The position numbers were made by a program, and so were the translations under genes. A stretch of DNA of 32,000 nt from the NCBI RefSeq assembly GCF_914768045.1, contig NZ_CAJZCD010000004.1, positions 95,918 to 127,917 on the forward strand, in the 5' to 3' direction. Shown piece after piece: positions 1-32,000 of the stretch. Every line of letters begins with the position of its first letter. Positions within the stretch are counted from its first letter, which is position 1. Source of the DNA: Snodgrassella communis. GTDB lineage: Bacteria; Pseudomonadota; Gammaproteobacteria; Burkholderiales; Neisseriaceae. Under the pieces are notes generated by a model. It saw only the letters and a program-made list of their open reading frames with translations, was not told the origin of the DNA and searched no databases.

Positions 1-841
1 TGTATAATGATGAAAAACTATCGCTGTTTGTGTTGTTGTTTTTGCCAATCTATTGTCTGAACTAAACTGATTTTATTTATATTGTTCTAATTCATTTTTT
101 AAAAGGGTTGTTAGTGCTGAAAAAGTTATCAATAGACTACTTTTTCTGCCACAGGAAAAATTAAACTATTAATCCACTTGTATAAAATTCATATAAATCA
201 ACTTTTTTCCGGCCAGAATGGTATAACTTTTTTACCCTTTCTCATTGATAACTGTAATCAGCCATTTTTCAAATAAAATATTCAAGTCTTTCATGTGTCT
301 CTGATGGCATTACATTTACTGCTTTTGATTATTCATAATGGTTAATACTTTGTCTGACTGTTCCCGCCGCACAATATTATTTTAATTGCGCTGATTTGAT
401 GACTGAAACTATTGATGATATTACTGTTCGAATTTTTTGTTATATCCTGTATGGGTATGGTAGTTATTATTTTCCGTCTGACTGGTTTTATTGCAGGTGT
501 TTTTCTGATTCATTCGATTTTGTGATTGATTAACTGCATGGTTAGGCTGCTTACTGTGGGTATAATGATGCAGTAAAGCTGGCGTTATCTGTGGCTGGAT
601 TATTACTGTTGTCGATTACGAAAAACGGTAGTCGTATTGGTGGCCTTGACGACTATCAGATTAGATATGAATAGTACCTGTTTGATGCAAGTGGTACAGA
701 TTGTGTATGGCAGGAATTGTGTCCGGGTAATAATGGCTGCATGTTCAGGCGTAAATGTTATTGCCATTGTGCATGGTGGTGATGGGGTTGATTGTGTGCA
801 TGGTAGCCGTACAATAGACAGAACAGATTTGGATATTAAGA

Positions 842-3496
842 GTGTTAAATATGAGTGAAAATAAAGTTGTTCATTACTTAAAAGATTATCAGGCACCGGA
901 TTTTGCGGTAGCTGATATTAATCTGACTTTTTCTCTGGAAGATGCTTATGCTACTGTGCTCAATCGCATGACTGTTGTGCCGCGGCAGGCAGACAAACCT
1001 TGTGTACTGGATGGTAGTGCTGAGCTGTTGCAGATTGTTTTAAATGGTAAGTGTTTGTGTCCGCATGAATATGCAGTTGCAGATGAAAAGCTGATTATTC
1101 ATGTGGTGCCAGACAGCGAATTTGTGCTGGAGATTACCACCAGATTGTATCCGGCACAGAACAAAACGCTGATGGGGCTGTATGAGTCTGGTGATAATCT
1201 GTATACCCAGAATGAACCTGAAGGCTTTCGCAAGATTACCTATTATTTTGACCGGCCGGATGTAATGAGCCAGTTTACTACTACGATAATTGGCGATAAG
1301 CAGCGTTATCCGGTTATGTTGTCCAATGGTAATCTGATTGACAGTGGTGAGCTGGACAATGGCCGGCACTGGGTATGCTGGCGTGATCCGTTTGCCAAGC
1401 CAAGCTATCTGTTTGCACTGGTGGCCGGACAACTGGCGATGCTGGAGGGCAGTTTTACCACCCGCAGCGGTAAAGAAGTGGCACTGAAATTTTATACCCG
1501 TCCGGAAGACCGTGCCAAGGCCGGTTTTGCGCTGGAGTCATTGAAGCATGCGATGCAGTGGGATGAAGAGCGTTTTAATCTGGAATACGATTTGAATATT
1601 TTTATGGTCGTGGCCGTGAGCGATTTCAATATGGGCGCCATGGAAAATAAAGGCCTGAATATATTCAATACTAAATATGTGCTCGCCAGCAGTGACACGG
1701 CTACTGATGCAGATTTTGAAGCAATTGAAGGTGTGATTGGTCATGAGTATTTCCATAACTGGACGGGTAACAGGGTAACTTGTCGTGACTGGTTTCAATT
1801 GTCGCTGAAAGAGGGGTTGACGGTATTCCGTGATCAGGAATTTTCAGCCGATCGTGCCAGCAGGGCGGTGCGCCGCATTCATAATGTCAGGGTGCTGCGC
1901 AGTATGCAGTTTGCCGAGGATGCCGGCCCGATGGCACATCCGGTACGGCCGGCTTCATATGAAGAAATGAATAATTTCTATACGTTGACTGTGTATGAGA
2001 AAGGTGCTGAAGTGGTACGCATGTATCATACACTTCTGGGCGAAGCCGGTTTTCAGAAAGGTATGCAATTGTATTTTCAGCGCCATGACGGTCAGGCGGT
2101 GACTTGTGATGATTTCCGTGCGGCTATGGCTGATGCCAATGGTGTTAATCTGGAGCAGTTTGCTTTATGGTACAGTCAGGCCGGTACACCGCAGATTAAG
2201 GCGCATGGTGAATATGATGCAGGTAATCGCACGTTCAGTCTGCATCTACAGCAGTATATTCCTCCCACACCTGATATGGCGGACAAGCAGCCGATGGTGA
2301 TTCCGGTTAAAGTTGGGCTGCTTGGTCGGGATGGTACATCTGTGGTATTCAGACTGGCCGATACGGACGCGGTGGTAGAGGAAACAGTGCTGGTATTTAA
2401 TCAGGCACAACAGACATTTGTGTTTCATGATGTTGCACAGGAGGTGGTACCATCATTGTTGCGCGGTTTCAGTGCACCGGTAAGACTGGATTATCCGTAT
2501 AGCGATGCTGATTTGATGTTGCTGCTGGCACATGACAGCGATTCCTTTGCCCGCTGGGAAGCTGCGCAAACCCTGTACCGGCGTGCTGTAGCAGCTAATG
2601 TGGTTGCACTGGAAGCAAATCAGCCAGCTCCTCATCATGCTGAGCTGGCCGAGGCCATTACGGCAGCACTGAATGCAGATATTGATCCGGCTTATAAAGC
2701 AGTATTACTACAGGTGCCGACTGAAGCGGAATTATGGGAAGATGCGCAAAGCATTAATCCTGAGCTGTATGTACGTGCACGGCAGGCATTGTTGCAGGAT
2801 TTGGCTGCCAGTATGGAAGACACGCTGACGCACTGGCGTACATGGGCTGATACACAGGAGCAGAACAGTAAGCACGCTGCACCACAGGAATATCACCCTG
2901 ATCTGGCCGGTGTTCGCAGCTTACGCAATACTTTATTGCAATGGGGAGTACAGGCCAGTGCGCAAGTACTGCAAACTATTGCAAGTGAATATACGCAGCG
3001 CGCCACTAATATGACGCATGAATTCGGAATGCTGTCGGCCATTAATCATTTATCTGATGACAAGCGCGATGAGTTATTAAACCAGTTTGCTCAGCGTCAT
3101 GCGCACGATGATCTGGTGATGGATAAGTATTTTGTTCTGATTGGCAGCAGCCAGCGTGCCGATACCCTGCAACAGGTACAGGCAGCATTGCAGCATCCGG
3201 CTTTCAGTCTGGAAAATCCGAACAAGGTACGTTCATTACTGGGCAGTTTTAGCCGTAATATTCAGCATTTTCATGCTGCCGATGGTAGTGGCTACCGCTT
3301 TATTGCTGAGCATATATTGCGTATTGATGGATTTAATCCGCAGGTGGCGTCGCGTCTGGTACAGGCATTTAATCTGTATGGCCGGCTGGAACCGCAGCGT
3401 AAGGCATTAATGGCTGAACAGTTGCAGCGGATTCAGCAGCATGAAGGGTTATCCAAAGACAGCCGTGAGATTGTGGATAAGATTTTGCGTGACTGA
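842..3496 (+). CDS. pepN: Aminopeptidase N (M1 family zinc metallopeptidase)
   Basis: 884-aa ORF with the GAMEN exopeptidase motif (FNMGAMENKGL) and an HEXXH-x18-E zinc site (GHEYFHNWTGNRVTCRDWFQLSLKEG). N-terminus (YLKDYQAPDF) is collinear with E. coli PepN. Track start 842 is GTG; the ATG at 851 (MSENKVV) is the likelier start. Confidence 0.95.
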   Translation: MLNMSENKVVHYLKDYQAPDFAVADINLTFSLEDAYATVLNRMTVVPRQADKPCVLDGSAELLQIVLNGKCLCPHEYAVADEKLIIHVVPDSEFVLEITTRLYPAQNKTLMGLYESGDNLYTQNEPEGFRKITYYFDRPDVMSQFTTTIIGDKQRYPVMLSNGNLIDSGELDNGRHWVCWRDPFAKPSYLFALVAGQLAMLEGSFTTRSGKEVALKFYTRPEDRAKAGFALESLKHAMQWDEERFNLEYDLNIFMVVAVSDFNMGAMENKGLNIFNTKYVLASSDTATDADFEAIEGVIGHEYFHNWTGNRVTCRDWFQLSLKEGLTVFRDQEFSADRASRAVRRIHNVRVLRSMQFAEDAGPMAHPVRPASYEEMNNFYTLTVYEKGAEVVRMYHTLLGEAGFQKGMQLYFQRHDGQAVTCDDFRAAMADANGVNLEQFALWYSQAGTPQIKAHGEYDAGNRTFSLHLQQYIPPTPDMADKQPMVIPVKVGLLGRDGTSVVFRLADTDAVVEETVLVFNQAQQTFVFHDVAQEVVPSLLRGFSAPVRLDYPYSDADLMLLLAHDSDSFARWEAAQTLYRRAVAANVVALEANQPAPHHAELAEAITAALNADIDPAYKAVLLQVPTEAELWEDAQSINPELYVRARQALLQDLAASMEDTLTHWRTWADTQEQNSKHAAPQEYHPDLAGVRSLRNTLLQWGVQASAQVLQTIASEYTQRATNMTHEFGMLSAINHLSDDKRDELLNQFAQRHAHDDLVMDKYFVLIGSSQRADTLQQVQAALQHPAFSLENPNKVRSLLGSFSRNIQHFHAADGSGYRFIAEHILRIDGFNPQVASRLVQAFNLYGRLEPQRKALMAEQLQRIQQHEGLSKDSREIVDKILRD

Positions 3497-3534
3497 GATG
3501 ATGGCAGGTGAATGCCCGCCTGAATAAATAAATC

Positions 3535-3569
3535 AGAGCACCACAGCTTATGCTGGGGGTGCTCTTTTA
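3535..3569. terminator. Hairpin terminator between convergent pepN and efeB
   Basis: agagcacc (3535-3542) pairs with ggtgctct (3558-3565), with extra inner pairs (cagc/gctg). It is followed by tttt on the plus strand, 39 nt after the pepN stop. Confidence 0.7.
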
Positions 3570-3635
3570 ATATGGATATGCTTCTGGCTATTCAGGCTTA
3601 GATAGGAATGAGGTATGTTCTCATTACTTGCTGAT

Positions 3636-4925
3636 TTATCCTTCAAGCAGCTGCTTGCCCAGATAATCGTTTTCTCTGGCCATTCCGGGTAATACAAAGA
3701 AAAAGCCACCACCAAATGGTTTGATATAGCGTTCCAGTGGTTCACCATTTAGGCGGTTCTGAGTATCGATAAAGCCTTTTTTCAGGTCATTCTGGTAGGC
3801 AACAAAAATCAGTCCCATATCAAGCTGGCCACTGGGTAAGATACCCAGTGAGTAACTGAAGCTGCGCCGGCGCAGCTTGGCTACATGCCGTTCCGGAATA
3901 CGTGGTTCAGCACGGCGCATGTGGGAATCAAACAGAATACGGTCGCCATGCGGGTCGAGATTCATTTGCGGATCATCCATTTCGTGCTGCATGCCGATAG
4001 GTGCGCCACTGATTTTGTAACGGCCAAAATCGTTTTCCTGATCTTCCAGTGGTGTTCTGTCCCAGAATTCCAGATTAAAGCGAATCAGGCGGATAGCCTG
4101 ATAACTGCCACCCAGACACCATGCAGGTTCATGGTTAGCGGCAGTTACCCATACCAGTTCATCCATCAGTTTGCTATCGGTGATGGGTGCATTGCCGGTG
4201 CCGTCTTTAAAGCCAAACAGATTGATGGCTGTACTGTGCCTGTCGATATCGCGAGCCGGCAGAAACCCGTCCATTTTCCAGACCGGTACCATGAGCTTGT
4301 TGCAGTGACTAATCAGGTCGCGCAAGGCGTAAATCACGCTTTCGCGGCTGTTGGCACAAAACTGAATCGATAAGTCTCCGCCACACCAGTTTTTTTCCAG
4401 TCGGTCATTGGGAAAGCGAGGCATGGGAATCAGTTTTTTCGGTCTGTGCTTGGCCAGACCAAAGCGCTGGTCAAACAGGCTGGCACCTACCGCTACGGTA
4501 ATGGTAAGCGAATCGGGTGACAGGTTATGGCCGAGCAGCCCTGATTCCACTGGTGGTAGCTGATCATTTTTTCCTGTGGTCAGTTGCTGAGGTCGGGTGA
4601 GATAGGCGATGCGTTGAGAAATAAGCTGCAATAATTGTTGTAGCTGAGCTTTTTCCCGTGTGGTGACATTAAAGGTAACAAAGATAGCTTCTTTAGTGTC
4701 TGGTGTGATTACGCCGGCCTGATGGCTGCCCCAGTAATCGACTGCCTGATTATAATCGTGTGTACAGTTGCTGGCCGCACTGGCTGGTTTGCTGGCACCG
4801 ATACCGGCTATGCCCAGTCCTCCGGCCAGCAGCATTTTCATGCCGTGGCGGCGGCCGAGACTGGCAGGATTGTCTTCAGGCGTGGCAGCTGAGTCTGGCT
4901 GATGTCTGAAGGTATTCTTTTGCAT
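3636..4925 (-). CDS. efeB: DyP-type heme peroxidase / deferrochelatase EfeB, Tat-exported
   Basis: 429-aa ORF. N-terminal twin-arginine region (SLGRRHGMKMLLAGGLGIAGIGASKPASA) and the DyP signature FGFKDGTGN. Last gene of the FTR1-type permease operon. Confidence 0.9.
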   Translation of the reverse strand: MQKNTFRHQPDSAATPEDNPASLGRRHGMKMLLAGGLGIAGIGASKPASAASNCTHDYNQAVDYWGSHQAGVITPDTKEAIFVTFNVTTREKAQLQQLLQLISQRIAYLTRPQQLTTGKNDQLPPVESGLLGHNLSPDSLTITVAVGASLFDQRFGLAKHRPKKLIPMPRFPNDRLEKNWCGGDLSIQFCANSRESVIYALRDLISHCNKLMVPVWKMDGFLPARDIDRHSTAINLFGFKDGTGNAPITDSKLMDELVWVTAANHEPAWCLGGSYQAIRLIRFNLEFWDRTPLEDQENDFGRYKISGAPIGMQHEMDDPQMNLDPHGDRILFDSHMRRAEPRIPERHVAKLRRRSFSYSLGILPSGQLDMGLIFVAYQNDLKKGFIDTQNRLNGEPLERYIKPFGGGFFFVLPGMARENDYLGKQLLEG

Positions 4926-4935
4926 AACTTAAACC

Positions 4936-5826
4936 TTAATGAGGGTACTTGTAATAAACACGAACGCCTAATTGTGCCCGCAGTTGCGCCAGAAGACTGG
5001 TCTGAATGCTTAACAGCGAATACAGGCTGTCATGGTCAGTCTGGCTGAGTTGACTGAAGCTCTGAAACTGATTCTGTGGTAACTGATAGCGCTGGAGAAC
5101 AGCAAAAATCTGCTGATAGCCACTATCAAGTGCTGCTCGTTGCTCGGCTGGAATAAAGTCAGCGAGCTGCTGCACAATCTGGGCTGAACCGGTTACATTG
5201 GCTTGAATATCGGCTAAATCGCTATGGCTGTACTGATTTTCCTTACCGGCAAGTTTGGTTTGCAGAATCATTTCCAGAAAATCAGATGCCGCTTGGATAA
5301 CCTTGGCTATATCCAGCTCATCTGATGCCACCCGTTTCTGTAAATCAATGATTCCATATTGCAGATTGCTGGCTTCTGCCTGTGCCTGTTGCAGGTCTTT
5401 GCGTACAAACAGTTCATATTCCAACCGGTGAAACCCGCTGAAACTAGGGTTATTGATGCCTTGCAGATAGTAATCAGCGCGTGAATTGATGTTCTGGTCG
5501 GCATTGCCAAACAGTTTGACTATCACTCGTACCTGTTCGTAGCTCTGGTGTGCGCGGACATAATTCTGCTGTGCCTGTAATAATTGCCCGCTCTGACTGG
5601 CATGTACAATGGCATTAAGATATTGCTGCGTGGTTTTCAGTTGCCGGACAACCTGTTGCTGATAAGCCCTGATAGCTGAATGGTATTTGGCAGGGGTGGG
5701 AATATCGCCTTTGGCTGTGACTGCATTGGTGTCGTCGATAAGAGGTGCCCTTAAGCCGTGTGCCGCTGATATTGCCGGTAGCAACAGCGAGCACAGGAAC
5801 AGAGCATAAAACCTGTGCTGCTTCAT
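4936..5826 (-). CDS. efeO: Imelysin / peptidase M75 domain periplasmic iron-uptake protein (EfeO C-terminal-domain-like, EfeM-like)
   Basis: 296-aa ORF with a signal peptide (LFLCSLLLPAISAAHG) and an HxxE motif (GFHRLEYELF) typical of the M75/imelysin fold. It has no cupredoxin domain of its own. The start overlaps the efeU stop by 4 nt (5823-5826). Confidence 0.8.
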   Translation of the reverse strand: MKQHRFYALFLCSLLLPAISAAHGLRAPLIDDTNAVTAKGDIPTPAKYHSAIRAYQQQVVRQLKTTQQYLNAIVHASQSGQLLQAQQNYVRAHQSYEQVRVIVKLFGNADQNINSRADYYLQGINNPSFSGFHRLEYELFVRKDLQQAQAEASNLQYGIIDLQKRVASDELDIAKVIQAASDFLEMILQTKLAGKENQYSHSDLADIQANVTGSAQIVQQLADFIPAEQRAALDSGYQQIFAVLQRYQLPQNQFQSFSQLSQTDHDSLYSLLSIQTSLLAQLRAQLGVRVYYKYPH

Positions 5827-6653
5827 TTGGATTTTTTCCTTAAAAAAAGTATTGCCATTAACAGCCAGAATACGCCAAAAGTAATGACGCTAATCCACAT
5901 TGGCTGCGAACGGTAGGCAAAGAGTGAAGACGTGAAGCTGCCAATCAAACCGCTATCGTCAATCAAGTATGAGGTATCCCATGCCGGGCTAATCAGGAAA
6001 TCAGGGATGGAAATGTCATGTTCCAGTAACATATTGGTGCCATCTTCAACTGCCCTCATAAGTAATGAGATGGCCAGAAATAATAGTATGATGCCGGTTA
6101 TGGTAAAAAATTTTTTCCACTGAATGAAGCGGCTGGTCAGAATAAAGGCATAGAAAGTTAGCGCTGATACTGCGATACCGATAAGTACGGCAATGCAAAA
6201 GCCGGCGTAATTATGACTGTTAAGCTGCATGATTTGCCCAGACAGGAATACAACGATTTCACTGCCCTCACGGGCAATGGCAATCGCAATAATAAATAAT
6301 GCTCCCCACCATGAATGGCGGGCTACCTGTTGCGCCATTTCCTTTTCCAGTGAGGATTTCATGCTGCGGGCGTGTTTGTTCATCCAGTACACCATCTGTA
6401 CAATCAGCATACAGGCCAGTACAGACATCCCCATCATAAATATTGTTTGATGGTCATCGCTAAGTTCTTTAAATATACCGTTGATAATCAAAGCCAGTAT
6501 GATGGATATCAGTACACCGAGTCCTATTCCGCCATACAGGTAGGGCATACCATTACGGCTTTCGGGGTTGTGTTTAATCCATGAATAAATAATACCCACA
6601 ACGAGCAGTGCTTCGAAGCATTCGCGCCAGACAACAAAAATGACTTGTCCCAT
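5823..6653 (-). CDS. efeU: FTR1-family high-affinity iron permease
   Basis: 276-aa polytopic membrane protein with two REXXE motifs (RECFE near the N-terminus, REGSE mid-protein), the hallmark of Ftr1p/EfeU/FtrC. Confidence 0.9.
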   Translation of the reverse strand: MGQVIFVVWRECFEALLVVGIIYSWIKHNPESRNGMPYLYGGIGLGVLISIILALIINGIFKELSDDHQTIFMMGMSVLACMLIVQMVYWMNKHARSMKSSLEKEMAQQVARHSWWGALFIIAIAIAREGSEIVVFLSGQIMQLNSHNYAGFCIAVLIGIAVSALTFYAFILTSRFIQWKKFFTITGIILLFLAISLLMRAVEDGTNMLLEHDISIPDFLISPAWDTSYLIDDSGLIGSFTSSLFAYRSQPMWISVITFGVFWLLMAILFLRKKSK

Positions 6654-6666
6654 TTATATCCTGTTC

Positions 6667-7002
6667 TTATTTTACGATTAGCTGCCCTTTGGGCTTATTC
6701 AGATGGAAATCATCGAAAAAGATATAGGTGCCGGGTTTTTTCGGAGCTATTACCACCACTGATGAAGCGCCCGGTGCCAGTACTTTTTCCTTTACCAGCT
6801 GAGTGCTTTCAAACTCAACCGGACCCTTGCCAATATTGGTGATTTTAATCCGAATAATTTTGTTGGCCGGAGCGTTGAGAATTAACGGCATCATGTCACC
6901 ATCTTTCATTTTCAGTTCCAGAGTGACTTTGTCATCAGCCGTAGCAGAATATGAAAGCATGAAACCGCATAAGCTTAAAATAATAAGAAAAAATTTTTTC
7001 AT
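6667..7002 (-). CDS. Small secreted cupredoxin-fold protein (FtrB / EfeO-N-domain-like)
   Basis: 111-aa ORF with a signal peptide (MKKFFLIILSLCGFMLSYSA). All-beta-looking mature part (IRIKITNIGKGPVEFES...PGTYIFFDDFH). It sits between the P19 and FTR1 genes, as in FtrABCD loci. No Cys in the mature part, so not a classical type-1 copper site. Confidence 0.65.
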   Translation of the reverse strand: MKKFFLIILSLCGFMLSYSATADDKVTLELKMKDGDMMPLILNAPANKIIRIKITNIGKGPVEFESTQLVKEKVLAPGASSVVVIAPKKPGTYIFFDDFHLNKPKGQLIVK

Positions 7003-7101
7003 GTTGGATACGCTTACGGGAAAGGATTGTGGTCGTAATCATGTCATAGAGGATTATTCTGCCAGTTAAAACCAGAATAATCCCCGTACTGACCAGTACT
7101 A

Positions 7102-7647
7102 TTAGTAGCTGCCTTTACGACCAACACCGGCGTAATCAAAGTCCCAGCTAACTTCAAATGGTTTGAACCACGGTGCCACACCTGTTTCTTTGTCAATATG
7201 ACGTGCCATTTGGTTGGCAGTGGGTGGGGAAATACGGTAGGTAACACGATATTTCCCCTGACCGTTCAGTTTAATGTTGTCCCCATAGTGAGGGCCGTCA
7301 TTGGCAACCATAGACATGAATTTGCCGGAGTGCTCAAATTGACCTTTAGTAAGTTTAGTGACGGTGTAATCGATATTCAGATTAGGAATCCAGTCCCCTT
7401 CGGCAAAACCGTTTGGATTACCTTCTGTCGCATGAATATCAGCTTCCATATGTACATCAGCTTTGCTGGCCGGCAGATGCATATTGCTGTGATCCATACC
7501 TTCGGTATCCATAGTGATGGGCGGCAGATAGACGCCAGCAATTTCCATTCCGTTTTTGATGATGGGTTTACCCATTGGGTATTCCTGAGCAAAAGCTGCC
7601 ATAGAGATAAGGGCAGCACTAGCTATGGCAAATTTTTGTAACAGCAT
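7102..7647 (-). CDS. Periplasmic P19/FtrA/FetP-family iron transport protein
   Basis: The ORF resembles P19/Tp34-like proteins (GMEIAGVYLPPI...HMEADIHATEGNPNGFAEGDWIP...MVANDGPHYGDNIKL). The track ORF extends to 7686, but MLLQKFAIASAALISMAAFAQE (start 7647) gives a proper signal peptide. Confidence 0.8.
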   Translation of the reverse strand: MLLQKFAIASAALISMAAFAQEYPMGKPIIKNGMEIAGVYLPPITMDTEGMDHSNMHLPASKADVHMEADIHATEGNPNGFAEGDWIPNLNIDYTVTKLTKGQFEHSGKFMSMVANDGPHYGDNIKLNGQGKYRVTYRISPPTANQMARHIDKETGVAPWFKPFEVSWDFDYAGVGRKGSY

Positions 7648-7706
7648 TCTTGATTTTCCTATTTTAGTTCTGTTAATTAATATCAATCAGATTATGACTG
7701 GATGAC

Positions 7707-7727
7707 AATTGATAAGGATTATCAATA
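7707..7727 (-). promoter_or_regulatory. Fur-box-like operator upstream of the iron-uptake operon
   Basis: aattGATAAGGATTATCAATA. The stretch GATAAGGATTATCAATATA (7711-7729) matches the 19-bp Fur consensus GATAATGATAATCATTATC at 15 of 19 positions by my count. It lies 60-80 nt upstream of the P19 start. Confidence 0.6.
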
Positions 7728-8076
7728 TACATCTTTTGCAAATGTTAGGAAACAATTAAATTATGTCTTTTATAAATATTTAATGTTATTTATTAACTTG
7801 CTAAAATAATTTATGGCTATTTTTGTAAATATATTTTAATCAGAATGGTTGCGGATACATATACCCGCTAATCATGTTACCCGGATTAATGGTGCTAAAT
7901 TTTAGCTAACAATGATGTCGTCTAGCTAATAATAGAATGTTCGTTATAAATAAGAAGTCCGGCTGGTCAATATTCACAATATTGCTATTGTGGTAAAGCC
8001 AAACTATTGATATATAAGTTAAGAGATGTTAAATTAAAATGGTAGTGGCCATAAATATTGGTTAAAGGTATTGCCG

Positions 8077-8110
8077 GCCTGAACAGATTGAGAATATTAC
8101 CTGTTCAGGC
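8077..8110 (-). terminator. 10-bp perfect inverted repeat downstream of the 8170 ORF (terminator or REP-like hairpin)
   Basis: gcctgaacag (8077-8086) and ctgttcaggc (8101-8110) are exact complements with a 14-nt loop. No clear T tract on either strand. Confidence 0.4.
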
Positions 8111-8169
8111 TGGTCTGGTTGGGGAAATAAGACAGCTGCCTATGATGATGTCACCATAGGTAGCGTATG

Positions 8170-8526
8170 TTAGGGCTTATATACTGCCTGCCATATTTGT
8201 TGTGCTAAGGGTTCTATACCATGCCACAGCAAAGGTTGCCAGTTGCGCTTTTGGCAAAATGAAAACACCAGAGTTTCGGCTCTGATAATGCTGTTGCAAG
8301 GTTTAAAAACCAGTAGCCCGCTGTCCTGCCAGTCTGAGTCAACCCTGATGATATAAGGTGACAGGATATAAGCCGTGTATTCGGTAGCTTCCTCTGGTTC
8401 GTCAGGCCACGGATTGCCGATTGATGTCGTTTGTTGTAAATAGTAAAGTGCAAAAGGTTGCTGTAGCTGTAAGTTGTCATGCAGTGCACTGGACAGTGCA
8501 TCCTTATCTGGTGCAAGAAATCTCAT
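8170..8526 (-). CDS. Hypothetical protein (118 aa from MRFLAPD)
   Basis: Open frame with normal GC composition and no recognisable motifs. The ATG at 8526-8524 overlaps the stop of the upstream small ORF in an ATGA arrangement. Confidence 0.5.
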   Translation of the reverse strand: MRFLAPDKDALSSALHDNLQLQQPFALYYLQQTTSIGNPWPDEPEEATEYTAYILSPYIIRVDSDWQDSGLLVFKPCNSIIRAETLVFSFCQKRNWQPLLWHGIEPLAQQIWQAVYKP

Positions 8527-8711
8527 TGCCTGTCTCCCTGTGCACATTTATTGATGATAAATATATTATTTGTATTTGTCATGTAATTTATCTCTGTGTA
8601 CTGACGCCACCTGCGTGCGCACAACCGTTGTGCAAGCAGATTAGATTGCCGTACGTGATGGGAGAGATTCGCCTTGTAGATATTCATGTAATTGCCTTTC
8701 TCTTTGGTCAT
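8523..8711 (-). CDS. Small basic hypothetical protein (62 aa), possibly translationally coupled to the 8170 ORF
   Basis: Only ORF structure and the ATGA stop/start overlap (8523-8526) support it. No family recognised. Confidence 0.3.
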   Translation of the reverse strand: MTKEKGNYMNIYKANLSHHVRQSNLLAQRLCARRWRQYTEINYMTNTNNIFIINKCAQGDRQ

Positions 8712-10107
8712 AAAGCCGCAATAGTGCTGTCAAACACGGATGGCGGCAGACAAATGGCAGGGTTGACAGACCGACAAAGAGAACCGGTAGGCGTAAAGCC
8801 TCCCTGCCATTGTCCACCATAAGTCAGGTGAAGCAATGAACATTTACAGACAAAAAAGCTATTCCATAAGTGAATAGCAGCGTGTCTGCCTCTTTAATCA
8901 GCCTGTCAAAGCTGGCTGTGCTATTGAACACAACGGCTTTATCTTGCCGTTAAAGCTTAATACTGTCAATTATTGCTGCATACCAGATGTTTCGGTTGTT
9001 TGCTGTGTATTTTCATTCTAAGTAAAAGCTTTCTGCCTGCTGATTTTATTGTGCTTGTTTTATTGCTGAAAATTGATTTCAAGTTAATTTTTATTTGTAT
9101 GGCATGTTGGATCTGTTACCGATCTGGCAACAGGCTGTAACAGCAAACCGTCACTTTTCGGCTTAGTGATTTTTGTCTTCATCATAAGGTGTACTGAAAA
9201 TTGTCAGTGGGTTTAGCTGGATAAACCGGCTGGCTGTTAATCATGGCAATAGAAGTGAATAAAGCAATGCACGCAAGATGCCGCATAATTCAGACAGAAT
9301 ATATAACTTATTTTAATTTAGTGATTTCGCTTATCCTGTATGGATGATGGTGAGCTATTTTACACTAATAGCATTATTTTAATAGGCACTCAGAATAAAT
9401 CAATTTAATAAATAAAGTAGCCGTTTAAATTATTAAAATTAATATCAATCAATTACCAAAATAGATTATGATTATTTTTTCATTAAAAAATCGGGCTGAT
9501 GCTAGTGGCCTAATACTTAAATTTCTGTTCAGTGGTTACATTTATAACCGATAGCCATTTCAAGCTGCTCCGGTGGTGGTATTGTCAGAGCTTCTTCAAT
9601 CAAAACCTATTGCCAGCCGTCTATTTATGTCTGAGTGATAAGCGCATTACCTATAACATTGAAAAAACCGCTGTTGCTGTAATCCAGAAATATCAGATTG
9701 CATGTAAGCTTTCTCCCCAAATATAGCCTGAAACCCATTGTCATCCATTAGATGATTGCAATAGCATATAAACAGAATTCTTGAACAGACTAGTTTTTTG
9801 GGTAAAGAACTTAAATCACTTCATTAAATTTAAGCATGTCCATTATTAAAGCATTTGTATTAAATATGCTTATATTATATTGACACCGCCTGAAACACAC
9901 TAATCCGGCAGTTTAAGAGTTGATTTTCGACATGGCCGGATGCAGTCAACCAGTAATCCCCGTCTGGATTTAAAAGCCAGCGTTATCGAAACTGCTTTGC
10001 AATCAAAACCAGTTATTGAGCTGTTTGTTTAAAATAGGAGCAATAGAGAAAGCATCAGACAGAATCCAACGCTTCCTCTACTGCTGTATTCTGATCATTC
10101 AGCGTAA

Positions 10108-10413
10108 TTAGTCGTTCTGTTTGTGGGTATTGGTTAACAGCGTATACACAGCGATACTGTGTACCACACCGGCGGAATCATATTCATGCCGCCGCGTCGT
10201 CTCAATCACATAGCCCTGATTGCGTAATTCATTGATACGTGGTGCCGGACTGCAAATACCTAATGCGCGCAGCTCCAGAGTACTATGCGGATGTTCACGC
10301 AAACGTTGCAGGATAAAACTGCGCTGAGTGGCGTAACTGGTGCCTGGCAGTGGCTGAGCGGTAGCATCACTGTATTTTTGGGCTGAAATAGCAGCAGTAG
10401 GGATATTATTCAT
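10108..10413 (-). CDS. Winged-helix / HTH DNA-binding protein of phage- or island-associated type
   Basis: 101 aa. The segment SFILQRLREHPHSTLELRALGICSPAPRINELRNQGYVIETT looks like the small wHTH proteins found in prophages and islands. I recall a Pfam HTH_39-like pattern but could not verify it. Confidence 0.55.
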   Translation of the reverse strand: MNNIPTAAISAQKYSDATAQPLPGTSYATQRSFILQRLREHPHSTLELRALGICSPAPRINELRNQGYVIETTRRHEYDSAGVVHSIAVYTLLTNTHKQND

Positions 10414-10640
10414 TATCTGCCCTCCGCATTTATTGACAGCTTGTTCGGTGATATCAGATGAGAATGCAGCCGGTAATATTGATTTGCCAGCCAGGCTTGG
10501 CTGGATACTGGTAACAGGCTGAGCTTGAGAAAATATGTTTTATCAAGCTTATGATTTAAGATAGTTTTGACCCATGCGCTATTCCTACCTGATGCCTTGA
10601 TTGTGAAAATTATAGTTGCTTTTACTGGTTGAGTTTTCAT
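10413..10640 (-). CDS. Hypothetical 75-aa protein
   Basis: The ORF's stop overlaps the start of the wHTH gene by 1 nt (TAATG at 10411-10415). No motif recognised. Confidence 0.3.
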   Translation of the reverse strand: MKTQPVKATIIFTIKASGRNSAWVKTILNHKLDKTYFLKLSLLPVSSQAWLANQYYRLHSHLISPNKLSINAEGR

Positions 10641-10753
10641 GCTGTTTGCCTCTATTGTGGCTGTTGAACATAGGCAAAAGATTAATTAACACGAGCAATT
10701 AGTTAAATGAACCAGCATGCTGATTTCCTGAAATAGCGTGTTGATTTCCAGAA

Positions 10754-11074
10754 TCAGCTTGATGATTTCCCTATTTCCTGCTCAAAATCTTTTATCCAGT
10801 TTCTAATTGTTTTGTCGGTTAAATTGGCATCTTTGGGCATAGGTAAAATATTTGTCAGCGCTTTTTCGTGCATATCATCTATAAATTTTTGCTTTGCTCC
10901 TCGCTGTGTAAAACTATCTTTTGCCTGTAACCAATACACTTTCATTGCTTCTTTGGTACCGACTTTTTCGTATGGGCTTTTTTTGGCTTTACTAGCTTTG
11001 CTGGCTCTTCTTGTGAGTGTATTAGCAACTTCTTTTTTCTCATTTTCTAATTCAATAGCTAAAGTATGAGTCAA
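10754..11074 (-). CDS. Hypothetical lysine-rich 106-aa protein
   Basis: AT-rich ORF in the island. Charged N-terminal half. The C-terminal TDKTIRNWIKDFEQ resembles an HTH recognition helix. No family assignment possible. Confidence 0.45.
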   Translation of the reverse strand: MTHTLAIELENEKKEVANTLTRRASKASKAKKSPYEKVGTKEAMKVYWLQAKDSFTQRGAKQKFIDDMHEKALTNILPMPKDANLTDKTIRNWIKDFEQEIGKSSS

Positions 11075-11142
11075 TACCTAAACTTGATACAATTAAAAGG
11101 TAACCTTATCAGTTACCTTTTAATTGTGTTAACTTGTTAATA

Positions 11143-11349
11143 TTACTTTTTATTTGGATGAGGATCTTTTACTGCATCACCTTGTCCAGACATAATATAC
11201 CAACCATTTTTGCTATGCGGTTTTTTATTATAATCAGGGCAAGGAGGTAACGATTTTTTGCTTTGGTTTGAATATGTATAACCACAATCAGCACACTTAT
11301 AAGTACCAGCCGAAACATCACTACCATATGGAGCAAATTTTTGTACCAT
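11143..11349 (-). CDS. Zinc-ribbon small protein (68 aa)
   Basis: CADCGYTY...PPCPDY gives a CxxC-x15-CP pattern. AAGGAAA RBS 7 nt upstream of the ATG. Confidence 0.55.
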   Translation of the reverse strand: MVQKFAPYGSDVSAGTYKCADCGYTYSNQSKKSLPPCPDYNKKPHSKNGWYIMSGQGDAVKDPHPNKK

Positions 11350-11375
11350 GATAAGTTTCCTTCTAGTAAAATTGG

Positions 11376-11397
11376 TGATAAGCCCAATTGCTTATCA
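11376..11397. promoter_or_regulatory. Perfect 8+8 palindrome (TGATAAGC-n6-GCTTATCA), candidate operator
   Basis: tgataagc at 11376-11383 and gcttatca at 11390-11397. It lies 27-48 nt upstream of the zinc-ribbon gene start, next to TATATA-like -10 candidates on the minus strand. Confidence 0.45.
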
Positions 11398-11502
11398 ATG
11401 TATATATAAGCGCTGATTTTAAAAAAAAGCAAGTATAATTTTTCAACAAAAAATAAGTAAAATACTTTTTTAAATGACACAGAAAATAGTCAGAGAGAAG
11501 CA

Positions 11503-12036
<534 letters not shown>

Positions 12037-12316
12037 TTTTTTATTCCTTAATTGCATCAAACTGACAGGTAATTAAAAAATATTTTATTCCAGATATAAA
12101 TTAAAAATTTATTTTAAATTTCACAATATTTGTTTTACAGATTCCAGAATAACTGTGTAGGTAGAGTATTGTAGTTTGATTTTGGGAAATATTTGATGGT
12201 TATTTCATTGCATCAGCAACTTTTATAAATTTAATTTCATTAAAATGGAAAAATTCTTTTTATATTCGAAATTTTAGATTTCATGCGATTATCTGATTTT
12301 TTTATACTTTTAACAG

Positions 12317-12345
12317 ACAAAAAAATAACCGCATTCAGCGGTTAT
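12317..12345 (-). terminator. Rho-independent terminator of tRNA-Phe
   Basis: ataaccgc (12325-12332) pairs with gcggttat (12338-12345) around a 5-nt loop. The plus-strand A run before it gives a T tract on the minus strand immediately after the hairpin. It lies 3 nt 3' of the tRNA CCA. Confidence 0.8.
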
Positions 12346-12348
12346 TAA

Positions 12349-12424
<76 letters not shown>

Positions 12425-12441
12425 ATCGGGGAAGAGTGCGC

Positions 12442-12470
12442 ATTAAACCAGATATAAGCGTACTTGGCAA
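12442..12470 (-). promoter_or_regulatory. Candidate sigma70 promoter of tRNA-Phe
   Basis: The minus strand reads TTGCCA (12470-12465), a 17-nt spacer, then TTTAAT (12447-12442), followed by a GC-rich discriminator (GCGCAC) typical of stable-RNA promoters. It lies about 18 nt upstream of the mature 5' end. Confidence 0.45.
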
Positions 12471-12669
12471 GTGTTTTATATGTGCGATTGTATATGTGGC
12501 TGTTTCTTTAACAGAAAAATCTAATTTTGCTAGCTGTGCATATAGGCTGTTCTGGCCTGTTTCTGGTTAATTATTATCGTGTACAGATTCTGACCTGACT
12601 TTTTGCTAAATGTGGACGATTAAACAAAGCTGTATTAAGGTAGGGACTTTTATTATAAAGGCGAAGAGG

Positions 12670-13254
12670 ATGCAGGGCGAACAAAAGCCACTATGGGCAG
12701 ACGGCTGGTTGCAGCAGTGTACGCATATGCCGTCACCGAATTTCAGCCAGCGCCCGCAGCCGGCTGAGGTATCGCTGGTGGTATTACATAATATTTCCCT
12801 GCCACCGTTTGAATATGGACAACAGGCTGTGCAGCGTCTGTTTACTAATCAGATTAAGCCGGATGAGCCGGATGATTTTATGCGTTCGCTTATCAATTTG
12901 CGAGTATCAAGCCATTTCCTGCTTGAGCGCAGCGGGGCATTAACCCAGTTTGTTTCCTGTGATGATGCGGCTTTTCAGGCGGGAGTGTCGCGTTTTGACG
13001 GACGTGAAGGCTGTAACGCATTTTCAATTGGGATTGAGCTGGAAGGCTGTGATTTTGAGCCGTTTACAGAATCTCAGTATATGCAGTTAAATGAATTATT
13101 GCAGGTACTGTGTAGGCACTACCCGATTCAGGCTATCACTGGGCATCAGCATATAGCACCGGGGCGAAAGTCCGATCCGGGGCATTTTTTTCAATGGCAC
13201 CGGTTGCGTGCATGGGGTTTGCCGGTGATAACGCAATATCAGTGGCCGCTATAG
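12670..13254 (+). CDS. ampD: 1,6-anhydro-N-acetylmuramyl-L-alanine amidase AmpD
   Basis: Collinear with E. coli AmpD: WL...PSPNFSQRP, VLHNISLPP, GCNAFSIGIELEG, TGHQHIAPGRKSDPG. The His/His/Asp zinc ligands are conserved. Start chosen at MQGEQK (12670); the track ORF begins upstream at 12610. Confidence 0.9.
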   Translation: MQGEQKPLWADGWLQQCTHMPSPNFSQRPQPAEVSLVVLHNISLPPFEYGQQAVQRLFTNQIKPDEPDDFMRSLINLRVSSHFLLERSGALTQFVSCDDAAFQAGVSRFDGREGCNAFSIGIELEGCDFEPFTESQYMQLNELLQVLCRHYPIQAITGHQHIAPGRKSDPGHFFQWHRLRAWGLPVITQYQWPL

Positions 13255-13345
13255 TTTAAGGCTGCCGGCGGGGGTATTTTTGGTTATAATTCTGTTTAAC
13301 TGTTAATTAACCTGCGGCTTCCGCAAATTGCCTAGTAGGAATGTA

Positions 13346-14620
13346 ATGAGTGATTCTGTATTGATTGTGTTGGTAGTGGGTGCGGCGTTCATTCTGGCAG
13401 TGCTGATCTACAATATTTATCAGGAAAGCCAATACCGCAAACAATTGCGTGATCAGTTTGGACATGCCAATAAGGATGCCTTACTGGACAGTCAGGTGAG
13501 CTCGGTACGTGATGGCACTCAGGTGCAGTCTGTGCCAAATGGCAATACGATGCCGCCAGTAAATGAGGCAGATACTGCTGCTGATGCATCTGAAGCGCAG
13601 CCTGAACCTGTGGCTACTGATAAGCAAACTGTGCCAGAGGCCAGTGATAGCTGCATACAGGATGATGCCGTTACTGCTGCGCAACCGGTAGCCGTGGCCG
13701 ATGAGAAAGAGGCAAGCTCAGAAAATCCGGCCGTACGCAGCGATATGGAACCATTATCACGGACTATGCCGATAAAAGGCCGTAAAACCTTACTGGATGT
13801 GCGCGATATGTCTAAACAGCCGCTGCCATGGTTTGATATGCGTTTTGACTATCTGGCCTATATTGCCTTGTACGAACCCAAAGAGTTGCACGCCATGCCG
13901 CGTTTGAGCAGCCGTTCACGTTTTCGGCTGGTGGGCTGTACCATGGATGACCGTTATCAGGTGGCTGAACCGATTCCCAGTGTTTATTATCAGGGTTTTG
14001 TGGTTGGTTTGCAGGCCATTAGCCGCAGTGGTTTGCTCACGCATGAAGAGCTGGCACATTTTGGTGAACAGGCTAATCGTTTTGCTGAGCAAATGGATGG
14101 CCAATTACTGTTAACGGATATTAATACTTTCCTGAATGTGGCGCGGCCGTTGGATGAGCTGTGTGCACGGGTTGATCAGACAATTGCTATTCATCTGGTG
14201 TCACGCACGAATGTAAGTGGTATGGAGTTGCGTACAGCGGTTGAGAAACTGGGTTTTGAACTGGGGCATGATGGGGCATTCTATTATGCCGATAGTAATG
14301 GTGAACCTTTGTTCAATATTGTAACGCTGGATAACTCACCGTTTACGGCAACATTGTTAGCAAATCAAAATTATCGTGGATTCAGTATGTTATTTGATAT
14401 AGTACACATACCGAACGGCGAAAAATGTTTTGATCAGTTTATGGATATGGCGGTTAAGCTTTCCAGCCAGCTGAGCTTGGATCTGGTCAATGATAAAGTT
14501 GAAGAGCTGTCTACGGAATGGCTGCGTGAAGTACGCCGCTATGTAGTGGAACGGCAGAAGGAAATGAAGCAGGTTGAGTTGAAGCCCGGAAGTGAGCTGA
14601 CGAAAAGGCTGTTTTCCTGA
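13346..14620 (+). CDS. zipA: Cell division protein ZipA
   Basis: N-terminal TM helix (VLIVLVVGAAFILAVLIY), a charged region, a P/A/Q/E-rich linker and a conserved C-terminal domain. It lies immediately upstream of ligA (classic zipA-ligA synteny). ATG 13346 is preceded by AGGA. Confidence 0.85.
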   Translation: MSDSVLIVLVVGAAFILAVLIYNIYQESQYRKQLRDQFGHANKDALLDSQVSSVRDGTQVQSVPNGNTMPPVNEADTAADASEAQPEPVATDKQTVPEASDSCIQDDAVTAAQPVAVADEKEASSENPAVRSDMEPLSRTMPIKGRKTLLDVRDMSKQPLPWFDMRFDYLAYIALYEPKELHAMPRLSSRSRFRLVGCTMDDRYQVAEPIPSVYYQGFVVGLQAISRSGLLTHEELAHFGEQANRFAEQMDGQLLLTDINTFLNVARPLDELCARVDQTIAIHLVSRTNVSGMELRTAVEKLGFELGHDGAFYYADSNGEPLFNIVTLDNSPFTATLLANQNYRGFSMLFDIVHIPNGEKCFDQFMDMAVKLSSQLSLDLVNDKVEELSTEWLREVRRYVVERQKEMKQVELKPGSELTKRLFS

Positions 14621-14650
14621 TATTGCCTGTATTGTTAATTTTGTGATGAG

Positions 14651-14686
14651 ATGGCAAGCCGCAGAATGGGGGTTGCCATTTTCTTT
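14651..14686 (+). terminator. Hairpin plus T tract between zipA and ligA (partial terminator or attenuator)
   Basis: atggcaa (14651-14657) pairs with ttgccat (14673-14679), followed by tttctttat. Confidence 0.45.
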
Positions 14687-14690
14687 ATAG

Positions 14691-17132
<2,442 letters not shown>

Positions 17133-17138
17133 AAGCAG

Positions 17139-18011
17139 ATGAAAACAGAACCAATCCGTAAATGTGTGTTTCCGGTAGCAGGTATGGGAACACGCTTTTT
17201 ACCGGCTACCAAAGCCAGCCCGAAAGAAATGCTGCCGATAGTGGATAAACCACTGATTCAGTATGCAGTGGAAGAAGCCGTTGCTGCCGGCTGTACCGAG
17301 CTGGTATTCATTACCGGCCGTAACAAACGCTGTATAGAAGATCATTTTGATAAGGCATATGAGCTGGAAACCGAGCTGGCTTATCGCAATCAGAATAAAT
17401 TACTCGATTTTGTGCAGGATATCCTGCCACCTAATGTCACCTGTCTGTATATTCGCCAGCCGGCTGCGCTGGGACTGGGACATGCGGTGTTGTGCAGCCG
17501 TGCTGCTGTGGGCAAAGAAAACTTTGCCGTAGTGCTCGCCGATGACTTGATTGATGCCCAGTCCGGCGCATTAAGCCAGATGATGGATGCTTATCACCGT
17601 ACTGGTTGTAATGTGCTTGGTGTGGAAAATGTCGATCCCCAACAGACTGGAGCTTACGGTATTGTAGAAACCGCCCGCGAAGATAGCTTTGATTATGTCA
17701 AAAGTATTGTGGAAAAACCGCATCCAGACGAAGCACCTTCGCATCTGGGGGTAGTGGGACGCTATATTTTATCTGCCCGCATTTTTGATTTTCTCACTAA
17801 TTTACCGCGCGGGGCGGGCGGAGAAATCCAGTTAACCGATGCGATTGCCCGCTTGCTCACCGAGCAGAAAATGATTGCTTATGCTTTTGCTGGCAGACGC
17901 TATGATTGTGGCGATAAGCTTGGCTATCTGGAAGCAACAGTAGCGTATGGAATGAAGCATCCTCTGGTGGGTGAAGAGTTTAAAAAACTGCTACAGCGCA
18001 TGGTGTGTTAA
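17139..18011 (+). CDS. galU: UTP--glucose-1-phosphate uridylyltransferase
   Basis: [28 protein letters not shown] signature and VEKP motif. 290 aa. It starts 6 nt after the ligA stop. Confidence 0.93.
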
Positions 18012-18017
18012 TCGAAT

Positions 18018-18056
18018 GACTGCCTGCTTACCGTTTTGCCGGCAGTCTGATTTTTT
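18018..18056 (+). terminator. Rho-independent terminator of galU
   Basis: gactgcctgc and gccggcagtc form a stem with one mismatch, followed by tgatttttt. Confidence 0.75.
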
Positions 18057-18160
18057 GTGGTTATGATTTTGAGGTAAGTTATCAAGAATAATCGTTTCCG
18101 ATAAATTACCTCATATTCAAATTTAAGCAGTTATGCTGTCTTTAAATTACGTAATGACCA

Positions 18161-19774
18161 CTATCTTTCTTTTATCTGCTCCCAGCTTAAATCAAACTTG
18201 GCCAGATATTTTTTCAGCCTGTCGGCATCATTGGCGCGTTGTTTCTGTGCCCGCGATACAGCAAACAGATAACGGCCGGCCTCGGATAGCGTTCGGCTTT
18301 TACGGCATACTTCAATTACCTTTTCCAACTGATAGCGGTCGAATTCATCAATTGCAGCCGGAATCAGTGTATGAGAGGGCGTAGCCTGCTGCCAGTGTTG
18401 CTGTAGGCGCTGAATTTCATCTTCAACCTGTGTCAAAGTGATATTACCTTGCGTGGCCAGTGTAGCCATGCGGGTAATGGAAGCAGTGAGTTCGCGGAAA
18501 TTACCTGTCCATAGCGCGCTGGCCGAAGTAGCAAAGTTTACATAGCGGGTTCTGGATTGCTGATTAAAGCGTGGCATGGTGCCATATTCCTGTGCATAGC
18601 GCGCCAGCTCAAAATCAATATTCGGCTCAATATCCTCTTTGCGTTCTGCCAGCCCGGGTAATTGATAACTCCATAAATTAATCCGCGCGTATAAATCTTC
18701 CCTGAACGTACCACAGGCAATTGCCTGTTTTAAATCTTTATTAGTGCCGGCAATCAACTGAAAGCGGCTGGAGACCAGCTTATCCGAACCCAAAGGGTAA
18801 AAATGTTTTTCTTCGATAGCTTTTAACAAAATCGCCTGCTCATCCAGCCCCAGTTCACCGATTTCATCCAGAAACAAAAGGCCGTTATCAGCCTCTTTGA
18901 GTAACCCGCTTCTGGGCATAACTGCACCGGTATAAGCCCCTTTGCTATGACCAAACAAAGTTGACATGGCATTATCACCGCTCAGCGTAGCGCAGTTAAT
19001 TTCCACAAACTGGCCACTTATCTGATGCTTATTCAGCTTAAGCTGATAAATTTGCCGGGCAAGAAAGGATTTACCGGCGCCGGTAGGGCCACATAGCAGG
19101 ATGGGCGCATGGGAGCGGCTGGCTACCTGCTCTATTTCAGTAATCAATTGGTTATAGTGCTGGTTTCTGGTAGCAATGCCGGATTTAAGTAATTCAGTGG
19201 CTTGGCTGGCGTATTGCTGAAAGCGAGTCAGAATCTGGTCGTAACGATTCAGATTCAGGTCAATGATATTGATTTGTCCGCGGCAGCATAACTGTTGATG
19301 CGCTGCCGGCTCAGCTAACGCCATTTCATGCCGTGCTGCTCCTTTGGTCGGCGATAATTGCAGCAGTCTGGCCGGATAAAAGCGTGATTCTGCCAGCAGA
19401 AACCAGCAAATCTGCATAACGTGCGTGCCGGTAGTAATATTTAAATAATAATTTTCCTGTTCGTAATCAAATTGATAGCTTTTAGCTAAATCCAGTAAAC
19501 AGGTATACACCTCCTCAAAATCCCACGGGTCATGTATATGCACTGCTACCGGATTAACCTGTGTATCCGGGGCAATGGTTTTAATATCCTGAATAATTTC
19601 AGCCAGTAACTCATTATCATTGACCTGATAAAGCAGCTCAAAGCGGGATACCGGTAGTTCCGGATGATTACAGACATCAACTGTTGGCCGCCAGCGCCCC
19701 CAGCGTTTTCTGCCTTTACCGCGCTGGTCAAGCACATTACCTAAAAAGCCGAATACAACGTTTTTCCTGTTCAT
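18161..19774 (-). CDS. rtcR: Sigma54-dependent transcriptional activator RtcR (CARF-AAA+-HTH)
   Basis: 537 aa. Walker A GPTGAGKS, a GAFTGA-type sigma54 contact loop (GHSKGAYTGA), and an N-terminal ~185-aa non-receiver domain as in E. coli RtcR (532 aa). It is divergent from an rtcB operon. Confidence 0.9.
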   Translation of the reverse strand: MNRKNVVFGFLGNVLDQRGKGRKRWGRWRPTVDVCNHPELPVSRFELLYQVNDNELLAEIIQDIKTIAPDTQVNPVAVHIHDPWDFEEVYTCLLDLAKSYQFDYEQENYYLNITTGTHVMQICWFLLAESRFYPARLLQLSPTKGAARHEMALAEPAAHQQLCCRGQINIIDLNLNRYDQILTRFQQYASQATELLKSGIATRNQHYNQLITEIEQVASRSHAPILLCGPTGAGKSFLARQIYQLKLNKHQISGQFVEINCATLSGDNAMSTLFGHSKGAYTGAVMPRSGLLKEADNGLLFLDEIGELGLDEQAILLKAIEEKHFYPLGSDKLVSSRFQLIAGTNKDLKQAIACGTFREDLYARINLWSYQLPGLAERKEDIEPNIDFELARYAQEYGTMPRFNQQSRTRYVNFATSASALWTGNFRELTASITRMATLATQGNITLTQVEDEIQRLQQHWQQATPSHTLIPAAIDEFDRYQLEKVIEVCRKSRTLSEAGRYLFAVSRAQKQRANDADRLKKYLAKFDLSWEQIKER

Positions 19775-19934
19775 AGGATTGTTTTACTGGTTTATAAATA
19801 TAAATAAAATTATATATAAATTTATAAAATCATGCTGGATTTAATCAATAAAGATCTGGCAAATAATTTAAAAGTATAATTATTTAATTAAGAAAATTAA
19901 TAGTTTATAAAAAATATCTAAAAAATTTACCTGT

Positions 19935-19950
19935 TGGTACAGTAATTGCA
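19935..19950 (+). promoter_or_regulatory. Sigma54 (-24/-12) promoter of the tRNA-like/SPFH/rtcB operon
   Basis: TGGTACAGTAATTGCA compared with the consensus TGGCACG-n4-TTGCW. The GG and GC dinucleotides have the correct spacing. It lies 160 bp from the rtcR start and faces away from it. Confidence 0.8.
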
Positions 19951-20094
19951 ATAAAGCCTGTGTCTGCAATACATGCTGTCTGATATGGCAGTCAGGTGCA
20001 TAGCGAATGCTGCCGGATTCGCCGCAAGGCCAATTTATTTGCATTATCAACATGTATTCCTGAGTATGAAAGACACCTCCCTTTCACGGAGTAT

Positions 20095-20170
20095 TTTTGA
20101 ATAGCTCACTGGATAGAGCAATTGGCACCTAACCAATCTGTGACAGGTTCGATTCCTGTTTCAAAAACCA
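20095..20170 (+). ncRNA. tRNA-like RNA (complete 76-nt cloverleaf with encoded CCA, non-canonical A33) in the rtcB operon leader
   Basis: Acceptor TTTTGAA/TTCAAAA; T8 A9; D arm GCTC-ACTGGATA-GAGC; anticodon stem ATTGG/CCAAT with loop CACCTAA; variable loop CTGTG; T arm ACAGG-TTCGATT-CCTGT; discriminator A; CCA. It lies about 135 nt downstream of the predicted sigma54 start site and 275 nt upstream of the SPFH start. Confidence 0.8.
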
Positions 20171-20445
20171 CGTAGTAATACTTGTCGTATTAAGCAATAC
20201 CAGCCAGTAAATGGGAATAAGCAGAGTAGCAAAAGCTTAGGCACAGGAAAAACCGGTTAACCGAACAAACTCAACATCGTTGTTTTTGTCTGGGTAAAAA
20301 AACCGGATAGCAGGCAAAAAATTTATTAACCATAATCAGGCAGTAATCAGATTAAGGTTATCAATCTTTCCCCTGTTATTCCGTTACTTAATCCATTTGA
20401 TTGTGTTCATCCGATTTACTGGCTGCAATAGACTGGAGAATGAAT

Positions 20446-22020
20446 ATGTTAACCATAATCGATGTAAAAAAAGGTGAGCTGGCTGTTGTAAATAAACGGG
20501 ATGAAATCAACACCATCGTTAGCGCTGGCCGGCATACTTTCTGGGATCCCTTTTCAGCAATAACTTATTATCCGGTAGATTTGGCCGATACCGAAATCGA
20601 ACCGAACATCGCTGAAAAGCTACTTAATTTTTATCCGCAGCTAGTAGAAAAATATTGCCATATCGTTAACGTTGCCGATAATGAAATTGCCCTGCGCTAT
20701 GAAGAAAACATGCTGGTAGAGATTATCATGCCCTCTACCAAAGCACTGTACTGGCAGAGTTATAAGGCGCAATCGATTAAAAAAGTCACTTTGCAGCAGG
20801 GCTACCGCCTGCCGGATGAAATAGCGCTGGAACTGATACAGGCCAAAAATACCGCCAGATTAATTACCGGTATCGACAATATCAAACTGCATTATTTTGT
20901 AGATGAGCAGATTGGCACACTATTCGTAGATAACCAGTTTGTACAGATTATTCCGCCAAAATCCGTAATAGGCTTATGTGAATTCAAACATAAACTTGTA
21001 TTGGGAAAATTCAAATTACAGGACAACCGTATCGATGACCTGCTGGCGGCCACGATTGAGCAGAATGCACCAGAACAGATGCAGCAATACTGTGTACAGA
21101 TGCAGGTAGGCGCTAATCAGGCCGGATTACGCTTCGAGGATGACCTGCTGGTAGAAATCCTGCCGCCGGGAACAAAACGATTATATTGGCAGAATAACTG
21201 CAAGCAGCACATGCAGACTATTGAGCTGGCTGCCGGCTATCAGCTATCTGAGCAAATGGTACAGCAGTTATTACAGCCTAAATTGCGTCAAAAAGAAGTG
21301 ATTGGTGACAGCAGCGTGCTGATTGCACAGGTACCGGCCTATCATGTTGGCGTATTAAAAGTAAATGGTAAAGTGGAACAGCTACTGGATGCTGGCATCA
21401 CCGCTTACTGGCGCTTTAACCGCGAAATCAGCGTTGAAATCGTCGATACACGCTTGCAGACTGTCGAAATTTCCGGACAGGAAATTCTGACCCGTGACAA
21501 AGTCAATCTGCGTATCAATCTGGTAGCCAACTGGTGCTATACCGATGTATTAACTGCTTTTGCCAAAGCTGCCCAGCCGGTGGAACTCTTGTACCGGCAA
21601 TTGCAATTTGCCTTACGCGAAGCAATTGGTACCCGCACACTGGATGAATTACTGGAAAACAAAGATGTGATTGACGAAGTCATCAATGCGCATATGCAGG
21701 CGAACATGACAGGCTATGGAATTGAAACCATTAGCGTAGGCGTGAAAGACATAATTCTGCCGGGCGACATGAAAACCATACTGGCGCAGGTAGTGGAGGC
21801 TGAAAAAGCGGCACAGGCAAATGTAATCCGTCGCCGCGAAGAAACTTCCGCCACCCGCTCCCTGCTGAATACCGCCAGAGTAATGGAAAGCAATCCAGTG
21901 GCTTTGCGCCTGAAAGAAATGGAAACACTGGAACGAATTGCCGAACGCATCGATAAAATTTCAGTTATAGGCGGTCTGGATCAGTTATTACATGGTCTGA
22001 TCAACATCCCGGCGAAATAG
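20446..22020 (+). CDS. SPFH/band-7 (slipin-like) domain protein with a duplicated N-terminal module
   Basis: The C-terminal half has SPFH hallmarks (VPAYHVGVLKVNGKVEQLLDAGITAYW...VDTRLQTVEISGQEILTRDKVNLRINL...IETISVGVKDIILPGDMKTILAQVVEAEKAAQANVIRRREETSATRSL). GGAGA RBS 6 nt before ATG 20446. The track ORF starts at TTG 20401. Confidence 0.85.
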   Translation: MLTIIDVKKGELAVVNKRDEINTIVSAGRHTFWDPFSAITYYPVDLADTEIEPNIAEKLLNFYPQLVEKYCHIVNVADNEIALRYEENMLVEIIMPSTKALYWQSYKAQSIKKVTLQQGYRLPDEIALELIQAKNTARLITGIDNIKLHYFVDEQIGTLFVDNQFVQIIPPKSVIGLCEFKHKLVLGKFKLQDNRIDDLLAATIEQNAPEQMQQYCVQMQVGANQAGLRFEDDLLVEILPPGTKRLYWQNNCKQHMQTIELAAGYQLSEQMVQQLLQPKLRQKEVIGDSSVLIAQVPAYHVGVLKVNGKVEQLLDAGITAYWRFNREISVEIVDTRLQTVEISGQEILTRDKVNLRINLVANWCYTDVLTAFAKAAQPVELLYRQLQFALREAIGTRTLDELLENKDVIDEVINAHMQANMTGYGIETISVGVKDIILPGDMKTILAQVVEAEKAAQANVIRRREETSATRSLLNTARVMESNPVALRLKEMETLERIAERIDKISVIGGLDQLLHGLINIPAK

Positions 22021-22070
22021 CCGCTTAAACCATACTGATTGATTAAACAGAAAAATAATGAAAGATAAAA

Positions 22071-23297
22071 ATGCAAAAATATGAAGTATTAAAAGAAAAT
22101 AAAACCCGTCCGGTAAAAATGTGGACTAAAGGTGTACCCGTAGAAGATACTGCCAAAGCACAATTGCTGCAAACCGCAGAACTGCCCTTTATTTTTAAAC
22201 ATATTGCCGTAATGCCGGATGTACATCTGGGACGAGGCTCTACCATAGGTAGCGTGATTCCTACTACCGGCGCAGTTATTCCGGCTGCGGTTGGCGTAGA
22301 TATCGGCTGTGGCATGATGGCTGTGCAATTATCACTTACCGCACAGGATTTGCCGGAAGACTTAATGCCATTGCGGCAGGCGATTGAAAAAGCCGTACCA
22401 CATGGCTCTACCCCCGGTAATAAAAAATATGATAAAGGTAGCTGGCATAATCCGCCACCGATTGTACAAGCGTACTGGCAGCAGTTATTGCCCGGCTTTG
22501 AAAAACTCACCAGCAAATATCCGCGCTTTTTAAAAGCCAATAGCTTGCATCATCTGGGTACACTGGGCAGCGGTAATCACTTTATCGAAATTTGTCTGGA
22601 TGAAACTGATCAGGTATGGATTATGCTGCACAGCGGTTCACGTGGTATTGGCCATGCCATTGGCAAATATTTCAGTGAGCTGGCGCAAAAAGAAATGAAA
22701 AAATATTTTATTGATACCTATCTGCCCAATAACGATCTGGCGTATTTTGCCGAAGGCACCGAATATTGTCGTGATTATCTGCAAGCTGTGCATTGGGCGC
22801 AGGACTTTGCCCGCGTAAACCGTGAAGTGATGATGCACAACACCATTGCTGCATTACGCCAAGTAATTAATGTGCCATTTACCACGCATCTGCAAACCAT
22901 AAACTGCCATCATAACTACGTGCAGAAAGAACAGCACTTTGGTAAGAATGTATTTGTTACCCGTAAGGGTGCTGTTTCTGCACGCGAGGGCGAATTGGGG
23001 ATTATTCCGGGCTCAATGGGGGCAAAAAGTTATATCGTGCGCGGTTTGGGAAACACCGAAAGCTTTCATTCCTGTTCGCATGGGGCAGGGCGGGTAATGA
23101 GCCGCGCCGAAGCCAAAAGGAGATTTACCGTTGCCGACCAGATGCAGGCTACCGCCCATGTAGAGTGCCGTAAAGATGCAGAAGTCATCGACGAAATTCC
23201 ACTGGCGTACAAAGATATCGATGCCGTAATGCAGGCGCAGCAGGAGCTGGTGGAAATCAGGCATCAATTGCGTCAGGTTATCTGTGTCAAAGGCTGA
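22071..23297 (+). CDS. rtcB: RNA 3'-phosphate / 2',3'-cyclic phosphate ligase RtcB
   Basis: 408 aa, the same length as E. coli RtcB and near-collinear with it (VKMWTKGVPVE, PFIFKHIAVMPDVHLGRGSTIGSVIPT, AAVGVDIGCGM, GSGNHFIE, HSGSRGIGH, CHHNY, SHGAGR). Confidence 0.96.
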   Translation: MQKYEVLKENKTRPVKMWTKGVPVEDTAKAQLLQTAELPFIFKHIAVMPDVHLGRGSTIGSVIPTTGAVIPAAVGVDIGCGMMAVQLSLTAQDLPEDLMPLRQAIEKAVPHGSTPGNKKYDKGSWHNPPPIVQAYWQQLLPGFEKLTSKYPRFLKANSLHHLGTLGSGNHFIEICLDETDQVWIMLHSGSRGIGHAIGKYFSELAQKEMKKYFIDTYLPNNDLAYFAEGTEYCRDYLQAVHWAQDFARVNREVMMHNTIAALRQVINVPFTTHLQTINCHHNYVQKEQHFGKNVFVTRKGAVSAREGELGIIPGSMGAKSYIVRGLGNTESFHSCSHGAGRVMSRAEAKRRFTVADQMQATAHVECRKDAEVIDEIPLAYKDIDAVMQAQQELVEIRHQLRQVICVKG

Positions 23298-23368
23298 TGA
23301 TTTAGCTGGTTTTACTGTATCAGGTATTTAGCCAGCTCAGACTGGCTACTGAATATAATCATTGCAAT

Positions 23369-23396
23369 AAAAAAGGATGGCTATGCCATCTTTTTT
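23369..23396. terminator. Bidirectional hairpin terminator after rtcB (copy A of the bracketing hairpin)
   Basis: A6-GGATGGC-tat-GCCATC-T6. Stem 23375-23381 / 23385-23390. Confidence 0.8.
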
Positions 23397-23457
23397 ATAA
23401 TCAGAAGTAAATAGGACTGTAACTTAGCTGTTTGAAGCTTAATATAATCTTAAATCA

Positions 23458-24373
23458 ATGATTTATGTAAGAATAGATGTAAGCAAGAAAACGTTGGATT
23501 GTTGTGTGCTTGATGCTGACGATGAAGTTTATCTGAAAGTGCAGAATAGTCGGGCTGGTTATGATGAGTTTGTTGGCTCTGTATGATGATGTGCATGTAT
23601 GTCTGGAGGCTACTGGGGCATATTGGCAATCACTGGTTGATTTTCTGGGTGCTAATGATGTGCGCGTATCTGTAGAGAATCCGGCTAAGGTTCATTATTT
23701 TGCTAAAGCCAGTATATTGCGTATGAAGTCTGATAAGCGTGATGCGTTGTTAATAGCCGATTATTGCCAAGCTATGAAGCCAAGGTTGTATAGCCCATTA
23801 GATGAATCAGTGGCGGAATTAAGGCTATTGGTAAGCATGTATTATCGTTTAAGGAAACAAAGAGTATCTGAACGCGTGAAGCTGTTGGAGGTTCCGGCGC
23901 TGGTAAGGCATTTTGTTGAGTCCAATATAGCGCATTTCGATGCTCAGTTGTTGGAAGTGAAGAAGATGTTGGAAGCATTTTTTGAGGGTAACGCAGATTT
24001 AGACTGTAAGCCTAAGTTGTTGCAGACAATTCCGAGTATTGGTTTTAATTCCAGTGCGGTTTTATTATCGGTTTTGGCTTCTAGTAATGCGTTTGAATCT
24101 GCGAATCAGTTTGTAGCCTATCTTGGCTTGAATCCTCGCAAGATGGAATCTGGCACATCGTTGAAAGGTGCGGGGCGTGTATCTAAAGTTGGCAAGCCTG
24201 AGTATAGGGCTGCATTGTATATGCCCGCAGTGGTTGCTTATTCAAGGAATTTGTATCCTGATTTTGTAGCTAGGTTGCGGGAGAATGGTAAGATGCCGAA
24301 AGTTATTATTGTGGCACTTATGCGTAAGCTTGCGATTTATGCGTATACGGTTTATAAGACGAATTTTGTATAA
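23458..24373 (+). pseudogene. IS110-family (DEDD) transposase, interrupted by a frameshift
   Basis: The N-terminal part MIYVRIDVSKKTLDCCVLD...AGYDEFVGSV stops at 23584-23586. The rest continues in another frame, open from 23537 (LLALYDDVHVCLEATGAYWQS...KSDKRDALLIADY...). The IDVSK, LEATG and DKxDA motifs are typical of the IS110 family. A one-base indel between 23537 and 23586, or a sequencing error, separates the parts. Confidence 0.8.
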
Positions 24374-24504
24374 AGTATAAATAAGTGTTAATTTTGTAAG
24401 GTGGTTGGAAATTCCTAATCTGTTGTTATTTTGCAATTTTATCCAATATGTGTAAATTTTTTGTTGACACTTAAAATGTAAATACCCCAAACTTAGTACA
24501 AGGT

Positions 24505-25341
24505 TTAGGTAGAAAATAATGCTGCTTGTTTTAGAGTTTTATACTCAATCGGTGTCATATTATTTAATGCCTCATGCGGTCTTTCAGTGTTATAAAGGGT
24601 TAGCCATTCTTCAGTTATCTTTCTTGCTTGTTCCAGATTATTAAATAGATATAAATCCAATACTTCTGTGCGATAGGTACGATTAAATCGTTCAATATAC
24701 CCATTTTGATATGGGCTGCCTGGTTGAATATAATCTATAGTTATACCATGTGACTTTGCCCAATAAGTGAACGTATTTCCGGTGAATTCCGGTCCATTAT
24801 CTACTCGTATTTTTAGTGGATAACCATGATATTCAGCTAGTTTATCCAGGTAACGAGTAATCCTGCCAGCCGGTAAACTGACCGCAATATCAATGCCCAG
24901 TGCCTCACGATTAAAGTCGTCTATCACATTGAAAGTTCTGAAACGCCGTTGATTGCGACTGCTGTCACTCATAAAATCCATTGACCAGCATTCACCTTGT
25001 TTATTGGGTACTGATAGTTTTTCTGGGCTTCGTGGAGGAATCCATTGTTTACGCTTTACCCTCAGATTAAGTTTCAATTCACAATACACCCGATACACAC
25101 GTTTATGATTCCATTTATAGCCGAGCTTTCTGATGCGATTAAAACACTTGGGAAAGCCCCAGCGTAAATGTTTATCGGTAACAGCACTTAGTACTGACAT
25201 AATCACTGAATCATCCGGTAACTTGGGTTGATAATAGTAAGCACAGCGACTTAAGCCAACAATAGCGTAGCTCATAGCAATAGTAACAGAATGACCTTCT
25301 TGTAGTTGTACAGCCCAAGCTTTACGTGCCTTTGTGGGCAC
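24505..25341 (-). CDS. IS3-family transposase OrfB (DDE/rve catalytic domain), expressed as an OrfAB fusion by -1 frameshift
   Basis: WSMDFM, IRVDNGPEF and YNTERPHEAL supply the D, D and E of the rve domain. The frame is open back through the slippery site (KKALVPTKARKAW). Confidence 0.9.
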   Translation of the reverse strand: MPTKARKAWAVQLQEGHSVTIAMSYAIVGLSRCAYYYQPKLPDDSVIMSVLSAVTDKHLRWGFPKCFNRIRKLGYKWNHKRVYRVYCELKLNLRVKRKQWIPPRSPEKLSVPNKQGECWSMDFMSDSSRNQRRFRTFNVIDDFNREALGIDIAVSLPAGRITRYLDKLAEYHGYPLKIRVDNGPEFTGNTFTYWAKSHGITIDYIQPGSPYQNGYIERFNRTYRTEVLDLYLFNNLEQARKITEEWLTLYNTERPHEALNNMTPIEYKTLKQAALFST

Positions 25342-25598
25342 TAAAGCTTTTTTATGATTTCTTCCTGAAGCTGGGATTTTAAGCTCAGTTCGGCAAACAT
25401 CTGTTTAAGCTTACGGTTTTCAGCTTCCAGTTCCTTTAAACGTTTGATATCTGAAATTTCCATTCCGCTGTATTTTTCCCGCCATTTATAGAAAGTTGAA
25501 TTACCCATGCCATAATTACGACAGAGTTCCTTGACAGGAATACCAGCTTCAGCTTCTTTTAAAATAGCTACGATCTGATGTTCAGACATTTTTTTCAT
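25341..25598 (-). CDS. IS3-family transposase OrfA (HTH plus leucine zipper)
   Basis: 85 aa. IPVKELCRNYGMGNSTFYKWREKY is the HTH, and a coiled LKELEAENRKLKQMFAEL follows. It ends just after the A AAA AAG site. Confidence 0.9.
   Translation of the reverse strand: MKKMSEHQIVAILKEAEAGIPVKELCRNYGMGNSTFYKWREKYSGMEISDIKRLKELEAENRKLKQMFAELSLKSQLQEEIIKKL
25347..25353 (-). promoter_or_regulatory. Programmed -1 ribosomal frameshift heptamer A AAA AAG
   Basis: The minus strand reads atc atA AAA AAG ctt tag in the orfA frame. This is the canonical IS3-family slippery sequence. Confidence 0.8.
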
Positions 25599-25774
25599 GA
25601 TTAAATCCTCTATGGGTTAATGGAGAGAATTTTCTACTTTTTGGCTGTACTATTTTAGGGGATAGTTACATTATTTGTAGTAATTACTCACGTTGTTTAC
25701 AGTAATTTAAGAAATTAATGTAATGAATACATATTATTAAATGTAAAATCTAGATAGGAAATATTTTCTAGTTT

Positions 25775-27037
25775 TTATATTTTTGGATAATTCTTTTCCA
25801 CAAGATCTGAATATACTCCCCCTAAACAATCACTACAGAAAAAATCAATTTGTTTAATTATAGATGCAAAATCTAATGGACGAATATAATCAAATTTATC
25901 GGTTTTAAAGCCAACATTTAATACAAAGCAATAATCTTCAAAATCATAGATTTTCAGGCCTTTTGAATGAGTTAAATTTTCCATAATAGATGAACATTTA
26001 GCAATTAAGCAGATATACTGAAAATTTTTATCTATATAAGTGGTCTTATTTTCAGGGTGAGCCATACAAAAATGTTGATTTGGTGTTATAGCAATTAAAT
26101 TTTCAAGGTAATCTGCAATTTCAGGGAAATCAGACTTTGTGAAAATATGATGAATTTGGCTTGCTAAAATATTTTCACCTAATTGATAAATTTCAGATTT
26201 TCCGTTGCGATATTTATCATTGAATTTACGCACATCTTTTTTCGCTTTTTGCACCAAATATTCTCGGTAATTCTTTGATGGCAGATGTTCTAGCGATTGA
26301 TGTTCTTGACGTGAAATTTGTTTCGACTTTCCTGATAGTTCATCTCGCCAGTTTGAGCGATTATAAGTGATATCTTGCAATGTAATCAGGTTTTCGGAAA
26401 TATATCCTTTTTTTGTTCCACACTTTTTATATTTGAATGCTAATGGGTTAATGACCTTTGAAAAAATTCTTCCACACTCTGTACTACCATTAATTGGTGT
26501 ATGGGTTATCGTGAATAATGTAAACGTTTCTTTTAATTGTTGATAGCTCTCTTTATCTTGTCTTTCAAGAAAATAATTAAAACTAGCTGCCAACTCACTG
26601 TCTACTAATACTTTTTCGATATAAAGAGTAAGAAAATTCAATGTATTTAATGGACGTAAAGCAATATCTTTTAATAATTCAAGGTTGTTAATTTCATATG
26701 AGTATCTGGTACCAACTTTAGTTTCAATCAAAACTTGACTATAAGCAAGTAACTTAATAGGTTGTCCAAAATACTTATCATATTCATTGCGTGATTTTTG
26801 GCTAGGATCTGGTTTTGAAAATATGGCTTGCACATTTTCCTGAGCATATTTACTATCCCAAATATCTTTAACTGTAAAAGGGATTGATGTGCTTGATTGT
26901 GTATATTCTAGAATACAGTCAGCAATAATTTGCACGACATCATAAGTGCATTTTTGATCAATCCAACGCGCATTACCTGATAGTCTCACATCGTAATTAT
27001 ATTTTGATAAGAAATTTTGAATCTGGATAGTACTCAT
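25775..27037 (-). CDS. Restriction endonuclease candidate with HNH-like (beta-beta-alpha-Me) motif
   Basis: 420 aa, very AT-rich, last gene of a three-gene cassette with two MTases. The motif QIHHIFTKSDFPEIADYLENLIAITPNQH has the form HH-x15-N-x6-N-Q-H. No other family is recognisable by eye. Confidence 0.6.
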   Translation of the reverse strand: MSTIQIQNFLSKYNYDVRLSGNARWIDQKCTYDVVQIIADCILEYTQSSTSIPFTVKDIWDSKYAQENVQAIFSKPDPSQKSRNEYDKYFGQPIKLLAYSQVLIETKVGTRYSYEINNLELLKDIALRPLNTLNFLTLYIEKVLVDSELAASFNYFLERQDKESYQQLKETFTLFTITHTPINGSTECGRIFSKVINPLAFKYKKCGTKKGYISENLITLQDITYNRSNWRDELSGKSKQISRQEHQSLEHLPSKNYREYLVQKAKKDVRKFNDKYRNGKSEIYQLGENILASQIHHIFTKSDFPEIADYLENLIAITPNQHFCMAHPENKTTYIDKNFQYICLIAKCSSIMENLTHSKGLKIYDFEDYCFVLNVGFKTDKFDYIRPLDFASIIKQIDFFCSDCLGGVYSDLVEKNYPKI

Positions 27038-27038
27038 T

Positions 27039-28391
27039 TTATATTCCTATTTTTAAACCAAACCAAAAGACGCTATTGGTATCAATATTTAACGATCTTG
27101 TCTGATAATTTCTTGCAATTTGATAAAAATGTCTGAATTCAGAACTTGCATAGTATTTTAACTCATCATCTGATAGATGGTATGAAAATTTAGGTATTAA
27201 AACTGCAACTGAACCATTCATAATGTAACCTTTTTGTTTTCGCATTAATCTAGGCTTATAGGTCATATTAGGTGTTAAATAAACATCTTCACGATCAAGA
27301 TATTTAGCAACGGATAATTTTAATAGTTCAGTTTGATCAATATAAGCATCATAATTTTCTATATCTATAATTTTGTTACCTAAATCGCTAATATTTCTTG
27401 ATTTTAAAATTCGAACTTGTTCTGAATGATTTTTAATTAACGATGAATTTTTATTTGTAATCTGACGATCTCTGAAAACAGTAAACTTGTTAAATTTTAA
27501 CTTTTTAAATACCTTATCAAAATCTTGATCCCTATATATAACCCAATAAGGTAAAGCAGAGTCAAAAATATAATTTGCTTTCTGGTTTAATTTTAGTTCT
27601 TTAGGTAAAGAATATACATCAATATTTTTTTGATCATTTTCTTTCAAGTTACAAATTATATTGATTGTTTCTATTAATACACCCTTAAAACCTAATTCAC
27701 CAAAATCTAAAATAGATTGAATCTTGCTATTTGTTAACTTTTTTCTTGTTTCCTTATATTCTGGGGTGTTTAGTAAATTTTTGGGCATAACCAAAGAAAT
27801 AACGTCTGCACATTGTAACGATTTTTCTAGAAAAAAGGCCGAGAGATTTTTGATATTTTGGCTGTAATTTTCTATATCAAAAAAACTAAAGTCTGTTTTT
27901 TTGAGCTTTGTAAATGGTGGATTGCCAATAATTAAATCAAACCTTCTCTCTGGTTGATATAGCATAAAATCATCACAAATAAATTCGAGTTCAATATTAT
28001 TTGGTAATCGTTGTTGACTATAAATCAATTTTACCCATTCTAAAGTTTTTGGGTTAATATCGATTAACGTGACTTTTACTTTCGGGATATGTTTATATTT
28101 CTCAAACAAGAAAGGTAAGAAATTACCTGCACCAACTGATGGTTCACAAATATGTAGTTGAGATTTTTCTACAAAATCAGGTAAATAGTTAATGATTTCT
28201 TGAATAATAAAAGGATTTGTATAATAAGCAGAGTGATTTTCTCTTTCACTATTACTCAATTCAATAATACGAGAAAGTACTGTGGTATCTATAGTATTAT
28301 TTTTGAATTGCGATAAAAGGTAATTAGATAAACAATTCTCATCATTAAGTTGATGTTTTTTGATTAGTTGTAATATTTCTTTCTCTGTCAT
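27039..28391 (-). CDS. N6-adenine (amino) DNA methyltransferase, gamma-class motif order
   Basis: Motif I ICEPSVGAGNFL precedes motif IV DLIIGNPPFTK, as in TaqI/Eco57I-like methylase domains. 450 aa. There is a 1-nt gap to each neighbouring gene. Confidence 0.8.
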   Translation of the reverse strand: MTEKEILQLIKKHQLNDENCLSNYLLSQFKNNTIDTTVLSRIIELSNSERENHSAYYTNPFIIQEIINYLPDFVEKSQLHICEPSVGAGNFLPFLFEKYKHIPKVKVTLIDINPKTLEWVKLIYSQQRLPNNIELEFICDDFMLYQPERRFDLIIGNPPFTKLKKTDFSFFDIENYSQNIKNLSAFFLEKSLQCADVISLVMPKNLLNTPEYKETRKKLTNSKIQSILDFGELGFKGVLIETINIICNLKENDQKNIDVYSLPKELKLNQKANYIFDSALPYWVIYRDQDFDKVFKKLKFNKFTVFRDRQITNKNSSLIKNHSEQVRILKSRNISDLGNKIIDIENYDAYIDQTELLKLSVAKYLDREDVYLTPNMTYKPRLMRKQKGYIMNGSVAVLIPKFSYHLSDDELKYYASSEFRHFYQIARNYQTRSLNIDTNSVFWFGLKIGI

Positions 28392-28392
28392 A

Positions 28393-29547
28393 TCAAATTA
28401 CTTGCTTAATCTTTTCTGCAACTGTTTTAAATATTGCTGTTGGTACAGCTTCACCAATACTTTGACGAATATTCATCTCATTTTTCTTAGAAATTTTTTG
28501 TTTTTCTACTAAAGGTAAATTATTCAATGTTTCTAATGATATATCAATCCATTTAAACTGATCAGGAATAGTCATTAATTTCATTAATTCACGAATAGAA
28601 AAGACACGATCATCTATTGGATGCACAGTATTCTGACTTGCTAGTTGATCATTTCTAGTATGGATACACGGGGCAACTTTATCATAAAGTTGGCGAGTGT
28701 ATTTATCACCATTTTTGGATTTGTTAAGAATTATTTTACCATTTACAATTTTATGAGGACGTTTACTTAATTCGACATTATCAAAAGCACTTTGTCCTTG
28801 CTTAATATCTGTTATCCAAGCTCTCATATGTTCAGGGTAAACACGAAAACTATGATAAAAATCATTATTATCATATTCCCCCCAATCAAGAGATTTCATA
28901 TTGCCAATTACTTGCTCAAGAGTAACTTCATCACGTTCGTCAGGAAAAAATTGACTAGGTGAAAGTAATAAGTTTTTATCTACCCCAATTACTAAAGTTC
29001 TTGTGCGAGATGAGTTTGAACCATAGTTCTTAAAATTGATAATTCGGTGTTCAACCTGATAATTTGTTGCCAATTCAGCTAAAATTAAATCACCAATAGC
29101 AACCACTTCGCCTTGATTATTCATACAACCTGTTTTCCAAAATGCTTGGACATTTTCTAAAATAAAAAAACATGGACGAATATGCTTTATCATATTTACG
29201 CTTTCAACTACAAGACTGTTTCGCTCAATCTCATTTTCTTTTTTCTTATGGTTAGCCACGCTCATACCTTGGCAAGGAGGTGTTGCAATAACTACATCAA
29301 CACGATCATTACCTAATTTTTGCCAACGCTGGACTTCTTGATAAATGCGTTGTTTGGTTTCATCTTGTTTAATATCACCATTAATATATCCAGAATCAAA
29401 TCGACACTTTTTATTAATTTTTTGGATATTAATTCTTCTTTCAATTAACTCATTAGTTGCAATACATTCATAATCATTTAATTTAAACCCATAACATCCC
29501 ACTCCAGCAGATGAAAAAAGACTTATATATGTATGTTTTTTACTCAT
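28393..29547 (-). CDS. DNA cytosine-5 methyltransferase
   Basis: Motif I LFSSAGVGCYG, motif IV TPPCQGMS, motif VI ILENV, motif VIII SRTRTLVIG, and C-terminal IRELMKLMTIPDQF and QSIGEAVP. Confidence 0.9.
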   Translation of the reverse strand: MSKKHTYISLFSSAGVGCYGFKLNDYECIATNELIERRINIQKINKKCRFDSGYINGDIKQDETKQRIYQEVQRWQKLGNDRVDVVIATPPCQGMSVANHKKKENEIERNSLVVESVNMIKHIRPCFFILENVQAFWKTGCMNNQGEVVAIGDLILAELATNYQVEHRIINFKNYGSNSSRTRTLVIGVDKNLLLSPSQFFPDERDEVTLEQVIGNMKSLDWGEYDNNDFYHSFRVYPEHMRAWITDIKQGQSAFDNVELSKRPHKIVNGKIILNKSKNGDKYTRQLYDKVAPCIHTRNDQLASQNTVHPIDDRVFSIRELMKLMTIPDQFKWIDISLETLNNLPLVEKQKISKKNEMNIRQSIGEAVPTAIFKTVAEKIKQVI

Positions 29548-29604
29548 AAATTTCTCTTTAACATCACCTTGCTATTTTATCTTATATTTGTTTTCTTGAG
29601 AAGG

Positions 29605-30445
29605 TTTAAATACCCCATAGTTAGTACAAAACTGACGTAGAAAATAATACTGCTTGTCTCAGGATTTTATACTCAATCGGCGTCATATTATTTAGTGCTT
29701 CATAAAGTCTTTCAGTATTATAAAACGTTAGCCATTCTTCGACTACTTTCCTTGCCTGTTCCAGATCATTAAATAGATATAAATCCAATACCCCTGTACG
29801 GTACGAACGGTTAAATCGTTCAATAAAGCCATTTTGATATGGGCTGCCGGGTTTGATGTACTCTATAGTTATACCATGTGATTTTGCCCAATTAGTAAAC
29901 GTGTTTCCGGTGAATTCCGGTCCATTATCTACTCGTATTTTTAGTGGATAACCATGATATTCGGCCAGTTTATCCAGATAACAGGTAATCCTGCCAGCTG
30001 GTAAACTGACCGCAATATCAATGCCTAGTGCCTCACGATTAAAGTCATCTATCACATTGAAAGTTCTAAATCTGCGTTGATTGCGACCGCTGTCACTCAT
30101 AAAATCCATTGACCAGCATCCATCTTGTTTATTCGGTACTGATAGCCTTTCCGGGCTTCGTGGAGGAATGCGTTGTTTATGCTTTACCCTGAGATTAAGC
30201 TTTAATTCACAATACACCCGATACACACGTTTATGATTCCATTTATAGCCGAGTTTTCTGATGCGATTAAAACATTTGGGAAGCCCCAGCGTAAATGCTA
30301 TAGCACTAGAGTACTGACATAATCACTGAATCATCCTGTAACCTGAGTTGATAATAGTAAGCACAGTGGCTTAGGCCAACAATAGAGCAACTCATTGTAA
30401 TGGTAACAGGATGACTTTTAAAGCAATAATAGTGGTACAGCCAAT
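29605..30445 (-). pseudogene. Decayed, 5'-truncated IS3-family remnant related to the 24477-25670 element
   Basis: Same orientation. The terminal repeat is degenerate (TTTAAATACCCCATAGTTAGTACA). The OrfB frame 29621-30226 is about 89 percent identical at protein level to copy 1 by my count. A 1-nt deletion (gggaaagcccc becomes gggaagcccc) and a ~8-nt deletion follow upstream. Homology ends near 30445, so orfA, the slippery site and the other terminal repeat are missing. Confidence 0.8.
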
Positions 30446-30462
30446 TGAGCAATACTAGTAAC

Positions 30463-30490
30463 AAAAAAAGGATGGCTGAGCCATCCTTTT
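30463..30490. terminator. Hairpin terminator after gyrB (copy B of the bracketing hairpin)
   Basis: A7-GGATGGC-tga-GCCATCC-T4. On the minus strand the hairpin is followed by T7, 17 nt after the gyrB stop. Confidence 0.8.
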
Positions 30491-30506
30491 GGTGTGATAA
30501 GGTGAT

Positions 30507-32000
<1,494 letters not shown>

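Follow-up and report, generated by a model that had tools for sequence, protein, structure and literature searches.

Which task might a tRNA-shaped RNA element and an SPFH-domain protein fulfil when they are encoded between rtcR and rtcB, as is the case in Snodgrassella communis? The locus lies in a window of 32,000 nt, which is the whole stretch of DNA that was analysed (assembly GCF_914768045.1, contig NZ_CAJZCD010000004.1, positions 95,918 to 127,917 of the forward strand). In E. coli and Salmonella, tRNA fragments that carry a 2',3'-cyclic phosphate arise from RNA damage and act through the CARF domain of RtcR to switch on a sigma54 promoter. What we take to be an example with an SPFH gene and a tRNA-like RNA is found in P. 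aeruginosa and consists of PA4581 (rtcR), PA4581.1 ("tRNA-Arg4"), PA4582 (the SPFH protein PaFlo8), PA4583 (rtcB) and PA4585 (rtcA). Repair systems combining SPFH/Band-7 proteins with tRNA-like RNA were reportedly predicted by Burroughs and Aravind (Nucleic Acids Res 2016). Our analysis shows that the Snodgrassella locus is an RtcR/sigma54-type RNA-repair operon, in which about 500 nt of conserved, structured non-coding RNA would be followed by the SPFH gene and rtcB in the transcript. Since this type was predicted in 2016 and PA4581.1 has been annotated as a tRNA, the locus adds a member to a known type, of which it is an intact and ordinary representative.

The identities of the components are secure. 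The rtcR gene (18161-19774, - strand, 537 aa) was identified with NCBIfam and Pfam: its product reaches 768 bits with the NCBIfam RNA_repair_RtcR equivalog (cut-off 650) and consists of an N-terminal CARF-type RtcR domain (Pfam RtcR/CARF, residues 3-199), an AAA+ domain (Sigma54_activat, residues 201-367) and a C-terminal region. The rtcB gene (22071-23297, + strand, 408 aa) matches Pfam RtcB over its full length (E 4e-128) and is predicted to encode a 3'-phosphate/5'-hydroxyl RNA ligase. All elements listed in a first-pass annotation of this DNA were found, at coordinates that were exact or off by a few bases, and its parts list and gene order are correct. It had also reported that rtcA, archease and Ro/TROVE genes are absent; indeed, Pfam gave no match to any of the three among the larger ORFs of the window, which comprise most of those of at least 120 aa. 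A bidirectional terminator-like hairpin (GATGGC-TA-GCCATC) is located at 23370-23398 between an A-run and a T-run, about 75 nt past the rtcB stop codon. The terminator, with a G+C-rich hairpin of 6 bp (23376-23390), is present, but to call it strong was an overstatement. IS110 and IS3 elements are located downstream of rtcB.

The sigma54-type -24/-12 promoter (TGGTAC-N5-TTGCA; TGGTACAGTAATTGCA) is located at 19935-19950 on the + strand and deviates from the consensus TGGCAC-N5-TTGCW at one position. The window contains two matches to this motif and 1.89 are expected, and therefore the site is not significant when considered alone. However, among 81 related loci, 71 have a motif of the form TGGCAC-N5-[T/C][T/C/G]GC at the equivalent place, which is 116-200 nt before the first tRNA-like element, and the site in S. 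alvi is identical to that of the window. The motif is missing from most of the RtcR-less loci with tRNA arrays. Furthermore, an AT-rich palindrome with two 19-nt inverted arms, which are 84% complementary, lies at 19791-19828, i.e. 107-144 nt upstream of the -24 element. TTATC-N7-GATAA-like repeats adjoin the rtcR start in other loci. We infer, and only infer, that the palindrome may be the upstream activating site of RtcR.

Between rtcR and the SPFH gene, the + strand has no ORF longer than 43 aa, and from the tRNA-like element to about position 20397 it has none that reaches 20 aa. Instead, three structured domains follow each other on the + strand. The leader (19960-20091) is predicted to form an outer stem around two hairpins (19960-20076), followed by the hairpin CUCC-CUUUCAC-GGAG (20077-20091). 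Its minimum free energy of -40.4 kcal/mol is not significant alone (z -1.4), and the fold has the same topology as the leader of a Pseudomonas locus (L034, z -3.0). In 26 relatives, 17 of the 25 leader pairs show compensatory changes, and 93.8% of the cells are paired vs 38-54% in slid controls. Of 80 loci, about 64 have a domain that is detected by the leader covariance model R2, which does not recognise the window leader (1.0 bit); judged by the predicted folds, the likeness of the window leader to the family appears to be only topological.

The tRNA-like element (20095-20170) was called by ARAGORN as tRNA-Arg(cct) and scores 52.8 bits with the Rfam tRNA model, vs 72.4 bits for the genuine tRNA-Phe of the window; our own covariance model R1 gives 76.3 bits. 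The cloverleaf is complete: its acceptor stem has 7 bp, its D-loop/T-loop elbow is conserved and the ACCA of its 3' end is encoded. Among 55 orthologous elements, 16 of the 21 pairs show compensatory changes and 92.9% of the cells are paired (33-44% in slid controls), which upholds the earlier expectation that the segment is conserved with compensatory changes. The trailer (20176-20425) comprises a small hairpin (20176-20192) and a long rod closed by pairing of 20201-20212 with 20414-20425. Its fold is stable in the window itself (-69.6 kcal/mol, z -3.8; none of 200 shuffles folds as well) and agrees well with that of the relatives, 19 of which display compensatory changes in 30 of 37 pairs, the long-range closing helix included. 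The motif GCAAUACCAGCCAG is located in the trailer at 20194, which is 252 nt before the SPFH ATG; the distance is 235-252 nt in the nine motif-bearing loci listed, and 51 of 81 loci carry the motif at most 520 nt upstream of the SPFH start (background: 90 matches in 1.67 Mb). Thus, the non-coding part is not confined to a tRNA shape of about 76 nt, as had been proposed: in the relatives, the leader and a trailer rod of about 225 nt covary as well, and the tRNA mimic is part of a larger structured 5' region of roughly 500 bases.

The SPFH ("slipin") gene (20446-22020, + strand, 524 aa) starts with the ATG at 20446, as indicated by a GGAG sequence 7 nt upstream and by the alignment of homologues. 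The protein contains two N-terminal beta/alpha modules (residues ~1-145 and 146-290), an SPFH domain (Pfam Band_7, residues 295-466, E 4e-31) and a long C-terminal helix. Both modules are 33% identical to each other (E 8e-20), and their number differs between relatives. A profile search of the PDB retrieved stomatin (E 8e-24, residues 332-518), and Foldseek aligned the AF2 model (pLDDT 84.6) with stomatin 16-mers over about 210 columns (E 1e-13). The protein is acidic (pI 5.4), no transmembrane segment or hairpin anchor was found in it, and Pfam detected no RNA-binding domain. Judged from its sequence, it is a soluble, stomatin-like "slipin".

How tightly these parts belong together was evident from the 80 closest species-level SPFH loci. 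As had been predicted, the SPFH genes adjoin rtcR and rtcB: a divergent rtcR is present in 68 loci, rtcB follows directly downstream in 67 and the tRNA-like element is found in 67. Moreover, the mimic keeps its place between promoter and SPFH gene from one proteobacterial order to the next. The idea that the SPFH protein and its RNA stand in place of RtcA has to be abandoned, because rtcA coexists with both in 23 of the 80 loci, for instance in Pseudomonas (L034); most operons of this class lack RtcA. Where RtcR and the sigma54 promoter are lacking, the loci retain rtcB and the SPFH gene along with mimic and leader. Brenneria (L017) has RlaP but no RtcB downstream of the RNA and the SPFH gene; the latter two therefore make up the constant core. 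Of 101 usable matches from a metagenome scan seeded on the RNA, 50 precede an SPFH gene, and the remaining 51, one of them ambiguous, are ordinary tRNAs or tmRNA. These data show that the RNA tracks the SPFH gene rather than RtcR or RtcB as such.

The simplest account of the element, a genuine decoding tRNA-Arg(CCU) that is by chance a neighbour of rtcR, is hardly credible. Its P. aeruginosa homologue PA4581.1 has been annotated as tRNA-Arg (PMC13637947). Besides the calls by ARAGORN and Rfam, the acceptor stem, A20, C35, U36, the 7-nt loop and the encoded ACCA make the window copy the most tRNA-like member of the family. However, its anticodon loop, CACCUAA, has A33 next to the "anticodon" CCU, and U33 is near-universal in tRNAs. 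The S. alvi element differs at four positions over 76 nt, which change the "anticodon" to CCA, replace U8 by A8 and remove the encoded CCA. Furthermore, the "anticodon" is unconstrained: only 32 of the 79 family members have a 7-nt loop, with 18 different "anticodons", and in 34 a tetraloop caps the arm (among them 11 UUCG and 14 GNRA). The order of promoter, mimic and SPFH gene, which is conserved across orders, also argues against chance. Because of A33, the altered S. alvi "anticodon" and the tetraloops, the mimic is non-decoding. A different role for the same loop would be that of a sentinel or decoy, aimed at ribotoxins that attack anticodon loops. If it served as bait, the mimic would be cleaved and its 5' half, carrying a 2',3'-cyclic phosphate, would feed the CARF domain of RtcR in a positive feedback; if it inhibited the nuclease competitively, it would titrate the enzyme away. 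G18, G19 and the T-loop are invariant, and hypervariability in the mimic is confined to the anticodon loop, which could reflect an arms race. Moreover, tRNA-Met-like CAU loops recur in 8 of the 32 seven-nucleotide loops, in several Rhodocyclales genera, and the window mimic has a 7-nt loop. Still, we consider this role improbable. With a tetraloop, mostly UUCG or GNRA, as in 34 of the 79 members, an anticodon loop cannot be imitated, so that the "decoy or sensor" function suggested by the first-pass annotation fits poorly, and half of the 7-nt loops (16 of 32) lack U33. In Enterobacterales relatives, only the T-arm hairpin remains and the anticodon arm is altogether lost; the full cloverleaf is therefore dispensable in some lineages. 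In addition, Salmonella YrlA is not cleaved by the relevant nuclease (PMC7790460), and a bait that is made only once RtcR is active cannot be the primary sensor.

The reading that we prefer, to which we give about an even chance, is that the mimic and an SPFH ring form a trans-acting ribonucleoprotein platform for repair by RtcB. Since the mimic keeps the elbow, the T arm and the acceptor stem, which would be needed by a reader of tRNA shape, and leaves the anticodon loop free, it is probably recognised and excised by tRNA-processing enzymes such as RNase P. Once released, the mimic, with or without the flanking domains, would be a trans-acting RNA cofactor or adaptor. The SPFH protein, whose scaffold role we purely infer, probably assembles into a ring or cage like that of stomatin, and ring and RNA would gather or shield broken tRNA-shaped substrates for RtcB, and in relatives also serve RlaP and RtcA. 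The conserved neighbours, the covariation, the non-decoding mimic, the coupling of RNA and SPFH gene and the soluble protein, whose closest match is the ring-forming stomatin, count for the platform. So do the accumulation of PA4581.1, at roughly half the abundance of canonical tRNAs (PMC13637947), and the joint derepression of a slipin gene, rtcB and a tRNA operon under translation stress in Anabaena, where the slipin is not necessarily of this clade (PMC10272220). The acidic SPFH protein without a detected RNA-binding domain, the reduction to a T-arm hairpin in Enterobacterales and the failure of R2 on the window leader count against it. The first-pass annotation held that nothing had been tested in such a system, which is slightly outdated: qRT-PCR revealed that PA4581.1 does not rise upon Rtc protein induction (PMC13637947), and deletion of PaFlo8 caused no phenotype in standard assays, RNA damage not being among them (PMC13086221). 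Both results also weigh against the platform. If PA4581.1 were simply co-transcribed from the sigma54 promoter, its level would not be expected to stay flat, but a stable RNA at a basal synthesis rate could explain this.

Alternatively, the 500-nt region may act in cis as a 5' untranslated leader, which we consider unlikely. The tRNA-like element would then signal processing or stability (RNase P, RNase E) or act as a sensor coupling the translation of the SPFH gene and rtcB to the state of the tRNA-processing or repair machinery, and the trailer rod would determine how accessible the ribosome-binding site is. Indeed, the RNA always directly precedes the SPFH gene at near-constant spacing (235-300 nt from mimic or trailer motif to start codon in most loci), and no separate RNA promoter or terminator is evident. 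The closing helix of the trailer leaves about 9 nt to the GGAG and 20 nt to the ATG; its end beside the ribosome-binding site suits a cis-regulatory role equally well. Moreover, the two tRNA-like units of Pseudomonas are 0-2 nt apart and most copies lack an encoded CCA, which makes the release of two mature tRNA-like molecules awkward. However, the GGAG lies outside the closing helix, leader, mimic and trailer are closed independent folds with strong covariation beyond the needs of a processing signal, and PA4581.1 builds up as a stable RNA would, independently of Rtc protein levels (PMC13637947). It is decidedly improbable that the SPFH protein is unrelated to the RNA, which would be an independent passenger, and organises or restrains a protease or membrane process under RtcB-inducing stress like HflK/C or stomatin, e.g. 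for the disposal of truncated proteins from damaged RNA. To our knowledge, all characterised SPFH proteins are protein or membrane scaffolds; the nearest structures are stomatin, HflK/C, erlin and prohibitin, and the acidic protein has no recognisable RNA-binding module. One locus (L073) even encodes an FtsH-like AAA plus M41 protease immediately 3' of rtcB. However, this gene is limited to 1 of the 80 loci, the protein lacks a membrane anchor, and RNA and SPFH gene are tightly coupled: all genuine matches of the RNA-seeded scan have an SPFH gene behind them, and the coupling is kept in RtcR-less loci and in one RtcB-less locus.

The locus can be compared with several known systems. Like the eukaryotic vault (MVP, vault RNA and the TROVE protein TEP1), the locus combines its protein with a small structured RNA. 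MVP has the same domain order, with tandem N-terminal beta-rich modules, an SPFH-like shoulder and a long helix, and is the only PDB protein that Foldseek aligned along the whole SPFH model (650-690 columns, E 1e-11 to 1e-8). The N-terminal 300 residues alone did not match the MVP repeats (R1-R7 rank 25th, E 0.3, probability 0.10); on these models, the likeness is architectural only, and homology is supported only for the SPFH and helix part. The cages of stomatin, HflK/C, erlin and prohibitin share the SPFH domain and the long C-terminal helix, whereas the Snodgrassella protein has no membrane anchor, has extra N-terminal beta/alpha modules of variable copy number and is encoded with an RNA ligase and a structured RNA instead of an NfeD or FtsH partner. 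The E. coli rtcR-rtcBA locus has an orthologous RtcR (NCBIfam equivalog) and RtcB, divergent orientation and a sigma54 promoter. However, rtcA is present, the SPFH gene is absent and the 188 nt between rtcR and rtcB of E. coli K-12 gave no match to the mimic model.

In Salmonella, the rsr-yrlBA-rtcBA operon encodes Ro60 with the Y RNAs YrlA and YrlB (Chen et al. 2014, PMC4201824; Hughes et al. 2020, PMC7790460). It is likewise under RtcR/sigma54 control and has a ring-forming protein and an RNA with a tRNA-like module before rtcB; the role of Ro with the tRNA-like YrlA would be paralleled by the platform. Hughes et al. described the anatomy of the tRNA-like domain and speculated on it (PMC7790460). 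The protein is Ro/TROVE in Salmonella and SPFH in Snodgrassella, and the RNA module is closed by a Ro-binding stem in the former and is a linear cloverleaf flanked by domains in the latter. The Rfam YrlA model has no match in the window and a partial, sub-threshold match in Pseudomonas (33.6 bits, threshold 69). In comparison with the Pseudomonas system, the Snodgrassella locus is AT-rich, its leader is too diverged for the family model to detect, and RlaP, RtcA and a 192-aa ORF are missing. It has one tRNA-like unit instead of two in tandem and two N-terminal SPFH modules instead of one. However, the gene order, the protein families, the promoter motif and the tRNA-like element between rtcR and the SPFH gene are the same in both genera, and the SPFH proteins are 56-57% identical over the shared region.

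All elements that the first-pass annotation had proposed for the locus, namely rtcR, a promoter site, a tRNA shape, an SPFH gene, rtcB and a terminal hairpin, are present in the window. The rtcR gene (18161-19774, - strand) encodes a protein of 537 aa, which scores 768 bits with the NCBIfam RtcR equivalog (cut-off 650) and carries the Pfam RtcR domain of the CARF type at its N-terminus, followed by the sigma54-interaction AAA+ domain Sigma54_activat. A sigma54-type -24/-12 site (TGGTACAGTAATTGCA; TGGTAC-N5-TTGCA) with one mismatch from the consensus is located at 19935-19950 (+ strand), 161 nt upstream of the rtcR start codon, divergently oriented and in front of the repair genes; with two sigma54-motif matches in the window versus 1.89 expected, a single site is at chance level. 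The site is followed by the tRNA-like element (20095-20170, + strand), hereafter called the mimic, which ARAGORN and the Rfam tRNA model call as Arg with the anticodon CCU. Its Rfam tRNA score is 52.8 bits versus 72.4 bits for the true tRNA-Phe of the window. The SPFH gene (20446-22020, + strand; 524 aa, Band_7/SPFH domain at residues 295-466) starts with the ATG at 20446, 7 nt upstream of which a GGAG is found. The rtcB gene (22071-23297, + strand; 408 aa) gives a full-length match to Pfam RtcB (E 4e-128), and a 6-bp hairpin between an A-run and a T-run lies downstream of it (23370-23398). The locus thus has the RtcR, the sigma54-type site and the RtcB of an rtc repair operon and lacks the RtcA. 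The reported absence of rtcA, archease and Ro agrees with a Pfam scan of the window's other sizeable ORFs, in which no RtcA (RTC domain), archease or Ro/TROVE domain was found. The best protein match of the window belongs to Snodgrassella communis and is 99% identical.

Some further features of the promoter region and of the flanks were observed. A 38-bp AT-rich palindrome (19791-19828) between the rtcR start and the -24/-12 site sits where an activator binding site is expected and is a candidate for such a site; the GC-rich relatives carry TTATC-N7-GATAA-like repeats in its place. The search for a sigma70 promoter for the RNA yielded only weak matches (9/12) in this AT-rich DNA, fewer than in shuffled sequence. 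About 10 kb upstream of the rtc locus, a full-length match to the C4 antisense RNA (Rfam RF01695; 8739-8824, - strand; 55.7 bits versus a gathering score of 45), which we take to be the immunity RNA of P1/P7-type phages, suggests a prophage remnant. Directly past the rtcB terminator, insertion sequences are found (23466-25598 and 29621-30226), with an IS110-family transposase (23561-24373, whose start probably lies earlier), an IS3-family orfA/orfB pair (24505-25598, - strand) and an IS3-type integrase fragment (29621-30226). Between them, genes for an Eco57I-like methylase and a C5 cytosine methylase are located (27039-29547). In S. alvi, hsdM and hsdS follow rtcB at the same position as the IS and methylase genes of the window. 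Given the methylases in the one species and hsdM/hsdS in the other, this flank appears to be a variable island rich in restriction-modification genes. Carriage of the module by phages was also considered and rejected, as the single IMG/VR contig with a relative is cut at the gene.

The conservation of the arrangement was assessed in the 80 closest SPFH loci (L-numbers below), which were obtained by a degenerate-pattern scan over one genome per species. RtcR, RtcB and the tRNA-like element were located by tblastn and ARAGORN, the latter element also by a covariance model built from 55 elements. The relatives of the SPFH gene span Neisseriaceae, Orbaceae, Burkholderiales, Rhodocyclales, Pseudomonas and Enterobacterales. 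A divergent rtcR is present in 68/80 loci and rtcB lies directly downstream of the SPFH gene in 67/80, so that the SPFH gene adjoins rtcB and rtcR in other genomes as well, as the first-pass annotation had required. In 67/80 loci as well, the 700 nt upstream of the SPFH gene contain one or more tRNA-like elements. All three components, rtcR, tRNA-like element and rtcB, occur together in 49/80; the loci that deviate are those at contig ends, those of Enterobacterales and a variant lacking RtcR. A -24/-12 motif, mostly TGGCACG-N4-TCGC, is located 116-200 nt upstream of the first tRNA-like unit in 71/81 loci. It is absent from most loci without RtcR (L060, L061, L063, L065, L070, L073 and L080), yet it is kept in L046 and L055, for which no RtcR hit was obtained.

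The mimic is conserved with compensatory changes, as had been anticipated, and is present in 67 of the 80 loci. For the cloverleaf analysis, 55 elements were aligned in register and the 3' partners were slid by one to three columns as a control. In total, 92.9% of the cloverleaf cells are paired versus 33-44% in the slid controls. Changes on both sides occur at 16 of the 21 cloverleaf pairs, with covariation at all five pairs of the anticodon stem and strong covariation at the inner acceptor pairs. The D stem, G18-G19 and the T-loop GTTCRANYC show little or no variation among the 55 elements, which indicates that the elbow of the tRNA is preserved. The anticodon loop is unconstrained: a 7-nt loop is found in only 32/79 elements, U33 in only 16 of those 32, and 18 different "anticodons" occur among the elements with a 7-nt loop. 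Furthermore, the arm ends in a tetraloop in 34/79 elements (11 UUCG, 14 GNRA). The window copy has the loop C-A-C-C-U-A-A with A33 and the "anticodon" CCU, and the S. alvi orthologue differs from it at few positions, having CCA for CCU, A8 and no encoded CCA. A genuine decoding tRNA-Arg was therefore rejected on account of A33, the change from CCU to CCA in S. alvi and the unconstrained loop in the whole family. Judged from these sequence features, the element is a putative shape mimic rather than a decoder. The window copy is nevertheless unusually tRNA-like, with an acceptor stem of 7 bp, with A20 and C35 and with the ACCA encoded. In many relatives, the outer two to three acceptor pairs are unpaired, and most of them lack an encoded CCA.

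The number and completeness of the tRNA-like units vary between lineages. In Pseudomonas, the units occur as tandem pairs, which are 0-2 nt apart or overlap slightly; the loci with tandem units are L024, L026, L027, L033, L034, L035, L037-L039, L044, L047 and L048. In many Betaproteobacteria, a lone T-arm hairpin precedes the full unit. Ten Enterobacterales loci (L007, L017, L020, L030, L045, L068, L069, L071, L075 and L077) have no full cloverleaf; they carry a lone T-arm hairpin (GGGTTCGAnTCCC) after a leader-like region, and the motif GCAGTACCCGG of the trailer RNA described below is still present in several of them. The mimic appears to have been reduced to its T-arm in the Enterobacterales. 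In the Pseudomonas locus L034, the Rfam model of YrlA, the Y RNA partner of Ro in Salmonella, gave a partial match below the threshold (33.6 bits versus 69), which arises at the junction of the T arm of unit 1 with the D arm of unit 2. YrlA was rejected as an identity of the Pseudomonas RNA, since the match is most simply read as a by-product of tRNA similarity. In the window, the YrlA model gave no match at E values up to 10, and the scanned ORFs of the window include no TROVE gene.

The RNA part of the module had been equated with the tRNA shape. This shape is indeed present, but the RNA is larger, since the relatives also possess a covarying leader and a trailer of about 225 nt. The leader (candidate copy in the window at 19960-20091) is in the relatives a domain of about 120 nt between promoter and mimic, in which an outer stem encloses two hairpins, the longer one with a conserved bulge of 2 nt. 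RNAalifold predicted 25 pairs from 26 sequences, 17 of which show compensatory change, and 93.8% of the leader cells are paired versus 38-54% in the slid controls. A covariance model of the leader scores 20-116 bits in about 64/80 loci, including loci without RtcR or promoter, and this retention identifies the leader as an RNA feature and not a DNA feature. The model failed to detect a leader in the window (1.0 bit with filters off), in S. alvi and in Gilliamella. The minimum free energy fold of the window leader has the same topology as that of Pseudomonas, with a z score of only -1.4, and short motifs are common to the window and Pseudomonas leaders (hairpin-CAGGUGCAUAG ... ACAUGUAUUCC). Because the family model fails on it, the window copy is only a candidate homologue, on the basis of topology and short motifs.

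The trailer (20176-20425) lies between the mimic and the SPFH start codon and has in the relatives a small hairpin and, after it, a rod of about 225 nt. In 19 relatives, 30 of 37 predicted pairs show compensatory change and 92.1% of the trailer cells are paired versus 32-46% in the slid controls. For both leader and trailer, structure prediction and pair counting used one set of alignments, so that the contrast to the controls is inflated; the compensatory pair types are, by their number, the stronger evidence. The predicted trailer pairs include a long-range closing helix, which is formed in the window by 20201-20212 and 20414-20425. The window trailer folds with a z score of -3.8, and 0/200 shuffled sequences fold as well. 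Moreover, the trailer motif GCAAUACCAGCCAG is located 252 nt before the SPFH ATG in the window and at a distance of 235-252 nt in the nine motif-bearing loci listed; in 51/81 loci, it is found no more than 520 nt upstream of the SPFH start, the background being 90 hits in 1.67 Mb. No + strand ORF of more than 43 aa was found between rtcR and the SPFH gene, and no + strand ORF of at least 20 aa was found in the trailer before about 20397. Leader, mimic and trailer were also compared with Rfam, in which no family except the tRNA model matched in the window.

Several observations indicate that the RNA is coupled to the SPFH gene. A metagenome scan was seeded on the RNA alone and required a T-arm and, 25-55 nt further on, the trailer motif. 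Downstream sequence was sufficient for 101 hits, of which 50 precede an SPFH gene; the remaining 51 are ordinary tRNAs or tmRNA hit by chance, apart from one ambiguous short contig. The rtcR-rtcBA locus of E. coli K-12, which is devoid of an SPFH gene, has an intergenic region of 188 nt without a match to the mimic model. The enzymes are less constant. RtcA is encoded within 5 kb in only 23/80 loci and therefore does not define this sub-class, and the nucleotidyltransferase RlaP is encoded in about 23/80. The suggestion that the SPFH protein substitutes for RtcA does not hold, because both proteins coexist in these 23 loci; RtcA is an optional addition, which is not replaced by the SPFH protein. 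In the Brenneria locus L017 (4905-6975), a gene for RlaP (PF10127) comes after rtcR, the RNA and the SPFH gene, and neither RtcB nor RtcA is encoded. This layout implies that the core of SPFH gene and RNA can be paired with a nucleotidyltransferase instead of a ligase. Taken together, the RNA-seeded scan, the E. coli locus, the Brenneria locus and the sparse occurrence of RtcA and RlaP point to a constant core of RNA and SPFH gene with varying enzymes.

Other deviating loci were noted. L018, L021 and L068 have rtcR and the SPFH gene and gave no RtcB hit. In some Pseudomonas loci only (L034:7406-7984, L026, L027 and L039), an ORF of 192 aa without a Pfam match lies between rtcB and the RlaP gene; it is unrelated to an ORF of 191 aa at the same position in L073 (BLASTP E 3.6). 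L073 also encodes a 646-aa FtsH-like protein (AAA and Peptidase_M41 domains; L073:7384-9324) just after rtcB. SPFH proteins classically regulate FtsH. A general link to an FtsH-like protease was rejected, as this gene is confined to L073 and a search of the other 79 loci gave no homologue. L073 belongs to a variant without RtcR and without the sigma54 motif, together with L060, L061, L063, L070 and, probably, L065 and L080, which are on cut contigs. Most of those with enough upstream sequence show the order of an array of four to eight ordinary tRNA genes, an HNH endonuclease gene, leader, mimic, trailer, SPFH gene and rtcB; in L070, the HNH gene is preceded by only one tRNA gene (tRNA-Glu), and L080 has neither an array nor an HNH hit. 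The variant resembles the stress-induced tRNA operon and the rtcB/slipin regulon of Anabaena (PMC10272220). In this cyanobacterium, which has no RtcR, removal of the repressor TrcR increases expression of the slipin gene alr0740 by 42-fold and of rtcB by 77-fold, together with the tRNA operon (PMC10272220).

The SPFH protein has the stomatin-type layout of a Band_7 domain followed by a C-terminal helix. A sequence profile matches stomatin at residues 332-518 (E 8e-24). In the AlphaFold model (pLDDT 84.6), a beta/alpha module occurs twice and is followed by another beta unit, by the SPFH domain and by a helix about 65 residues long. Foldseek placed the stomatin 16-mer structures first (E 1e-13), followed by HflK/C, erlin and prohibitin. 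No transmembrane segment was predicted, the maximal Kyte-Doolittle mean over 19 residues being 1.15, and the protein is therefore probably soluble. It is acidic (pI 5.4) except for the C-terminal helix, which is basic. The two N-terminal modules share 33% identity (E 8e-20). The major vault protein is the only Foldseek hit along the whole model (about 650 columns). When the N-terminal 300 aa were modelled alone (pLDDT 89.7), no convincing match was found in the PDB; the repeats R1-R7 of the major vault protein ranked 25th (E 0.3), and homology of the modules to these repeats was rejected. The vault likeness of the predicted structure is thus architectural only. The number of N-terminal modules varies between relatives, with one copy in P. 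aeruginosa (P0094; 381 aa), two in the window protein (524 aa), three in P0066 and P0056 (724-744 aa) and about four half-modules in P0048 (591 aa). The SPFH domain and the C-terminal helix are highly conserved.

The copy of P. aeruginosa has been described in part. Its SPFH gene PA4582 was listed as a conserved unknown of the rtc operon (PMC8619066), and the same gene, named PaFlo8 (PA14_60630), was reported to be embedded in the rtc locus (PMC13086221). Deletion of PaFlo8 caused no phenotype in growth, pigment, motility, biofilm or oxidative stress; RNA damage was not assayed (PMC13086221). The counterpart of the mimic, PA4581.1, lies between rtcR and the rtc cluster, is annotated as "tRNA-Arg4", lacks the CCA and has G20 (PMC13637947, 2026). 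The RNA accumulates to roughly half the amount of canonical tRNAs, and its level does not change in a strain whose Rtc proteins are strongly induced (PMC13637947). RtcR itself responds to fragments of damaged tRNA and drives a sigma54 promoter (PMC7790460).

The analysis yields covariation-backed structures for three RNA domains and evidence of a dispensable anticodon loop, which narrow the plausible mechanisms to shape mimicry of the elbow and the acceptor stem. We infer a platform as the preferred mechanism, in which the mimic would be recognised through the elbow and the acceptor stem and cut out by tRNA-processing enzymes, and the excised mimic together with an SPFH ring or cage would form an RNP platform for RtcB. 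The acidic nature of the SPFH protein argues against such a platform, as does the lack of co-induction of the RNA and the Rtc proteins in strain PAO1. A 5' region that acts in cis as a leader would fit the anatomy equally well. The tetraloops in the family, and the absence of the anticodon arm from the Enterobacterales, weaken the decoy or sentinel function that had been considered for the mimic. The initial interpretation stands in outline, with corrections regarding RtcA, the extent of the RNA and the decoy idea.

A bolder extension of the RNP platform, which we consider rather improbable, is that the 5' region of about 500 nt is a single modular trans-acting RNA and the partner or cargo of a soluble stomatin-like cage, the two forming a vault-like RNP compartment for repair by RtcB. 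The RNA would then consist of the leader junction, one or two mimics and the 225-nt rod and would stand outside the Rfam families. Inside the compartment, RtcB, joined by RlaP and RtcA in the relatives, would repair broken tRNA-shaped RNAs, and the cage size would depend on the number of N-terminal SPFH modules.

RtcB operons are induced by translation-targeting antibiotics, DNA damage and ribotoxins, and, to our knowledge, little is understood of the accessory factors that guide RNA repair in bacteria. The operon of SPFH gene and RNA is widespread in Proteobacteria, including P. aeruginosa and Burkholderia. The Snodgrassella copy is a minimal form with only the RNA, the SPFH gene and rtcB, and Snodgrassella is a genetically manipulable symbiont of the bee gut. 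Should the SPFH protein assemble with the structured RNA into a particle, this would be the first case of a soluble SPFH assembly with a link to RNA, functionally comparable to the Ro/Y-RNA particle and to vaults. The type of system has already been predicted in the literature and the P. aeruginosa copy has already been noticed; details that may be new are the leader and the trailer, the survey of the anticodon loops and the variable number of N-terminal modules. The abstract of Burroughs and Aravind from 2016 reportedly proposes "SPFH/Band-7 modules" with "a novel tRNA-like molecule" as scaffolds that would serve RNA-repair systems as cofactors, a prediction to which the first-pass annotation also refers. 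Like the class reportedly described there, the window locus has an SPFH gene next to rtcB and a structured tRNA-like RNA upstream, and the proposed platform of SPFH protein and RNA would parallel that of Ro with YrlA.

Follow-up and report, generated by a model that had tools for sequence, protein, structure and literature searches.

A tRNA-shaped, probably non-decoding domain of the b7a-tRNA type in the leader of slipin-rtcB in Snodgrassella communis

The stretch of Snodgrassella communis DNA analysed here (32,000 nucleotides, referred to as the window) carries a 76-nt element with the shape of a complete tRNA, which is located between the divergent regulatory gene rtcR and the genes for a slipin and the RNA ligase RtcB. 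The reading favoured for this element, at a probability of roughly 0.6, is that of a tRNA-shaped, non-decoding domain that is transcribed from a σ54-dependent promoter within the ~500-nt leader of slipin-rtcB and that most likely acts through its shape. [quoted passage not shown] The element is a rediscovered member of this already predicted class and not a new kind of RNA; the part that may be new is the larger structured leader in which it is embedded. The locus consists of the following features.

18161 to 19774, minus strand: rtcR, a divergent gene whose product is a σ54-dependent activator and has an RtcR/CARF domain at its N terminus (Pfam)
19935 to 19950, plus strand: σ54-type promoter element TGGTAC-AGTAA-TTGCA with -24 GG and -12 GC (read from the sequence)
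19951 to 20094, plus strand: 5' leader with a conserved helix enclosing variable hairpins (RNAalifold of Snodgrassella and Gilliamella leaders)
20095 to 20170, plus strand: tRNA-like domain of the b7a-tRNA type (ARAGORN, Rfam tRNA model, family covariance model R1, covariation)
20171 to 20445, plus strand: structured 3' trailer up to the slipin start (RNAalifold, family-wide motifs)
20446 to 22020, plus strand: slipin (SPFH/Band-7), 524 aa (Pfam PF01145 Band_7, 4.3e-31)
22071 to 23297, plus strand: rtcB, 3'-phosphate/5'-OH RNA ligase (Pfam PF01139 RtcB, 4e-128)

The order of genes and signals in the window is rtcR on the minus strand, the σ54 element, the tRNA-like unit, slipin and rtcB. With rtcR and rtcB flanking the element and slipin, the Rtc RNA-repair context that the preliminary description had assumed is borne out. 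The product of rtcR matches the Pfam families PF06956 (RtcR, 9.5e-71) and PF00158 (Sigma54_activat, 1.5e-48). Transcription from the σ54 element would start at approximately position 19960, and the slipin start at 20446 lies on the same strand, 275 nt downstream of the end of the tRNA-like unit. Neither a σ70-like promoter just upstream of the unit nor a terminator-like site downstream of it was found. As far as these signals can be read from the DNA, the simplest reading is that the element is co-transcribed from the RtcR-dependent σ54 promoter. A TROVE (Ro/Rsr) domain was absent from Pfam scans of 20 ORFs, which included all window ORFs of at least 400 aa. The ORF at 25775-27037 has no Pfam family match.

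The same arrangement is found in related bacteria. A set of 80 loci from 80 species was compiled by anchoring on slipin homologues and comprises Burkholderiales, Rhodocyclales, Neisseriales, Pseudomonas, and Enterobacterales. Most of these loci keep the order of divergent rtcR, σ54 element, leader, unit, trailer, slipin, and RtcB; the divergent rtcR is present in most of them, and in most an RtcB homologue follows slipin directly or past one extra gene. Of the 66 loci with the tRNA-like unit (see below), 56 have a matching σ54 element, TGGCAC-N5-T(C/T/G)GC(A/T), which ends 115-199 nt before the unit. It also precedes slipin in all 14 loci with a reduced unit, and in 71 of 81 sources overall.

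The cloverleaf of the element at 20095-20170 can be read directly from the sequence. In the 7-bp acceptor stem (TTTTGAA/TTCAAAA), six pairs are A:U and one is G:C; T8 and A9 are present, the D arm has the form GCTC-ACTGGATA-GAGC with both G18 and G19, and the anticodon stem is ATTGG/CCAAT. The anticodon loop CACCTAA has A33 at position 20127 and the nominal anticodon CCT at 20128-20130. It is followed by the variable loop CTGTG and the T arm ACAGG-TTCGATT-CCTGT, positions 15 and 48 are C15 and G48, and the 3' end consists of A73 and an encoded CCA at 20168-20170 (ACCA). The features listed in the preliminary description, including A33, the A:U-rich acceptor, C15:G48, and the encoded CCA, are all in place.

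As had been proposed, the element was compared with tRNA and Y-RNA models. ARAGORN calls it tRNA-Arg(cct), and the Rfam tRNA model RF00005 gives it a score of 52.8 bits (E 8.6e-9 in a search of all 32 kb); the ordinary tRNA-Phe on the minus strand (12352-12424) reaches 72.4 bits. A search of positions 19000-21000 for other Rfam families, including Y RNA, at E values up to 10 returned the tRNA model and nothing else credible, and a scan of 15 related loci at gathering thresholds detected no non-tRNA family for the element or its flanks. Within the window, ARAGORN found no tmRNA, and no further tRNA-like or minihelix unit turned up, even when filters were disabled. A megablast search against E. 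coli genomes gave no match. The cloverleaf is also the predicted minimum-free-energy structure of the 76 nt, with an unremarkable energy of -17 kcal/mol (z -1.65).

In 48 of the 80 loci, ARAGORN places a tRNA-like gene upstream of slipin, at a distance of 250-350 nt. Their nominal anticodons correspond to many different amino acids, and in numerous cases the loop cannot be called at all. A covariance model, R1, was built from 48 units, of which 47 come from other genomes and one is the window copy; the latter scores 79.1 bits on this model, whose training set includes it. R1 finds the unit in 66 of the 80 loci with 58-90 bits at a distance of 180-340 nt upstream of slipin, and one further locus (L005) has a weak, degenerate copy with 26.5 bits. 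The cloverleaf is supported by covariation in all four stems: 93.3% of the cells are paired and 15 of the 21 pairs show double changes. The observed values were reached by none of 500 shuffles, and controls with slid positions were paired at 32-44%. Because 66 of 80 related loci have the same element at the corresponding position, with covariation in its four stems, the match of the window element to the tRNA fold is well beyond chance. Fourteen of the 80 slipin loci, mainly from Enterobacterales but also from two Pseudomonas species (P. soli and P. entomophila), retain just a T-arm or minihelix-like remnant at the same place. Thus, the full cloverleaf is dispensable in some lineages.

Among the 65 distinct units of this family, conservation is concentrated in the tRNA body. 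The T loop TTCRAnT and a variable loop of 5 nt are present in all 65, and A14, G18/G19, A21, and G46 are near-invariant. The anticodon loop has 7 nt in only 29 units, with U (16), A (5), C (4), or G (4) at position 33, and in the remaining 36 it has 3-6, 8, or 17 nt. Most of these deviating loops are tetraloops of the GNRA type (C-GAAA-G, C-GCAA-G, C-GCGA-G) or C-UUCG-G. Only 6 of 65 units encode CCA after the discriminator, U8 is replaced in 13 of 65, and many homologues lack G1. In the acceptor stem, pair 1:72 is unpaired in 28 and pair 2:71 in 21 of 48 sequences. By comparison, a 7-nt loop is present in each of 23 ordinary tRNAs located in arrays of the same loci, and an encoded CCA in 22 of them. 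The bases at positions 15 and 48 depend on each other: G15 occurs with C48 in 27 of 32 cases, A15 with C48 in 12 of 13, T15 with A48 in 11 of 17, and C15 with G48 in two of three. This dependence, which is confounded by phylogeny, would fit a tertiary contact that has been maintained, often in the swapped Y15:R48 orientation.

With its full 7-bp acceptor, its ACCA end, and a loop of 7 nt, the window copy is more tRNA-like than most members of the family, among which it also stands out by a high A:U content. The complete tRNA architecture emphasized in the preliminary description therefore holds for the window, but an encoded CCA and a perfect 7-bp acceptor are exceptional in the family. The three deviations from a normal tRNA that it had singled out, A33, the A:U acceptor, and the swap at 15:48, do not define the element and are details of its lineage, because the whole anticodon loop is free, the acceptor is frayed family-wide, and a swapped Y15:R48 occurs in 17 of 65 units. 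The proposed alignment of orthologues yielded the expected covariation in the stems and the dependence at 15:48, and A33 proved to be a state shared by the bee-gut clade.

This clade offers the closest orthologues. The slipin of S. alvi is 95-96% identical to the window slipin, and its tRNA-like unit differs from the window copy at three positions only, U8->A, T36->A, and C74->T. The S. alvi unit has the nominal anticodon CCA ('Trp') and TCA in place of the CCA end. None of the three changes is in a stem, and all of them would be harmful for a working tRNA. The Gilliamella copies have the loop CAAGGGA (nominal anticodon AGG) or a 5-nt loop. To judge from these sequences, A33 is no special device but a state common to the bee-gut clade, which here comprises the window, S. 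alvi, and Gilliamella.

The non-decoding reading is supported by the unconstrained anticodon loop and the small number of encoded CCA ends in a family whose tRNA body is fixed. The combination of U33 and a 7-nt loop that is canonical for elongator tRNAs is absent from the window copy, owing to A33, and occurs in 16 of 65 family members. A conserved anticodon is likewise missing: the window copy reads CCT and that of S. alvi CCA, the Gilliamella copies have AGG or only 5 nt in the loop, and tetraloops are found in other members. Thus, the preliminary claim that the element should not decode gains support from A33, from the free loop across the family, and from the S. alvi changes. Orthologues with U33 and ordinary acceptors had been named there as the sign of a plain tRNA-Arg gene; U33 in a 7-nt loop does occur, though in just those 16 units, and the acceptor is often frayed.

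The E. coli arginyl-tRNA synthetase (ArgRS) recognizes its substrates by the identity elements A20, C35, U36, and A73, together with CCA. The window copy carries A20, C35, U36, A73, and CCA, and with this identity set present it may be charged with arginine. ArgRS-type charging is not the conserved trait of the family, as follows from the S. alvi changes. It is nevertheless this textbook Arg set, together with the 7-bp acceptor, A73, and the encoded CCA, that would speak for an ordinary tRNA-Arg(CCU) gene, unusual in form but active in decoding, which adjoins rtcR by chance. Acceptance of the element by ARAGORN and Rfam points in the same direction, as does the annotation of homologues as tRNAs, such as PA4581.1 as tRNA-Arg4 (PMC13637947). 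Such a gene is very unlikely in view of A33 in the window copy, the S. alvi orthologue with a CCA anticodon, A8, and no CCA end, the Gilliamella orthologues with AGG or a 5-nt loop, an anticodon that is free across the family, and the fixed position within the leader of a σ54-controlled stress operon. Even less probable is a functionless, decaying tRNA pseudogene. The Rfam score below that of a true tRNA (52.8 versus 72.4 bits) and the loss of the canonical positions U8, U33, and CCA in relatives would fit decay, but the unit occupies the same position in at least 66 loci of Beta- and Gammaproteobacteria, shows compensatory changes in all four stems, and has near-invariant D and T arms. The pseudogene reading is effectively refuted by this covariation pattern. 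Elements of the b7a type are routinely annotated as real tRNAs, as tRNA-Arg by ARAGORN here and as tRNA-Arg4 in PAO1, and such annotation can mislead analyses of tRNA repertoires and codon usage.

The non-decoding tRNA-like unit is one domain of a conserved, structured leader RNA of ~500 nt. The distance from the σ54 element to the slipin start is 442-608 nt in 57 distinct sequences. In the 5' leader, RNAalifold predicts a helix in which CAGGTGCAT (19993-20001) pairs with ATGTATTCCTG (20052-20062), leaving a 2-nt bulge, and the corresponding motif GGTGCRY...RYGCATGCCGCC is kept in 57 leaders. The 3' trailer begins with a hairpin (20176-20192 in the window), which in the family directly follows the discriminator, and continues with the motif GCAATACCAGCCAG at 20194-20207, the family form of which is GCAGTACCCGCCGG. 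A further predicted helix, formed by 20301-20314 with 20372-20385, contains GATAGCAGGCA (RNAalifold), and the family motif GGCAGGCA is located at 20310-20316 in the window. The slipin Shine-Dalgarno sequence, GGAG at 20435-20438 in the window, is preceded in the family by the motif TTCCCC, which has the form TTTCCCC in the window trailer. The RNAalifold consensus of five Snodgrassella and Gilliamella trailers has 65 pairs, 21 of them with compensatory changes.

In GC-rich homologues, an 11-bp long-range trailer helix closes a domain of ~150 nt. This helix was tested on 33 gap-free rows, with seven A+T-rich or poorly aligned rows, including the window, left out; all 11 pairs show double changes at 93.1% pairing, none of 500 shuffles reached the observed values, and pairing dropped to 27-37% when the positions were slid. 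The window cannot be aligned to this helix. Helices of 4-5 bp were also searched in the alignment of 57 sequences, and the antiparallel search was no richer than a parallel-strand control. Since short helices are no commoner than in the control, the claims made here are confined to the long trailer helix and to the fold of the bee-gut clade. A Y RNA-like stem closing leader and trailer (19957-19966 with ~20240), which appeared in a single-sequence fold, was rejected because the two S. alvi differences in this region are not compensatory. Apart from these helices, many β-proteobacterial loci have an acceptor-plus-T-arm 'minihelix' upstream of the unit, and most Pseudomonas loci have instead a complete second tRNA-like unit that abuts the first with zero spacer.

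No published description of a structured slipin-rtcB leader was found in the literature searched. It is possible, though doubtful, that the unit is the recognizable domain of an undescribed structured RNA of ~450-600 nt, the σ54-dependent slipin-rtcB leader, which would serve as a scaffold for a ribonucleoprotein (RNP) of a slipin cage and RtcB or as a cis-acting sensor of RNA damage. In this case, a large leader RNA would combine the GGTGCRY/RYGCATGCC helix, the 11-bp helix, and one or two tRNA-like or minihelix modules, and the scaffolded slipin would be a soluble, multi-repeat cage.

The window slipin is 99% identical to the slipin of Snodgrassella communis, a β-proteobacterium of the bee gut. 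In the AF2 model (pLDDT 83), four N-terminal five-stranded β-repeats of ~72 aa each are followed by the SPFH domain and a long helix, and no transmembrane segment is evident in the protein. A Foldseek search with the full-length model returned stomatin (2.6e-13) and the major vault protein (MVP; ~1e-11 over 650-690 columns). With the N-terminal repeat region alone (pLDDT 90.5), there was no significant PDB match and no MVP among the top 50. A homology of slipin to the vault protein was rejected, as the full-length match is not reproduced by the repeat region alone, and on the basis of the predicted model a vault-like RNP would be only an architectural analogy.

Because the anticodon loop and the CCA end are free while the elbow and the stems are fixed, any mechanism must use the shape of a tRNA and not decoding or anticodon cleavage. 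According to the favoured reading, the RtcR/σ54 promoter would give rise to a structured leader of ~500 nt that carries the tRNA-like domain ahead of slipin-rtcB. Selection acts on the tRNA body, namely on the four stems, the elbow formed by the D loop and T loop, the 5-nt variable loop, and the tertiary position 15:48, and leaves the anticodon loop and the CCA end aside. The L-shaped body, consisting of the elbow and the acceptor/T stack, might then be a handle that is bound by slipin and/or RtcB, and it is probably also recognized by tRNA-processing or tRNA-modifying enzymes. A parallel would be offered by YrlA with its tRNA-like module in those rtc operons that contain Ro. A trans-acting role of the domain as a protein handle or cofactor is tentatively put forward as the likeliest one, at less than even odds. 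The earlier suggestion that the element is an assembly cofactor agrees, as a hypothesis, with one that has been published. We infer excision from the leader, the binding partners, and any effect on RNA repair. Release as a free ~76-nt RNA is not assured, since units with frayed pairs 1:72 and 2:71 and without G1 are poor RNase P substrates.

A purely cis-acting leader element, which would control the processing, stability, or translation of the slipin-rtcB mRNA without any RNP role in trans, is the main alternative, though a rather unlikely one; conceivable examples are 'punctuation' cleavage by RNase P and RNase Z or a structural switch. An acceptor-plus-T-arm minihelix is the minimal substrate of RNase P. 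The zero-spacer tandem units in Pseudomonas and the upstream minihelix units of many β-proteobacterial loci make recognition of the RNase P type attractive, and the enterobacterial loci retain the T-arm or minihelix part alone. Such a role would also suit a unit that is always in sense orientation within the σ54 transcript, has neither promoter nor terminator of its own, and is flanked on both sides by conserved structured domains. Furthermore, RNase P cleaves the YrlA of M. smegmatis, according to a preprint (bioRxiv 10.1101/312249). On the other hand, frayed pairs 1:72 and 2:71 are a handicap for cleavage by bacterial RNase P, as is the absence of G1 and CCA from most members, and the strict elbow, the variable loop, and the 15:48 dependence exceed the needs of a cleavage signal.

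Expression data are available for the homologue in P. aeruginosa, where the slipin is PA4582/PA14_60630 (PaFlo8) and lies within the rtc locus (PMC13086221). The RNA of PA4581.1, which is annotated as tRNA-Arg4 and has G20 and no CCA (PMC13637947, 2026), was measured by qRT-PCR at about half the level of a canonical tRNA, and this level was unchanged upon induction of the Rtc proteins (PMC13637947). Independence from Rtc induction suggests a stable, separate species and in this respect also argues against a purely cis-acting element. A flat RNA level is a poor fit with simple co-transcription; alternatively, it may reflect a stable processed species or an unspecific assay.

The preliminary description had further proposed a bait or reporter for anticodon nucleases, i.e., a decoy whose loop is cut instead of those of real tRNAs, or whose fragments activate RtcR, and which is resealed by RtcB. 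Damaged tRNAs do activate RtcR (PMC7790460), the window copy has an intact 7-nt loop, and an arms race could in principle explain why the loop is hypervariable. This role is nevertheless disfavoured and regarded as improbable, because more than half of the family (36 of 65 homologues) replaces the 7-nt loop, mostly by hyperstable GNRA or UUCG tetraloops that are unlike any anticodon loop. Moreover, the loop sequence differs even between S. communis and S. alvi, and the tRNA-like domain of Salmonella YrlA is not cleaved by the nuclease that induces the operon (PMC7790460).

tRNA-like RNAs of bacterial Rtc operons have been predicted since 2014-2016. The abstract of the article by Burroughs and Aravind (NAR 2016) reportedly mentions SPFH/Band-7 modules with 'a novel tRNA-like molecule'. 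According to a preprint that cites this work, Burroughs and Aravind predicted the b7a-tRNA in 2016, RtcB is encoded in some bacteria beside a Band-7 protein and a predicted ncRNA, and the b7a-tRNA was considered, as a prediction, to be possibly redundant with YrlA (bioRxiv 10.1101/312249). The definition of the class used here follows this preprint. Measured against it, the window shows the same arrangement of a tRNA-like unit next to Band-7 and RtcB, with a detectable cloverleaf, a Band-7 neighbour on the same strand, linkage to RtcB, and homologues at the same position; as far as the class is described there, nothing essential sets the window element apart.

A described counterpart is PA4581.1, which belongs to the same RNA family and occupies the same place between rtcR and the slipin (PA4582)-rtcB cluster. 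In the P. aeruginosa locus, the element scores 84.5 bits on R1 and is called Arg-ACG by ARAGORN. It differs from the window element in its loop CCACGAA with the nominal anticodon ACG and with C32 and C33, in lacking an encoded CCA, and in being G+C-rich. Unlike other Pseudomonas loci, the P. aeruginosa locus examined contains no second tandem unit. The tRNA-like domain of tmRNA, viral 3' tRNA-like structures, and mascRNA-type signals, all of them tRNA mimics whose acceptor end is free, resemble the window element in that a tRNA shape recruits tRNA enzymes, but they have no relationship to it in sequence or context. Elements of the mascRNA type are released from longer transcripts through cleavage by RNase P and RNase Z. 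YrlA of Salmonella and other Ro-encoding bacteria is likewise a tRNA-shaped non-decoder with conserved D and T arms in RtcR-controlled rtcB operons. It is circularly permuted, with a closed acceptor loop, no anticodon loop, ends that form the Ro-binding stem, and Ro/Rsr as partner. The window element, in contrast, has the topology of a normal tRNA, in which the acceptor end is open and an anticodon arm is present, and in place of a Ro gene it has a slipin as its partner. With its anticodon arm intact and its topology unpermuted, it is distinct from YrlA, as the preliminary description had maintained.

The leader between the σ54 element and the slipin start contains motifs that are conserved family-wide throughout its length of about 440-610 nt (window 19951-20094 and 20171-20445; loci L001-L080, which are anchored on slipin homologues). 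Covarying helices, among them an 11-bp long-range helix, are also found in this leader in the slipin loci. Its appearance is that of a large structured RNA, so far undescribed, that includes the tRNA-like unit as one domain.

tRNA-like units and tRNA genes in related slipin loci
L026:3574-3643 and 3644-3717, tandem tRNA-like units (example from Pseudomonas)
L060:3576-3629 and L061:3597-3648, upstream minihelix (examples; also in Burkholderia leaders, immediately 5' of the full unit)
L007, L009, L017, L018, L020, L021, L030, L045, L068, L069, L071, L072, L075, L077, no full cloverleaf
L060, L061, L063, L070, L073, L080, ordinary tRNA arrays 1-2.5 kb upstream of slipin

Tandem pairs of tRNA-like units with zero spacer are present in the Pseudomonas loci L024, L026, L027, L033-L035, L037-L039, L044, L047, and L048, the first unit having a G+C-rich acceptor and an "anticodon" arm of the tetraloop type. 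In many β-proteobacterial loci, the full cloverleaf is preceded on its 5' side by a minihelix, which consists of the acceptor stem and the T arm and has neither D nor anticodon arm. Among the slipin loci, 14 from Enterobacterales, P. soli, and P. entomophila have no full cloverleaf. Upstream of slipin, at a distance of about 200 nt, most of these loci retain a GGGTTCGAnTCCC T-arm or minihelix, alongside which the remaining leader motifs are also kept.

The loci with ordinary tRNA arrays encode no RtcR and have no σ54 element, and 1-7 CCA-encoding tRNA genes are arrayed upstream of their tRNA-like unit. This combination suggests a mobile-element or phage-like setting for some cassettes.

The slipin itself carries four tandem repeats of about 72 aa in residues 1-290 (window 20446-21315), each with five β-strands plus helices and resembling the strands with which the SPFH domain begins. 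The repeat number is lower in short-form homologues (about 380 aa) and higher in forms of about 730 aa. A confident structural match for this repeat region was not found in the PDB.

Snodgrassella and Gilliamella belong to separate proteobacterial classes and share the bee-gut niche. Compared with the Gilliamella loci L003 and L004, the cassette (window 18161-23297) has identities of 69% for the long-form slipin, 72% for RtcR, and 73% for RtcB. In other lineages, the corresponding values do not exceed 58-59% for slipin, 59% for RtcR, and 69% for RtcB. The tRNA-like units of both genera have the TTTTGAA/TTCAAAA acceptor and ACCA in common. The cassette has likely been transferred horizontally as a whole.

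Regarding the origin of the Band-7-associated (b7a-type) unit, the genuine tRNA-Phe of the window (12352-12424, minus strand) reached 67.6 bits with R1, the covariance model of this unit, and ranked first among the true tRNAs scanned. The b7a family consensus and tRNA-Phe are alike in the D arm (TAGCTCAGTCGGTAGAGCA) and the GTGTC-type variable loop, hinting at a possible descent from a tRNA-Phe-like gene.

The tRNA-Phe gene (12349-12424, minus strand) lies 3.5 kb from a C4 antisense RNA (8739-8824, minus strand; Rfam RF01695, 55.7 bits), a P1/P7 phage-type immunity RNA, and this region may be a prophage remnant. Immediately 3' of rtcB are ORFs for a possibly truncated IS110-family transposase (270 aa) and an IS3-type integrase (23561-25341); the window contains no rtcA. 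An Eco57I-like methylase beside a C-5 cytosine methylase constitutes a restriction-modification module (27039-29547, minus strand), which is adjoined by a 420-aa ORF without family assignment (25775-27037).

The window unit (20095-20170) and the P. aeruginosa unit (L081:2656-2729) are both classed as ordinary tRNA-Arg genes by the usual tRNA-detection programs and in genome annotations, the latter being annotated as PA4581.1 "tRNA-Arg4". For tRNA-repertoire studies, such labels carry a systematic risk of mis-annotation.
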